From the NCBI GenBank assembly GCA_040768745.1, contig JAXGMI010000001.1, forward strand, positions 800,001-864,000: DNA of 64,000 bases, in the 5' to 3' direction. The stretch is from Desulfomicrobium sp. (GTDB lineage: Bacteria > Desulfobacterota > Desulfovibrionia > Desulfovibrionales > Desulfomicrobiaceae). Position numbers and translations under genes: made by a program. Positions 1 to 64,000 of this stretch are shown here, in pieces (position 1 is the first letter of the stretch; each line of letters opens with the position of its first letter). The notes beneath the pieces are model-generated. The model saw only the letters and a program-made list of their open reading frames with translations, was not told the origin of the DNA and ran no database searches.

Positions 1-97
1 GGTGGGCCTGCTCCTCCAGCAGGTCGCCGATGCGCTGCCTGAGGTCGTCGATCTGGGCCAGCAGACGGGCGGCTTGGGGGTGGAGTTCAAGGTGCAT
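1..97 (-). CDS. N-terminus of an uncharacterised helical/coiled-coil protein, runs off the window edge
   Basis: Read by hand: ATG at 97 with GGAG upstream gives MHLELHPQAARLLAQIDDLRQRIGDLLEEQAH..., open to base 1 with GC-rich third positions. Confidence 0.55.
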   Translation of the reverse strand, partial: MHLELHPQAARLLAQIDDLRQRIGDLLEEQAH

Positions 98-108
98 GGC
101 GGTTTGGG

Positions 109-216
109 CTAGGCTCCGTGCTCGGGACTTTTTGTTGAGTCCAGGTACAGGGTGTCGGCCAGGATGTACGGCCCGGCGGACAGCCAGCAGATTTTCGGTT
201 TTCCAGCGCGGATCAT
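109..216 (-). CDS. Possible 35-aa peptide (MIRAGKPKICWLSAGPYILADTLYLDSTKSPEHGA)
   Basis: Strong AGGAGGT RBS overlapping the stop of the 62-aa ORF; no recognisable homology. Confidence 0.3.
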   Translation of the reverse strand: MIRAGKPKICWLSAGPYILADTLYLDSTKSPEHGA

Positions 217-226
217 AGGATACCTC

Positions 227-415
227 CTACTTCAGACCGCCCAAGAGCGTGGTCACCACGGCCCAGCCCACGAACTCGGCCACCATGATCACAGGCAGGA
301 GCATAATCGCGCCGACGAGCCAGCCAAAGCGGTCCGGCACCATGGGCGCAATCATGACGCCAAGGCCGATGGCCGCGCCAATATCTGACTGGTCGTATCT
401 TTTGCGGTGGCGCAT
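227..415 (-). CDS. Small hypothetical membrane protein (62 aa)
   Basis: GGAGGG RBS before ATG; basic N-terminus followed by hydrophobic segments. Confidence 0.5.
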   Translation of the reverse strand: MRHRKRYDQSDIGAAIGLGVMIAPMVPDRFGWLVGAIMLLPVIMVAEFVGWAVVTTLLGGLK

Positions 416-484
416 GGCGACAACCCTCCGTCAGTTCCGGACATACATTCCAACAGGGAGGCCGCCAAGGGTTGGGTGAGGGCT

Positions 485-535
485 GGATTGCCACGGCCGA
501 AGCGGCCCACGCAGAGCCTGGCTTCTCGCAATGAC
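485..535. repeat. Half-unit of a GATTGCCACG...CTCGCAATGAC palindromic interspersed repeat
   Basis: GGATTGCCACG at 485-495 and CTCGCAATGAC at 525-535 form an imperfect hairpin resembling GTCATTGCGAG-type bacterial palindromic repeats. Confidence 0.45.
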
Positions 536-634
536 GAAATCATAAACAGCAATGTCAAAGAAATGCGCTCCTCAGCAGCCACATAATCGCGACGCGGAAA
601 ATGCAGTGCGTCACGGCGCGGCGTTATGCATCGC

Positions 635-662
635 GTGGGGACGATAAATTTTTCGCCCCCAC
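635..662. repeat. REP-like palindrome, possibly also the hicAB terminator
   Basis: GTGGGGACGATAAATTTTTCGCCCCCAC, an imperfect inverted repeat similar to GTAGGGGCG...CGCCCCTAC REP units, just past the hicB stop. Confidence 0.45.
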
Positions 663-668
663 AATTTT

Positions 669-1007
669 TCATGTGTGGGCCACGGCGTCGCGAACAGCCT
701 CGGCAATGAACTGGTTCAGGCTCTTGCCGTTGGCCGCCGCCGCGATGCTGGCTTGGCGGTAGGTCTGCTGGTCCAGGCGCAGGGCGAATTTGCCCTTGGC
801 CTTGCGGGGTTCGATGCCGCGCGCGGCACATTCGTCCAAAAACACCTTGAGCGACACCGCGCCTTCACGCTTCAGCCCGTCCAGGTCCGTGGCATAGAAG
901 TCGGCCCCGCCGTTCAGATCGACAAATTCGCCCCGAAACATTTCTAATTGAGGGTCAAAGGTGATGACCGCGGCATACCCGCCGGGAAATTCCAGTACGT
1001 TCTTCAT
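669..1007 (-). CDS. hicB: HicB family antitoxin
   Basis: MKNVLEF...YAAVITFD...FRGEFVDLNGGADFYA...; C-terminal RHH-like GKFALRLD...SLNQFI; ATGA overlap with the hicA stop. Confidence 0.93.
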   Translation of the reverse strand: MKNVLEFPGGYAAVITFDPQLEMFRGEFVDLNGGADFYATDLDGLKREGAVSLKVFLDECAARGIEPRKAKGKFALRLDQQTYRQASIAAAANGKSLNQFIAEAVRDAVAHT

Positions 1008-1258
1008 GGCTTCACTCCATTTATTTCCAACCACTTGCGGATGCTGGCCATGGCGCCTTTGTCCGTGTCCGGCGACGGATGCGGACGATGAAAGACCCGG
1101 ACCTCGCCAAAGAGAAACACGCTGATGCGCGACCCTTCCCGCTCCGCGACCTCGGCGCCCAATTCCAAGAACAAAGCCTCGATGTCCGCCCATTTGACGC
1201 CGCCTGGAGTTGGCCGGTCGAAGATCCGGCGGAGCGTGGCTTCGTGTTTGCGTTTCAT
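1004..1258 (-). CDS. hicA: HicA family toxin (HRPHP type)
   Basis: 84 aa, W.DIE.L...LG...EREGSR...FHRPHP motif, directly upstream of hicB. Confidence 0.93.
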   Translation of the reverse strand: MKRKHEATLRRIFDRPTPGGVKWADIEALFLELGAEVAEREGSRISVFLFGEVRVFHRPHPSPDTDKGAMASIRKWLEINGVKP

Positions 1259-1292
1259 GGATTTATAATATTGTTTTTTGATATCACGTCAA
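1259..1292 (-). promoter_or_regulatory. sigma70 promoter of hicAB with a palindromic operator; probably a leaderless mRNA
   Basis: Minus strand TTGACG-N16-TATTAT, only 6 nt before the hicA ATG; palindrome TGATATCA (1279-1286) in the spacer. Confidence 0.6.
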
Positions 1293-1525
1293 GGCCATGG
1301 GCGCGAAATGGATTGATATGTTGCGCAGCTACCCCAAATACCCCCGCTCGCCCTGGCGGATCAGGCCGCGGGCATGGGCGGCAGGCCCAGGGCGGCGATG
1401 AGTTCGGTCAGGAAACGCTGGCTGTTGGCCGCTCGTATCCGTGTGAATCGCTCCAACGTGTGATGAATTCTCCCATGGCGGCCATATTCCCTCCCTGCAA
1501 TGGGACGTCTTAACGCGAGCAACGG

Positions 1526-1559
1526 GGAAACAAAAGGGGCTGACCGTAGGCGGTCAGCC
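1526..1559 (-). terminator. Hairpin with a U-rich tail on the minus strand
   Basis: GGCTGACCG-TAGG-CGGTCAGCC (1538-1559), followed on the minus strand by CCTTTTGTTT. Confidence 0.4.
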
Positions 1560-1582
1560 TGCCTTCCTGCTGGACTCCTTGG

Positions 1583-1611
1583 GTGACGAACGCCTTGGAT
1601 CAGGATATAAT
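1583..1611 (+). promoter_or_regulatory. Candidate sigma70 promoter of the P-type ATPase operon
   Basis: GTGACG-N17-TATAAT. Confidence 0.5.
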
Positions 1612-1661
1612 GAAACTGTGTGAAATCCGGTATTCCCCCACGAACCCGGGCCACAGCGCCG

Positions 1662-4487
1662 ATGGTCCACATGGCTGATGCACCTGTCCTCCACGCCCCG
1701 ACACCGGTCGAGACCCTGGCCCCGTCGGAGGTCTTTGCCGCGCTGCGCACCACCCCCCAGGGGTTGAGTTGGGAGGAGGCCGCCGTACGTCTGGCGCGCC
1801 ATGGCCCCAACGTCATCAGGGTTGTCAAAAGGACATCCCTGCTGCTCAAATTTCTGGCCAACTTCATCCACCTCATGGCCTTGCTGCTCTGGGCCGCCGG
1901 GACCGTGGCCTTGGTGGCGCGCATGCCACAACTGGCCGTTTCCATCTGGGCCGTGAACATCATCAACGGCGCCTTCAGCTTCTGGCAGGAATTCAAGGCC
2001 GAAAAAGCCACCGAGGCCATGCGCCGCATGCTCCCGGAACATGCCAGCCTGTTGCGCCAGGGAGTCACGCAGCGGGTGGAGGCCCGCACCCTGGTGCCGG
2101 GCGACCTCATCCTGCTTGCCGAGGGGGACCGCATCTGTGCCGACGCCAGGCTGGTGACCTCGGCCGCCCTGCGCGTGGACCAGTCCACCTTGACCGGGGA
2201 ATCCCTGCACGTGCCCAAGGCCCATGATCCCATTCCGGGCCAGGGCCTGACCCGCCTCGAAATCCCCAACCTCGTCTTTGCCGGGACAAGCGTCATCTCC
2301 GGAACGGGCCAGGCCGTCGTCCTGGCCACGGGCATGGAGACCGAATTCGGCCGGATAGCGGGATTCACCCAACGCCTGGGGGATGATCTCAGCCCGCTGC
2401 AGAGGGAAATGCAGCGGGCCACCAAGCTGGTCACGGTCATCGCTGTCTGCGCCGGGCTGGCTTTCTTCGTGCTGGCCGCCACCGTGGCGGGCGTCAACCT
2501 GGCCGAGAGTTTCATCTTCGGCATGGGCATGGTTGTCGCCTTTGTGCCCGAGGGCCTGCTTCCCACCGTGACCCTTTCCCTGGCCATGGGCGTGCAACGC
2601 ATGGCCAGACGACATGCCCTCATCAAACGTCTTTCGGCGGTGGAAACCCTGGGCTGTACCTCGGTCATCTGCACGGACAAGACCGGAACCCTGACCCAGA
2701 ATGAAATGACCGTGCGACACATCTGGATGGCCGGATGTTCCCTGAACGTCACCGGCACGGGATACGTCCCGGAAGGAGGCATCCTGGACAACGGCCGCGA
2801 CCTGACGGACTCCTGCGCCGACGACGTGCGCCACCTCCTGCTTTCCGCAGGTCTGTGCTGCAACGCCCGGCTGCTCCCTCCGGACGCGGAACGGCCCGGT
2901 TGGACCGTTGTCGGCGACCCGACCGAAGGGGCCCTGCGCGTCCTGGCCCTCAAGGCCGGCCTCGACCTGGAGGCGGAGGAGCGGCAGGCCCCCAGACTCA
3001 AAGAACTGCCCTTTGACTCCCGGCGCAAGCGCATGGGCACCGTGCATGCGGCTCAAGGGCAGACGACTGTGCACGTCAAGGGCGCCCCCAAGGAAGTGCT
3101 GGCCCTGTGCACCCGGATTTTCGGGTCCGGGGCGGACCAGCCGCTGGACGAGACCACGCGGGAGCGGATCATGGCCGCCAACGACGGCTACGCGCGCAGC
3201 GGGATGCGTGTTCTGGCCGTGGCCCGGCGGGTCATCGCGTCTGGCGGCGCGGCGACCAAAGCGGATCCGTCCCGAGACCTCCCGGAATCCCTGGAACAGG
3301 ACCTGACCTTCCTGGGACTCTTGGCCATGCTGGATCCACCCAGACCTGAGGTGCACGCTGCCGTGGAAACATGCCGCCGGGCAGGAATCCGCATCATCAT
3401 GATCACCGGGGACTACGGCCTGACAGCCGAAAGCATCGCCCGCCGCATCGGCATCATCGACGGCCCGCATGCTCATATCGTGAGTGGTGCCGATCTCGAC
3501 GCCATGAGCGACGAAACCCTGCTGCAGATGCTGGGCGGGGAGGTCATTTTCGCCCGTGTCGCTCCCGAGCACAAACTGCGCATCGTCACGGCATTGCAGC
3601 ACCTGGGCCACGTCGTGGCCGTGACCGGGGACGGGGTCAACGACGCCCCGGCCCTCAAGAAGGCGGACATCGGCGTGGCCATGGGCGTTTCCGGAACCGA
3701 CGTGGCCAAGGAAGCCGCGGAGATGATCCTCACCGACGACAACTTCGCCTCCATCGTCAGCGCCATCGAGGAAGGTCGGGCCGTCTATGCCAACATCAAG
3801 AAGTTCACCACCTACATCTTCACCAGTAACGTGCCCGAAGCAGTGCCCTTCATCCTTTTCGCCCTGAGTGGCACGCGCATCCCCCTGGCCCTGGGCGTCA
3901 TGCACATCCTGGCCATCGACCTAGGCACGGACCTCTTGCCCGCCCTCGGGCTGGGTGCGGAAAAAGCCGAGCCCGGCCTGATGGACAAGCCTCCCCGGGG
4001 CCTGAATGAACACGTCATCACGCCCTCCCTGCTGACCCGGGCCTACCTGTTCCTCGGGCCATTGCAGAGCTTGGCCGTCATGGCGGCCTTCTACTTCCAG
4101 TACTGGACGCATGGACATTGGGGGCAATGGCTGGATCTGCCCGCTGCCGGATCCTTGTACGAATCCGCCACAGCCATGGCCCTGGCCTGTGTGGTCACCA
4201 CGCAGATCGGCAACCTTTTCGCCCAACGCACGGAACTGGTTTCGGCCTTCCGGCCCGGCCTGTTCGACAATCGGCTGCTGTGGGCGGGGATTCTGGCTGA
4301 GCTGGCCGTCATCCTAGCCATCGTCTATGTGCCTCCGGTGCAACGGGTCATCGGCACCCAGGCCTTTCCCCCTTCCAACTGGCTTTTTCTCTTTGCCTGG
4401 GCCCCCCTTCTCTTCGCCGCTGACGAGGTCAGGAAATTCCAGCTGCGCATCAAAAAACACACGCGACGCCCCGGAGGTGTCCCATGA
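1662..4487 (+). CDS. Cation-transporting P-type ATPase with Na+/K+-ATPase-like (P2C) transmembrane signatures; start uncertain (1620/1662/1671)
   Basis: TGES, DKTGTLT, KGAP, TGD and GDGVND motifs; TM4 VAFVPEGLLPTV, TM5 FTSNVPE, TM6 IDLGTD. Confidence 0.95.
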   Translation: MVHMADAPVLHAPTPVETLAPSEVFAALRTTPQGLSWEEAAVRLARHGPNVIRVVKRTSLLLKFLANFIHLMALLLWAAGTVALVARMPQLAVSIWAVNIINGAFSFWQEFKAEKATEAMRRMLPEHASLLRQGVTQRVEARTLVPGDLILLAEGDRICADARLVTSAALRVDQSTLTGESLHVPKAHDPIPGQGLTRLEIPNLVFAGTSVISGTGQAVVLATGMETEFGRIAGFTQRLGDDLSPLQREMQRATKLVTVIAVCAGLAFFVLAATVAGVNLAESFIFGMGMVVAFVPEGLLPTVTLSLAMGVQRMARRHALIKRLSAVETLGCTSVICTDKTGTLTQNEMTVRHIWMAGCSLNVTGTGYVPEGGILDNGRDLTDSCADDVRHLLLSAGLCCNARLLPPDAERPGWTVVGDPTEGALRVLALKAGLDLEAEERQAPRLKELPFDSRRKRMGTVHAAQGQTTVHVKGAPKEVLALCTRIFGSGADQPLDETTRERIMAANDGYARSGMRVLAVARRVIASGGAATKADPSRDLPESLEQDLTFLGLLAMLDPPRPEVHAAVETCRRAGIRIIMITGDYGLTAESIARRIGIIDGPHAHIVSGADLDAMSDETLLQMLGGEVIFARVAPEHKLRIVTALQHLGHVVAVTGDGVNDAPALKKADIGVAMGVSGTDVAKEAAEMILTDDNFASIVSAIEEGRAVYANIKKFTTYIFTSNVPEAVPFILFALSGTRIPLALGVMHILAIDLGTDLLPALGLGAEKAEPGLMDKPPRGLNEHVITPSLLTRAYLFLGPLQSLAVMAAFYFQYWTHGHWGQWLDLPAAGSLYESATAMALACVVTTQIGNLFAQRTELVSAFRPGLFDNRLLWAGILAELAVILAIVYVPPVQRVIGTQAFPPSNWLFLFAWAPLLFAADEVRKFQLRIKKHTRRPGGVP

Positions 4488-5134
4488 ACTATGTCATTAT
4501 CGGCTGTGGCTCTTTGGGGGCGGAGCTGGCCCTGGCCCTACGCCGCGGCGGACACGCCATGGTTCTGGTCGACAAGGATCAGGAGACCCTGCACCAAGTG
4601 GACCCGTCTCTGCGCGGAGTCGCCATCGTGGGCAGCGGGTTGGATCGCCAAATCCTGATTCAGGCCGGCATCGAACAGGCCGATGGGCTGGCTGCCGTGA
4701 CCAGCTGCGACGAGACGAACGTGATCCTGGCCCGCCTGGCCCGGCATGTCTTTCATGTTCCCCGGGTCGTGGCCCGCCTCCATGACCCCCGCAAGGCGGA
4801 ACTTTACCGCAGGCTCGGCATCCAGAGCGCGGCCCCCCTGGACTGGGCCGCCAAACGTCTGGCGGACCTGCTCTCCTATTCGGAGGTGGACGCCATGATG
4901 AGCCTGGGCAACGGGCAGGTGGAAATCGTGCGGGTGGAGGTTTCCCCGCTCATGGAAGGACGCAAGGTGGGCAGCATCGCCATTCCCGGTGAAATCCAGG
5001 TCGTGGCCCTCAGCCGCAGGGGGAAAACCATGCTTCCCTCTCCGGAAACCACTTTCCAGCGGAACGACTCCGTGCACCTGGCCGTGGCGGCCGAATCCTC
5101 GGAACGTCTGCGCGCGCTTCTGGACCTGGGATAA
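4484..5134 (+). CDS. trkA: TrkA/KTN (RCK_N + RCK_C) potassium-transport regulator
   Basis: IIGCGSLG Rossmann motif, AGIEQAD, D..N, RCK_C tail; ATGA overlap with the ATPase stop. Confidence 0.9.
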   Translation: MNYVIIGCGSLGAELALALRRGGHAMVLVDKDQETLHQVDPSLRGVAIVGSGLDRQILIQAGIEQADGLAAVTSCDETNVILARLARHVFHVPRVVARLHDPRKAELYRRLGIQSAAPLDWAAKRLADLLSYSEVDAMMSLGNGQVEIVRVEVSPLMEGRKVGSIAIPGEIQVVALSRRGKTMLPSPETTFQRNDSVHLAVAAESSERLRALLDLG

Positions 5135-5145
5135 GGAGAGCAGTC

Positions 5146-5820
5146 ATGAACGTGATCATCGTGGGCGGAGGAAAGGTTGGGACGCATCTCGCCAGTCTGC
5201 TGCTGGACGAAGGGCATCAGGTCAAGGTGATCGAATCCCATCCCCAGGAGCTGCGTGTCCTGCACAAGGTTCTTCCGGCCGGGGTGGTCATCCCCGGCAG
5301 CGGAACAGACCCCCTTGTGCTGGAGGCGACGGGGATCCGGGAGGCAGACGTCATGGCCGCCGTGACCGGCACGGATGTGTCGAATCTCGTGGCAACGAGC
5401 CTGGCCCGGTTCGAATTCGGCGTCCCCCGCACCATTGCCCGGGTCAAGGACCCCCAGAACGGATGGATGTTCACCCCGGACATGGGCGTGGATGTGGCCG
5501 TCAATCAGGCCGGAATCATGGCCCAGCTCATCGCGGAGGAAATGTCCCTGGGAAACATGATGACCCTGTTCAAGCTCTGCAAGGGTCAGTACTCCCTGGT
5601 GGAAGAACAGGTGCATCCGACAGCGCCGGCCGCTGGCAGTAAGATCATGGACCTGCGCTTTCCGGCCGAATGCATCCTGGCCGGAGTGCTTCGCCAGGGC
5701 CGGCTGATCATCCCGCACGGGGACACGGTGCTGCTGCCCGGAGACGAGGTCCTGGCCGTGGTGCACGCCTCCCAGGCAGGGACGCTGGCGCTGATGCTCG
5801 GGGCCAAGGCGGACAGGTGA
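5146..5820 (+). CDS. trkA: Second TrkA/KTN (RCK) protein
   Basis: IVGGGKVG, AVTGTD..NL, RCK_C motif IIPHGDTVLLPGDEVL; AAGGAG RBS. Confidence 0.9.
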   Translation: MNVIIVGGGKVGTHLASLLLDEGHQVKVIESHPQELRVLHKVLPAGVVIPGSGTDPLVLEATGIREADVMAAVTGTDVSNLVATSLARFEFGVPRTIARVKDPQNGWMFTPDMGVDVAVNQAGIMAQLIAEEMSLGNMMTLFKLCKGQYSLVEEQVHPTAPAAGSKIMDLRFPAECILAGVLRQGRLIIPHGDTVLLPGDEVLAVVHASQAGTLALMLGAKADR

Positions 5821-5980
5821 CCGTCTCGTTTCAATCCATGCATCCACCCTCTGCCGGCAGATTCCGGATTGACGTCCTGCATTGCCAGAACCTGGCTTTT
5901 ACGACAGACATCCAAGAAAACCACCCATACACCCCTGCCCATGGCCCTGTCCTGGGCAAGATCCCGGAGGGAGAACCGAC

Positions 5981-7219
5981 ATGCAGCGATTTGTTGACGT
6001 GAAGATCCTCAAAATCTTGGTTGGCGAAGCGACCCAGCACCAGGGCAGACCCCTCTACGAGGCCATCGTGTCCGAGGCCCGGCAGAGGGGCATGGCCGGG
6101 GCATCCGTGGCCAGGGGCTTCATGGGCTTCGGGGCCAGCACCCTTCTGCACACGGCCAAGATCCTGCGCCTGGCCGAGGATCTGCCCATCATGGTCGAAA
6201 TCGTGGACACTCCCGCGCGCATGGCTGACTTCCTGCCTGTGGTGGAGGCCATGGTCGAGGAGGGGAGCATCGTGGTCCAGGACGGGCAGGCCATCTTTCA
6301 CCTGCCCCTGCGCATCCGTGACGTCATGACCGGAAACGTCGCCACCGTGCATGCCGCCACCCCCCTTCCCGCCGTGGTGGACCTGCTCCTGAACCGGGAA
6401 GTCAAGGCCGTACCGGTCATGGATGGCAATCATGTCGTGGGCATCATCACCGGAGGCGACCTGCTCTCCCGGGCCAAGATGCCCCTGCGCCTGGACATGC
6501 AGACCCAGCTTCCCTCGGACCTGCGCCAAGCCCAGTCGCAATGCCCCGAATTTTCCGGATTGACGGCCAAGGATGTCATGACCTCTCCGGCCCGCACCCT
6601 GAACATCAAAACCACTGTCCTCGACGCCCTGAAAATCATGGCCAGGCAGAACATCAAGCGCCTGCCCGTGACCGCCGACGATGGCACCCTGCTCGGCATC
6701 GTCAGTCGCACCGACGTGCTGGCGGCCATTGCCAGGGCCTCCGCAGTGGCCGAGCGCCTGGAAATTCTCCCCTCGGGCGTGCATGCCACAGCCAAGGACG
6801 CTCTGTTCCCAGACGTGCCCACGGCCGCACCCGAAACCCCCCTGACCAGTGTACTGGAAAAGCTTATCGCCTCCCCCTTGCGCCGGGTGGTCATCGTGGA
6901 CCAGGACAGGAAGATTCTCGGCATCGTCCATGACTGGGATCTGCTGCGGCGTTTCGTGCAACAGGAATCTCCCGACCTCGTGTCCCGGCTCATGGGGGCC
7001 CTGACCCAACGCGAAGCTGTTCCCCCGACCTTGGAGGGGTCTGCCAGGGATGTCATGGCCAGCAACGTCATCACGGCCAAGCCGGAGACCCCCCTGGCCG
7101 AAGTGATCCAGACCCTGGTGGACAGGAAGATCAAGCGCATCGTGGTGGCCGACGACGACGGCCGCCTGCTCGGCATTGTGGACCGTGACGCCGTGCTCAA
7201 GGCTTTGGCCGCGCAGTAG
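5981..7219 (+). CDS. DUF190 (PII-like) domain fused to three CBS-domain pairs
   Basis: LKILVGE...PLYEAIV...AGASV.RG.MGFG...LPI.VEIVD (DUF190), then repeated DVMT/VPV/GII CBS units; GGAGGGAG RBS. Confidence 0.88.
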   Translation: MQRFVDVKILKILVGEATQHQGRPLYEAIVSEARQRGMAGASVARGFMGFGASTLLHTAKILRLAEDLPIMVEIVDTPARMADFLPVVEAMVEEGSIVVQDGQAIFHLPLRIRDVMTGNVATVHAATPLPAVVDLLLNREVKAVPVMDGNHVVGIITGGDLLSRAKMPLRLDMQTQLPSDLRQAQSQCPEFSGLTAKDVMTSPARTLNIKTTVLDALKIMARQNIKRLPVTADDGTLLGIVSRTDVLAAIARASAVAERLEILPSGVHATAKDALFPDVPTAAPETPLTSVLEKLIASPLRRVVIVDQDRKILGIVHDWDLLRRFVQQESPDLVSRLMGALTQREAVPPTLEGSARDVMASNVITAKPETPLAEVIQTLVDRKIKRIVVADDDGRLLGIVDRDAVLKALAAQ

Positions 7220-7307
7220 CGTTCCTGCCCATCAGCCTTTCTGGACCGGGGAGTTTTCGACCATCATCCCGGCAGGGTGCCAGTGCGGCGAGTCAGGAAT
7301 ACATGGT

Positions 7308-7342
7308 CACTGACGAGAGCGCGGGTGGCGTCCTCGTCAGTG
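7308..7342. terminator. Hairpin between convergent genes
   Basis: CACTGACGAG...CTCGTCAGTG 10-bp stem, no long U tract. Confidence 0.3.
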
Positions 7343-7391
7343 TGCGAATGCATAGGCGCGTTTCAGCAGGAAAAAGGTTTTCGCCCGCTTT

Positions 7392-8252
7392 CTAAAGCGC
7401 AGCCCCCAATTCCTCCGGCGAAGCCATGACCGGCTCCAGCCCTTCTTCGCGCTCCACCAGCCTAAACCGCTCCTTGATGCGCGACAGCGATACGAGCTGA
7501 CCCTCCCGGGCCGACGGCGTGAGGAACGATTTCAGCTTCACCTCCAGCACCCTGGGGTTGAATTCGCCCTGGATGGCCTTGATTCCCTCGGTAATGATTC
7601 TTTGCAGAAGAAGCTCGTGATCCGTGTTTTCGCGAACGCGGGCCGACATGGGCAGAAGGATGAAATTGGCGATGAGCACGCCGTACAGGGTCGAAGTCAG
7701 GGCAATGGGAATAGTGGCCAGGACAACGGCGGTGTCGTCCACCCCGGACAGCATGCCAATGAGTCCTACGACGCTTCCGGCCAGCCCAATGGCCGGGCAG
7801 ATTTCGGCCATGACCCGGAGCACCCGCTCTGATTCGTCCCGACGCTGTTTGAAGAAGAACATTTCGGTGTGCAGGATGTCCTCGATCTGCGCTCTGGAAT
7901 AATTGTCCACCACCAGCCCCAAAGCCCGCCGCAGGAACATTATGGAGGTCTCCTTCTCGTCCTCGGCCAGGGTATGCAGGCCGCGGATCCTGCTCTTGAC
8001 CGAAAGATCAACCAGAACTTCCACGATCTCTGCCGGATCTTTGACTTTTGCCCGGTACACGGTGCGCACCACCCGGCATACGTGCCCGATCCTCTCCATC
8101 CTGAAACTGGCAATGGCCGCCCCCATGCCTCCGCCCAACACAACAAGGGCCCCGGCCACGTTGAAATACGCGGCCACGTTGCCGCTGCTGACAAATCCAG
8201 CGGCAAAAACGAGAATGCAAAGCAAAAGGCCGAAAAACGCTTTCCTCTCCAT
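7392..8252 (-). CDS. motA: MotA/PomA-family ion-channel (stator) subunit
   Basis: YFNVAGALVVLGG, PAIGLAGSVVGLIGML and ALTSTLYGVLIAN motifs. Confidence 0.88.
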   Translation of the reverse strand: MERKAFFGLLLCILVFAAGFVSSGNVAAYFNVAGALVVLGGGMGAAIASFRMERIGHVCRVVRTVYRAKVKDPAEIVEVLVDLSVKSRIRGLHTLAEDEKETSIMFLRRALGLVVDNYSRAQIEDILHTEMFFFKQRRDESERVLRVMAEICPAIGLAGSVVGLIGMLSGVDDTAVVLATIPIALTSTLYGVLIANFILLPMSARVRENTDHELLLQRIITEGIKAIQGEFNPRVLEVKLKSFLTPSAREGQLVSLSRIKERFRLVEREEGLEPVMASPEELGAAL

Positions 8253-8253
8253 G

Positions 8254-9126
8254 TCACACCCCCTGCCTCGATGCCGCGAGCCACTCCCTGAAGCCGCCAG
8301 CCTGTCCTCCGGATGAGGGCAGAGGATCCGTGGGGACTTCCGTGCTGAGCACGATTTCCAGCCGGCGGATCTCAACCTGTCCGGCCTCTCCCGCACTCGG
8401 GCTGCGATCCCCATACCCGACCAGAAGGACGCGGTTGGCCGGCAATCCGCCTTCCCGCATCAGGAATGCAGCCACCTCGGCCGCCCGGGCCATGGACAGC
8501 TTCCAGGGATCGACAAAATCGCCCAGAGGTTCTCCGGGCACAACATGTCCGACCACGGCCACAGCATGGGGCGCACTGCGCAGGATTCCGGTCAGGCCGA
8601 GAAGCTGGTTCTTCCCAGCGGTTTTGAGCGCAGCGGTCCCGGCCCCAAACAGAGAATCCCCAACCGAGGTGATGTGCACCGATTTTTCCGGTACAAGACG
8701 CACACGCAAAAAAGGCTCCAGCCCGTTGCGGTCGATGACATCGCGGATCCCATCGTGAATCCGGTCAAGAATGGATCCCGGAGAAACCTCCGTTCGCGGT
8801 GCCAAAACCATCAGAGGCGATTTCTCATCAGACAGGACCGGAACTTTCTTGGGCATCTGAAAGATATAGAGCGCAGCGAACATGACGAACATGGTCATCA
8901 TCAAATCTGACCATGCGATGGCCCACCCGGAAGATCTGGGGACTGTTTCCCGGGACATGATGTCAAAACGGTGACTGAGGACAGCAGCATCGGTCAGGGC
9001 AAACATGTCGTTGCTGCCTGCATTGCGCATGTTCGGCAACGCTGGGAGTGGCGATGGTTCCCCGGGCAAGGGCTCAACCTTGCGCAGGGTTGCCTGGCGG
9101 ATGATTTCCGGAGTTGGCGTGTGCAT
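8254..9126 (-). CDS. motB: MotB/PomB-like protein with a degenerate OmpA-like domain
   Basis: WAIAWSDLMMTMFVMF TM with the conserved Asp; LF..G.A.L, WKLSMARA..V and RRLEI; GGAGG RBS. Confidence 0.85.
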   Translation of the reverse strand: MHTPTPEIIRQATLRKVEPLPGEPSPLPALPNMRNAGSNDMFALTDAAVLSHRFDIMSRETVPRSSGWAIAWSDLMMTMFVMFAALYIFQMPKKVPVLSDEKSPLMVLAPRTEVSPGSILDRIHDGIRDVIDRNGLEPFLRVRLVPEKSVHITSVGDSLFGAGTAALKTAGKNQLLGLTGILRSAPHAVAVVGHVVPGEPLGDFVDPWKLSMARAAEVAAFLMREGGLPANRVLLVGYGDRSPSAGEAGQVEIRRLEIVLSTEVPTDPLPSSGGQAGGFREWLAASRQGV

Positions 9127-9148
9127 AGAGGACCTCCGGCAAGACTTT

Positions 9149-9164
9149 AGCCAATTCCATGCCA
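9149..9164 (-). promoter_or_regulatory. Candidate sigma54 -24/-12 promoter for motB-motA
   Basis: Minus strand TGGCATGGAATTGGCT with GG and GC at canonical spacing, just upstream of the RBS. Confidence 0.45.
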
Positions 9165-9263
9165 GAAAACAGAAAGAAGCGCTCCGCATATTTTTGCCAC
9201 CTTGCCCCATGCCCTGGAACAGAGTAGAAGGCGTTGTGACAACAATTTGAACCAGGAGGAACC

Positions 9264-9446
9264 ATGGCTATTGTTATCGACCACGATGAATGCATTGGCT
9301 GCGAAACCTGTGTTGAACTCTGCCCCGAAGTCTTTGCCATGATGGATGGCGAGGAAAAGGCCATGGTCAAGGCGCCGGACTCCACGGCCGATTGCGTCGG
9401 GGACGCCATTGACAGCTGTCCGGTGGGGGCCATCAGCAAGGAATGA
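9264..9446 (+). CDS. fdx: Single-cluster [4Fe-4S] ferredoxin
   Basis: [12 protein letters not shown]...CPVGAI, 60 aa, AGGAGGA RBS. Confidence 0.95.
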
Positions 9447-9469
9447 CGCGCGGCATCGCGAACGCAGAC

Positions 9470-9494
9470 AAAGGGGGCCACGGTCCCCTTTTTT
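9470..9494 (+). terminator. Rho-independent terminator after ferredoxin
   Basis: AAAGGGGGCC-AC-GGTCCCCTTTTTT. Confidence 0.75.
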
Positions 9495-9512
9495 ATGCTG
9501 TTTGCCTGAGGC

Positions 9513-9541
9513 TTGCGATTTTCCGGCATTCCCACCACAAT
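9513..9541 (+). promoter_or_regulatory. Candidate sigma70 promoter of the VTC operon
   Basis: TTGCGA-N17-CACAAT, 8 nt before the ATG at 9550; no SD sequence. Confidence 0.35.
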
Positions 9542-9549
9542 GACAGTGT

Positions 9550-10257
9550 ATGCAAACCAACCCCAGTGCAGATCCCGTGGCATTCCGGACCGAGAAAAAA
9601 TATGTTCTTTACGCCCGGCAGGCACTCCTGGCCGAAGCCGTGCTCAAGGCGCACTGCCTGCCTGATCCGGTTTTTGCCCGGGCCTCGGTGCATTCCGTGT
9701 ACTACGACACCCTGGATCTGCAGTACCTGGCCGAAAAAATCGACAGCACCTACCTGAAGGCCAAGGTCCGGTTGCGCTGGTACGGAGACTGGGACTTCCT
9801 TCCCGATCCAGGCCCGGCTTTTCTGGAGGCCAAGATCAAGGAGGGCTGGAAGCAGCAAAAAATCCGCGTGCAGGTCGAATACGATGGCCGAACCCTGTCG
9901 GCCCTCCCCTTGAACACGCCGGAGATTTCGGGCCTGCCCTCCCGCTTGGCCGAGCTGGGTGTCGGGCTGTCCTTGGCCCTCCGGCCGGCATTCACCATCA
10001 GCTACCGCCGGATGCGGTTCGTTGACCCCATGACCGGAACGCGGCTGGCCCTGGATCAGGCCATCCATGTGTCAAAAATCAATCTGCCCTGCCTGGGGTC
10101 CGAAAAACGCACCCTGCCCATGGTGGTCATCGAGACCAAGGGAAGTCTGGACACCCTCCCGGCGTACCTTGCTCCCCTGGTGGCCATGGGCCTCAAGCCC
10201 GAGGCCTTTTCCAAATACCTGAGCTGCTATCAGATGCTGATGCAGCAACATCCGTAA
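9550..10257 (+). CDS. VTC-domain (polyphosphate polymerase-like, CYTH/TTM fold) protein
   Basis: R.E.KY, SVYYDT.DL, KVRLRWYG, FLE.K.K, RLALD, VIETK and FSKY motifs. Confidence 0.9.
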   Translation: MQTNPSADPVAFRTEKKYVLYARQALLAEAVLKAHCLPDPVFARASVHSVYYDTLDLQYLAEKIDSTYLKAKVRLRWYGDWDFLPDPGPAFLEAKIKEGWKQQKIRVQVEYDGRTLSALPLNTPEISGLPSRLAELGVGLSLALRPAFTISYRRMRFVDPMTGTRLALDQAIHVSKINLPCLGSEKRTLPMVVIETKGSLDTLPAYLAPLVAMGLKPEAFSKYLSCYQMLMQQHP

Positions 10258-10266
10258 GGAGACCGC

Positions 10267-10998
10267 GTGAACGACCTGCTGCCTTCCGGCATAGACGCAC
10301 TGTCCAACATCTACGAGGCCCTGATCAAGGCTGGTGTGTCCGGACACGAAAAAATGGAAAGCGTCGGCCTGACCACCTTCTTCATTCTGCTCGTGGTGTC
10401 TTTTTTCGCTTCGCTCTACATCTCCAGGCTGTACGTCCGCTTCTATCGCCCCCGCGGCACCGGGAGCCTGGCCTACCGCTCCTTTCCCCTGCTGGGAGTC
10501 TCCATCACAGCCATCTTCATCTGCGTGCAGTTTTCCCTGCCCCTGTCCCTCGGTCTCCTCGGCGCCCTGTCCATTGTCCGCTTCCGCACGCCCATCAAGG
10601 AACCGGAAGAAGTCGGATTCATCATGCTGACCATCGCCGCGGCCATCTCCTGCGCGACGTTCAACCTGATGTTCCTGCTCATTCTCCTGGCCGTGGCCAC
10701 CCTGGGACTCTTTCTCATCAACTGGCGGGGGATGCCCCTGGCCAACAGCGAGCAGGGCACAATCCTCGTCAATCTTCCCGGCACCGATGCAGGGACCGTC
10801 TCGGACTGCCTTTTGCCCACAGTTTTGGGGCTGGACGGCGTGCGGCTCATCTCCGTGGTGGAAACCCCTGAAGGTACGGCGGTGACGCTCCGTTTCGCCA
10901 AAGGGGGCTCCGACCTTCTGGCCGCGATGCGCGGCGCGGCCCTGAACTGTGCCAAGGATGCCACCGTGAGCATGTTCAACGACCAGGTCAGCATCTGA
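10267..10998 (+). CDS. DUF4956 membrane protein
   Basis: LSLGLLGALSIVRFRTPIKEPEEVGF signature, several TM helices, soluble C-terminal domain. Confidence 0.9.
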   Translation: MNDLLPSGIDALSNIYEALIKAGVSGHEKMESVGLTTFFILLVVSFFASLYISRLYVRFYRPRGTGSLAYRSFPLLGVSITAIFICVQFSLPLSLGLLGALSIVRFRTPIKEPEEVGFIMLTIAAAISCATFNLMFLLILLAVATLGLFLINWRGMPLANSEQGTILVNLPGTDAGTVSDCLLPTVLGLDGVRLISVVETPEGTAVTLRFAKGGSDLLAAMRGAALNCAKDATVSMFNDQVSI

Positions 10999-12563
10999 TG
11001 CGCCGGCTCCTGGGCCAGCCCTTGTTTCTCTTCCTTCTGCTCTGCGTGCTGGCCTTCCTTTTTTTCAGCACCGGACTGGACGACTGGGGTCAGCGCCAGG
11101 CTGAGCACATTGCCCTGTTACGCGATGATTTCGGCACTGCCCGCAAGGACAGCCTGCTCAAGAAGCTGGGACTGCCCAGGGTCACGCATCCCCAAACCGG
11201 ACACCTGGTGGAGGGTGCCAGAAACGACCTCAGCTCGCTGCCCGTTATGTCCCTGCGAGCAGTGGCCATCCGGGTGGCCGAAGCGGACCTATCAGACCCT
11301 GAAAAAGGGCTCCAGACCAACAGCCGCCAGCGAGGCCGGGAATGGGAGCGCCCGGCAGGCGTGGCCGTCCTGCGGAACGGGCAGGAACTCCTGGCCGCGC
11401 CGGCAGGCATCCGCCTCCAGGGCAACCGGGCCACCAGGGACATGCTGCACAGTTTTCGCCTCTATTTCCGGGCTAGCTACGGCGAGAACACGGTGCCCGG
11501 ATCGGCGTTCCTGGATGACGCACACATGAACGTCCGCAAGATTGTCCTGCGCAAGGAAAAGAACCCGGTGCCCGGATTCGTGACCATGCTGGCCTTTGAC
11601 GTGGCCAGAAGGGTTGGATCCATGACCCCGGACTATGCCCCGGTACACATGTTCCTGAACGGCCGCAGCCTGGGCCTCGGTCTGGCCAGTGAACACGTCA
11701 ACCGCACCCACTGGGAACGCCGGCTTGGGCACAGAAACTTCGCCTTCTATGTCCTGGAAGCTGAAAATTCTGTCCTGGACAGCGCGCAGTACAAGGCGCT
11801 GCGTTTCCGTCTCGATCCCTTCTTCGGGCTCTGGGAGTACGATCGCGTGGCAGAGATCCTGGATGTGAATGACTTCATGCGCGCCATGACCTGCTTCGCC
11901 TTCGTGCAATGGCAGGACTGGAACCAGGGCGCCCTGATCCTGGATCGGACCGAGGCCGGTCCGCGCTGGAAAAGCGTGCTGTGGGACGCGGATCTGGCTT
12001 TTGCCGGGTTGCGGTCAGACGGCGTGCCCGAAAACAGGGCCGGATGGAAGAACCTGCGCGATGCCCATGGACTGCGGGCCGCTGTTTTCAAGGGCATGTG
12101 GGAAAACAGTCAACAGTTCCGGGAGGAATTTCTGCGGCTCTTGAGCTGGACCATCAACCACCGCCTGACCAGGGCATGGATCGAAGAACGGATTCGACAC
12201 TACACCGGCCTGGAAACCGACAGCGGTCTGGACTGTTTCGACGCGGGGGTGGCCCTCACCTATCTCCTGCAGCGGCGTGTGGATCTCCTGGCCGAAACGA
12301 CCAGGGATCTGGGCGCTCCGGACGTGATCGCCTGCCGGGTCGAAAGCCCCCAACCCGTGGTGGTCGACGATGAAAGGGTCACGACAAGCTATGAAGGCCT
12401 CTATTTCCGGGGGCAGGCAATCACCCTGGCCCCACAGCCCCACGCATCGTTTTCCCACTGGATCGTTGACGAACGGCACGTCCACGAACCCCGTCTGACC
12501 CTCGAACTCCAAAGAGACACCGTGGTCAGGGCTGCATTTTTCCCTTCCGCCAATCCTTCCTAG
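10998..12563 (+). CDS. CotH-family atypical kinase, membrane-anchored or exported
   Basis: N-terminal hydrophobic anchor; GREWERP, GIRLQG, SFRLYFR..YG, LNG..LG, DW and W..vLWD.D motifs; C-terminal beta-rich F..W repeat; TGATG overlap with DUF4956. Confidence 0.85.
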   Translation: MRRLLGQPLFLFLLLCVLAFLFFSTGLDDWGQRQAEHIALLRDDFGTARKDSLLKKLGLPRVTHPQTGHLVEGARNDLSSLPVMSLRAVAIRVAEADLSDPEKGLQTNSRQRGREWERPAGVAVLRNGQELLAAPAGIRLQGNRATRDMLHSFRLYFRASYGENTVPGSAFLDDAHMNVRKIVLRKEKNPVPGFVTMLAFDVARRVGSMTPDYAPVHMFLNGRSLGLGLASEHVNRTHWERRLGHRNFAFYVLEAENSVLDSAQYKALRFRLDPFFGLWEYDRVAEILDVNDFMRAMTCFAFVQWQDWNQGALILDRTEAGPRWKSVLWDADLAFAGLRSDGVPENRAGWKNLRDAHGLRAAVFKGMWENSQQFREEFLRLLSWTINHRLTRAWIEERIRHYTGLETDSGLDCFDAGVALTYLLQRRVDLLAETTRDLGAPDVIACRVESPQPVVVDDERVTTSYEGLYFRGQAITLAPQPHASFSHWIVDERHVHEPRLTLELQRDTVVRAAFFPSANPS

Positions 12564-14098
12564 TGCGCTGCCTCGGGCATGTGCGCCCCGTGATCCGGGC
12601 GGCGGATGACCCACATGAACCCCGCCAGGCTGAGAAAGAACAGGGCCTGCACAAAAAAAACATCCACATAGGCCATGTATGCGGCCTGCTGCTGGACATA
12701 CTGGTAGATGACCCCCAGGGCCTCATGGGGGGTGAGATCCATGAGCCGTTCCAGGGCGTCCCGGGCCTGGGCCAGGGGCGGATCATAGGGGGTGAGATGC
12801 TCCACCAGCCGATGCTGGTGGAACTGGGCACGCCGCGCCAGAAGCGTGGTCACGAAGGCCGTTCCAAAGGATCCGCCCAGGTTGCGCAGCAGGCTGAAGA
12901 GGGCCGAAGCATTGTTCATGCTCTCGCGCGGAATGTAGGCCATGGTCAGAAAGGACAGGGGCACGAAGAAAAAGGCGATGCCAACTGCCTGCATGTTGCG
13001 CCCAAGAATGGCCGTGCCGATATCGATCCGCAGGGTGAAACGGGACATGAAGACGAGGGACAGGCCCGAGATGAGCAGACCCAGGCAGAGCAGCAAGCGT
13101 GCGTCGATCTTTTCCGTCAGCTTGCCGACCATCGGCAGCAGAAGGAGCATGATGGCCCCGCTGGGCCCCAGCACCAGCCCGGCCAGAAAGGAGGTGTAGC
13201 CCATCAGGTTCTGCAGATACATGGGCAGGAGTACGATGGACCCGAAAAAAGCAAAAAAGCCAAAAAACATGATCACGTTGCCCGCCGCAAAATTTCGATA
13301 CTGAAATGTGCGCAGATTGACGATCGGATTTGCATGCCTGAGTTCCCACCAGACAAGGACTGCAAGGCATACTCCGGCCAGGATGCTCAGGATGACGATC
13401 TGCTCCGAAGCGAACCAATCCTCCTGCTGACCCTTGTCCAGAACTATCTGCAGGCTGCCCAGTCCGACGGACAGGAGGGCCAGACCCAGGCAGTCGACCT
13501 TCTCTCCTGACAAACGGCGCTGCTGGTAGGGCGGATCGAAGATAAAGGCCCAGCACATGTACAGGGCGACCGCGCCGATGGGCACATTGATGTAGAAAAT
13601 CCAGATCCAGGAATAATTGTCAGTGATGTAGCCACCCAGAAGAGGGCCCAGGATGGGGCCGAGCACTGCGCCCATGGCGTAGATGGCCATGGCCAAGCCG
13701 CGCTGCTGGGGCGGAAAGGTTTCAAGCAGGATGGCCTGGGACATGGGCTGCAGCCCCCCTCCGCCGACCCCCTGGATGATGCGGAAAAACACCAGTGCCT
13801 CCAGGCTCTGGGCCAGGCCGCAGAGCATGGAGGACAAGGTGAACACCGCCACCGAGGCCATGAGGTAGTTCTTGCGACCCATCAGCCGGGCCAGCCAACC
13901 GCTCATGGGGATAATAACGGCGTTGGAAACCAGATAGGAGGTCAGGACCCAGGTCACCTCGTCCTGACCAGCGGACAGGGAACCCTGGATGTGGCTCAAG
14001 GCCACATTGGCGATGGACGTATCCAGGATCTCCAGCAGTGTCGGGATCATGACGCTCAACGTGATGAGCCACTTGCCCGTAACGCGATCCCTGGCCAT
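12560..14098 (-). CDS. emrB: DHA2 (EmrB/QacA) MFS efflux permease
   Basis: LD.SIANVAL, WVLTSYLVSNA, RIIQG.GGG, GP.LGP.LGG and WIFYINVPIG motifs. Confidence 0.93.
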   Translation of the reverse strand: MARDRVTGKWLITLSVMIPTLLEILDTSIANVALSHIQGSLSAGQDEVTWVLTSYLVSNAVIIPMSGWLARLMGRKNYLMASVAVFTLSSMLCGLAQSLEALVFFRIIQGVGGGGLQPMSQAILLETFPPQQRGLAMAIYAMGAVLGPILGPLLGGYITDNYSWIWIFYINVPIGAVALYMCWAFIFDPPYQQRRLSGEKVDCLGLALLSVGLGSLQIVLDKGQQEDWFASEQIVILSILAGVCLAVLVWWELRHANPIVNLRTFQYRNFAAGNVIMFFGFFAFFGSIVLLPMYLQNLMGYTSFLAGLVLGPSGAIMLLLLPMVGKLTEKIDARLLLCLGLLISGLSLVFMSRFTLRIDIGTAILGRNMQAVGIAFFFVPLSFLTMAYIPRESMNNASALFSLLRNLGGSFGTAFVTTLLARRAQFHQHRLVEHLTPYDPPLAQARDALERLMDLTPHEALGVIYQYVQQQAAYMAYVDVFFVQALFFLSLAGFMWVIRRPDHGAHMPEAAH

Positions 14099-14100
14099 GG

Positions 14101-15306
14101 CTAATCCAGATGAATGATCGGCACCACACTCATGCCCAGACGCAAGGACTCGGTGCCGTTGAGCGGATCAAGACCGATCCTGACCGGAATGCGCTGCACC
14201 ACTTTGACATAATTGCCCATGGCATTTTCCGGAGGGAAGAGGGAAAAGACCGCCCCGGTTCCGGCCATGACGGATTCGACCCAGCCAGTGAACTCTCGAC
14301 CCGGAAAGGCATCGACCTCGAGGCTCACCCGCTGTCCTGGGCGGACCCTGGCCAGCTGGGTTTCCTTGAAATTGGCCGTGATCCAAAGCTGGCCGTGATT
14401 GAGAGGCACCAAGGCCAGCAGTGGCTGGCCAGCAGACACCAGCTGCCCGACCTCGACCTTCTTCTTGGTGACGTGTCCGCTGACCGGAGCCAGAATACGG
14501 GTATATCCCAAATCCAATTCCGCTTTGCGCACCTTTTCCTTGGCCAAGACCACCCGCGCTTCCTGGGCCGCCACCTCCAGGTCCTTGATGCTGGCGACCT
14601 CGTGCCCGGTTCCGGCCAGCCCGATATTGGCCCTCAGGCTGGCTACGTTTTCCCGCAACGAGGCCAGGTTGCGCCCAGCCGCGGCGGCCTTGTCCCGGGC
14701 CCCGGCGGCCTGGGCCCTGGCGCTGTCCAGGGTGGTCTGCGCCGTGTCCAATGCAGATTGGGCAATGATCTGCTGGCGGCGCAGGGTCTCCAGTCGGCCA
14801 AAATTGAGTTCGGCGTTTCTCGACTCCGCCTCGGCGTGCAACGCAAATTGCCGTGCAGCAGCCTCCTCCAGGGCCGCCTGATCCAGGCTGCGCAGAAGAC
14901 TGTCCAGCTGGGCCCTGGCCCCGGCGACCTGCAGCTCCGTCTGCGTCTTTTGCAGGGGCACACCCCTGCGCAGGGAGGCCAGCTGGGCTTCGGCCGCTGC
15001 GAGATCAGCCCGGGCCTGGGCCACAGCCACCTCGTACCCCACGGGATCGAGCCCCAGAAGGGGTTGCCCTGCCTGGACCAGCTCATTGTCCAGCACGAGA
15101 TCCTCCTGGACATAGCCTGCCACGCGCGGAGTAATCTGATGGATCCACCCGTCCACAAAGGCGTCGTCCGTGGAGACCCGGTTCAGGCCCCGCACGTATT
15201 CGAAAATCCCGAATCCCGCTCCAAGCAGAACGAGACACAACAGAATGATCCGTTTCCATCCGGCCCGACCACTGGTTTCGAGGGACGTGTCCGATGCTGC
15301 GCTCAT
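14101..15306 (-). CDS. emrA: EmrA/HlyD membrane fusion protein
   Basis: STDDAFVDG, WITANFKETQL and PPENA.GNYVKVVQRIPVRI motifs. Confidence 0.93.
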   Translation of the reverse strand: MSAASDTSLETSGRAGWKRIILLCLVLLGAGFGIFEYVRGLNRVSTDDAFVDGWIHQITPRVAGYVQEDLVLDNELVQAGQPLLGLDPVGYEVAVAQARADLAAAEAQLASLRRGVPLQKTQTELQVAGARAQLDSLLRSLDQAALEEAAARQFALHAEAESRNAELNFGRLETLRRQQIIAQSALDTAQTTLDSARAQAAGARDKAAAAGRNLASLRENVASLRANIGLAGTGHEVASIKDLEVAAQEARVVLAKEKVRKAELDLGYTRILAPVSGHVTKKKVEVGQLVSAGQPLLALVPLNHGQLWITANFKETQLARVRPGQRVSLEVDAFPGREFTGWVESVMAGTGAVFSLFPPENAMGNYVKVVQRIPVRIGLDPLNGTESLRLGMSVVPIIHLD

Positions 15307-15377
15307 TGTTTCACCCTGGTCCAAAGATCAAATAACTGGCCGGTAAACCTGTCCCTCATCAATGGCAAGAGCGAAGT

Positions 15378-17859
15378 CTAGGGGGCAATCCGGGCGGCCC
15401 AGTCCACGGGCAGGCGCACGGCCTTTCCGGCCTTGTTGCGGAAGAGCAGATGGCCGTGACGGAGGCCGAACTCGAATAGATCGCGGGTCACGGCCACATC
15501 ATGGCGGCAGTACTCGAGGATTTCCCCCAACCTTCCCTCCTTCCACCAGGCCAGGGCCTGCATGCCGCTGGCGGTCTTGGCTGCGCCGAGGGTTTCCCTG
15601 GCCAAATGATCCAGGGACAGACGGTAGCCGAGGATGGCGTGGATGTCGGCCAGGATATCCAGGGTGGGCAACGTTGAAAAATCGAATCGGCTCAGCCCTC
15701 CGAGGACGGCGAAGTCGAAACGAAGGATGTTGAACCCGACCACCAGATCGTATTCGACCAGATCTCCGACCAGACGAGACACGTCCTCCTGCAGATACTC
15801 GCGAAACTCGCCCGAGACCGAATCGTGTACCACCACGCAGCTCACCCCCATCAGATCGGCTCTGTGCCAGCCACCGACCTCCTGGGCTGAGCGCCGGGTT
15901 TCCAGGTCCAGGACGGCGTAGCGAAAACCGTCAAGCATCCGTATTCCGGCTGCAACTGGGGCCTGTTGCCGGGACGACGGGGCACAGCCCTCAGCCATGG
16001 ACGTTTGCCCGGCCCGCGCAGCCGACCTTGGGCCCTGCACAGGCACAGCGGGAGGGGCAGCCTCGGCGGGCTGGAATGCACCTGGCCCCTCTCCGGCAAC
16101 ACCGGACTGGGGCCGCCCGCGTATGACCCCGTCCAGCAACCGCAGGGCTGCGCTCTTGGAAATGGGCCGGTTGCCTGACCCGCATTTGGGAGAGTGCACG
16201 CAGGATGGGCAGCCGGTCTCGCACCCACAAGAGCGGATGGCGGCCATGGTCCGCTCCAGCAGCCTTTCGTATTGAGCATACGCCTCGTCCACCAGACCGC
16301 AGCCTCCAGGGAGCCCGTCGTAGATGAAGATGGCCCCGGACCCGACCTGGGGGTGGAAGGGTGTTGAAATCCCGCCCAGGTCGTTGCGATCGGCCAGAAC
16401 CAAGAGCGGCATCATGCCGATGGCCGCATGCTCGATGGCGTGGATGCCCCCCATGAAGTGCACCATCTCCCTCTCCACCTGCCTCCGGAGGTCTTCGGGG
16501 ATGGCGATCCACACCCCGCGGGTGACGAAGACCAGGGGCTCCATGTCCAGCAGCTCGGTCCCCAGATTTTTCCCGCTGCGCACGCTGATGCGGTCGTAGC
16601 CTGTGACCTGATCCGTGACCCGCACCCGGCCCAGATGGACCATGGCCCCGAGCACGACCCTCGACGCGGCGATTTCGATGATCTCCGTGGACTTCTCATG
16701 ACGGACCCTGGTGTAATAGCCGACATTGGCCCGCCTGGCCCTCACCAGCCCCGCACCCAGGTCCAGATCTTCAACCAGATAGGTCTGGCCCCGGTGCAGG
16801 TAGACCGCTCCAGGATGGGTTTCGAGCACAGCCCGGAAGCGGTCCACCAACCCGATGCGTTCCCCGCTCTCCACATCGATGATGGGCAGGGTCGCACCAG
16901 TGCCGCGCAGGCTGACGTCCCGCTGCGGCTGTCGGGCCCTGGAGAAATACTCCTGCCCGTCCCCGCTGCGCAAAAGATCTCCATAGCGGGTCATTTCCGC
17001 GACGAGAGCGGCGTGTTCGCGGACCAAGGGCTCATCCCGCCCCAGGGAATGCTCGGCAGCCGCACAGCAGAGATGACTGGCCGCGATGACCGGGTTGCCG
17101 GGGTTGATCACCGCCCGTTCCGGCTGCATGGCGAAGAACTCGTCCGGGTTGTGCATGAAATACTGGTCCAGGGCATCCTCGTGTCCGATGAACACGGTGG
17201 CGGCCTCCTGGCCACCCCTCCCCACCCGCCCGGAACGCTGCAAAGTAGCCATGATGGAACCGGGATACCCGACCAGGATGCACAGATCCAGACCGCCTAT
17301 GTCGATCCCCAGCTCCAGGGCGCTGGTGGATATGACGGCCAGAAGCTCGCCTGATCCAAGCCTGGCCTCGATCTCCCGGCGCTCTTCGGGCAGGAAGCCT
17401 GCCCGGTAGGCGGGGATGCGTTCCCGCTGTCTGGCCTCGCGCTGCCCGGCCCACAGGGCTATGAGTTCGGTCATCTTGCGGGACTTGCAGTACACGATGG
17501 TCCTCAGACCCAGACGCAGTGCCTCCTGGAGCAATCCGATGGCTTTTTGGGCCGCGCCCTCCACGCCATTCATGAGCACGATGTGCTTGGGAGGACTCGC
17601 GGCCGTCCCCTCCAGCACGACTTCCATGGGCAGGCCGGTCAGGCTGGCGGCGAGCTCTGCCGGGTTGGCGATAGTGGCCGAGGAACAGACGAAGGTCGGC
17701 CGGGCGCCGTACAATTCACACAGGCGGAGCAGCCGCCGGAAGACCCAGGCCATGTGCGAACCCATCACGCCTCTGTAGGTATGCACCTCGTCCACAACGA
17801 CAAAATGGAGATGGGCGAAAAACCCGGCCCATTTTTCATGGCTGGGCAGAATGCCCAGA
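15378..17859 (-). pseudogene. C-terminal part of a DEAH-box helicase + DUF1998 + RNase H-like exonuclease (YprA/MrfA-YprB-like fusion), split by an IS
   Basis: DEVH, SAT, TSALELGIDIG and QRSGRVGR motifs; DUF1998 CGCETGCPSC; C-terminal DLET...GFN...FD...YCRHDV. Confidence 0.9.
17841..17859. repeat. Target-site duplication, left copy (19 bp)
   Basis: GCTGGGCAGAATGCCCAGA, identical to 19476-19494. Confidence 0.9.
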
Positions 17860-19475
17860 CAGACCACTGACAAACCCTCGTCACACTGTCCGGCGAGGGT
17901 TTGTTTTTTCTGACGATGTGTATTTTTCCTGAAATCGTTCAGGAGGCCCTTCTGGGATCAAATTGGGGCGTATTGGCGCTTCTGTTGTTGGAATATCCCG
18001 TAAATAAAGGACAGAATCATCCCGGCCATGGCGCCCGCCGGGCTTGCTGGCCTGCGGAGTCCCAACCTGGACAAGTGCAGCGCGATTTTCTTCATGTTGA
18101 ACGCGGCCGCACACAGCAGGCACTGCTCCAAGACCTTCGAGAGACCACGCATCCGGGCGTAACGATGCCCATGCAGTTCCTTGCAGTCGGCAAAGCTGCG
18201 TTCAACCGTTTCCTTGCGTCGGGCATAGATGGCCTTGCCACGCTCCGTCAGCCGGTTGGAGTCGATGCGTTCCCGACTATCTTCCCATACGTGGCGCGCT
18301 ATGACCCGTCGGCATATCTTGCTGGTCGTGCATCTCTCAAGAAGCTGACATGCTTTGCAAATCTTGGGATCCGAGGCGTATTCCCGGTAACCCGCCCGGT
18401 TGGTGGTTCGGTAACTCAAAAGGCAGTTTGCAGGGCAGACGTAGCAATCCACTGAGTCGTCGTAGAAAAAATCCTTGCGTCTGAAGCGGCCCGTGTTTTT
18501 TCCAAAACGACGGTAGCCAACCACTCCAAAAATCCCTCTCTCCTCAAGCCCTTTGCAGATTCCTGTCGTCGCGTAGCCAGCATCCAGTCCAACCGCCTCC
18601 ACTTCAAAACCAAATCGTTCGCGCTGTCGATCAAGACGATCAAGATACGGTATCGAGTCATGCACATTGCCTGGCGTCACGTACGTATCCGTGATCAGGC
18701 CATGAAGACCGTCCACCGAGCGGTGATCCAGAAAGAAGAACCCCTTGGGCTTGCCGTCCCGGTGCATGTAGCCAGACTCCGGGTCCGTCGTGCTCTGCTT
18801 GACCGTCTTGGTTTCGGGTTCCGGATCGTTCTCTTTCAACGCCTTCTTGCCGTGGTCGGCCCGGTCCTGGGCAACGTCCCGCTCCAGATCATCGATGTAA
18901 TCCCGCGTGCTCTTGGCAACCTCGGCTTCGACAAACTTGTTCTTGTTGGCGTTGGCCTTGAGGTGGGTCGAATCCGTGTACAGGGTACGACCGTCGATCA
19001 TCTTGCGGCGGATGGCCTGAACCACGATCTCGTCGAAAATCTCCTGGTAGACCGTGCTCTGGTTGAAGCGACGGCGGCGGTTCTGGCTGATGGTCGAGGC
19101 GTCGGGAATCTTGTCTTCCAGGCTGAAGCCCAAAAACCAGCGGTAGGCGACATTGACCTTGATCTCCTCAATCAGCCGCCGCTCACTGCGGATGCCGAAC
19201 AGATACCCCAGAAAGAGCATCTTGAAGAGCACTGTCGGATCAAGAGCCGGCCGGCCGTTGTCCGGACAGTACAGGTCTTTGACCTTGTCGTGGATGAAAC
19301 GGAAATCGATGAACTTGGTGATCTTACGAAGAAGATGATCTTTGGGAACCAAGCGCTCGATGCAGACGAATTCGTACTTCAGTTGTTTGGGTCCTGTGCT
19401 GCGTAACATGTAAGCTTTCATAACAAAACCCCCGTCATTTGACGAGGGTTTTGAGGTGACTTTGTCAGCAGTCTG
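17860..19475 (-). mobile_element. IS1182-family insertion sequence (1616 bp)
   Basis: Terminal IRs CAGACCACTGACAAA / CAGACTGCTGACAAA (13/15 match), flanking 19-bp direct repeat, single DDE transposase. Confidence 0.9.
17958..19421 (-). CDS. IS1182-family transposase
   Basis: LVPKDHLLRKI, NGRPALDP, GIRSERRL, DSTHLKANA, STTDPESG, GLDAGY and RKETVERSFADCK motifs. Confidence 0.93.
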   Translation of the reverse strand: MKAYMLRSTGPKQLKYEFVCIERLVPKDHLLRKITKFIDFRFIHDKVKDLYCPDNGRPALDPTVLFKMLFLGYLFGIRSERRLIEEIKVNVAYRWFLGFSLEDKIPDASTISQNRRRRFNQSTVYQEIFDEIVVQAIRRKMIDGRTLYTDSTHLKANANKNKFVEAEVAKSTRDYIDDLERDVAQDRADHGKKALKENDPEPETKTVKQSTTDPESGYMHRDGKPKGFFFLDHRSVDGLHGLITDTYVTPGNVHDSIPYLDRLDRQRERFGFEVEAVGLDAGYATTGICKGLEERGIFGVVGYRRFGKNTGRFRRKDFFYDDSVDCYVCPANCLLSYRTTNRAGYREYASDPKICKACQLLERCTTSKICRRVIARHVWEDSRERIDSNRLTERGKAIYARRKETVERSFADCKELHGHRYARMRGLSKVLEQCLLCAAAFNMKKIALHLSRLGLRRPASPAGAMAGMILSFIYGIFQQQKRQYAPI

Positions 19476-19494
19476 GCTGGGCAGAATGCCCAGA
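19476..19494. repeat. Target-site duplication, right copy (19 bp)
   Basis: GCTGGGCAGAATGCCCAGA. Confidence 0.9.
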
Positions 19495-19991
19495 TGCAGC
19501 ATGTCCGGATTGGTGAAGAGGATGTTCGGCGGATTCTGGCGGATGCGGGTCCGCTGCGAGGAAGAGGTGTCGCCGTCGTAGATAGCCGTTCGTGGCGTGG
19601 GGAAGAGGCTGGCGGCCAGACGGTCCAGGACTCGGCGCTGGTCCTGAGCCAGGGCCTTCAAGGGAAAGAGATAGAGGGCCCGGGCGCTGCTGTCTGCGTG
19701 ACAGGCCTCCAGAACCGGCAGGTTGTAGACCAGCGATTTGCCGCTGGCCGTAGGCGTGGCCACGACCACGTGCCGGCCGGCCCGGGCCAGATCCACGGCC
19801 AGGGCTTGATGGGCATAGAGTGCGCGCACTCCAAGCAAGTCCAGGGCCCGCTGCACCGGACCGGGCCAGGGCTTGGCCGGTGTGGAAAAGCGGGGAGACT
19901 GGGCCGGAAAAAAACGACGGCCGGCAAGGCAGGTGGCAAGCCAGGGAGTCTCCTCCACCAGGCGCAGAAATGCCCGCACGCCCGTGTCCAT
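19476..19991 (-). pseudogene. N-terminal part of the interrupted DUF1998 helicase
   Basis: Q motif LYAHQ, Walker A TPTASGKS, FPLKALAQDQ, YDGDT and TNPDML; ends at LGILPS, which repeats at the start of the C-terminal part. Confidence 0.9.
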
Positions 19992-19999
19992 GTGAGGAC

Positions 20000-21376
20000 T
20001 CAATTCCTGGCCGCTATCCTGTATTTTTTGAGCTTGTACTGTAGTAGACTCTTGGACACATCCAGCAGCTCGGCTGCTTTGACCTGCACAAAGCCGGAAT
20101 GGACCAACGCGCGCCGGATCAGGGCTGCCTCGATCTTCTCCAGGGTTTCGGACAGGTTGACCTTCAGGGGCAGAAGGTCCACGGCGCTCTTGAACTGCGT
20201 CTCCTCGTCCCGCAGTTCGGCCGGAAGGTCGTCCACGTCGATGGTGTCACGGCTGGAAAGGACCACGCAGCGCTCGATGACGTTCTCCAGCTGCCGCACA
20301 TTGCCCGGCCATTCGTAGGCTGAAAGATAGTCGATGGCCCCGGCGGTGAACCCGTGCATCTGCCGGTTGTTCTCCAGGGCAAATTTTTTCAAAAAATGGC
20401 TGGCCAGGATGGGGATGTCCTCGCGGCGCTCACGCAACGGCGGCAGATGAATATTGACCACGTTCAGGCGGTAGAACAGGTCCTCCCTGAACCGTCCCGC
20501 CGTGATCTCGTCCTGGAGATTCTTGTTGGTGGCGGCCACCAAACGAAAATCCACGGCAATGCTCTCGGTCCCTCCGACCCTTTCGATGACCCGCTCCTGC
20601 AAGACACGCAACAGCTTGACCTGCATTTCGGCCGATAATTCGCCGATTTCATCCAGAAAAAGGGTCCCCCCCTGGGCCAGTTCGAAACGGCCGCGCTTGA
20701 GGGCCACAGCGCCCGTAAAAGAGCCCTTCTCGTGGCCGAAGAGTTCGCTCTCCAGCACCCCGGGGTTGAGGGACATGCAGTTGACGGAAATGAACGGCAT
20801 CTCTTTCCGGTCTGAGGAGATATGGATGGCCCGGGCCACCAGCTCCTTGCCCGTGCCGGACTCGCCCGTGACCAGTACGGTGCTGCGTGTCGGCGCGACC
20901 TTGCCGGCCAGGGCCAAGACGTCCTGGATGGCCTTGGAGTTTCCGATGATGGTTTCCTTGCCGAATTTTTCGGCCAGGCTCTCGCGCAGAAGTCGGTTCT
21001 GCTGCTCGGCATGGGAAAGCTTCAATGCCTTGCGCACGGAAAGAAGGATCTCGTCATTGGCGAACGGCTTGGTGATGTAGTCGAAGGCCCCGGACTTCAT
21101 GGCCTCCACTGCCCGGTCGATGGTCCCGAAGGCGGTCATGATCATGACCGGAATGTGCGGATGCCCCTTGCGCACGGCCTCCAGCACCTCCTGCCCGGTC
21201 ATGCCCGGCATCTTCATGTCCGTGATGACCACGTCCACTTCGGATTCGTCCAGAAAGGTCATGGCCATGACCGGGTCTCCCAGCGCCGTGACCGTGTAGC
21301 CTTCCTCCTCCAGGATGGCTTCCAGGATGAGCAGATAGTTTTTTTCGTCGTCGATGATCAGGATATGATTGCCCAT
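20000..21376 (-). CDS. sigma54-dependent NtrC-family response regulator
   Basis: Receiver domain (IIDDE, D..MP, KP), GESGTGKE, GSFTGA, FLDEI, WPGNVRQL, Fis-type HTH. Confidence 0.95.
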   Translation of the reverse strand: MGNHILIIDDEKNYLLILEAILEEEGYTVTALGDPVMAMTFLDESEVDVVITDMKMPGMTGQEVLEAVRKGHPHIPVMIMTAFGTIDRAVEAMKSGAFDYITKPFANDEILLSVRKALKLSHAEQQNRLLRESLAEKFGKETIIGNSKAIQDVLALAGKVAPTRSTVLVTGESGTGKELVARAIHISSDRKEMPFISVNCMSLNPGVLESELFGHEKGSFTGAVALKRGRFELAQGGTLFLDEIGELSAEMQVKLLRVLQERVIERVGGTESIAVDFRLVAATNKNLQDEITAGRFREDLFYRLNVVNIHLPPLRERREDIPILASHFLKKFALENNRQMHGFTAGAIDYLSAYEWPGNVRQLENVIERCVVLSSRDTIDVDDLPAELRDEETQFKSAVDLLPLKVNLSETLEKIEAALIRRALVHSGFVQVKAAELLDVSKSLLQYKLKKYRIAARN

Positions 21377-21388
21377 GTTGTGCGCTCG

Positions 21389-22825
21389 CTAACAGTGTTC
21401 TGAAAAGACTACCAGGGCTTCGGCTCCACCCTGGGAGGCGTTGCGCAGGATCAGGTCTGCGCCGTGACTCTGAAAGATGGAGTTGGCGATGGCCAGGCCA
21501 AGGCCTGTGCCCGATTCCTTGGTGGTGAAGAAGGGCTCGAGATACCGGTCCAGCAGGTTGACGTCGAATCCCTGGCCCGAATCGCGGATAAGCACTGCCT
21601 TGCGCCCATCGTGACAGGCCGGCAGGATGCTGACTTCGCCCTCCTGCCCGCAGGCCTGGATGGCGTTGCTGATCAGGTTGTAAAATCCACGGTACAGGAG
21701 ATCCTTGTCGCCCTGAACCATGAAGGTCGCCGGTAGTTGGCAGGCCACCCTGACGCGGTGCTCCTGTCCCTCCTGCGTCAGAAAAGTCACGGCGTGGCGG
21801 ATCACCTTTTCCAGGTTCACGTCTTCCAGGGCTGGCTGACGGGGCCGCGCATAATCCAAAAAGTCATTCACCGTCTGGCTCAGCCGCTTGGCTTCATGAA
21901 ATATCGCTTCCAGGATCTTGACCTTGGGGCTGTCTGCCGCCTGCTCCTTCTTGAGCAACAGCTCAGCGCTGCTGCGGATAATACCCAGGGGATTGCGGAT
22001 CTCGTGGGCGATACTGGCCACCATGCGGCCCATGGAAGCCAACTTCTCGTTCTGCACGAGCTCCCGCTCCAGACGCTCCTTGTCCCGCACCCGCTCGTCC
22101 AAAACCCGGTCAGCACGACGAATCATGAAGAAAATCAACGCATAGAGGGTGGCTGAGCCCAGAAACGTGGTCAGGATGATCAGCCGCTGCAAATGCAGGA
22201 CCGTCTCATAGTCGCTGGTGATATCCTGGGAAAATTCAAGCACCCCGAGCAGCGGACCGGGCTGTTCCCTGAACCGCAGGTCTCGCTCGGCCCGCAACGG
22301 ATAAACGGTGCGCAGCACGACATCCCCCGCTTCCAGACTGAAGGTGAACAGGACGTCCAGCAGGCTCAATCTGTTCTGAAGGTCAAACGTGCGCTGACCC
22401 TCTTGGATGGCCGCCTGCAAGGCCGGCCCACCGAGATCGGAACTGCCGACCTCCTCGGCCTTGGTGCTGTAGGCCACCTCCTGACCCTCGTCATAGATGC
22501 GCAGGTTCAACACGTGAAAGGAATGGGTGGTGGACTCGATGACCTGTTCCAGGCGTTCGTACTGATCCCTGCGCTTGAGCTCGACGCGCCCGAAACCCAG
22601 CACCACTGGCAGGGTGAAACGGCGATAGATCTGATGGTTGAGATTTTCGGCCAGCAGCTGGGCAAAGGCCGTATTTTTCTTCAACAGCGCACTCTTGGCG
22701 TAATTGCTCATGAACATGGACAGCACCAAACTCGACCCCAGGATCAGGACCAAGGTGCTGACGGACAAAAACTTGACCAGCTGAAAGGGGTGCGCCGGAT
22801 CAACGCGAAAGGGGTTGAGCTTCAT
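21389..22825 (-). CDS. Membrane sensor histidine kinase
   Basis: Two TM segments, AHEIRNPL H-box, NLISNAIQA, DSGQG and FFTTKESGTGLGL. Confidence 0.93.
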   Translation of the reverse strand: MKLNPFRVDPAHPFQLVKFLSVSTLVLILGSSLVLSMFMSNYAKSALLKKNTAFAQLLAENLNHQIYRRFTLPVVLGFGRVELKRRDQYERLEQVIESTTHSFHVLNLRIYDEGQEVAYSTKAEEVGSSDLGGPALQAAIQEGQRTFDLQNRLSLLDVLFTFSLEAGDVVLRTVYPLRAERDLRFREQPGPLLGVLEFSQDITSDYETVLHLQRLIILTTFLGSATLYALIFFMIRRADRVLDERVRDKERLERELVQNEKLASMGRMVASIAHEIRNPLGIIRSSAELLLKKEQAADSPKVKILEAIFHEAKRLSQTVNDFLDYARPRQPALEDVNLEKVIRHAVTFLTQEGQEHRVRVACQLPATFMVQGDKDLLYRGFYNLISNAIQACGQEGEVSILPACHDGRKAVLIRDSGQGFDVNLLDRYLEPFFTTKESGTGLGLAIANSIFQSHGADLILRNASQGGAEALVVFSEHC

Positions 22826-22913
22826 GCTTGGGCCAGGATCGGAAAAAAGGGGTCCGGACAACGCGTCCGGCACAGGGTCGGGCACCCTGCCCGACCCTGG
22901 ACTGTGTTAGGCT

Positions 22914-24536
22914 TTAGCCCTTGCGCCGGTCAAGACAATAGCGCAGGAGCCCACAGGTGGAGGCGTCATGGACGCCGATCTGCTCACCGCGCAGTTCTGG
23001 CAGAATGGCTCCTGCAAGCTGTTTGCCCAGCTCCACCCCCATCTGATCGAAGGAATTGATGCCCCAGATGATGCCTTGCACGAAAATCTTATGCTCGTAC
23101 ATGGCAATCAAACGGCCCAGAATGCGTGGAGTCAGTTCAGGATAGACGATGGAGTTGGAGGGCCGGTTGCCTGGAAAGACCTTGTGCGGGGCCAATGCCT
23201 TCCTGGCTTCGGGAGGAAGCTTGCCGAGCTCCTTTTCGGCCTCTTCCAGTGTCCGTCCGCGCATGAGGGCTTCGGTCTGGGCCAAAAAATTGGCCAGCAG
23301 GATGACATGGTGTTCACCCACTGGATGCAGGGGGTTGACGGCGGCCAGAAAGTCACAGGGAACCACGGTGGTACCCTGGTGCAGGAGCTGATAAAATGCG
23401 TGCTGGCCGTTGGTTCCTGGCTCCCCCCACAGGATGGGGCCTGTTGCGTACGGCGTGGACTGGCCGTTTTTGGTCACCCCTTTGCCGTTGCTCTCCATGT
23501 CGGCCTGCTGCAGATACGCGGGCAACAGCTCCAGATACTGGTCGTAGGGCAGCACGGCGTGGGACGGCATGTCCTGAAAATTACGGTACCAGACCCCCAG
23601 AAGGGCAAGCAAAACAGGAATGTTCCCCTCGAAGGACGCTGTGCGGAAATGCTCGTCCATGTCCCGCGCGCCGGCCAGGAGTTCCCGGAAATTGTCCATG
23701 CCCACGGCCAGGGCGATGGGCAGGCCGATGCAGGACCACAGGGAATAACGCCCTCCGACCCAGTCCCAGAAGGCAAACATGTTGGCCGGATCAATGCCAA
23801 AGGCCCTGACCGCCACTTCATTGGTGGACAGCGCCACGAAATGGCGGGCGATGTCGCTTCCAGACCCGCCCCGGCCCAGGAACCAGGACCGGGCCGTGTG
23901 GGCGTTGGTCAACGTCTCCTGGGTGGTGAAGGTCTTGGAAGCGACAACGAAGAGCGTGGACTCCGGCCGCACCTTTTCCAGAACCCTGGCAATGTGGGTG
24001 CCGTCGATATTGGACACGAAATGGAAATCAAGGGTCCGCTCACGGTAAAAATCCAGGGCCTCGGTGACCATCCTTGGGCCCAGGTCCGAACCGCCGATGC
24101 CGATGTTGACCACATCGCGAATGCGCTCGCCCGTGAACCCCTTCCACCCACCTGTACGAACCCGGGCCACGAAGGATTCCATCTGGTTCAGGACCCGCTG
24201 GACCTCAGGCACGATATTGACCCCGTCGAGAACAACGCTTTCGTCGGTGTTCTTGCGCAGGGCCACATGCAGGACAGCCCGATTTTCCGTGGTGTTGATG
24301 TGCCTGCCTCCGAACATGGCCTGGATGCCATCGGACACTCCGGCCTCTCGGGCCAGGTCCAGGAGCAGCGACATGGTTGTGTCCGTGATCCGGTTCTTGG
24401 AATAGTCAAGCAGGATGTCGCACGCCTGCACGGAAAAACGCGCGAACCGCCCAGGATCAGAGGCAAAAAGTTCGCGCATGGGGGCGATGGGAGGATGGTT
24501 CGAGAGGGCTTTCCAGGAAGGGGACTGATTGATCAC
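22914..24536 (-). CDS. pgi: Glucose-6-phosphate isomerase
   Basis: [29 protein letters not shown] and FDQ.GVELGK; GTG start after AGGAGG. Confidence 0.97.
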
Positions 24537-24546
24537 GAAAAACCTC

Positions 24547-25728
24547 CTAATTCTTGAGGGAGTGCAGGCTGCTTCCGATTCGTTCCAGCGCGTGAGCCAG
24601 GGTTGTGTCGTCCAGGGCGTAGGAAATGCGGATGCAGCGGTCGTCGCCAAAAGCGGCCCCGGGGACCAAGGCGACTCCCGCCTGGTCCAGCAGGTATGTG
24701 CAGAGGGCGGTGGAGTCAGGAACCTCGGCCGTATAGTACCAATCCACCTGCGGAAAAAGATAGAAAGCCCCTGCCGGTTCAGGGCACACCACATTTCCCC
24801 AGTCCCGGACCATGGACAGACCAAGGTTGCGCCGACGCACAAAGGCCTCACGCATCACGTCCAGGCACTCCCAGCCGCCGGTCAGGGCAGCCAGGGCCGC
24901 CTTCTGGGCGATGGAACAGACATTGGAGGTGGACTGGCCCTGGATCTTGGTCATGGCCTTGATCAGATCTGCATGGGCCAGGGTATACCCGACCCGCCAG
25001 CCGGTCATGGCAAAGCTCTTGGCCAGACCGTTGACCACCGCAAAACTTTCCGGATGCCCCTCCCACCAGGGGCTCAGGGAAGCCGGCTGGGCCGGCGCGT
25101 AGACCAGCCGGTCGTAGATCTCGTCTGCAATGACGAAAATGCCCTTGTCCACGGCCCAGGTCGCGATGGCGTCCAACTGGGTCTGGGAATAGTGACAGCC
25201 CGTGGGGTTTGATGGTGTGTTCAGAATGAGGCAGCGGGTCCGCGCAGTGCAGGCTGCGTCCAGCTGTTCCACGCTCACCAGGAAATTGTTCTCTGGCTCG
25301 GTGGGGACAAAAACCGACACGCCATCGGCCAGCTCGACCATGGCCGGATAACTGACCCAGTACGGGGCAGGAATGATGACTTCATCGCCCGGATCGAGCA
25401 GGACCTGCAGCAGGTTGTACAGGCTTTGCTTCCCGCCGTTGGTCACCACAACGTCGTTCATACCGGCATTGACTCCGTAAAAACTCGCGAAGTACCCGGC
25501 CACGGCAGTGCGCAGTTCCGTGATGCCTGGAACCGGGGTGTACCTGGTGAATCCTTGCTGCATGGCCACCCGCGCGGCTTCGCAGACATGCTCCGGGGTC
25601 CGGAAATCGGGCTCGCCCACGGCCAAGCTGATGATTTGCCGCCCTGCGGCGCGCAATTCCTGAGCCTTGGTGTTGATGGTCAATGTCGCAGACGGCTTGA
25701 TCCTGGTAATGCGTTGGGCCAGTTTCAT
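24547..25728 (-). CDS. aspC: PLP-dependent class I aminotransferase (aspartate aminotransferase)
   Basis: [17 protein letters not shown] and [12 protein letters not shown] motifs. Confidence 0.9.
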
Positions 25729-25773
25729 CGTTTTGGGGTCTCCTTTTTTGAGACAATGGGTGCTTGGAAATGG

Positions 25774-26619
25774 CTAGGCGTCGCTCTGGGAGGCATGATC
25801 CTCCATCGCGATTTCAAGTTCCGCCAGGGTAATATCCGAAAGGCCGAGGATGCCGGCCTCACTGCAGGTCACCAGGACCAACTCTCTGTCTTCGAGCAAC
25901 CCGATACCAAGTTTGTGGCATGCCTTGTTGGCCAGTCGCACCAGCACAAGCAGGGTGTTCGAGGTATCGTAATCTCGGCGGTGGTGATCCCGGCAAACCA
26001 GACAATAGCTCTCGGGCAGGTTCCATTTCTCCAGCAGCATGGACCCGCATTCAGGATGCAGGGAGGCCACGAACTCTTCAGCCGCTGTCCTGGTGATGCG
26101 GGGCGCGTCCTTGTCCTTTTCGTTCACCGAAACCAGGGCCTTGAGCACCAGCAGTTTGCCCACGTCGTGGATCAGGCCGCCAATGAACGCCTCGGGAGCG
26201 AGTTCATCGTACCCGCAGCGCTTGGCCAGCCACTGCGCACCGAAAGCGCAGACCACGGAATGCTTCCACAAACGGGACATATACTGTTGGAGAAAAGGGT
26301 TGTGCGAACTGTAGTTCTTGCGCTGGGTGGCCACCATCACACTGTTGACGACTTCCCGAAGTCCGATCCGCACAAGGGCGTCCTGAATGCGGCTGATCTT
26401 CTTGATGCCCCGGAAAAACGAGGAATTGGCGACCTTCAGCACCTCGGCCGCCAGAACCTGATCCTGGACGATGTAACTGACAATCTTGTCCGTGTCGGGA
26501 TCGCGCTTGATGGCTTCCTGATGCACCAGAAGGGCCGTGCGGTCGAAAACCGGGAGATCGCTTCCCGGTTCTTCCAGAAATGCATGGATCCGATCGTCGA
26601 TAGGGGTGACTGCGAACAT
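25774..26619 (-). CDS. Stand-alone HDOD-domain protein
   Basis: LPV..., DQVLAAEVLKVANS, LWKHS, GLIHDVGK and WNLP motifs. Confidence 0.9.
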   Translation of the reverse strand: MFAVTPIDDRIHAFLEEPGSDLPVFDRTALLVHQEAIKRDPDTDKIVSYIVQDQVLAAEVLKVANSSFFRGIKKISRIQDALVRIGLREVVNSVMVATQRKNYSSHNPFLQQYMSRLWKHSVVCAFGAQWLAKRCGYDELAPEAFIGGLIHDVGKLLVLKALVSVNEKDKDAPRITRTAAEEFVASLHPECGSMLLEKWNLPESYCLVCRDHHRRDYDTSNTLLVLVRLANKACHKLGIGLLEDRELVLVTCSEAGILGLSDITLAELEIAMEDHASQSDA

Positions 26620-26623
26620 ATGG

Positions 26624-28504
26624 TTAGACTCCCAGTATTCTTCTCAATTCAGGCAGGGATCGCGGCTTGTGCACTCTCGGCAGGGCGCGCAGAACTTCGT
26701 CCAGTGTTGTTTTGCCGATGGCGGCCTTGACGAGGCCGTCTTCCAGCATGGTGACCATGTTGGCCCGGGACAGGGCCAGTTGGCGGAGTTCGTGGGTGGT
26801 CTTGCGCTGCAGGATGGCGTCGCGGATGGCAACTTCCGGGATGAGCATCTCGAAAACCGCCATGCGCCCCTTGTAGCCGCTGTGCCGGCAGGCTGCGCAA
26901 CCCCTGCCCTTGCGGAACTCAGCCCCGACCAGGCTGCCGTAGGTGCTGCTCAAACGCCGCAGCTGCCCCATGTCCGGCTGGTAGGGCACCGCGCAGTGCG
27001 GGCAGATCCTCCGAACCAGGCGCTGGGAGAGAATGCATGAGATGGTGGAGGAAACAAGAAAGGGCTCGATACCCATGTCCAGGAGGCGAACCAGGCCGCC
27101 GATGCTGTCTTCGGTATGGAAGGTGGTCAGGACCTTGTGCCCTGTCAGTGCTGTCTGGATGGCCATGACCGCTGAAAAATGATCCCGGATCTCGCCGATG
27201 ACTGCGATATCCGGGTCTTGGCGCACGATGTGTTTGAGAGTCTCTTCGAAAGTCAGGCCGATAGCCGGCATGATGGAGCATTGACCAATGCCGCGGACCT
27301 TGTATTCCACCGGATCCTCGGCCGTGATAATGCTGACGTCCGGACGATTGAGGTAATTGATGCAGCTGTAGACGGTGGTGGACTTCCCCGAACCCGTGGG
27401 GCCGGTGACCATGATGATGCCCGAGGGCGCGTCCAGCGCCTCCTCCATGAAACGGTCCAGCATGCGCGGCAGCATGCCAATATCGTCCATGGGCAAGAGT
27501 TCTTCCTGGTTCTTGAGCAAGCGCATGACCACCTGCTCCCCGTACACTGTGACGTAGAAGGACATGCGCAGGTCAAACTGCACGCCCATGTGGCTGAACA
27601 TCATCCGCCCGTCCTGGTGACGGCGTTTTTCTGCGATATCCGCCCCGCACATGATCTTGAAGCGACTGACCAGCGGCGCGGAAATTGCGATGGGGTAATC
27701 CCGGAAATGGGTCATGACCCCGTCGATCCGCAGACGGACCCGCAGCCGGTCGGACATGGGCTCCACATGGATATCGCTGGCTCCCAGCTTGAATGCCCCG
27801 AGCACGATGGAGTTGGCGATCCCGACGATATCCACCCCTCCGGCGTCCGTTCCACTGCCTATGCGCTCCTGGTCCCTGCGTTTGGCCATGATCTCGTCGA
27901 GTTGACTGACCCGGGTGATGCAGATGACCATGTTCTGGCCAAAATAGTCCCGGGCGGCTCCCAGGCTGCGCGGATCCAGAGGGTCGGCAAAGGCGATGCG
28001 CACCGCTCCATCGGGCTGCATGTCGTAGGGCACAAATCTGTACTGCGCGTAATATTCCACCGGAGCACGCCCCATGAGGGCCGCGTCGGGCTCCTTGGTA
28101 ACCAGGTCGATGATTGGCAGCCCAAGTTGCAAGGCCAAAATTTCCGTCAGCTTGTCATCGGCCAGGATCTTGTGCTGGACCAGAATATCCCCCAGCTTCT
28201 GGCGGCGGCCGTCCTGCTTCTGGATGGTCAAAGCCCGTTCGAGCTCCTCGTCAGTCAGGTAGCCCAAACCATTGAGCAGATCTCCGATCCGCAACTCCCC
28301 CTGGTTGCGGCGAATGGTTTGGCGCAGCTGATCTTCGGAAACGTACCCCAGTTCACGGACTACATCGCATACGGGCCGGGACAATGGCAGCTTCTCGCAA
28401 ACCCGCCGGGCATACTCGGCCTGCTGCTCGTCAAGGTACCCGTCTTGAATCAGCAGCTTGATGATTGGATTCATCGAGTGTTCACTTCCGGAATCCTGAC
28501 TCAT
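26624..28504 (-). CDS. GspE/PilB-family secretion ATPase with N-terminal MshEN repeats
   Basis: ASDIHVEP, GPTGSGKST, TAEDPVEY, RQDPD..GEIRD, Zn motif CPHC...CAAC; RIGDLL..LGYLT..L..AL..Q. Confidence 0.92.
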   Translation of the reverse strand: MSQDSGSEHSMNPIIKLLIQDGYLDEQQAEYARRVCEKLPLSRPVCDVVRELGYVSEDQLRQTIRRNQGELRIGDLLNGLGYLTDEELERALTIQKQDGRRQKLGDILVQHKILADDKLTEILALQLGLPIIDLVTKEPDAALMGRAPVEYYAQYRFVPYDMQPDGAVRIAFADPLDPRSLGAARDYFGQNMVICITRVSQLDEIMAKRRDQERIGSGTDAGGVDIVGIANSIVLGAFKLGASDIHVEPMSDRLRVRLRIDGVMTHFRDYPIAISAPLVSRFKIMCGADIAEKRRHQDGRMMFSHMGVQFDLRMSFYVTVYGEQVVMRLLKNQEELLPMDDIGMLPRMLDRFMEEALDAPSGIIMVTGPTGSGKSTTVYSCINYLNRPDVSIITAEDPVEYKVRGIGQCSIMPAIGLTFEETLKHIVRQDPDIAVIGEIRDHFSAVMAIQTALTGHKVLTTFHTEDSIGGLVRLLDMGIEPFLVSSTISCILSQRLVRRICPHCAVPYQPDMGQLRRLSSTYGSLVGAEFRKGRGCAACRHSGYKGRMAVFEMLIPEVAIRDAILQRKTTHELRQLALSRANMVTMLEDGLVKAAIGKTTLDEVLRALPRVHKPRSLPELRRILGV

Positions 28505-28533
28505 AAGTGCACCCTTGCCTCTTCTGTCGAGAA

Positions 28534-29004
28534 TTACCGCAGGAGATAAAAACCGAGCTCCTTGTCGAACTGGCCTTTCAAGAAACTGGCACCGATTCGC
28601 GATCCATCTGTATACAATGCCACGGCTCGCCGTTCGATGAGATCCTTGGACGCATTGTCCAGTCGGAAGCGCACCATCAACGCATCACCCGGATCAACGG
28701 GCCGCGCGGGAATTTCGGCTTCCCAGACGATGGAAAAACCGATTCCGTTCATGGACACATTGTGCACGTTGATGGGATAGGTGGCATTATTGCGGAGTAC
28801 CGAGCATTGGCCGTACAAATTCACGCTCTTTCGATAGAATTCCCGGAATTCGATCTGCATCTCCACGATTTGACCGCACTGGCATTTGATGCGGAGCATG
28901 CCTCCCGCTTTCTGCAAGGTTTTTGCATTGAACTCCCGCTCATACAAACAATGCGGACACCGGAAGAATGCGTTTCCACCTTTGTCGGCGTAGATCGTGT
29001 CCAT
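28534..29004 (-). CDS. PilZ-domain protein with N-terminal Zn-ribbon
   Basis: CPHC...CQCG, RxxxR (REFYR), NxSxxG (NVSMNG); AGGAG RBS before ATG 29004. Confidence 0.85.
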   Translation of the reverse strand: MDTIYADKGGNAFFRCPHCLYEREFNAKTLQKAGGMLRIKCQCGQIVEMQIEFREFYRKSVNLYGQCSVLRNNATYPINVHNVSMNGIGFSIVWEAEIPARPVDPGDALMVRFRLDNASKDLIERRAVALYTDGSRIGASFLKGQFDKELGFYLLR

Positions 29005-29129
29005 GAGGGCTCCTGCGTCCTGGCCGTATGCTTGTTCCTCTATCCACACGGAAAAGGGAATGTCACGAAAAAACCCGCCACCAAAAAACGGTAGGCAAAT
29101 CCTAAAAAAAGCCCTGACCTGGAAACAGG

Positions 29130-29456
29130 TCAGGGCTTTTCACGCAGCATGCGTCGAATCTCCTCGAGTTCACGGCGAATAAGGGCCAAAGGTTCTCGCC
29201 TGGCCTTGGATGCTTCGAGTTTCTGGCGCGCCCCCTTGATGGTCAGCTTCTCCACATACAGCAGATGCTTGATCCGCTCCAGCATCCGGAGATGCTCCTC
29301 GGTGTAGTAGCGCTGCCCTTTGGGCGTTCTGGCTGGCGCGGCTTGCGGAAACTCTTCTTCCCAGAAACGCAGGACATAGGGTTCCACGCCGAGGCGGCTG
29401 GCTGCCTGGCCAATACGTAAACGTTTTTCTGTGGCCGGCGCAACGGGCTTGAGCAC
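29130..29456 (-). CDS. MerR-family regulator downstream of pheT
   Basis: RIGQAA..LGVEPYVLRFWE.EF...GQRYY...TIKGARQKL; GTG start after GGAGG. Confidence 0.9.
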   Translation of the reverse strand: MLKPVAPATEKRLRIGQAASRLGVEPYVLRFWEEEFPQAAPARTPKGQRYYTEEHLRMLERIKHLLYVEKLTIKGARQKLEASKARREPLALIRRELEEIRRMLREKP

Positions 29457-29481
29457 GCTTCCTCCTGGCCACCTTCCGCAT

Positions 29482-31866
29482 TCAGGAGAAACGGACAGGC
29501 AACCCCTTGACCAGATGCTGACCAATATGGGCAGTGATCTTTTCCACTTCCTTGTCCTTCAAGGTCCGTTCCGGGTGCCGAAACACGAACCGAAAGGTCA
29601 AATTGCGCTCCCTGCCGCCTTCGGGGTCATAAATGTCCACCAGGAAGACATCTTCCAGAAGCGGTTCACGCAGTTGACGTACAGTATCAATTACCGAGCC
29701 GATTGCAAGGCCGCTGGGTGCGATGAGGGTCATGTCGCGCCGGATCACCGGATACTTGGGCAGGGAAGCAAAGGTGATCTTTTTTTGCATGACCATCAGC
29801 AGATCCAAATCCAGGTCTGCGTACCAGACCTCGGCTCTGGCCAGGTAATTGTCGGCCAGGTTCTCCCGGATCCTGCCCACGCGGCCGGCCATGGTCTCAC
29901 CGACCAGCACACAGACTTCTGGCTCCAGATAGGGATGACCATGCCCGCGCGCAAAGGATGCCGCACCAACACCCAGGGTATGCAGCAAATGTTCCACCAA
30001 GCCCTTGATGTCCTCGTAGCCCAGGAAGCCAGACACAAAGGGATAACGGCCCGGGAAACGCCCCCCGTGCAGAAGGATGCCCAGGCGATTGTTTTCCCTG
30101 GTCCGGGTATCGCTGGTCTGGTCCTGGACAAAGGTATGGGCCACCTCGAAAATGCGGATCCGTCCGTTGTCCTGACTGATATTGTGCCGCAGGGATCCGA
30201 GCAGGCCGGGAACGAGGTCCGTGCGCAGGACATCCATGTCCTCGCTCAACGGGTTGTAGATGCGTACCCTTCCCGCTGTGTCCAGCCCGCACCGGTCCAG
30301 ATCCTCGGTGCCCACGAAGCTGTAGTTGACAACTTCCGACAGGCCCACACCCCGGCCCCAGTCCTTGACCAGATTCAGAAAGGAAAAAATCGGATCGGCC
30401 TTGTCCAGGTCCGCCAGATTCTTCTTCACCGTGGGCAAGGTGGCCTCGATACGATCCATGCCGTAAACCCTGGCCACCTCTTCAATGAGATCCACTTCCC
30501 GCTCCAGGTCCAGCCTGAATGAAGGAGCAGCGACCTGCCAGGAATGCCCCTCGCCCCCGACCGCGCAGCCCAACGCGGACAGCGTGGACCGACAGAAATC
30601 GGAGGGCATATCCTGGCCCAGCAGGGCAGAGGCCCTCCCTGGGGCGAACGGGATGATCCTGGGCTCGAAAGGCCGGGGCTCGGCCTTGGCCACGCCAGGG
30701 GCCACGCGGCCGCCGGACAGGGAGGCCATCAGGGCAGCGGCCCGGTCCATGGCGAATGTGTTGCCGACCTGATCCACCCCCCGTTCGAAACGGTAGGATG
30801 CGTCACTGGACAGTCCAAGGCGCCGGGCTGTCTTGCGGATGGAGCCAGGGTCGAAGACCGCGCTTTCCAGCAGAACCGTGGTGCTTGTGGTGCTGATCTC
30901 GGAGTTGATCCCGCCCATGACCCCGGCCAGGGCCACGGGACGCTCGTCATCCCAGATCAGCAGGTCGCGGGGGGTCAGGACCCGCTCTTGCCCATCGAGG
31001 GTCACCAGCGTCATGCCGTCCCGGGCCAGACCGACCTGGATGCGGTTCCCCTTCAGCAAATCCCGGTCAAAGGCGTGCAGGGGCTGGCCGCATTCCATCA
31101 TGACATAGTTGGTCACATCCACGATGTTGCTGATGGGCCGCAGGCCGACTGCGATCAGCCGATACCGCAGCCAATCCGGGCTGGGACCGATGGATACGCC
31201 CCGGATCAACCGGGCCTGGTAGAGCGGACACATGGCGGGATCTGGTTCGATGCGGAAGCCGACAAACGGCTCCCCTTCTTCGACCAAACCCGTTGAGGGC
31301 TGGATCAGGGGCAGTCCGAAGGCCGCTGCCACTTCCCTGGCCAAGCCCAGCACGGACAGGCAATCCGCCCGGTTGGGGGTGATGCTGACGTCCAGGACAG
31401 CCTGCTCAAGGCCAAGGGCCTCGCAGACGGGCGTGCCCGGTCGCAACGCCGGATCGAGGACCATGATCCCTGCATGTCCGTCTCCCAAGGCCAGCTCCCG
31501 TTCGGAACAGATCATACCGCAGGACGGCTGTCCGCGGAGCTTGGCCTTCTTGATCTCCAGGCCGCTGGGCATGATCGTTCCCACAGGGGCCACGGGCACC
31601 TTCTGCCCCGCCGCCACGTTGGGGGCGCCGCAGACGATGCCCAGAAGTTCGCCGCTCCCGATGTCCACCTTGCAGACTGAAAGGTGATCCGAATCAGGAT
31701 GTGCCATTCGCTCCACCACATGGCCAACGATCATCTTCGAAAGGGCCGCAAAGGGGTTGCGGATCTCCTCCACCTCCAGTCCGAGCATGGTCAATCTGTC
31801 GCCCAGATCCGAAGCGCTTCCCTCATAGGGAACAAATTCCCGCAGCCAGTTCAAACTCAACAGCAT
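29482..31866 (-). CDS. pheT: Phenylalanyl-tRNA synthetase beta subunit
   Basis: IVCGAPNV, ITPNRADCLS, RFERGVD and EEVARVYG motifs. Confidence 0.98.
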   Translation of the reverse strand: MLLSLNWLREFVPYEGSASDLGDRLTMLGLEVEEIRNPFAALSKMIVGHVVERMAHPDSDHLSVCKVDIGSGELLGIVCGAPNVAAGQKVPVAPVGTIMPSGLEIKKAKLRGQPSCGMICSERELALGDGHAGIMVLDPALRPGTPVCEALGLEQAVLDVSITPNRADCLSVLGLAREVAAAFGLPLIQPSTGLVEEGEPFVGFRIEPDPAMCPLYQARLIRGVSIGPSPDWLRYRLIAVGLRPISNIVDVTNYVMMECGQPLHAFDRDLLKGNRIQVGLARDGMTLVTLDGQERVLTPRDLLIWDDERPVALAGVMGGINSEISTTSTTVLLESAVFDPGSIRKTARRLGLSSDASYRFERGVDQVGNTFAMDRAAALMASLSGGRVAPGVAKAEPRPFEPRIIPFAPGRASALLGQDMPSDFCRSTLSALGCAVGGEGHSWQVAAPSFRLDLEREVDLIEEVARVYGMDRIEATLPTVKKNLADLDKADPIFSFLNLVKDWGRGVGLSEVVNYSFVGTEDLDRCGLDTAGRVRIYNPLSEDMDVLRTDLVPGLLGSLRHNISQDNGRIRIFEVAHTFVQDQTSDTRTRENNRLGILLHGGRFPGRYPFVSGFLGYEDIKGLVEHLLHTLGVGAASFARGHGHPYLEPEVCVLVGETMAGRVGRIRENLADNYLARAEVWYADLDLDLLMVMQKKITFASLPKYPVIRRDMTLIAPSGLAIGSVIDTVRQLREPLLEDVFLVDIYDPEGGRERNLTFRFVFRHPERTLKDKEVEKITAHIGQHLVKGLPVRFS

Positions 31867-31880
31867 GGCAAAAACCCCCC

Positions 31881-32924
31881 TCAGGCAAACTGCCGGAGGA
31901 AACGCAGATCATTCTCGAAAAACATGCGCAGATCGCCAATCCCGTACTTGAGCATGGCAATACGCTCCACGCCGAGGCCAAAGGCGAACCCCGTGTACGC
32001 GCCATCTTCATAGCCGACTTTGTGGAACACTGCCGGATCGACCATGCCGCAGCCCAGGATCTCCACCCAGCCCGTCTCCTTGCAGACCCTGCACGGCTCT
32101 TGGCCGAGGCGCCCCTTGCCTCCGCAGATGACGCAGCTGATATCGACCTCGGCGCTGGGCTCGGTGAACGGGAAAAAACTCGGCCGGAAACGAACCTTGG
32201 TGTCGTGTCCGAACACGGTCCGCACAAAGGCGGTCAAGGTGCCCCGCAAATCCGCCAGCGTCACGCATCTGTCCACCAGCAACCCCTCGACCTGATGAAA
32301 CATGGGCGTGTGGGTGAGGTCCGAATCTCGGCGGTAGACCTTGCCGGGGGCTATGACGCCCAGGGGAGGTTTGCGGGCCAGCATGGTCCGGACCTGCAAG
32401 GGGGAGGTGTGCGTACGCAGCAGGATGGAATCGGAAATGTAGAGCGTATCCTGCATGTCCCGGGCTGGATGCTCGGGGGGCAGGTTCAAGGCCTCGAAGT
32501 TGTGGAAGTCGTTTTCCACCTCTGGGCCCGAGACAACCTCGAATCCAAGCCCCATGAACACCGTGCAGATTTCCCTGGTCACCCGGGTAACCGGGTGCAG
32601 GGACCCAAGGTCCGGGGCCCAGGAAGGCATGGACGGGTCGAAGACGCTCAAAACCTGCTCCTGTGCGCGGTCCTTGAGTGCCTGCAACCGTTCCTCCCAC
32701 AATGCGGTCATGGCAGCCTTGACCTGATTGGCGGCCTTGCCCGCGGCGGGGCGCTCGTCCGGACCGAGGGCCGTCAGCCCGGACATGAGGTCGGCCAGCA
32801 ACCCCTTGCGGCCGAGAAAGCGGACCCGTGCCGCTTCCAACTCTTCCAATGAAGAAGCCTGGCCCAGGGCTTCCGTCAGCTCCGGGACCAGGCTTTCCAG
32901 CTTGCGAATGATGTCGTTAGCCAC
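31881..32924 (-). CDS. pheS: Phenylalanyl-tRNA synthetase alpha subunit
   Basis: [23 protein letters not shown] and [10 protein letters not shown] motifs. Confidence 0.98.
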
Positions 32925-33277
32925 TAGTTCGCCTTGGATTTTACCATTTCACACAGCTTGGCAAAGGCGTCTTTCTCGAAGACAGCCATATCGGCCAAAG
33001 CCTTCCGGTTGAGATTGATATCGGCAAGCTTCAAGCCGTGCATGAAGCGGTTGTAGCTCAAACCGTGTTCGCGGACTCCCGCGTTGATGCGCACGATCCA
33101 CAGTTTCCGGAACGCTCTTTTCTTCTGCTTTCTGTCCCGGTAGGCAAAGACGAGGGCCCTCTCCACCGTCTCGCGGGCGGTGCGATACAGGGTGCTTCTG
33201 CCGGCGCGGTACCCCTTGGCCAGGGCCAGGTACTTCTTGTGCCTTCTGTGGGCGCTTTTTCCTCTTTTTACTCTCAT
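32924..33277 (-). CDS. rplT: 50S ribosomal protein L20
   Basis: MRVKRG...AYRDRK..KR.FR.LWI.RINA. Confidence 0.98.
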
Positions 33278-33350
33278 GTTCTTCTCCTTTGATCAGGCAT
33301 AGTGGGAAATGACTATGCGCTGAGTCCTTGGGCTCCGGATCATCCGGAAA

Positions 33351-33551
33351 CTAGAAAATGTACGGCACCAGGCGACGGATGGCCGCGACACATGACGGAG
33401 CGGCCGTCGTGGACTGGCGCAGCTGCCTTTTGCGCTTGGGCGACTTCTTGGTCAGGATGTGGCGCATGTTGGCATGGCTTCTCCTGACCTTGCCGCTGCC
33501 TGTCACGGTAAACCGCTTGGCAGCGCTTCGGTTGGTTTTCACCTTCGACAT
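33351..33551 (-). CDS. rpmI: 50S ribosomal protein L35
   Basis: [20 protein letters not shown]...HILTKKS; GAGGAGGA RBS. Confidence 0.96.
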
Positions 33552-33652
33552 AGTTCCTCCTCGAACAAACTCGTAGGCCGCGCGAGCGACCGGCAATACT
33601 GCTCCCTCCCGCCAGGATGACGGGAAATTTTGTATGCGGCGGCAGAGGGAGC

Positions 33653-34157
<505 letters not shown>

Positions 34158-34174
<17 letters not shown>

Positions 34175-36092
34175 ATCTCATACCTCCACGTTTGAATGGT
34201 TCTTCACACTCCTGCCGCAGCAGATCCACAAAGGCCTCTATGGACAGGGCGCCCAGAGTGTGGCCGCCCCTGGCCCGCACGTTGACGCAGGCCTGCTCGA
34301 CTTCCTGATCCCCGACGACCAAGGCGTAGGGGATTTTCTCCATCTGCGCCTCGCGCACTTTGTACCCGAGCTTTTCGTTGCGCAGGTCCAATTCAATACG
34401 CACGCCGGCTTGCCGCAGCGCTTCCTCGCACTTCCGGGCGAACTCGTTGTGGCTGTCGGTGACGGTCAGAATGCGCGCCTGAACCGGGGCAAGCCACGTG
34501 GGGAATGCCCCGGCGAAATGTTCGGTCAGAATGCCGATAAAGCGCTCCACAGAGCCCATGATGGCCCGATGCACCATGACCGGACGGTGCCGTTCCCCAT
34601 CCTCGCCGACGTATAACAAGTCAAAACGATCCGGCAAGGTGAAATCCACCTGGATGGTGGAACACTGCCACTGTCGCCCCAGGCAGTCGCGCAGCTTCAC
34701 GTCAATCTTGGGACCATAGAAGGCCCCGTCGCCCTCGTTGATCTGGTAGGGAAGGCCCATTTCCTTCATGGCATCCATCAGCGCGGCCGTGGCCCGCTCC
34801 CAGTCCAGATCCGAACCAATGGATTTTTCAGGCCGTGTGCTGATCTCCATGGAGTACTCGAATCCAAACACGCCCATGAGGTCCTGAATCCAGTTCATGA
34901 CGCCCTTGATCTCGTCCAGGAGCTGGTCCGGTCGGCAGATGATGTGAGCGTCGTCCTGGGTGAACTGGCGCACGCGCAAAAGGCCGTGCAGGACGCCGGA
35001 AAGCTCGTGGCGATGGACCACTCCGAACTCGAACAGCCTGATGGGCAGGTCCCGGTAACTGCGCTGCCTGGTGTTGTAGATGAGCATGTGGGCCACGCAG
35101 TTCATGGGCTTGACCCCGTAGGGTGCGCCGTCGATCTCCGTGAAGTACATGTTCTCCCGGTAATTGGCGTAATGGCCCGAGGTCTCCCACAAGTCACGCT
35201 TCAGAATTTGGGGTGTACGGACAATGCCGTAGTCCCGGCGGAGCATCTCCTTGGTCACGAAATCTTCCAGGATGGTCCGCACCAGGGAGCCCTTGGGGTG
35301 CCAATAAGCCATTCCGGCCCCCCCGCGCTCGTGAAAACTGAACAGGTCGAGCTGCGGTCCAAGCTTGCGGTGATCGCGCTTCTTGGCCTCTTCGAGCATG
35401 ACCAGATGGGCCTTGAGCTCCTTGGGCGTGGCAAAGGCAATGCCGTAGATGCGCTGCAGCATGGGCCGGTTGGAATCACCGCGCCAGTAGGCCCCGGCCA
35501 CGGAGGTCAGCTTCACGGCCTGCAGGAAACCGGTGGAAGGCAGATGTGGACCTCGGCACAGATCGACAAAATCGCCATGTCGATAGACGGAAACTTGCTC
35601 AGCCCCAAGGTCGTCGATGATTTCCAGCTTGTAGGTCTCGTTCATGGAGGCGAACAGGGCCTTGGCCTCCGCCGCGCTCATCTCCTGGCGGGAGAACGGT
35701 CGGTCGGCGGCCACGGACTGGGCCATGCGTTCTTCGATCTTCTCCAGGTCCTCGGGGGTGAAGGGCCGCTCGAAATCGAAGTCGTAATAGAAGCCGTTTT
35801 CAATATCCGGACCGATGGTCACCTTGGCCGAAGGAAAAAGCCCCTTCACCGCCTCGGCCATGACATGGGCGGCGCTGTGCCGCAGCACGCAAAGGCCTTC
35901 GGGAGACTCCAGGAAGACTGGCTCCACGGCAGTGACGCCGGACGGAAGGGGACTGGCCAGGTCGCGCAGGACCCCATCGCACGCGCACGCCACCACTGCC
36001 TTCATTTTTTTACCCGAAAGCACGCCCTTGAGCATGTCCGCGCAAGACTGTCCCGCCTGAACCTGGACTTCTTGCCCCTGAACCTGGACCAT
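34158..36092 (-). CDS. thrS: Threonyl-tRNA synthetase
   Basis: LRHSAAH, DLCRGPH, RDHRKLG, KPMNC and GAFYGPKID motifs. Confidence 0.98.
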
Positions 36093-36113
36093 ATGCATTG
36101 CCTCACAAACACG

Positions 36114-36136
36114 ATAGGGAGGCCGTGCCTCCCTAT
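36114..36136 (-). terminator. Hairpin between tRNA-Val and thrS
   Basis: ATAGGGAGGC-CGT-GCCTCCCTAT perfect 10-bp stem, weak U tract. Confidence 0.45.
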
Positions 36137-36148
36137 AAAACTCTGAAG

Positions 36149-36223
36149 TGGTAGGCGCGAGGAGGGTCGAACTCCTGACCCCTTGCACGTCAAGCAAGTG
36201 CTCTCCCACTGAGCTACGCGCCT
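36149..36223 (-). tRNA. tRNA-Val (GAC)
   Basis: AGGCGCG...CGCGCCT acceptor stem, anticodon arm CTTGC-TTGACGT-GCAAG, GTTCGA T-loop, encoded CCA. Confidence 0.97.
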
Positions 36224-36532
36224 AAATGGAGAGCCGCATATATCGCCGGCCCCCGAGAATTGTCAACACCCCTTTTTCATGTCGACCAAAATTTCCGACA
36301 CTGTCTCCAGCTCCGCGCCCATGGAAAAATGATCGTCCCTGGGGCAAGGTTCTGGAATTGGCTTCCCCCATCAGATCCGCTATGGGTTGCACTGCTTTCG
36401 CGAACCGAGCAATAACGGGCACCGCGACGCATTTTCCAGGGGGGCAGTGGCATAATGTTGCGTGCTCACCCCTGTGCGGCCTTTGCCGCCATGCGCCAGA
36501 CCAGAACATCGCCAGAAAATTGAGGGCAAAAA

Positions 36533-36925
36533 ATGATATCATTACAAATAAACACAAAATCCAGAGAGGCCATGATCGACATCACTCCGCTTCTGGAAGA
36601 CGCGCTCCAGGCCCAGGGAGTCAGCTCCGGCCTGCTCTTGGTCTACGCTCCGCACACCACCACCGGCCTGACCATCAACGAAGGCGCGGATCCGGACGTG
36701 TGCCGCGACATCCTTGCCCACCTGCGGACCATGATCCCCAATCACGCCGAATTCCGCCACAGCGAGGGGAATTCGGACGCCCACATCAAGGCATCCCTGC
36801 TCGGCTCCTCGGTGCAGATCATCGTGGATCAAGGCCATCTGAAACTCGGCACCTGGCAGCGGGTCTTCCTGGGTGAATTCGACGGACCCAGAACCCGCAA
36901 TATCTGGTGTAAGATCCTGTCCTGA
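36533..36925 (+). CDS. yjbQ: YjbQ/UPF0047 family protein
   Basis: PHTT.GLTINEGADPDV, H.EGNSDAHIKASL and LGTWQ...EFDGPR motifs. Confidence 0.95.
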   Translation: MISLQINTKSREAMIDITPLLEDALQAQGVSSGLLLVYAPHTTTGLTINEGADPDVCRDILAHLRTMIPNHAEFRHSEGNSDAHIKASLLGSSVQIIVDQGHLKLGTWQRVFLGEFDGPRTRNIWCKILS

Positions 36926-36928
36926 AGG

Positions 36929-37927
36929 TTACTCTTCGCGCAGCGGCCTGGTCATCAGTTCACGCACGGCCTGGGCAGGGTTTTTGCCCTCGAAGAGAAC
37001 GGCATGAACCTGGGCGGTGATGGGCAGTTCCAGGCAACGCCGCTGGCCCAAGGCATGGACGGCCTCGGTCGTCTTGACCCCCTCGGCCACATTGTGCATT
37101 CCCGCCAGCACCTGGTCCAGAGTCTGACCCCGGCCAATGGCCAATCCGACCCGACGATTGCGGCTCAGATCGCCAGTGCAGGTCAATACCAGATCCCCCA
37201 TCCCGGAAAGCCCCATGAACGTGGCGGGCTTGGCCCCCAGGGCGACCCCCAGGCGGGACATTTCCGCCAGACCTCGGGTGATCAGGGCCGCACGCGCATT
37301 TTCCCCAAACCCCAGCCCGTCGGAAATGCCCGAGGCGATGGCCATGATATTCTTGACTGCCCCGCCCAACTCGACGCCTGTCACATCCTGATTGACGTAC
37401 ACCCTGAACAACCCGGTCGAAAATACGTTCTGGACCAAATCGGCCAGATGGATGTCCGCACACCCCAGGGTTACGGCAGTGGGCATGCGGTCCACCACTT
37501 CCGAAGCAAAGGAAGGGCCGGACAGGATGGCGTAGCGGGGGGCCAGACCTGCCAGTTCATCCCTGACAACAGCGCCCATGGTTCTGAACGTCCCCAGCTC
37601 CATGCCCTTGCTGGCGCAGACGATACCCGGCTCCCGGGGGAACAGCGCCTTGTTCTCGCATAAGAAGGATCCCAGATGCTGACAGGGCAGGGCCAAAACA
37701 ATGCAGACCGCTTCGGCCAGAACAAAAGCCAGATCCACGCTGGCCCGCAGGTTTCGGCTCAAAGCACGGCCTGCCAGATAGCGGGTGTTTGTGCCCTGTT
37801 CGTCAATTTCGCGAGCCAACTCTTCGCGCCTGACCCACAGCCAGACATCCACTCCCTGTTCAGCCAGCACGTTGGCCAGAGCCGTGCCCCAACTCCCACC
37901 GCCCAGCACAGCAATCTTCACACGCAC
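36929..37927 (-). CDS. gpsA: NAD(P)H-dependent glycerol-3-phosphate dehydrogenase
   Basis: GGGSWGTALA, LSGPSFA, GGAVKN and GDLVLTCT...SRNR motifs. Confidence 0.97.
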   Translation of the reverse strand: MRVKIAVLGGGSWGTALANVLAEQGVDVWLWVRREELAREIDEQGTNTRYLAGRALSRNLRASVDLAFVLAEAVCIVLALPCQHLGSFLCENKALFPREPGIVCASKGMELGTFRTMGAVVRDELAGLAPRYAILSGPSFASEVVDRMPTAVTLGCADIHLADLVQNVFSTGLFRVYVNQDVTGVELGGAVKNIMAIASGISDGLGFGENARAALITRGLAEMSRLGVALGAKPATFMGLSGMGDLVLTCTGDLSRNRRVGLAIGRGQTLDQVLAGMHNVAEGVKTTEAVHALGQRRCLELPITAQVHAVLFEGKNPAQAVRELMTRPLREE

Positions 37928-38074
37928 CTCCCGGTTGGTTCCTTGCTTCGCACAAAGGCAGTATCAAAGAAGGGCCGCGTTCTGTAAAGCCTCCTATTGC
38001 CAGCATATACCGAAACGGGTACGAAGCGATCTCGAAATCAAGCAGGCCCCTGCAGGCCATCGCGAGGAATGCCA

Positions 38075-38545
38075 GTGCACTTCACCCCTACCGAACGCAA
38101 TATTCTGCGTATTGTCCAGGACACCCTCCCCGACTGCGCAACCCCTTACGCGGAGATCGCCAGGCAGACCGGCAGCACCGAGGACGATGTCCTGGCCCTG
38201 CTCAATAAACTCAAGGCAGGTGGGCAGATCCGCCGTTTCGGCGCGACTCTGCGTCACCAGCAGGCCGGATACGGCTTCAACGCCATGGTGGCGTGGTATG
38301 TGGAAGAGGGGTTTGACGTCGACGAGGTGGGACGCGTGATGGCAAAGCGCCCGGAGATTTCCCACTGCTACCTGCGGCCCAACTGCATGGACTGGCCCTA
38401 CGACATGTATACCATGATCCACGGCAAAAGCCGTGAAGACTGCATGCGGGTGGTGAGGGATCTGGTCGAACAGACGGGCGTGACCCAATATGAAATTCTG
38501 TTCAGCATCAAAGAACTGAAAAAGACATCCATGGAATATTTCTAG
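38075..38545 (+). CDS. ahbB: Siroheme decarboxylase subunit (Lrp/AsnC-like, AhbB/NirH type)
   Basis: IRRFGA.LRHQ.AG...NAMVAW, SHCY.R, WPY.MYTMIHG and ELKKTSM; directly upstream of hemL. Confidence 0.85.
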   Translation: MHFTPTERNILRIVQDTLPDCATPYAEIARQTGSTEDDVLALLNKLKAGGQIRRFGATLRHQQAGYGFNAMVAWYVEEGFDVDEVGRVMAKRPEISHCYLRPNCMDWPYDMYTMIHGKSREDCMRVVRDLVEQTGVTQYEILFSIKELKKTSMEYF

Positions 38546-38560
38546 ATTCCGGAGCAGAGC

Positions 38561-39829
38561 ATGACCATCTCACAGGATCTTTTCCAGAAAGCCTTGACCC
38601 TCATCCCCGGAGGCGTGAACAGCCCGGTGCGGGCCTGCAAAAGCGTGCAGTGCGAGCCCCTTTTCATCGCCAGTGCCTCGGGCAGCAAACTGACCACCGA
38701 GGACGGCACGGAGCTCATCGACTACGTCATGTCCTGGGGGCCCATGCTGCTGGGCCACAACCATCCGGAGGTGGCCGCTGCCATCGCCGCCACGGCGGCC
38801 AACGGGACGAGCTTCGGCGCGCCCTGCCGGCTGGAGGTGGAACTGGCCCAGACCGTGATCGACGCGGTCCCAGGCATTGAGATGGTTCGCATGGTCAGTT
38901 CAGGCACTGAGGCGACCATGAGCGCCCTGCGCCTGGCCAGAGGATATACGGGCCGCAACGGTGTGATAAAATTTCACGGAGGCTACCACGGCCATGCCGA
39001 CGCGTTCCTGGCCAGCGCCGGATCGGGAGTGGCCACCCAGTCCATCCCCGGAACCCCCGGCGTACCCCAGGACGTGGTCAAGCATACCCTGCTGGCGCAC
39101 TACAACGACTTGCACATGGTCAGGGCTCTTTTCGAAGAGCAAGGGGACGACATCGCCGCCGTCATCGTCGAACCCGTGGCCGGCAACATGGGGCTGGTGC
39201 TGCCCAAGCCCGGCTTTCTGGAGGGATTGCGAGACCTGACCCGGAAGTTTGGGGCCCTGCTCATTTTTGACGAGGTCATCACCGGATTCCGGATCGGCTA
39301 CGGTGGAGCCCAACAAGCCTTTAAGATGGAACCGGATCTGACCTGTCTGGGCAAAATCATCGGTGGCGGCCTGCCTGTTGGCGCCTACGGGGGAAAACGG
39401 GAAATTATGGCGCACATCGCGCCCAGCGGCAATGTCTACCAGGCTGGAACCCTGTCCGGAAACCCCCTGGCCATGGCCGCCGGGCTTGCCACCCTGAACG
39501 CCCTGGCCCGCCAGAACTACGATGCCCTGGCCAGTCGGACCGAGGCCTTTTCACGCGAACTCGAGAATATTTTGCGCGGCAAGGGGCTGCCCGTGACCCG
39601 CAATCACATCGCCTCCATATTCACCATCTTCTTCTCCGCCACTCCGGTCACGGACTTTCCCTCGGCCCAGGCTGCTGATGCGAAACTTTTCACCACATTC
39701 TACCAACAGATGCGGGAACAGGGCATCTATCTTGCACCATCCGCATTTGAATGCGCCTTTACCTCCTTCGCCCATTCCGCGGAGGATCTGGAGCGCACCC
39801 TGGACGCAGCCAGCAAGGTCCGGTTTTAG
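38561..39829 (+). CDS. hemL: Glutamate-1-semialdehyde 2,1-aminomutase
   Basis: [33 protein letters not shown] and [12 protein letters not shown] motifs. Confidence 0.98.
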
Positions 39830-39853
39830 GTTCAGTGCATTTGAGCGGCATTC

Positions 39854-39883
39854 TTGACTGAAGACCAACAACGTCGGTATAAA
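39854..39883 (+). promoter_or_regulatory. Candidate sigma70 promoter of the cytochrome c3 gene
   Basis: TTGACT-N18-TATAAA. Confidence 0.4.
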
Positions 39884-39933
39884 GACCCCAGCTTGTGCTT
39901 TTTGTAACTTTTCTTTCTGGAGGTAGAAAGAGG

Positions 39934-40362
39934 ATGAAAAAATCATTGTTGCTCAGCCTGCTCTGTGCGGCGCTCCTGTGTCTGGTCGCCGCTCCGATCG
40001 TCAGTGCTGCCGACGCCCCCAAGGATGACTATGTCATCAAGGCCCCCGCAGGCATGAAGACGAAGGAAAAAGACGGCAAACCCGGCGCGCTGCAGAAGAC
40101 GGTGCCTTTTGCCCACTCCAAGCACGCCGCTGCCAAGTGCCAGGAATGCCATCATACCATGGACAAGGATGGCGGGAAAATCAAGAAGTGTACTGACGCC
40201 GGTTGCCATGACTCCCTTGAAGCCAAGGGCAAGGACAACGCCAAGGAAGTGAAGCTGGTGGAAAATGCCTTCCACAATCAGTGCATCGATTGCCACAAGA
40301 AGCTGAAGACCGAAAACAAGCCTACGGGCCCCAGCGCTTGCGGCAAGTGTCACACCAAGTAA
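39934..40362 (+). CDS. cycA: Tetraheme type I cytochrome c3 with Sec signal peptide
   Basis: Four heme motifs CQECH, CTDAGCH, CIDCH, CGKCH; mature N-terminus ADAP.DDYVI.AP resembles Desulfomicrobium c3. Confidence 0.95.
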
Positions 40363-40420
40363 GGCGCATTCCCGCGCTGTAGATTTCGCATAAGCACAAG
40401 CAAAGGCCGGCCTTTGGTTC

Positions 40421-40455
40421 GCCCCTCCGCAGAACCTGCGGAGGGGCTTTTTTTT
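40421..40455 (+). terminator. Rho-independent terminator after cycA
   Basis: GCCCCTCCGCAG-AAC-CTGCGGAGGGGC followed by T8. Confidence 0.9.
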
Positions 40456-40550
40456 GGCCTGGGACCTGGATCGCTGTTCACCGCATTGCCCTTGACTGCC
40501 CTTCCTGCTACGAGCGGACCAAGTTGCCAACTTCAAGCAAGGATACTGTC

Positions 40551-42590
40551 ATGACCTCCTCCGCCAACCCAGCTGACAATATTATCGAACTGACGGACAT
40601 CGTGGAAGAAGGAGTGCCGTTGGACCCAGGCTTCGACGACTTTCCCGTGAACACTGCGGTCGACGCCAGAAGCCTGGACCAGGAACTCGATGACCTTCTC
40701 CGCGATGCCGATCTCATCCCCAAAAAAGGAAAAAGCGGCGAAGAAATCATCCTTGATCTGGATTCCATGCTCGCTGAGCCAGTGACAATGCCCCCAGTCA
40801 GGGACAGTGATGCCCTCACCGAACCTGCATCGGCGCAGCTGCAAACGGACATCTCCGACCTGGACGACCTCTTTGAATCCCTGCAGGCCGGTTCCGAACC
40901 AGAATTGGAAACCACGCTGGACACATTCCTGACCGGAGACCGGCCTGAACCCGTGCTCCCTTCCCAGCCGGCCGGCCCCGATTCTTCCCTGTCTGAGACT
41001 ATGCTGGAAAGTGACGGAGAACCCCTGGACTTGACCGATGAACTGTTGGACGACATCCCGGAGGAGATTCAATCCGCCGCGAGCTCCGTGCAGGACGACA
41101 CACTGGCAGAATTGGATGCCCTGGCCGACCTGGCCAGAACGGACATGTCTCTCATGGGTGAGGGCGTGGCGCCTGAAACCGCATCAGGATCGACGACCCT
41201 CCCGGCCGAGGCGGTTCGTCCAGACATGCCGGCAGCGTACGATCATGCCGAACCCAACGGACCGTCTCAAACTGCTGCGGCACTGACAGAGATGGAGGGC
41301 CTCGCACCTGCGGACCTCGGTTTGGAGCTGGCCATCCCGGATATGGTCTCAGACTTCGGTCCAACGGGCTCCGGGGTTTCGGTCCCCGCCCAAGACGAGA
41401 ATCCCATCATAGACAGCCAGCCTGCCGAGACAACCCCAGATGCCGCAAAGCCCGCCCCGATCCTTGAACCTGCGGACCTTGGCTTGGGTCTGGACATCCC
41501 CGACCTTGACTCCGGAGATCCTATGGCGGCGATGCAGGACGCGACCCGGGACCTTCTCGCCGTTGCCCCCTTGGCATTTCAGACAGGCGAACCCCAATTT
41601 CAGGCGCACCAGACCTCTGCCACGTACTCTGCCATGCAGCAGATCGCTGCAACGGGCCTGGACAAAGAGCCTTTCCTTGCTGAGCTTGACCTGCTGAATT
41701 CCCGTCTGGACGCCCTGGAATCATGGAAGGCCCAGGCCGCAACAGACGTTTCCCCGGAACGGATTCTCGCCGCCCTGCCGGACAACACCGCACAGATCCC
41801 CTTCGCCCTGGCCTTGCGTAACGAAATCCAGGAATCCCTGCGGGCGGAACTCGCAACATCGAAATCAGAAATCCAGGCCCTGCACGCTCAGATGCAGAAA
41901 AACGCCGATTTCAGATTGACCGTCCAACCGTCCCTGGCTGAGCTGGATTCGCTGAAGAATGCCGTACACCTTCTGGAAACACGCCTTAGCGAGCCACAAC
42001 CAGAGATCGAGGCCTTGCAGCAGTTCCAGGACGCCACCTCGGAACGGATATCCTCCCTGGAAGCACGACTCCAACACACACCGGCCCTCACCCCGCAGCA
42101 GATCATGGCCGCTCTTCCGGACACCCCGGAGCAGGTGCCCTTCGCCCTGGCCCTGCGCAATGAAATGATGGAAACTATGGAGAAGCGACTCTCGGTGGCA
42201 AGGCCTGAAGAGATTGAGCCCCTGCGCCAAGCCCTGGGCACTGTACAGGGCCAGATTGAAGCCCTCCAGGACGCCCTGACAACCCCCCAAGCCGCGATCC
42301 CTGTCCAGGAGATCGAATCGGAGATAGGGATACTGCGCAAGCTGACCCAACGCCAGGAAGCACGCATTATCGATCTCCAGGAAACCCTCAAGGCCAAGGA
42401 TGAAGAAATTCTGAAGCTGCAGGAGAACGAAGAGCTCTTGCGCCAGAAAGTGGACGAATTGGTGGAGAGAGTCTACGGGGAGGGCCTGAAAGCGGAATTG
42501 CAGGAATACGTGGAGCGGCAGATCCCTGCTGCCGCTGCAAAAATCATCCGCGCGGAAATCGCGGCCCTGTTGCGGGAAATGGGTGCATAG
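40551..42590 (+). CDS. Acidic low-complexity/coiled-coil hypothetical protein (PopZ/RomR-like architecture)
   Basis: Long D/E/P-rich region, internal repeats, coiled coil, C-terminal IPAAAAKIIRAEI helix. Confidence 0.8.
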   Translation: MTSSANPADNIIELTDIVEEGVPLDPGFDDFPVNTAVDARSLDQELDDLLRDADLIPKKGKSGEEIILDLDSMLAEPVTMPPVRDSDALTEPASAQLQTDISDLDDLFESLQAGSEPELETTLDTFLTGDRPEPVLPSQPAGPDSSLSETMLESDGEPLDLTDELLDDIPEEIQSAASSVQDDTLAELDALADLARTDMSLMGEGVAPETASGSTTLPAEAVRPDMPAAYDHAEPNGPSQTAAALTEMEGLAPADLGLELAIPDMVSDFGPTGSGVSVPAQDENPIIDSQPAETTPDAAKPAPILEPADLGLGLDIPDLDSGDPMAAMQDATRDLLAVAPLAFQTGEPQFQAHQTSATYSAMQQIAATGLDKEPFLAELDLLNSRLDALESWKAQAATDVSPERILAALPDNTAQIPFALALRNEIQESLRAELATSKSEIQALHAQMQKNADFRLTVQPSLAELDSLKNAVHLLETRLSEPQPEIEALQQFQDATSERISSLEARLQHTPALTPQQIMAALPDTPEQVPFALALRNEMMETMEKRLSVARPEEIEPLRQALGTVQGQIEALQDALTTPQAAIPVQEIESEIGILRKLTQRQEARIIDLQETLKAKDEEILKLQENEELLRQKVDELVERVYGEGLKAELQEYVERQIPAAAAKIIRAEIAALLREMGA

Positions 42591-42772
42591 TCCCGGCGGA
42601 CCTCCAAGGCGGCCCCTCGACTCGCCGCAGAGGCTGTGCTAGGGCGGAAAAAAACGAAGGGAGGGCTGCACGGTTTTTCTTTCTTTTTTTACCGCCCGGT
42701 TTCCCCAAAGCAGGTCGACACCATTCCCCCCGGGCGGTTTTTTTTGCCCCAAGTCCAACCGGAGAGCCAGCC

Positions 42773-42961
42773 ATGGATCAGATCCAAAAACAAGTCCTGC
42801 AAGTCGCCAAGGAAATCGTCGTCAAATTCATCGAAACAGGACGCATCTCCCCCTCCAACTTTGCCGAATACTTCGAACCGATCTACGATGACATCTATCG
42901 TACCGTGAAAAAGACAGGTTCCGCCTTCCCAGACAAGGAATGCACGATTGAATCCGAGTGA
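42773..42961 (+). CDS. Small hypothetical protein (62 aa)
   Basis: GGAGAG RBS; amphipathic LQVAKEIVVKFIETGRISP.NF; overlaps the ubiE start. Confidence 0.75.
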   Translation: MDQIQKQVLQVAKEIVVKFIETGRISPSNFAEYFEPIYDDIYRTVKKTGSAFPDKECTIESE

Positions 42962-43670
42962 GCACGGGAAGCGGGTTTCCGGCCTTTTCGACAATATCGC
43001 GGGCTGGTACGACTTTCTGAACCATTTTTTGAGTGCCGGGCTGGATCTGTACTGGAGGCGACGCCTGGTCCGCACCGTCCGACCCGGACCGACTGGCACG
43101 ATACTCGACCTGGCCGCCGGCACCCTGGATGTCAGCCGCGAGATTCTGCGCCAGCATCCACGATCTCAAGTCCTGGCTATGGACTTTTCCCGGGCCATGC
43201 TTTGCCGGGGGAAAACGAAAATCTCTCACCAGCCAGCCATCATGCCCATCCAGGCCGACGGCCGCAGCCTCCCCCTGCCGGACGCCTGCGTTGACACCGT
43301 GACCATCGCCTTTGGAATCCGCAACATCCTGCCCAGGGCCGACGCGTACCGTGAAATTTTGCGGGTCCTCGCTCCCCAAGGCCGACTTTGCATCCTGGAA
43401 TTCGGCACTGGACAGGCCAGGATCTGGCAGGGCCTCTACAACTTCTACCTTGGCAAGGTCCTGCCCCTCATAGGCCGCTTTTTCTCCAGGAACCCCTCTG
43501 CCTACCAGTATCTGGCCGATACCATCCGGGCCTTTCCCGACGCCAGGACCCTGGCCAGCGAGCTGCGCGATGCAGGATTTGAAAGCGTAGCCTACCAGGG
43601 CCTCAGTTCCGGGATCGTGTACATCCATGTCGGGCAGAAACAACTTCCCGGCCAGGAAGCCCGGGCCTGA
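42948..43670 (+). CDS. ubiE: Demethylmenaquinone methyltransferase (UbiE/MenG)
   Basis: FD.IA..YD.LN..LS.GLD..WR, LDLAAGT.D, AFGIRN and Y.YL..TI..FP motifs. Confidence 0.93.
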   Translation: MNPSEHGKRVSGLFDNIAGWYDFLNHFLSAGLDLYWRRRLVRTVRPGPTGTILDLAAGTLDVSREILRQHPRSQVLAMDFSRAMLCRGKTKISHQPAIMPIQADGRSLPLPDACVDTVTIAFGIRNILPRADAYREILRVLAPQGRLCILEFGTGQARIWQGLYNFYLGKVLPLIGRFFSRNPSAYQYLADTIRAFPDARTLASELRDAGFESVAYQGLSSGIVYIHVGQKQLPGQEARA

Positions 43671-43719
43671 GCGCGACATCCGGCCACATGAGTTCAATAT
43701 TCAATAAATTGAGGAATCC

Positions 43720-45030
43720 ATGATCACCTTCGCAGACATAGCGTCCGGCAGGAGTCCCGTGGCCGTGGTGGGACTGGGCTATGTGGGCCTGCCCCTGGCC
43801 GTGGCCCTGTCCAACCATTTCCGGGTCATCGGCTTTGACATCTCCCGTCCGCGTATCGACGCCCTCCGCCAGGGGCACGACTCCACCCGCGAGGTGGACC
43901 CGGACATCCTGGCCGCAGCTCGGGTCGAATTCACGGACGATCCCACGGCCCTGGAGCAGGCAAAAATCATCGTTGTGGCCGTACCCACACCCATCGACCT
44001 CAACCGCAAGCCAGACCTGCGGCCCGTGATCGGCGCCACCGAAACGGTCGGGGCCCATCTGTCCACGGACACTGTCGTCGTCTATGAATCCACGGTTTAC
44101 CCCGGGCTGACCGAAGAGATCTGCGTGCCCATCCTGGAAGAGCGCTCCGGCCTGCGCTGCGGACCCGATTTCACGGTGGGCTATTCCCCTGAGCGCATCA
44201 ACCCCGGGGACCGGATCCACACCTTGGAATCCATCACCAAAATTGTATCCGGACAGGACGGGCCCACCGCCGACCTCCTGGCCCGCTTCTACGGGGCCGT
44301 GGTCAAGGCCGGCGTGCACCGGGCCTCCTCCATCAAAGTGGCCGAGGCCGCCAAAGTCATCGAGAACACCCAGCGCGATCTGAACATCGCCCTGATGAAC
44401 GAACTGGCGCAGATCTTCGACCGCATGGGCATTGACACCACGGAAGTTCTGCAAGCCGCCGGTACAAAGTGGAATTTCCTCCCCTTCCGACCGGGACTGG
44501 TGGGCGGGCACTGCATCGGAGTGGACCCCTACTACCTGACCTTCAAAGCTGAGGCCATGGGCTTTCATCCCCAGGTCATCCTGGCCGGCCGGCGCATCAA
44601 CGACGGCATGGGAAAGTTCATCGCCGAAAAAACCATCAAGACTATGATCAACGCCGGGAATCAGATCAAAGGCGCCCGCGTCGGCCTTTTGGGTCTGACC
44701 TTCAAGGAAAACGTTCCGGACTTGCGCAACAGCCGGGTGGTCGACATCATCCATGAGCTGACAGACTACCAGGTCCAGGTTCTGGTTCATGATCCTCTGG
44801 CCGATGCCGCCGAAGCCATGGCGGAATACGGGGTCGAGCTCCAGCCCATGCACGCCCTCAGCAACCTGGACGCCGTGATCCTGGCCGTTGCACATGCCGA
44901 GTTCACGATCCTTGACGGCTCAAGACTCAAGTCCATGTTCCGAAACCCGGAAGCGGGCATCGTCATGGATGTCAAGGGATTGCTGGACAAGGACGCCCTG
45001 AGCCGGCAACTCACCTACTGGCGACTGTAA
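43720..45030 (+). CDS. Nucleotide-sugar (UDP-GlcNAc/GalNAc type) 6-dehydrogenase
   Basis: GLGYVGLP, ESTVYPG, YSPERINPGD, GLVGGHCIGVDP and TFKEN.PDLRNS motifs. Confidence 0.93.
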   Translation: MITFADIASGRSPVAVVGLGYVGLPLAVALSNHFRVIGFDISRPRIDALRQGHDSTREVDPDILAAARVEFTDDPTALEQAKIIVVAVPTPIDLNRKPDLRPVIGATETVGAHLSTDTVVVYESTVYPGLTEEICVPILEERSGLRCGPDFTVGYSPERINPGDRIHTLESITKIVSGQDGPTADLLARFYGAVVKAGVHRASSIKVAEAAKVIENTQRDLNIALMNELAQIFDRMGIDTTEVLQAAGTKWNFLPFRPGLVGGHCIGVDPYYLTFKAEAMGFHPQVILAGRRINDGMGKFIAEKTIKTMINAGNQIKGARVGLLGLTFKENVPDLRNSRVVDIIHELTDYQVQVLVHDPLADAAEAMAEYGVELQPMHALSNLDAVILAVAHAEFTILDGSRLKSMFRNPEAGIVMDVKGLLDKDALSRQLTYWRL

Positions 45031-45047
45031 CCCGAGGAGCCCTGCTC

Positions 45048-45743
45048 GTGATCGTCCTGGCGTGCGCCACTGCGCGGGAGGCCCTGAGGACCATCTCCGA
45101 TCTGGCCCCCACACCCTCTTCCTGGCCGGCGCGAGTCTCCATCCGCAACCGGGATTTCCTGATTTGCGTCGTCGGAATTGGCCCTGTCGCCGCGGCCCTC
45201 TCCATCGGTGCCCTCCTCCAACAACCCAAGCGTATTTCCGGAATTCTCAACCTGGGCATTTGCGGCAGTTTTGAACTGGATGCTATCCCCATGGGCCGGC
45301 CCTGTGTGGCCCAAAGCGAAATCTGGCCCGAATACGGGGTTCATTTTTCCGGATCAGTTCAGGAAGAACCGTTTGCCCATCAGATGCTCCCTGATCTGGT
45401 CCTGACCCCGCCCAACCGGCTTGACCTTGCGCCTGCGGCTGCGGCGGCAGCCATGAACCTGCATCTGCCGGCCGACTGGGCCATGGCGCCGAGCCTGACG
45501 GTGGCCGGGGTCAGCGGTGACGAGCACCGGGCCGCAGAGCTGCGAACCCGCTACGCTGGGGGCACGGAGAACATGGAGGGATTTTCCCTGGCCCTGGCGG
45601 CCCGCCGGCAGGCCCTGCCCTTTCTGGAAATACGCACGGTGTCCAACGCGGTAGGCGTACGGGACAAGGGGTCGTGGGACTTCCGTATGGCTTTGGACGC
45701 CCTCGGCAAGATTCTGCCAACGCTTTTAGGAGACCCTTCATGA
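45048..45743 (+). CDS. mqnB: Futalosine hydrolase
   Basis: GIGPV.AA, NLGICG, ENMEGF and EIRTVSN..G.RD..W; adjacent to mqnD. Confidence 0.88.
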   Translation: MIVLACATAREALRTISDLAPTPSSWPARVSIRNRDFLICVVGIGPVAAALSIGALLQQPKRISGILNLGICGSFELDAIPMGRPCVAQSEIWPEYGVHFSGSVQEEPFAHQMLPDLVLTPPNRLDLAPAAAAAAMNLHLPADWAMAPSLTVAGVSGDEHRAAELRTRYAGGTENMEGFSLALAARRQALPFLEIRTVSNAVGVRDKGSWDFRMALDALGKILPTLLGDPS

Positions 45744-46531
45744 CAACCCTTTCCGTGGCCATCTCGCCCTGCCCCAACGACACGTTCATTTTCGGGGCCT
45801 GGATTCTCGGGCATGCCCCGGCCCCTGCCGGCCTGGACAGCCGATTTTTGTGGCATGACGTGCAGGAACTCAATCAAGGCGCGTTGGACAATGCCTGGGA
45901 TGTGATCAAGGTCAGCGCGGCCACGGCCCTGCGGTTGACAGACACCCACTCCATCTTGTCCTGCGGCGGTGCCTTCGGCCTGGAGCATGGTCCCAAGCTG
46001 GTCACCCGCAAGGGGTTCTCCGGGATGCCACGGACCATCGCGGTGCCGGGATTGGACACCACGGCCATGCTGATCCTGCGCTCGGCCATGGGAGAAGAAT
46101 TCACCCCCGTACCCATGATTTTCCACGCCGTAGTGGAGGCCGTACGCAGCGGTCTGGTGGAAGCCGGCCTGCTCATCCATGAAACGGCCCTGGTCTACGC
46201 CCGTTATGGGCTGCATCTGCACACAGACCTGGGCAGCTGGTGGAAGGACCGCACCGGCGGCCTCCCCCTGCCCTTGGGCTGTATACTGGCCCGCAAGAGC
46301 CTGCCCGATGAGATCCTATCCGCCATCGAGAAAACCATCCGGGCCAGCATCCTGCACGCCCGCAGCCACCCCTCGGACATCATGCCCCTGGTTGCATCCC
46401 TGGCCCGCGAGCTTGACGGCGACACCCTGGCGCAACATATTGAGGCCTACGTGAACGACTACAGCCTGAACATGGGACCTGATGGACAGGCAGCCCTTGA
46501 CACTCTGCAAACATTCCGGACCCAACCATGA
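45740..46531 (+). CDS. mqnD: 1,4-dihydroxy-6-naphthoate synthase
   Basis: SPCPNDTFIF, G.LIHE, DLG.WW...LPLPLG and HI..YVN motifs. Confidence 0.92.
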   Translation: MTTLSVAISPCPNDTFIFGAWILGHAPAPAGLDSRFLWHDVQELNQGALDNAWDVIKVSAATALRLTDTHSILSCGGAFGLEHGPKLVTRKGFSGMPRTIAVPGLDTTAMLILRSAMGEEFTPVPMIFHAVVEAVRSGLVEAGLLIHETALVYARYGLHLHTDLGSWWKDRTGGLPLPLGCILARKSLPDEILSAIEKTIRASILHARSHPSDIMPLVASLARELDGDTLAQHIEAYVNDYSLNMGPDGQAALDTLQTFRTQP

Positions 46532-47508
46532 ATGACGCCATCGCGCAGCTCAAAATCGCCTTCCTCCAGGAACTCCCGGCCATCAACAACGCCATTCAGG
46601 CCGAAATCAACGCCCTGCCGCCCCTGGTCCGCCCTGTGGCAGAACACGTCATGAACGCCGGCGGCAAGCGGCTGCGACCCATGCTGACCATCCTCTTCGC
46701 CAGGGCCCTGGGATTTCGCGGGGATCATCTGCACACCCTGGCCAGCTCTCTGGAATTCCTGCATTCGGCCACCCTCATGCACGACGACATCGTGGACAAT
46801 GCCGATCTGCGCCGTGGACAGGCCGCCGCCCACACCCTCTTCGGGGTCGCGCCCACCATCCTGGCCGGGGATGTGCTCCTGGCCCTGGCCAACGAACTCG
46901 TGGCCCGCACTGGCAACCCTGAATTGACCTCATGCATCGCGCAGGCCATCATGCAGACCGCCAGCGGTGAAATCATGGAAATCGCGGCCCTCCGCAATCC
47001 AAAAATCACGCGCCAGGAGTATATCGATATCATCACCGGCAAAACCGCATACCTCATCCAGTCCGCCTGCGAGTTTGGCGTCATCGCGGCCGGTGCCGGC
47101 GCACGTACCCGCCAGAAGGCCAGAACCTTCGGGCTCAACCTGGGCATTGCCTTCCAACTGGTGGACGACGCCCTGGACTATACATCCCGCTCCGACACTT
47201 CAGGAAAACCGCTGGGCGGAGACTTGCGCGAAGGCAAATTCACCCTGCCCCTGCTGCTGTACCTGGAATCCCTGCCTGCAACCCAACGCGAAACATTGAT
47301 TCTGGAACTGGCCGACGCCAACCTTGATCCGGCGCGTCAGGACCTCATTGTTGCGGCCATTGCCGAACAGGGCTTTGCCGACAGGACCAGGGCCGCCGCC
47401 AGATCCTACCTGGAAAACGCCAGCCAGGCCCTGGCGGTCCTACCCGAAGGTCAGGAGAAAAGGCTGCTTAAGGCCATGATGCATTTCGTGATCACCAGGG
47501 AAAAATAG
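46528..47508 (+). CDS. Long-chain polyprenyl diphosphate synthase (IspB/HepT-like)
   Basis: GGKRLRP, HDDIVD..RRG, FQLVDD.LD and GK..GGDLREGK.TLP motifs. Confidence 0.93.
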   Translation: MNDAIAQLKIAFLQELPAINNAIQAEINALPPLVRPVAEHVMNAGGKRLRPMLTILFARALGFRGDHLHTLASSLEFLHSATLMHDDIVDNADLRRGQAAAHTLFGVAPTILAGDVLLALANELVARTGNPELTSCIAQAIMQTASGEIMEIAALRNPKITRQEYIDIITGKTAYLIQSACEFGVIAAGAGARTRQKARTFGLNLGIAFQLVDDALDYTSRSDTSGKPLGGDLREGKFTLPLLLYLESLPATQRETLILELADANLDPARQDLIVAAIAEQGFADRTRAAARSYLENASQALAVLPEGQEKRLLKAMMHFVITREK

Positions 47509-47510
47509 CC

Positions 47511-50015
47511 ATGCGCCACCAGGACCCCATTTCCCGGGACAAGCTCACGACCTCGCTGCGCTCGAGCCTGAAAGCGACATTCTCGCCCGCCACGGCCCAA
47601 CTCCTTCAGGAAGTGGTCAATCCCGCCCCGGACTTCGGAACCATCGCCTCCATCATCAGACTGGACCCGGCCCTGACCACGGCCATTCTGGCATTGGTCA
47701 ACTCGCCCTACTACGGGCAAGCCGGAAAGATCAGCGACCTGCAACGGGCGGCCATCCTCATCGGGAACAACGAAATCCTGCGCATCGCCCTGTCCCTGTC
47801 CCTGCAAAAAAGTCTGGGCGCCCTCCTCGAAAAAAACGGGTTCAACTCCTTTGCCAACTGGAGGGTCATCATCTGGGCCGCCCTGGGCGCGGAACTGGTG
47901 GCCAAGGCCATTGCCCCCAGGGAGGCAAGCAACGCCTATATATGCACACTGGTCAAGGACATGTCCCTGCTGCTGTACGCAGCCTCGTTCCCCGAGCAGG
48001 CCCTGTCCCGCCTCAGGCAGCCGGATTTCGTCAACACTGGCCCCTTTTCCCTGAACTGGGAGGGACTCCTGCCCGAGGATCATTCGACATTGTCGGCTGA
48101 CCTGCTGACCGAGTGGAAATTTCCTCAGCACATGATCACCGCTGTCCTGGCCCACCACGATCTGGAACATGCGCTCGACCATCCTCCCCTGACCCAGGCG
48201 GTCATCCTGGGCACCAGGTGGGCCGAAGTCGAATTCCAGGCGGACCCGTCCCCGGACAGCCTGGGTCATCTCTCTTGTCTCATGGCCAAGGCAGGAGCCC
48301 TGCCCAAAAACGGATTGGAAGAGCTGCGCCGGCAGGGCATGTCCCTGTTCGCGGAGTTATGCAGCGCCATGAATATCAAGGAGGTCCCTTCCGGGGAACT
48401 TCTTTTCTCCCACTCGCTGCAATCCATCCAGGATTTCTACTTCCAGACCAAGGAAGTGGAAGGACTGACCGGAGGGAGCGCCGCCATCGCCCTCTGCATC
48501 GGCCGCCACCTCCGCTGGAACTGGAATTACAGGCAGGCCGAAATCATCCTCTATTCGCCCTCGAACCGGTGCTGGGAGCGTTTTCTTCTCGACGGGGACG
48601 AACTCGGACCGACAGAACAGGCCATGTCGTTGGAAGGCTTCAACCCCCATGCAGGCTTGTCTTTTCCCCTGCAGATAGAGGGTACGATCCTGGGGGAACT
48701 GCGTCTCGGGGAGCCCCGGGAGGCCAACCCGCCCAAGGCCGACATGTCCCTGTATGCCCGGCTTCTGGCCCGCAGTTACTGGCGCCATCTGAACACCGTC
48801 ACCCCCCTCGAAATCAAGGCAGATCTGCTGGATATCCTGCCCACGGGAGTCGCCCTGTTGGACGGCGAAGGCAGGATCGTACGGGTCAATCCGACCTTCT
48901 CCTCCTTTGTCGGGGGGGGACAGCGCCTCGAAGGCCAGCTGCTGCATGACGTCTTTCCCCAGGATCAGTTCCAGAAAAACAAACAGCATTGGCTTGATTT
49001 TCTGCACGATCCAAAACAACCCACCTGCTGCGCGGTTTACTGTCCTCTCGGACCCAAGACGGATGCGGAGTCGCCCTGCTTCGCCCTGTCCGGGTACAGG
49101 ATTGCATCCGGCAGCTCCACCAGCATCCTGGGTCTGATCCAGGACCTGACCGAAATTCAGGTCCTGGAATTCGAGGCCCTGCACCAGCGGGACTTCCTGG
49201 TTCGCCTGCTGGGCGCCATGCAGGACCTGGTCATGACCCTCGACCAGCAGGGCACCATCACGTTTGCCACGGGCCGGCATGCCCCCCTTCTGACCGGCAG
49301 GAACCTTTTCCAGATCACCATGCCCCTGACCACCCACCTTGGCCCATGGGACATGGACGCCCTGGAGCAGGGAGGCAAAGCCGTAGAGGCCCAGATTCTG
49401 CTCGACGGGGAACACCAGCAGCTGGAAATGATCTTCGCCCGTTTCACCTCCGGCAGCGACTACGGACTGGTGGTTGGCCGGAACATCTCGACCATCCGCA
49501 GATTGGAGCGGAAAATCCGCGAGCAGGCCGTGTTCGACTCCCTGACCCAGGTCTTCAACCGGCACCAACTGACCCCCATTCTGGAGCGTGAAATATCGAG
49601 ATCCAGGAGAACGAACGTCCCCTTGGGGCTCATTTTTTTCGATATCGACGGGTTCAAGAAGTTCAACGACACGTACGGTCATCCTGGCGGGGACAAGGCC
49701 CTCCTGGAGCTGGGGAGGCTTTTGCGCAACGTGCTGCGCAAGGGATTTGACTTCCCGTGCCGGTTCGGCGGTGACGAGTTCGTCATTGTTTCCGGCAATT
49801 CAAGCCGAGCCGCTTTGCTGACCATTGCCGAACGGGTCCAGGCAGAATTCAGACGCATCCATGACTCCCGCATCACCCTCAGCATCGGCATGAGCCTGCT
49901 TGAACCCGAAGATACGGATTCCTCCCTGCTTGAGCGCTGCGACAAAGCCAACTATCAAGCCAAGGCCCGAGGCGGAAACGCCATCGTGCACCTGCAAACC
50001 GAAACGCTTTCGTGA
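47511..50015 (+). CDS. HDOD-PAS-GGDEF diguanylate cyclase
   Basis: N-terminal HDOD (DPALT..IL..VNS), PAS-like segments, DSLT..NR, DID.FK..ND.YGH..GD and RFGGDEF. Confidence 0.92.
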   Translation: MRHQDPISRDKLTTSLRSSLKATFSPATAQLLQEVVNPAPDFGTIASIIRLDPALTTAILALVNSPYYGQAGKISDLQRAAILIGNNEILRIALSLSLQKSLGALLEKNGFNSFANWRVIIWAALGAELVAKAIAPREASNAYICTLVKDMSLLLYAASFPEQALSRLRQPDFVNTGPFSLNWEGLLPEDHSTLSADLLTEWKFPQHMITAVLAHHDLEHALDHPPLTQAVILGTRWAEVEFQADPSPDSLGHLSCLMAKAGALPKNGLEELRRQGMSLFAELCSAMNIKEVPSGELLFSHSLQSIQDFYFQTKEVEGLTGGSAAIALCIGRHLRWNWNYRQAEIILYSPSNRCWERFLLDGDELGPTEQAMSLEGFNPHAGLSFPLQIEGTILGELRLGEPREANPPKADMSLYARLLARSYWRHLNTVTPLEIKADLLDILPTGVALLDGEGRIVRVNPTFSSFVGGGQRLEGQLLHDVFPQDQFQKNKQHWLDFLHDPKQPTCCAVYCPLGPKTDAESPCFALSGYRIASGSSTSILGLIQDLTEIQVLEFEALHQRDFLVRLLGAMQDLVMTLDQQGTITFATGRHAPLLTGRNLFQITMPLTTHLGPWDMDALEQGGKAVEAQILLDGEHQQLEMIFARFTSGSDYGLVVGRNISTIRRLERKIREQAVFDSLTQVFNRHQLTPILEREISRSRRTNVPLGLIFFDIDGFKKFNDTYGHPGGDKALLELGRLLRNVLRKGFDFPCRFGGDEFVIVSGNSSRAALLTIAERVQAEFRRIHDSRITLSIGMSLLEPEDTDSSLLERCDKANYQAKARGGNAIVHLQTETLS

Positions 50016-50043
50016 AGCGTCAACTCATTCCATGGAGAACATC

Positions 50044-53025
50044 ATGCCGATCCGCGTCGAAGTGGCTCTGCGCGAGACAGTGACCGATACCCAGGGCAAC
50101 AAGACCGCCCATAAGATCAAGAGCGAACTTGGGCTGAGTGTTGATCAGGTCCGCATCATCCGGATTTATACCATCGAAGGACTGAATGCAGCGCAGGTCG
50201 ATGCGGCCATTGCCGCGGGAGCCTTGCATGACCCGGTCCTGCATACGGCCCAAACCGGTCCGGCCGCAACCGGGTTCGACTGGATCATCGAGGTGGGTTT
50301 CCGGCCCGGAGTCACCGACAACGAGGGACGCACGGCCAAAGAAACACTGCGCACCGTCCTGGGGGACCGCAAGGCGGACATCTCCGTCTACACCTCCACG
50401 CAATACCTGATCCGGGCACGTCTGGACCGGCATCAGGTGGAGCATATCGCCCGGGACCTCCTGGCCAACGAGCTTATCCAGCGCTTCCAGATCGCGGACA
50501 AGGCATCCTGGGACGCAAATCCGGGTTTTCCGGCCCGCACGGCCAAAGTCACGGGCGCGGCGTCCAGCACCGTGGAGATCGTTGATCTCCAGCGCCTGGA
50601 CGACGACGGACTGATGAAGCTGTCCCGTGACGGCGTGCTGGCCCTGAATCTGGAGGAAATGCGCTGCATCCGCGATTACTTCACCCGGCCCGAGGTCGTG
50701 GCCCGTCGCCGGGCCACGGGTCTCCCCCACGCACCCACCGACGCCGAGCTCGAATGCCTGGCCCAGACCTGGTCGGAGCACTGCAAGCACAAGATATTCA
50801 GTTCCCGCATCGACTACGAGAACCGCGCGAACGGCACCAGGGCTGAAATCAACAATCTCTACAAGACGTATATCCAGGGCAGCACCCGGCTCCTTCGCCA
50901 GCGCATGGGAACAGACGATTTCTGCCTCTCCGTGTTCAAGGACAACGCCGGCGTGATCCGCTTCAGCGATGACATGAACGTGTGCATCAAGGTCGAGACG
51001 CACAACAGTCCCTCGGCCCTGGACCCCTACGGCGGGGCCCTGACCGGCATCGTCGGGGTCAACCGCGACCCCATGGGCACGGGCCTGGGCGCCAATCTCC
51101 TGTGCAACACCAACGTGTTCTGCTTCGCCTCGCCTTTTTATGACGGCGAGCTGCCGCCGCGTCTGCTGCATCCACGCCGGGTCTTCGAAGGGGTGCGTGA
51201 AGGAGTGGAGCACGGCGGCAACAAATCCGGCATCCCCACGGTAAATGGCGCCATCGTCTTTCACGAGCGTTTCCTGGGCAAGCCCCTGGTCTTCTGCGGC
51301 ACCATCGGGACCATGCCGGCCACAGTGGCCGGCCGGACCAGTCACGAAAAGAAAGCCCAGGCCGGTGACCGCATCGTCATGGCCGGCGGCCGTATCGGCA
51401 AGGACGGCATTCACGGGGCCACCTTCTCCTCCGAAGAGCTGCACGAGGGCTCGCCAGCCACGGCCGTGCAGATCGGCGACCCCATAACCCAGCGCAAAAT
51501 GTATGATTTCCTGATGCGTGCCCGCAATCTCGGGCTGTACAACGCCATCACCGACAATGGCGCAGGCGGCTTGAGCTCATCTGTGGGGGAGATGGCCCAG
51601 GACTGCGGCGGCTGCGACATGGACCTGGCCAAGGCCCCTCTCAAGTACGATGGGTTGCGGCCCTGGGAGATCCTCGTGTCCGAGGCCCAGGAGCGCATGA
51701 CCCTGGCCGTGCCGCCAACTCGCCTCGCGGCCTTTACGGACCTGGCCGAAGAAATGGACGTGGAAGTCACGGACCTCGGTGAATTCACGGACTCGGGCTA
51801 TCTGCACGTCCGCTACGGGGACAGGATCGTGGCTGATCTGGACATGGCCTTCCTGCACGACGGCGCGCCCCAGATGCGCCTCGCGGCCGTATGGGAGCCC
51901 CCCCGCACCTGCTGCTGCGGAACTTCCGAAGAGGCCAGGGTCCTGGACCATCAGGATTTCCTGCATGTTATGCTCGGCCGTCTGAACATCTGTTCCCGCG
52001 AATATGTCATCCGCCAGTACGACCACGAGGTCCAGGGCGGCAGCGTGATCAAGCCCCTGGTCGGCGCGCAGGAGGACGGCCCCGCCGACGCGGCCGTGAT
52101 CAGGCCGCAGCTGGGCAGCAACCGGGCGCTGGTCATCGCCAATGGCATCTGCCCGAAATTGAGCGATCTGGACACCTACTGGATGATGGCCTGTGCCATC
52201 GATGAAGGCGTGCGCAACGCCGTGGCCGCAGGCGCGGACATCCGGCACATGGCCGGGGTGGACAACTTCTGCTGGTGCGACCCGGTCCAGTCCGAAAAAA
52301 CGCCCGATGGCCACTACAAGATGGCCCAGCTGGTCCGGGCCAACCAGGCCCTGGCCCACTACTGCCTCGCCTACGGCGTGCCCTGCGTGTCCGGCAAGGA
52401 CTCCATGAAGAACGACTACACGGGCGGCGGCACCAAGATCTCCATCCCGCCCACGGTCCTCTTCTCGGTCATGGGAGTGGTCCCCGACTGCACCAAGACC
52501 ATGACCTCGGACTTCAAGCGCCCCGATGAGGCGGTCTATGTCCTGGGCCTGACCCGGAACGAACTTGGCGGATCTGAGTACGCCGACCAGCTCGGCCTGT
52601 GCGGCAGCGTGCCGCAGGTGGACGCGGTTCCAGCCCGCACCCGCTACGAACGCATGCACCTGGCCATCACCTCAGGTCTCCTGACGGCGGCCCACGACGT
52701 GTCCGACGGCGGCCTGGCCGTGTGCTTGGCCGAAATGGCCCTGGCCGGAAGGATCGGCGCGGACATCGACATGGACAAAGTCCCGGCCCTGGATTGTCCC
52801 CTGCCCGAACAGCGCCTGTACAGCGAGTCGGCCAGCCGCTTCGTGGTCACCGTGCCCTCCGACAGGCGGGCAGCCTTCGAAGCCCTCTTTTGCGGCGATT
52901 TCATGGCATCCATCGGCCGGACCACAGCCGACGGCACCCTGACCCTGCGCGCCGGAGACAAAACCCTGGTCAGCGCGGAGGTCGAAGGTCTGGCCCTGGC
53001 CTGGAAAAAGACCCTGGATTTTTAG
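50044..53025 (+). CDS. purL: Phosphoribosylformylglycinamidine synthase, synthetase subunit (no glutaminase domain)
   Basis: QTWSEHCKHK, KVETHNSPS, DNGAGG, SEAQERM, QYDHEV and HDVSDGG motifs. Confidence 0.95.
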   Translation: MPIRVEVALRETVTDTQGNKTAHKIKSELGLSVDQVRIIRIYTIEGLNAAQVDAAIAAGALHDPVLHTAQTGPAATGFDWIIEVGFRPGVTDNEGRTAKETLRTVLGDRKADISVYTSTQYLIRARLDRHQVEHIARDLLANELIQRFQIADKASWDANPGFPARTAKVTGAASSTVEIVDLQRLDDDGLMKLSRDGVLALNLEEMRCIRDYFTRPEVVARRRATGLPHAPTDAELECLAQTWSEHCKHKIFSSRIDYENRANGTRAEINNLYKTYIQGSTRLLRQRMGTDDFCLSVFKDNAGVIRFSDDMNVCIKVETHNSPSALDPYGGALTGIVGVNRDPMGTGLGANLLCNTNVFCFASPFYDGELPPRLLHPRRVFEGVREGVEHGGNKSGIPTVNGAIVFHERFLGKPLVFCGTIGTMPATVAGRTSHEKKAQAGDRIVMAGGRIGKDGIHGATFSSEELHEGSPATAVQIGDPITQRKMYDFLMRARNLGLYNAITDNGAGGLSSSVGEMAQDCGGCDMDLAKAPLKYDGLRPWEILVSEAQERMTLAVPPTRLAAFTDLAEEMDVEVTDLGEFTDSGYLHVRYGDRIVADLDMAFLHDGAPQMRLAAVWEPPRTCCCGTSEEARVLDHQDFLHVMLGRLNICSREYVIRQYDHEVQGGSVIKPLVGAQEDGPADAAVIRPQLGSNRALVIANGICPKLSDLDTYWMMACAIDEGVRNAVAAGADIRHMAGVDNFCWCDPVQSEKTPDGHYKMAQLVRANQALAHYCLAYGVPCVSGKDSMKNDYTGGGTKISIPPTVLFSVMGVVPDCTKTMTSDFKRPDEAVYVLGLTRNELGGSEYADQLGLCGSVPQVDAVPARTRYERMHLAITSGLLTAAHDVSDGGLAVCLAEMALAGRIGADIDMDKVPALDCPLPEQRLYSESASRFVVTVPSDRRAAFEALFCGDFMASIGRTTADGTLTLRAGDKTLVSAEVEGLALAWKKTLDF

Positions 53026-53052
53026 AAGGATGCCTCCGGCGGGCAGGGCGCA

Positions 53053-53107
53053 CAAAAAATCCAGGCCCGATGCGTATTCTGACATACGTGCGGGCCTGGA
53101 TTTTTTG
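53053..53107. terminator. Bidirectional terminator between purL and pyk
   Basis: 17-bp perfect inverted repeat CAAAAAATCCAGGCCCG / CGGGCCTGGATTTTTTG. Confidence 0.85.
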
Positions 53108-53148
53108 CAGCAACGCCGCAGATTGCCGTTTTTCAACGGCCGGCAGCA

Positions 53149-54570
53149 CTACTTGTAGTACACCTTGATCTCGTTGGTCATGACCGTGCCCATGCCCGGC
53201 GTGGCCTGCCCACTGGCGATGATCACGTTCTCTCCTGGCTTGAACCCGGAGTGTTCCTGCACGAATTTCTCGGCCCGCTTTTGATGGCTCTTGAGTTCCG
53301 TGGTGCTTTCCACAGGGGTGAGCCCCCAGAAGAAGTTCATCCAGCGCATGATCCGCGCGTCAGTGGTCATGGCGTAGATGGGCTGGGCCGGACGGCGGGA
53401 GCTGATGTACCGGGCTGTAGCCCCTGTGGTCGAATGGCACACCAGCGCGGCGCTGTCCGCGTTTTCGGCCATGAGGCAGGCCGAATACGCCAGGAACTTG
53501 GGTGGATTTTTTTCGGCCTTGGGCTTGAAGGGCCCGCCGATTCGATCCAGGAAATAGGGTTCAGCGTACTGTGCGATTTCATTGATAAAGCGGACGGCTT
53601 CCACCGGGTAGCTGCCGACGGCCGTTTCCTCGGACAGCATGACGCAGTCGGTGCCGTCCAGCATGGCGTTGGCCACATCCGTGGATTCTGCACGGGTGGG
53701 TATGGGGTTCTTGACCATGGACAGCAGCATCTGCGTGGCCACGATGGCCGGTTTCTGGGCGTGGCGGCATGAGCGCAGGATCTTTTTCTGGATAATGGGA
53801 AGTTCTGCCGGGCTGCACTCCAGGCCCAGATCCCCGCGCGCGACCATGATGGCGTCCGCCACGTCCAGAATGGAATCGAGCTTGTCCACGGCGTTTTTGC
53901 GTTCGACCTTGGCCACCACAGGGATCCAGGTCCCGTGCTTGGAAATTTCCGTCTTGATGTCCTCGATGTCTTCCTTGCTCTGCACGAAAGATAACGCCAC
54001 GGCGTCAATGCCGATGTCCAACCCCTCATGCAGGTCGCGTCGATCCTTTTCGGTCATGGCCGCAACCCGCAGGGTCTTGCCCGGAAAGGCAATGCCCTTG
54101 TTGGAGGTCAGGATGCCGCCGTTGATGGCCTCCATGAGGACCAAGCGGTCGGGCTCGATGACCCGGCTGACCCGGAACTGCAGCATCCCGTCGGACAGGG
54201 ACACGGGCATGCCCACCTCCAGACCTTCCAACAGCTCCGGCACATCCAGACTGATGAAAATATTGTCTCCAGCCTGGCCGGCCATGTCCGATGCGCCCAG
54301 CATGACCTGAACTCCCTTGCTGATCTGCAAGGGGGAACCCTTGACCTCGCCGATGCGGATCTTGGGTCCGCACAGATCACCCATAACCGTCAGGCAGATT
54401 CCGGTCTCGGCCTCCACCTGACGGATTTTCTGGATGACCGGCTTGAAATAGGCTGCGTCGGAATGAGAAAAATTGAGGCGGAAAACCCTCACTCCGAGCA
54501 TGACCATCTGCTGCATGACCTGCTGGTCCATGGATGCCGGGCCCAGGGTGGCCACTATCTTTGTACGCAT
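53149..54570 (-). CDS. pyk: Pyruvate kinase
   Basis: RTKIVATLGP, RLNFSH, IMVARGDLG, ATQML.SM and DCVMLS.ETA motifs. Confidence 0.97.
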   Translation of the reverse strand: MRTKIVATLGPASMDQQVMQQMVMLGVRVFRLNFSHSDAAYFKPVIQKIRQVEAETGICLTVMGDLCGPKIRIGEVKGSPLQISKGVQVMLGASDMAGQAGDNIFISLDVPELLEGLEVGMPVSLSDGMLQFRVSRVIEPDRLVLMEAINGGILTSNKGIAFPGKTLRVAAMTEKDRRDLHEGLDIGIDAVALSFVQSKEDIEDIKTEISKHGTWIPVVAKVERKNAVDKLDSILDVADAIMVARGDLGLECSPAELPIIQKKILRSCRHAQKPAIVATQMLLSMVKNPIPTRAESTDVANAMLDGTDCVMLSEETAVGSYPVEAVRFINEIAQYAEPYFLDRIGGPFKPKAEKNPPKFLAYSACLMAENADSAALVCHSTTGATARYISSRRPAQPIYAMTTDARIMRWMNFFWGLTPVESTTELKSHQKRAEKFVQEHSGFKPGENVIIASGQATPGMGTVMTNEIKVYYK

Positions 54571-54599
54571 GTGTTTATCCTCGTATTGGTTGTTGCTGA

Positions 54600-56438
54600 C
54601 TAGAAAATTCCATACAGGGGCCGTCCTGGCAGGGCAAGCTCATCCACCTTTTTTTCGATTTCCGGCACGTCCTGCAATGGCGGGGCGTGATAGGTCTTGA
54701 GCCGGGCGTCGACGACCACGGCTCGGCAGCCCCAATGCTTGCAACGGGTGAATGCCCCCAGGCCGTAAATGTCCGTGGCTGGATCGGACCGAGTGAACGT
54801 CACCCACAGAAAATTGTCCCAGGAACTGGCTGCGAAGTCCGCGTCGTCGGCCACAACGATGAGCGGAAAGCCGTCCAACCCCGTGGCCTGCTCCAGAACG
54901 CGGCACAAGCCGTCCATGGCCGGGTCCTGAGTGTCGCGCGGCTGGCCGTGAGGCGGCCCGGAAAGAATCAGGATGCCCGGCGCGAAAAGGCGGGGCGAAT
55001 GGAACCCGTCCGGCAAGGGCAGGCCGTCCGGAAGACGCGTGGCCATGGCCCGCTTGGGGTTTCCGGCAGCGGCCCACAGCGCCTTGGAGCCCTGGTTCAG
55101 GCTGATGCCGGAATAGTCCAGGGTATCCATGGTTGTGCGGGTGATGAAGTGCAGGTCGCGGGAGAGGTCCAGCCGCTCCAGCACATGGTGAAAAAAGGCG
55201 GGCACATTGTGGCAGGACAGGGCCGGATTGTCTTGGCGCGCGGCCAGGACGACGTATTTGGAGAGCGATGTCTGGGTGTTGCCCAGCAGCGACATGCCGT
55301 TGGTGATCAGCTCCTGCGGCTGGCGTTCGCCGGCGTACGGCACGTAGCGCTCGCTGCCCACGGCCAGAAGAAGCGGATGAACCCCGGCCGCATCCACGGC
55401 GTGGACCTCGTGCACCCCGCCGAAGACCTGCGGCACAAGATCGGCCGTCAGTTCGTGGATGAAGGCGCCGAACATGGTGTCTTCCTGCGGTGGGCGGCCC
55501 ACCGTGGTGAACGGCCAGACGGCATCCTCCCGATGCAGCACCTCCTCCACCCGCATGACGGGAAAATCATGCACCAGGCTGTAATAACCCAGATGGTCGC
55601 CAAACGGTCCTTCGGGCTTCTGAGCGCGCGGGTCGATACGCCCCCGGATGCAAAAATCGGCCTCCGCCAGGATGGGAAGTTGACCGGGCATTTTGACCAT
55701 GGGGATGCGGTGTCCGGCCAGGGCCCCGGCGAAAAGGATCTCGGCCATGCCTTCGGGCAGGGGCATGATGGCGGCCAGTGTCATGGCCGGCGGACCGCCC
55801 ACGAAAATGTTGACCGGCAGGGCCTGGCCGCGGGCAATGGCCTCGGCGTGGTGATACCCGATGCCGCGATGGATCTGGTAGTGCAGGCCCACTTCGCGGT
55901 CTTGTTCGAACGCGTTGCCCGAGAGCTGGATGCGGTACATGCCCAGATTGGAACCCATGAGGCCTGGCCTGGACGGGCTCTCGGTGTACACCAGAGGCAG
56001 GGTCACATAGGCCCCGCCGTCTCCGGGCCAGGACACCAGCTGGGGCAGCTGCGAAACCGCGGTCTTCCGGGCCAGAACCGGGCCGTCCCTGACCGTCTTG
56101 GGCAGGGTATGCCACCCGCCCAGGGCCACGGCTGGCCACAGGCGGGGCCTTTTGAGAACCGCGGGCGGATCGGCTTTGGCCGCGAGCATGGCCTCCACCC
56201 GGCGCAGGGTCGAGCGGAAGATAAACTTGGTCCGTTCCAGCGTGCCGAAAATATTGGCGGCCATGGGGAAGCGCGAGCCCTTGACGTTGGTGAAGAGCAG
56301 GGCCGGCCCCCCGGCCCGGAAGACCCGGCGTTGGATGGCGCCGGCCTCCAGACAGGGGTCCACCAGCGTGTCGATGCGGACAAGTTGCCTGGTCCGCTCC
56401 AGATCATCGAGGCAGGATTTGAGATTTCGATGGATCAT
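54600..56438 (-). CDS. UbiD-family decarboxylase (possibly futalosine pathway)
   Basis: NLGMYR.Q, EGPFGDH.GYY and GRPPQED motifs. Confidence 0.9.
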   Translation of the reverse strand: MIHRNLKSCLDDLERTRQLVRIDTLVDPCLEAGAIQRRVFRAGGPALLFTNVKGSRFPMAANIFGTLERTKFIFRSTLRRVEAMLAAKADPPAVLKRPRLWPAVALGGWHTLPKTVRDGPVLARKTAVSQLPQLVSWPGDGGAYVTLPLVYTESPSRPGLMGSNLGMYRIQLSGNAFEQDREVGLHYQIHRGIGYHHAEAIARGQALPVNIFVGGPPAMTLAAIMPLPEGMAEILFAGALAGHRIPMVKMPGQLPILAEADFCIRGRIDPRAQKPEGPFGDHLGYYSLVHDFPVMRVEEVLHREDAVWPFTTVGRPPQEDTMFGAFIHELTADLVPQVFGGVHEVHAVDAAGVHPLLLAVGSERYVPYAGERQPQELITNGMSLLGNTQTSLSKYVVLAARQDNPALSCHNVPAFFHHVLERLDLSRDLHFITRTTMDTLDYSGISLNQGSKALWAAAGNPKRAMATRLPDGLPLPDGFHSPRLFAPGILILSGPPHGQPRDTQDPAMDGLCRVLEQATGLDGFPLIVVADDADFAASSWDNFLWVTFTRSDPATDIYGLGAFTRCKHWGCRAVVVDARLKTYHAPPLQDVPEIEKKVDELALPGRPLYGIF

Positions 56439-56566
56439 GTCGTCTCCGTGGGTTGGAGACACGGTTCTAGGCAAGAGGGGCCTGTTTGTCATCTTTTCTG
56501 ATCTTCAGACTGGACCCTGTCCTCCCTCCGGGCTATGCATCGCCGAAACGCATCATGGAGACATCT

Positions 56567-57481
56567 ATGGCTATTCCGGATTTTCAAACCATCATGCTGC
56601 CCCTGCTCTCCTTGGCCGGGGATCACGCCGAGCATTCCCTGGCCCAAGCACGCGAAGTCCTGGCCCGGCATTTCGCCCTGACTCCAGAAGAGCTGGCAGC
56701 TAAACTCCCCAGCGGACGGCAGACAACCTTCAGTAACCGCGTGGCCTGGGCCAAGGTCTATTTGACCATGGCCGGCCTGCTCGGATCACCCAAGCGCGGA
56801 ATGCTGAGGATCACCCCCCTGGGCGAAACTGTTCTCCGCGATCCGCCTGAACGCATGACTATCAAGTTTCTCGAACAATTCCCATCGTTCCTCCAATTCC
56901 GAAAGGGAGCGGACAATACTCCGCAAAATGATCCAGAATACCTGACTCCCGCCAACGGATCCGAAACCCCCGTGGAGCTGCTCGAATCCGCCTGCCTGCA
57001 GCTCCGAAATGAGCTGGCCGCATCACTGACCCGGCACATCAAGACTAATTCCTGGGAATTTTTCGAAGATCTGGTGGTTAAGCTTCTCGTGACCATGGGT
57101 TACGGAGGTTCGGTCAAAGACGCGGGTCAGGCGACGCGGAAAACAGCGGACCAGGGGATCGACGGCATCATCAAGCAGGATAGGCTAGGCCTTGATACCA
57201 TCTACCTGCAGGCAAAACGGTGGGAAGGGGTTGTCGGCAGGCCGGAAATCCAAAAATTCGTCGGCGCCCTGCACGGTCAACGCGCCAAAAAAGGCATCTT
57301 CATCACCACCAGTCATTTTTCTGCTGAAGCGAGGGACTACGCCCGGCAGATCGACCCCAAGATCGTCATCATCGACGGGGCGGAACTGGTCCAGCTCATG
57401 ATCGACCATGACCTGGGCGTGAGTCCTGTCGAAACCTATGTCATCAAGCGCGTGGATACGGACTTTTTTGTGGAGGATTGA
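56567..57481 (+). CDS. mrr: Mrr-family (type IV) restriction endonuclease
   Basis: IPDFQ..MLPLL, LPSG....NRV.WA..YL, FE.LV..LL..MGY, D.GIDG and YLQAKRW motifs. Confidence 0.95.
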   Translation: MAIPDFQTIMLPLLSLAGDHAEHSLAQAREVLARHFALTPEELAAKLPSGRQTTFSNRVAWAKVYLTMAGLLGSPKRGMLRITPLGETVLRDPPERMTIKFLEQFPSFLQFRKGADNTPQNDPEYLTPANGSETPVELLESACLQLRNELAASLTRHIKTNSWEFFEDLVVKLLVTMGYGGSVKDAGQATRKTADQGIDGIIKQDRLGLDTIYLQAKRWEGVVGRPEIQKFVGALHGQRAKKGIFITTSHFSAEARDYARQIDPKIVIIDGAELVQLMIDHDLGVSPVETYVIKRVDTDFFVED

Positions 57482-57484
57482 TTT

Positions 57485-57883
57485 TCAGTGATAGAAGCGG
57501 ATCTGCACGTTGGGGCTCTGCCGCCACTCGTCGAACTTCTTCCGGAGCCAACGTTTGAAGATGTCGCGAGTGCCGGGCAGCAGGATCAGAAGCCCGGCGA
57601 CGTCCGTCAGGAAACCCGGGGCCAGCAGGACCATGCCGGCCAGGAAGATGAGCAGGCCGTCCAGAAGTTCCTCTGCCGGCATGTAGCCCTGGGCCAGGTT
57701 CTCGCGAATGCGCAGCATGACCGAGAGCCCCTGCATGCGGGCCAGGTACGCCCCGGCCAGGGCAGTCAGGAGTACCAGGGCAATGGTCGGCAAGACGCCG
57801 ATGACGCTGCCGACACTGACCAGAACGTAGATCTCGGCCACGGGTACGACGGCAAAGAGCAGAAAAAGCTTGCCGAACATCAT
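57485..57883 (-). CDS. fxsA: FxsA family membrane protein
   Basis: PVAEIYVL, QG, LLAPGFLTD..GL motifs. Confidence 0.93.
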   Translation of the reverse strand: MMFGKLFLLFAVVPVAEIYVLVSVGSVIGVLPTIALVLLTALAGAYLARMQGLSVMLRIRENLAQGYMPAEELLDGLLIFLAGMVLLAPGFLTDVAGLLILLPGTRDIFKRWLRKKFDEWRQSPNVQIRFYH

Positions 57884-59115
57884 CCCTCCCGGCCCGCCAG
57901 CTGGTCCATGGTCTCGCGGTCGCGCAGGCCCAGGAAGTAGAGCACACCGTCCAGACCGACGTTGGAGATGGCCTGTCCCGCGCCCTGCCGGACCAGGGGT
58001 TTGGCATGGAAGGCAATGCCCAGGCCGGCCACGTCGAGCATGGGCAGATCATTGGCCCCGTCGCCCACGGCGATGACCTGGGACAGGGAAATATTCTCCT
58101 TGGCCGCGATCTCCTTCAAAAGCCTCGCCTTGCCCGGACCGTCCACGATATCGCCCACCAGCCCGCCGGTCAGCGCGCCATCGCGGATCTCCAGTTCGTT
58201 GGCATACACATAGTCGAAGCCCAGCTTGTCCTGCAGACGGCGGCCGAAATAATTGAACCCGCCGGACAGGATGGCGATGGTGTAGCCAAGGTTTTTGAGG
58301 GTGCGGACGAGGCGCTCTGCCCCTTCGGTCATGGTCAGGGTGGCGGCCACGTCCTGCAGTACGGATTCGGACAACCCCTGGAGCAAGCCGACCCGCTTGC
58401 GCAGGCTCTGGCAAAAATCCAGCTCCCCGCGCATGGCCGCTTCCGTGATGGCCGCGACCTCGGCCCCCACTCCGGCGCGCTTGGCCAACTCGTCGATGAC
58501 CTCGGCCTGGATCAGGGTCGAATCCATGTCAAAACAGACCAGGCGACGAATGCGGCGGAAGGCGTTGTCCTCCTGAAACCCGATGTCGATGCCCTGCTCC
58601 CTGGAAAGATCCAGGAAGGCTGCCCGCATGGCCGAGATATCCCTGGGCGTGCCCCGCACCGAAAATTCCACACAGGCCCGGGGCATGGCCGGCGGCTTGG
58701 CCAGTGAACGGCGCCCGGACAGGCGGGTGATGCAATCCACGCTCAGACCGTTGGCTGTGATGACCTCGGACATGGCCGCCAGATTTGCGGCAGTGAGGGT
58801 CCGGCCCAACACCGTCACGATGTGCCGCCTGCGGCCTTGCATGCCGACCCAGCGTTCGTAGTCGTCCTCGGTCACGGGTGAAAATTTGAGATTGAGCCCC
58901 TGGTTGTGTGACCAGAACAGAAGGTCCTTCAGGATTGGCGAGGATTCATGCTCGCGCGGGACTTCAATGAGCACTCCGAAAGACAGGTCGTCGTGGATGA
59001 CGGACTGGCTGATGTCCAGGACAGTCACCCCGAAGGCGGCCAGCTGGCCCATGATCCCGGCCAACAGGCCGTCCCGATCAGCGCCGGACATTTGAATGAG
59101 GATGATTTCGCGCAT
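57880..59115 (-). CDS. serB: Phosphoserine phosphatase with ACT domains
   Basis: G.DR.G ACT domain, FDMDSTLI..EVIDE and VGDGANDL motifs. Confidence 0.95.
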   Translation of the reverse strand: MREIILIQMSGADRDGLLAGIMGQLAAFGVTVLDISQSVIHDDLSFGVLIEVPREHESSPILKDLLFWSHNQGLNLKFSPVTEDDYERWVGMQGRRRHIVTVLGRTLTAANLAAMSEVITANGLSVDCITRLSGRRSLAKPPAMPRACVEFSVRGTPRDISAMRAAFLDLSREQGIDIGFQEDNAFRRIRRLVCFDMDSTLIQAEVIDELAKRAGVGAEVAAITEAAMRGELDFCQSLRKRVGLLQGLSESVLQDVAATLTMTEGAERLVRTLKNLGYTIAILSGGFNYFGRRLQDKLGFDYVYANELEIRDGALTGGLVGDIVDGPGKARLLKEIAAKENISLSQVIAVGDGANDLPMLDVAGLGIAFHAKPLVRQGAGQAISNVGLDGVLYFLGLRDRETMDQLAGREG

Positions 59116-59244
59116 AGCTCTGATTACATCGATATTCTGAACGGAAGGACCGAATGCCTGACACAAAACCACGCATCCCGGTATGCACGCCCTGATCCAC
59201 GGGGATGGCCCCCCTTCGCATGCGGATGAGACCCGCAAAAAACA

Positions 59245-60090
59245 TCATTTGTGCAGAAGACCCCAGATGCGGATGGCCGCCCACTCCAGCACCACGGCCG
59301 GATTGGCGCCCACATCCAGGCTTTCGATTGCGTTTTCGACAATGACCCCGGCCTGCCGCACAGCCACCACATCCAATCGCCCCGCCAAAAGGCGGGCCAG
59401 ATCGGTCAGCGGGGCCCCGTATCCGGCCTGCACCAATGCACGCTGCACATCACGCAAAACCCGTCCGGCAAGGCGTACATCCACATTTCCCTTCCGTCCG
59501 GTCCACTCCAGCCACAGCCCTCTGCCGGATTGGATGAATTCGACCAGGGCCGCGATCCAATCCTGGATTTCGGGATCCTCCTCCCCCGCCCTGGGCCAAC
59601 CCAGGGTCAGCACGAAGCTGCGGGAGACCAGGGTCGGCAGCAGGACTTCCCGGCTGGGGGCCAGGAGGACAAAAACGTTCCCGAGCCGGGGCTCCTCCAG
59701 GGATTTGAGCAGGGCGTTGGCAGCGGCATCACCCAGGGCCTGGGCCTCGGCCAAAATGATGACCCGAGGCCCCCGACCGGCAGGGGGGTCGCCCAGCATG
59801 GCCCGGATTTCCCGCACGGTGTCGATGGCAATGGCACCTTCGGAACCGTTGACCAGCACGAGATCGCGAAAGGCATCATCCGCCACTTGCCTGCAGATCC
59901 GGCAAACCCCGCAGGGCGGTTCTGCCTCATGGCAACTGAGGCGCGCGGCCCAATACAGGCCCAAGCCCAACCGCTCCGCCTCGGTCCCGCCCTCCAACAG
60001 GAGGGACTTGGGCGGGGCCTGGGCCAGCCTGTCCAGAAAAACACGGATCCGGGGCTGTCGCGAGACAGATGCAGTCCAGGGCGCTGTCAT
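59245..60090 (-). CDS. holB: DNA polymerase III delta-prime subunit
   Basis: C...PCG.C..C, AANALLK.LEEP and LLPTLVSR motifs. Confidence 0.88.
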   Translation of the reverse strand: MTAPWTASVSRQPRIRVFLDRLAQAPPKSLLLEGGTEAERLGLGLYWAARLSCHEAEPPCGVCRICRQVADDAFRDLVLVNGSEGAIAIDTVREIRAMLGDPPAGRGPRVIILAEAQALGDAAANALLKSLEEPRLGNVFVLLAPSREVLLPTLVSRSFVLTLGWPRAGEEDPEIQDWIAALVEFIQSGRGLWLEWTGRKGNVDVRLAGRVLRDVQRALVQAGYGAPLTDLARLLAGRLDVVAVRQAGVIVENAIESLDVGANPAVVLEWAAIRIWGLLHK

Positions 60091-60114
60091 GGGAAAAGGG
60101 AAACGACCCGACCT

Positions 60115-61437
<1,323 letters not shown>

Positions 61438-61594
61438 TCACATTCTTTCCTACGGACTGCCAGCATTGAAGTCAATTTGGAGAGTCGATGGGTGGCCCAC
61501 GGCTCATTCAATTCCAGGCCATACAGTCCGTGCGGGTACCCCCAGCGCGGGATTTGCCGTTGGGCAGGGCCTGTGCTAGTGCCCCTTGAATTCA

Positions 61595-61619
61595 TGCGAC
61601 AGACCTGAGGTCTGTCGCA
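61595..61619. repeat. Perfect palindrome upstream of the purH-like gene
   Basis: TGCGACAGACC-TGA-GGTCTGTCGCA. Confidence 0.7.
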
Positions 61620-61642
61620 AACATTCTTTTCGGAGCACATCC

Positions 61643-62917
61643 ATGCGCGATCTCAAGAAAATGTATCATACACTCCAACGGGACTCCTTTCCCGAAACCC
61701 TGGCCCTGACCCTGGGCGATCAGACCATCCGTTTCACCAAAAAAACCTGGAACATCGGCGGCGAGCAACGGGGCCTCCGCTACGGCGAAAACCCGGATCA
61801 GCCAGCTGCCTTGTACCAAGTGGCCGAAAGCTCCTTCGCCATGGACGGGGTGGCCTTCCAGCAGGGCCAGCACAAGCTCGTCTCGGCCCTGACCGAGGAA
61901 AACCTGATCCAGTCCGGCAAGCATCCCGGCAAGATCAACCTGACCGACGTGGACAACGGCATCAACATACTGCAGTACCTGACAGCCAAACCCGCGGCCA
62001 TCATCCTGAAACACAACAATCCCTGCGGTGCTGCCTGGTCTGCCGACGGCCTGTACGCGGCCCTGTCCAGGGCCTTCGCCTCGGACCGCATCGCAGCCTT
62101 TGGCGGAACCATCGTCGTCAACCGCACCCTGGACAAGACCTGTGCCCAATTCATCAACGCGAGCTATTTCGAGGTCATCGCGGCTCCGGACTATGAACCC
62201 GAGGCCCTGGCCGAGCTGATCGCCAAGAAGAATCTGCGCATCATCCGTCTTCCGGCCCTGGCCGAGTTGGACAGCATGGTCGGCACCCCTTTTCTGGACA
62301 TAAAGTCCCTGGTGGACGGAGGTCTCATCATCCAGGCCTCCTTCCGGAACCGCATCCTGTCCGCAGATGATTTCCTGCCTGCCGAAGCCACCAAGGACGG
62401 CACCACATTCCTGGCCCGAAAGCCGTCGACCCAGGAAGCCGACGACCTGCTTTTCGCCTGGGCCGTGGAATCGGGCGTGACCTCGAATTCCATCATCTTT
62501 GCCCGGGACGGGGCCACAGTGTCCATCGGCACGGGTGAGCAGGATCGGGTTGGCTGCGTGGAACTGACCATCCAGAAGGCCTACACGAAATACGCGGACA
62601 AGCTGGCTTTTGCCCGCCACGGTCTGTCACTCTACGAACTGAAGCAAAAGGCCCTGACAGACAAGGAACTGGCCGCGTCCCTGACCGAACTCCTGGCCCG
62701 GACCGAGGCGGACAAGGGTGGGTTGCCTGGCAGCGTTCTTGTTTCGGATGGATTCTTCCCCTTCCGCGACGGCGTGGATCTGGCCATCGCCCAGGGGGTG
62801 ACCGCCATTGCCCAGCCCGGGGGGTCCATCCGGGACTTCGAAATCATCCAGGCCGTGAACGAAGCCGCCCCGCAAGTGGCCATGGTCTTCACCGGTCAAC
62901 GTTCCTTCAAACACTAG
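61643..62917 (+). CDS. purH: PurH-like AICAR transformylase-domain protein
   Basis: LRYGENP.Q.AA.Y, KHNNPCG, AFGG, SDGFFPFRD, QPGGSIRD and MVFTG.R.FKH; N-terminal cyclohydrolase domain not seen. Confidence 0.85.
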   Translation: MRDLKKMYHTLQRDSFPETLALTLGDQTIRFTKKTWNIGGEQRGLRYGENPDQPAALYQVAESSFAMDGVAFQQGQHKLVSALTEENLIQSGKHPGKINLTDVDNGINILQYLTAKPAAIILKHNNPCGAAWSADGLYAALSRAFASDRIAAFGGTIVVNRTLDKTCAQFINASYFEVIAAPDYEPEALAELIAKKNLRIIRLPALAELDSMVGTPFLDIKSLVDGGLIIQASFRNRILSADDFLPAEATKDGTTFLARKPSTQEADDLLFAWAVESGVTSNSIIFARDGATVSIGTGEQDRVGCVELTIQKAYTKYADKLAFARHGLSLYELKQKALTDKELAASLTELLARTEADKGGLPGSVLVSDGFFPFRDGVDLAIAQGVTAIAQPGGSIRDFEIIQAVNEAAPQVAMVFTGQRSFKH

Positions 62918-62976
62918 GCGCCCACAGCCTCCACAAACCGCTCCGGGCGACGCGCGCGACGCGCATAAGGCCATGT

Positions 62977-64000
62977 ATGTCCACTATCGCTCCCCTGCAG
63001 CCGGGATGCATCATGGAGTTCCTGCAGGACAACCAGCCCATCGTGGCATGGGTCCTGGAAGTCCAGGGTGCTCGTCTGCGCGTCTTCACCGCTGGGCAAC
63101 GCGAACTCAAGCTCCCCCTGTCCCGGGTTCTGCCGTGGACAGGGCCACAGTGCAGCGCCAACGCCAGTCGGCAGGACATGCTCGATCTGCTGCGCACCCA
63201 TCATGCCCGCAGGGATCGTCTGGCTGAATCCATCGACCCCTTGGAAATCTGGGAATTGGCCCAGGGCGAACTGGACGAAGCCGAAACCGATTGGTTCGCC
63301 AGCCTCATCTTCGAGGCTCCCAGCCCGGACCAGCTTGCGGCCCTGGGCCGCAAGCTGCTGCAGACCAAGACCCATTTCAAGTTCTCCCCGCCCAAATTCG
63401 AGATCTACGCCCAGGACGTTGTGGAGCGCCGCCAGGAGGAACTGCGCAAGGCCCAGGAGCGGGAACGACTGGTGGGCTTTGGCCAGGTTTTCCTGCGCGG
63501 GCTGTGGGACATCTTTTGCAAACGCAAAAGCTCAATCCCTGAACCCGAGCCGGACCAGTCCGCACGGATCAGAACCCTGCTCATGACCCGCATCGCAAAC
63601 CCCGACGACAGGGATTCGGAAACCCTGTGGAAGACCATGAGCCAGGGCCTTCCTGAGGAGCCGTTTTTGCCCCTGTACCTGGCCCAGGCCTGGGGCATTG
63701 TGCCACGGCATTACAATTTCCATCTGGTCCGGGCCGAGTACGACTGGGACCCGGACTGGTCCACGGAACACGCGCCGGCCATAAGCGAGGTGCAGGATCG
63801 CGCCCTGGCCACCCGGACAGCGCCACTGGCCAGCATCGTGACCATTGATTCGGCCAGCACGCAGGACATCGACGACGGTTTCAGTCTGGAGCGCGACGCC
63901 AACGGCTTCATCCTGCGCCAGGCCCTGGCCTGTCCACCGCTGGGCTGGGAATTCGGCAGTCCCCTGGACCGGGCCGTGCAGCACCGCTTCACCTCCCTGT
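62977..64000 (+). CDS. RNase II/R (RNB-domain) exoribonuclease, partial, runs off the window edge
   Basis: Hand translation from ATG 62977 (MSTIAPLQPGCIMEFLQDN...); catalytic TIDSASTQDIDDGFS near 63840-63885. Confidence 0.88.
   Translation, partial: MSTIAPLQPGCIMEFLQDNQPIVAWVLEVQGARLRVFTAGQRELKLPLSRVLPWTGPQCSANASRQDMLDLLRTHHARRDRLAESIDPLEIWELAQGELDEAETDWFASLIFEAPSPDQLAALGRKLLQTKTHFKFSPPKFEIYAQDVVERRQEELRKAQERERLVGFGQVFLRGLWDIFCKRKSSIPEPEPDQSARIRTLLMTRIANPDDRDSETLWKTMSQGLPEEPFLPLYLAQAWGIVPRHYNFHLVRAEYDWDPDWSTEHAPAISEVQDRALATRTAPLASIVTIDSASTQDIDDGFSLERDANGFILRQALACPPLGWEFGSPLDRAVQHRFTSL

What the first reader, a model, noticed from the sequence alone, without database searches (positions are those of the whole stretch)
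9550..12563. VTC-domain + DUF4956 + CotH-kinase operon: candidate extracytoplasmic phosphorylation system with its own phosphoryl-donor supply
Seen: three tightly coupled genes (9-nt gap, then a TGATG overlap) with their own candidate promoter after the ferredoxin terminator. They encode a cytoplasmic VTC/CYTH-TTM enzyme with intact basic and acidic tunnel motifs, a polytopic DUF4956 membrane protein with a soluble C-terminal domain, and an N-terminally anchored CotH-type kinase (WDxD motif, C-terminal beta-repeat). Known: the eukaryotic VTC complex couples polyphosphate synthesis to membrane translocation, and CotH is an atypical kinase described from Bacillus spore coats. Inference: in a presumably non-sporulating Gram-negative, whose periplasm lacks ATP, VTC + DUF4956 could act as a split polymerase/translocase delivering polyP or another phosphoryl donor to a periplasm-facing CotH that modifies envelope proteins or glycans. 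I know of no functional description of this triad.
Basis: partly seen in the sequence, partly recalled or inferred. Interest (0 to 1): 0.8.

Follow-up and report, generated by a model that had tools for sequence, protein, structure and literature searches.

The report
Candidate bacterial polyphosphate-export and kinase operon
Three real, tightly linked genes encode a yeast-type polyphosphate-making enzyme, a membrane protein and an outward-facing kinase-fold protein, which probably move phosphate chemistry outside the cytoplasm where ATP is scarce, although this gene set has been noted before and none of its activities has been tested.

Summary
The operon is real: VTC, DUF4956 and CotH all pass Pfam cut-offs, with the stated gaps. 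The three families occur in the same 12 of 41 relatives and are deleted together in two genomes. The VTC enzyme keeps all nine catalytic residues of yeast Vtc4. The near-complete genome (probably Desulfomicrobium) has no PPK1, PPK2, PPX or PelG match. CotH is N-terminally anchored and keeps both catalytic aspartates but lacks the catalytic-loop Asn. DUF4956 is a five-helix membrane protein with an ACT domain and no detected likeness to Vtc1. VTC-DUF4956 is the core; CotH is a frequent but separable partner. Best reading (about 0.38): membrane-coupled polyphosphate synthesis and export, feeding a periplasmic phosphotransferase. The triad is published as pel-operon accessory genes (Whitfield; Raju), function unknown, reported as not found outside pel; here it is pel-independent across many phyla. 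This scan has found it before on other DNA (239 notes, at least 222 genomes).

The parts
9470..9493 (+). Intrinsic terminator of the upstream ferredoxin gene (9264-9446)
   Evidence: 2 overlapping stems; shuffles mean 0.6; kept in relatives. Contigs of RNA libraries run across it in 3 of 4 runs
9513..9541 (+). Candidate sigma70-type promoter, -35 TTGCGA (9513-9518), 17 nt, -10 CACAAT (9536-9541)
   Evidence: below scan threshold; spacing and key bases kept in 9 of 9 distinct genus sequences
9550..10257 (+). VTC-domain (Vtc4-type tunnel) enzyme, soluble; likely start GTG 9577
   Evidence: PF09359 E 2.2e-20; profile hits Vtc4 3g3q at E 2.2e-22 over the full length; no hydrophobic segment; start alignment
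10267..10998 (+). DUF4956 inner-membrane protein: five predicted helices (residues 35-152) plus C-terminal ACT-like domain (159-243); invariant RxR and K111/R on the inferred cytoplasmic side
   Evidence: PF16316; AlphaFold2 pLDDT 86.8; ACT/MgtC-CTD matches Z about 8-9; conservation
10998..12563 (+). CotH-family kinase-fold protein with N-terminal signal anchor (about residues 9-25), D307 and D330, DWxQG loop, C-terminal InlB B-repeat-like domain
   Evidence: PF08757; profile hits 5jd9 at E 4e-32; anchor; motifs; C-terminal domain

Best explanation
VTC and DUF4956 form the core. The soluble Vtc4-type enzyme polymerises phosphate from cytoplasmic ATP (inferred from active-site identity). It docks on the cytoplasmic face of an oligomer of DUF4956, whose invariant basic residues lead the chain across the inner membrane (inferred by analogy only). 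The membrane-anchored CotH faces the periplasm (inferred from sequence) and uses the emerging polyphosphate, in place of ATP, to put phosphate or polyphosphate on an envelope acceptor (least supported step). In other lineages the same core feeds other outer partners. My estimates: polymerase 0.65; export through DUF4956 given that, 0.6; CotH using the product as donor given both, about 0.5. The stated confidence is for the synthesis-and-export core with CotH acting downstream in some way; the whole three-step chain is about 0.2.
For: All nine Vtc4 residues needed for synthesis (K200, R264, R266, K281, Y359, R361, E426, S457, K458; passage) align with K17, R74, R76, K95, Y152, R154, E195, S221, K222 and are invariant in 57 of 57 homologues. 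Vtc4 K294 and K428 are also kept 57 of 57, and only Vtc2/3/4 score in PDB. VTC lies near DUF4956 in 78 of 79 loci (the exception has only 82 nt upstream). VTC and DUF4956 trees share 31 of 36 well-supported splits over 75 loci. The three families occur in the same 12 of 41 relatives and were deleted together in two genomes. 47 of 47 CotH partners examined have an N-terminal hydrophobic segment. DUF4956 R105 and R107 are invariant in 124 of 124. One phylum relative has an HlyD-type adaptor and an outer-membrane efflux protein between DUF4956 and VTC (L096). The genome (99.99% complete) has no PPK1, PPK2, PPX or CHAD match, so cytoplasmic polyP would have no known consumer.
Against: No activity is shown for any bacterial member in the papers found. 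A TTM fold predicts little: AtTTM3 resembles Vtc4 but is a tripolyphosphatase. E15 (E in 56 of 57) sits where Vtc4 has T198 and hydrolases have a metal-binding Glu. DUF4956 has an MgtC-like build with an ACT domain, typical of regulators, and conserved acidic E114/E115 next to the basic motif. The CotH lacks the Asn after the catalytic Asp and has Q141/H151 where many homologues have basic residues, which fits a weak or dead kinase as well as a changed donor. In S. intermedius, deleting each gene left Pel and aggregation largely intact. Lack of PPK is general in this order (PPK1 1 of 41, PPK2 0 of 41), so it is not specific to triad carriers.
Confidence: 0.38

Rival explanations
1. Transmembrane regulatory module. 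DUF4956 acts like MgtC, a membrane regulator with a ligand-binding ACT domain. It tunes the VTC enzyme, whose product (cytoplasmic polyP, or a hydrolysis product) stays inside. CotH or a lectin-type domain is the outside sensor or partner, and nothing crosses the membrane.
For: TM plus ACT build and MgtC C-terminal matches (2lqj Z 8.3, 7qa5 Z 8.0); Atlas clusters with 10-13% MgtC hits; 24 of 43 longer DUF4956 proteins carry an N-terminal PF06439 domain; degenerate CotH loop; Raju et al. suggest the polyP stays cytoplasmic.
Against: No PPK or PPX in the genome to use or clear cytoplasmic polyP; an export adaptor and duct lie inside one such operon; only 2 of 124 members hit MgtC, best E 0.009; leaves an exported kinase fold without a donor.
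Confidence: 0.25
2. Inward pathway. CotH captures or cleaves outside polyP or phosphoesters, DUF4956 imports them, and VTC recovers ATP or phosphate by running backwards or as a hydrolase.
For: E15 retained at a hydrolase metal-site position; the genome lacks PPK2 and PPX, so VTC could fill that role; one locus has an outer-membrane barrel-like gene after DUF4956 (L095, E 8e-4).
Against: K197 and K222 are invariant as in the polymerase, and Lys458 is catalytic in Vtc4 but its counterpart is dispensable in AtTTM3; adaptor plus efflux duct in L096 points outward; no phosphate-uptake genes among 76 neighbours scanned, one metallophosphoesterase aside.
Confidence: 0.14
3. DUF4956 passes ATP or a VTC-made nucleotide polyphosphate to CotH, which works as an ordinary ATP-type protein kinase like Bacillus CotH.
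For: Bacillus CotH uses ATP; both catalytic Asp positions are kept at the same 23-residue spacing; many other triad CotH proteins keep the loop Asn.
Against: Does not explain a full polymerase active site invariant in 57 of 57; VTC-DUF4956 stands without adjacent CotH in L054, L065, L076 and G070.
Confidence: 0.12

Closest known systems
cotH / polyphosphate polymerase / DUF4956 accessory genes of Gram-positive pel operons (Whitfield, 10.1101/768473; S. intermedius SIR_1592-1594, Raju, 10.1101/2024.04.20.589940)
   Same: Same three families, contiguous; secreted CotH, cytoplasmic VTC, TM plus ACT membrane protein; function unknown.
   Different: Here no pel context (no PelG match in the genome), a Gram-negative host, order VTC-DUF4956-CotH, and a DWxQG-type CotH. 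Raju et al. did not find the set outside pel operons; it is found so here across many phyla.
Yeast VTC complex (Vtc4/Vtc3/Vtc1; PDB 3g3q, 7ytj, 8i6v)
   Same: Catalytic tunnel with all nine essential residues; a membrane partner with basic residues at the inferred cytoplasmic face.
   Different: No SPX domain, no fused membrane domain, no inactive Vtc2/3 paralogue; DUF4956 has five predicted helices plus ACT and no detected match to Vtc1; a kinase-fold third gene.
Bacillus CotH spore-coat kinase (PDB 5jd9/5jda)
   Same: Kinase fold (E 4e-32); D307/D330 at the spacing of B. subtilis D228/D251.
   Different: Signal anchor and C-terminal B-repeat-like domain; shorter catalytic loop without the Asn; non-sporulating host; no cotB/cotG-like neighbours in the window; B. 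subtilis has CotH but no VTC or DUF4956 match (controls).
MgtC/SapB membrane proteins
   Same: Membrane domain followed by an ACT-like domain.
   Different: Only 2 of 124 members hit PF02308, below significance; invariant RFR motif; strict linkage to VTC.

Membership tests
Vtc4-type polyP polymerase | VTC tunnel domain with Vtc4 as nearest solved relative | tested here: met
   only Vtc2/3/4 at significant E; 3g3q E 2.2e-22
Vtc4-type polyP polymerase | Nine catalytic residues K200, R264, R266, K281, Y359, R361, E426, S457, K458 | tested here: met
   list; alignment; 57 of 57 invariant
Vtc4-type polyP polymerase | No hydrolase acidic patch (second metal site) | tested here: inconclusive
   K197 at Vtc4 K428 and R13 at R196, but E15 (56 of 57) at T198; mapping to AtTTM3 glutamates inferred from motif spacing
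Vtc4-type polyP polymerase | Makes polyP from ATP | not testable with these tools
   needs an assay
Eukaryotic VTC complex | Catalytic subunit fused to SPX and membrane domains | tested here: not met
   235-aa soluble protein; 2 of 43 longer DUF4956 proteins carry VTC, both singletons, one visibly frameshifted
Eukaryotic VTC complex | Channel of Vtc1-type three-helix domains | tested here: inconclusive
   no Vtc chain among listed rows for the membrane-only model or the profile
Eukaryotic VTC complex | Polymerase bound to an oligomeric channel | not tested
CotH kinases | PF08757 domain, homology to 5jd9 | tested here: met
   59.7 bits vs cut-off 23.8; E 4e-32; Atlas TM 0.69-0.76 to CotH clusters
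CotH kinases | Two catalytic Asp (B. subtilis D228, D251) | tested here: met
   D307/D330 invariant in 24 of 24, 23 apart as and 5jd9
CotH kinases | Asn five residues after the catalytic Asp (metal-binding role recalled, not read) | tested here: not met
   5jd9 has DGFVHN; window has DWNQG, Gln may substitute
CotH kinases | ATP-dependent Ser/Thr phosphorylation | not testable with these tools
   needs an assay
pel-accessory cluster | cotH, VTC and DUF4956 contiguous | tested here: met
pel-accessory cluster | Contiguous with pelDEA_DA_FG | tested here: not met
   flanks are ferredoxin/motAB-like and MFS/HlyD; PelG 0 of 1 in own genome, control rings
MgtC family | Membrane domain plus C-terminal ACT-like domain | tested here: met
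MgtC family | PF02308 match | tested here: inconclusive
   2 of 124 members, best E 0.009; 10-13% of two Atlas clusters

The most novel reading that the evidence does not exclude
VTC plus DUF4956 is a prokaryotic two-part polyphosphate polymerase-translocase with a channel unrelated to Vtc1, and the DWxQG-type CotH is a polyphosphate-dependent kinase or polyphosphate transferase. Together they give non-sporulating bacteria a way to phosphorylate envelope targets without periplasmic ATP, and they are the only recognisable polyP source in a genome with no PPK or PPX.
Probability: 0.2. Interest if true: 0.88.

Novelty: new variant of a known kind. Interest (0 to 1): 0.5.

Why it matters
Thousands of non-sporulating bacteria appear to export CotH kinase folds, and how such enzymes would get a phosphoryl donor is open (own knowledge). 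If the VTC-DUF4956 pair makes and exports polyphosphate, it is a third route to bacterial polyP besides PPK1 and PPK2, a candidate prokaryotic counterpart of the yeast VTC complex, and a donor supply for envelope phosphorylation. This locus is a minimal three-gene, pel-free version in a genome with no PPK or PPX match, so any polyP there can be assigned cleanly. The score is held down because the gene set is published, the scan has met it many times, and nothing functional is shown.

Tried and rejected
Complex prediction of three DUF4956 chains with VTC: not available, no verdict. Structure search for a Vtc1-like fold in DUF4956: no Vtc chain in the listed rows for the full model or the membrane-only model (best Z 8.6 to an archaeal virus protein, within the range common for helical bundles); this does not exclude a relation. 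Single-sequence PDB searches gave nothing useful; NCBIfam gave no family for the three. Fusions as proof of interaction rejected: 2 VTC-DUF4956 and 4 CotH-DUF4956 proteins among 43 are singletons, several with frameshift-like text, and L045 is likewise split. The convergent MFS/HlyD pair was rejected as part of the system: opposite strand, and kept in genomes that lost the triad. Glycan context: 14 of 76 hand-picked same-strand neighbours, in 12 loci, have glycan-type domains; no background control, so not used as evidence. RNA-library contigs leave parts uncovered, for example 10214-10487 in all four runs; no conclusion drawn. Recent transfer into this genome rejected: GC 0.605-0.621 against 0.598 for the genome. 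The primary CotH structure paper (Nguyen 2016) was not held, so residue roles beyond D228/D251 are recalled. G020's empty site could not be read (contig end). Look-ups of earlier notes by place, sequence and a second word set gave nothing.
Full report
Observation. The three ORFs lie at 9550-10257, 10267-10998 and 10998-12563 on the + strand, with a 9-nt gap holding GGAG and a TGATG overlap. Pfam gives VTC (E 2.2e-20), DUF4956 (3.3e-10) and CotH (4.3e-16), all over cut-off; NCBIfam names none. A profile search of the whole genome finds one copy of each. Upstream are a ferredoxin with a terminator at 9470-9493 and a motA/motB-like pair; downstream is a convergent MFS/HlyD pair. The nearest relatives, at 78-80% identity, are Desulfomicrobium records, so the host is probably of that non-sporulating Gram-negative genus (inference; traits from own knowledge).

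Promoter, start, expression. The scan finds no promoter. A TTGCG(A/C), 17-nt, CAnnnT element is kept in 9 of 9 distinct genus sequences (14 rows, 5 duplicates; two Nitratidesulfovibrio loci were not retrieved). The relatives' ATG aligns with GTG 9577. Contigs from four RNA libraries of one study cover parts of all three genes; in 3 of 4 runs a contig runs from the ferredoxin across the terminator into VTC, and one bridges DUF4956 and CotH. These are contigs without a DNA control, so this is a hint only.

Linkage. Among 79 loci fetched with DUF4956, VTC is present in 78. A CotH kinase domain is present in about 70; 5 more hold only the N-terminal part of a long CotH type; 4 have none, one of them at a contig edge. 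Hosts include Desulfovibrionales, PVC-group bacteria, acidobacteria, spirochaetes, Fibrobacteres and others. In an unselected draw, VTC, DUF4956 and CotH ring in the same 12 of 41 genomes, 10 of 24 in the genus; kin are not independent. Of 14 control genomes, VTC and DUF4956 ring in the same three, and CotH in those three plus B. subtilis. In 121 phylum genomes the link is looser: VTC 6, DUF4956 4 over cut-off, CotH 4, all three in 3; two VTC-only hits sit on 2-4 kb contigs, and one CotH stands alone. VTC and DUF4956 trees over 75 loci (4 loci with short domains left out) share 31 of 36 well-supported splits. Of five triad-less genus genomes checked, two have the ferredoxin next to the MFS gene and keep about 14-16 codons of the cotH 3' end (0 of 300 shuffles each): the unit was deleted whole. 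One was unreadable and two lack the MFS gene.

Core and partner. VTC-DUF4956 stands without adjacent CotH in L054, L065 and L076, whose genomes have CotH elsewhere. In G070 (97% complete, 260 contigs) it is followed by a barrel-like gene and a Cthe_2159 protein, with no CotH match in the genome. In G137 the order is CotH, CotH, DUF4956, HlyD-type adaptor, outer-membrane efflux protein, VTC, lamin-tail protein. The pair is therefore the core and the outer partner varies.

VTC. Profiles hit only Vtc2/3/4 in PDB. The nine residues that the yeast cryo-EM preprint lists as binding metal and triphosphate (passages) align with K17, R74, R76, K95, Y152, R154, E195, S221, K222 and are invariant in 57 of 57 homologues. 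Martinez 2015 (PMC4641920; passages and one section) separates hydrolases by an acidic patch absent from Vtc4. The window protein has R13 and K197 at Vtc4 R196 and K428, but E15 at T198. It is polymerase-like with one hydrolase-type residue. The genome has no match to PPK1 (two domains), PPK2, PPX or CHAD, with controls ringing, and one separate CYTH gene. This lack is general in the order.

DUF4956. The model (pLDDT 86.8) has five helices from residue 35 to 152 and an ACT-like domain; the third helix is short. N-out topology is inferred from 24 of 43 longer homologues that carry an N-terminal PF06439 domain, with signal peptides judged by eye in those read. That puts the loops with R63/R71 and the invariant R105, R107 (124 of 124) and K/R111 in the cytoplasm. 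In yeast, basic residues line the cytoplasmic channel entrance (PMC9911596, one section). This is analogy: no homology to Vtc1 was detected, E114/E115 are conserved too, and the build is that of MgtC.

CotH. The profile hits B. cereus CotH at E 4e-32. D307 and D330 are 23 apart, like B. subtilis D228 and D251, whose mutants are inactive (PMC7821199, passages). All 47 partner CotH proteins examined (of about 80) have an N-terminal hydrophobic segment, 43 with the more positive charge before it; a related Atlas cluster carries a type IX secretion tail in 100% of members. An outward-facing domain is well supported. This clade has DWxQG or a close variant in place of the DGFVHN of 5jd9, and the Desulfomicrobium proteins have Q141 and H151 where many homologues are basic. 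A changed donor and a weakened enzyme both fit.

Literature. Whitfield et al. (10.1101/768473, passages) list cotH, polyphosphate polymerase and DUF4956 as pel accessory genes. Raju et al. (10.1101/2024.04.20.589940; abstract and two sections) describe the three proteins, suggest the polyP stays cytoplasmic, did not find the set outside pel operons, and show that deletions leave Pel and aggregation largely intact, with a small drop for the membrane gene; their supplementary tables could not be seen. PMC11677781 (passages) notes two VTC genes and a CotH in C. perfringens NELoc-2. Three other DUF4956 papers are expression tables (passages); PMC10657179 (passages) showed nothing on bacterial VTC. 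Searches found no functional study of a bacterial VTC protein or of the split-translocase idea; most subscription journals are not covered.

Earlier notes of this scan. 239 findings in at least 222 genomes hold the same words. They are unchecked leads; I confirmed only the adaptor-plus-duct and barrel variants, once each.

Verdict. Shown: a real, co-inherited three-gene unit outside any pel context, with a Vtc4-type active site and an exported CotH fold. Inferred: polyP synthesis, export through DUF4956, and use by CotH. It is a new variant of a published but uncharacterised gene set; interest 0.5.

Noticed in passing
window 15378-20003 (-): An MrfA/Hrq1-type DEAD-box helicase gene is interrupted by a transposase (DUF772 + DDE_Tnp_1_6), giving a helicase-transposase in-frame ORF.
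   Followed up: partly
window 12560-15324 (-): Convergent MFS plus HlyD pair (EmrAB-like, name recalled); its stop overlaps the cotH stop by 4 nt and it remains in genomes that lost the triad.
   Followed up: partly
window 7392-9210 (-): motA/motB-like pair standing apart from flagellar genes in this stretch.
   Followed up: no
G000 whole genome; C1:295962-296366: No PPK1, PPK2, PPX or CHAD match; one separate CYTH gene. PPK1 in 1 of 41 and PPK2 in 0 of 41 relatives.
   Followed up: partly
L101 and L102 (G018, G013), between ferredoxin and MFS gene: Empty sites keep the 3' end of cotH; L101 also keeps the -35 element.
   Followed up: yes
P0187-P0217: A family, named Anaerolineae in three records, fuses a signal peptide and PF06439 domain to DUF4956.
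   Followed up: partly
L011:2545-7391; L021:7764-15074: Tandem repeats of DUF4956 + CotH behind a single VTC gene.
   Followed up: no
L099 (G011:C28): One genus member carries a different triad, in order DUF4956, VTC, CotH, from another clade, suggesting separate acquisition.
   Followed up: partly
L094:2257-3818: Two VTC genes in tandem on a short contig of G072, with no DUF4956 match in that genome.
   Followed up: no
L096:3-11583: CotH, CotH, DUF4956, HlyD-type adaptor, outer-membrane efflux protein, VTC, lamin-tail protein, with no ordinary inner-membrane pump among them.
   Followed up: partly
control genomes: B. thetaiotaomicron, C. glutamicum and the archaeon M. acetivorans match all three families; adjacency not checked.
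   Followed up: no
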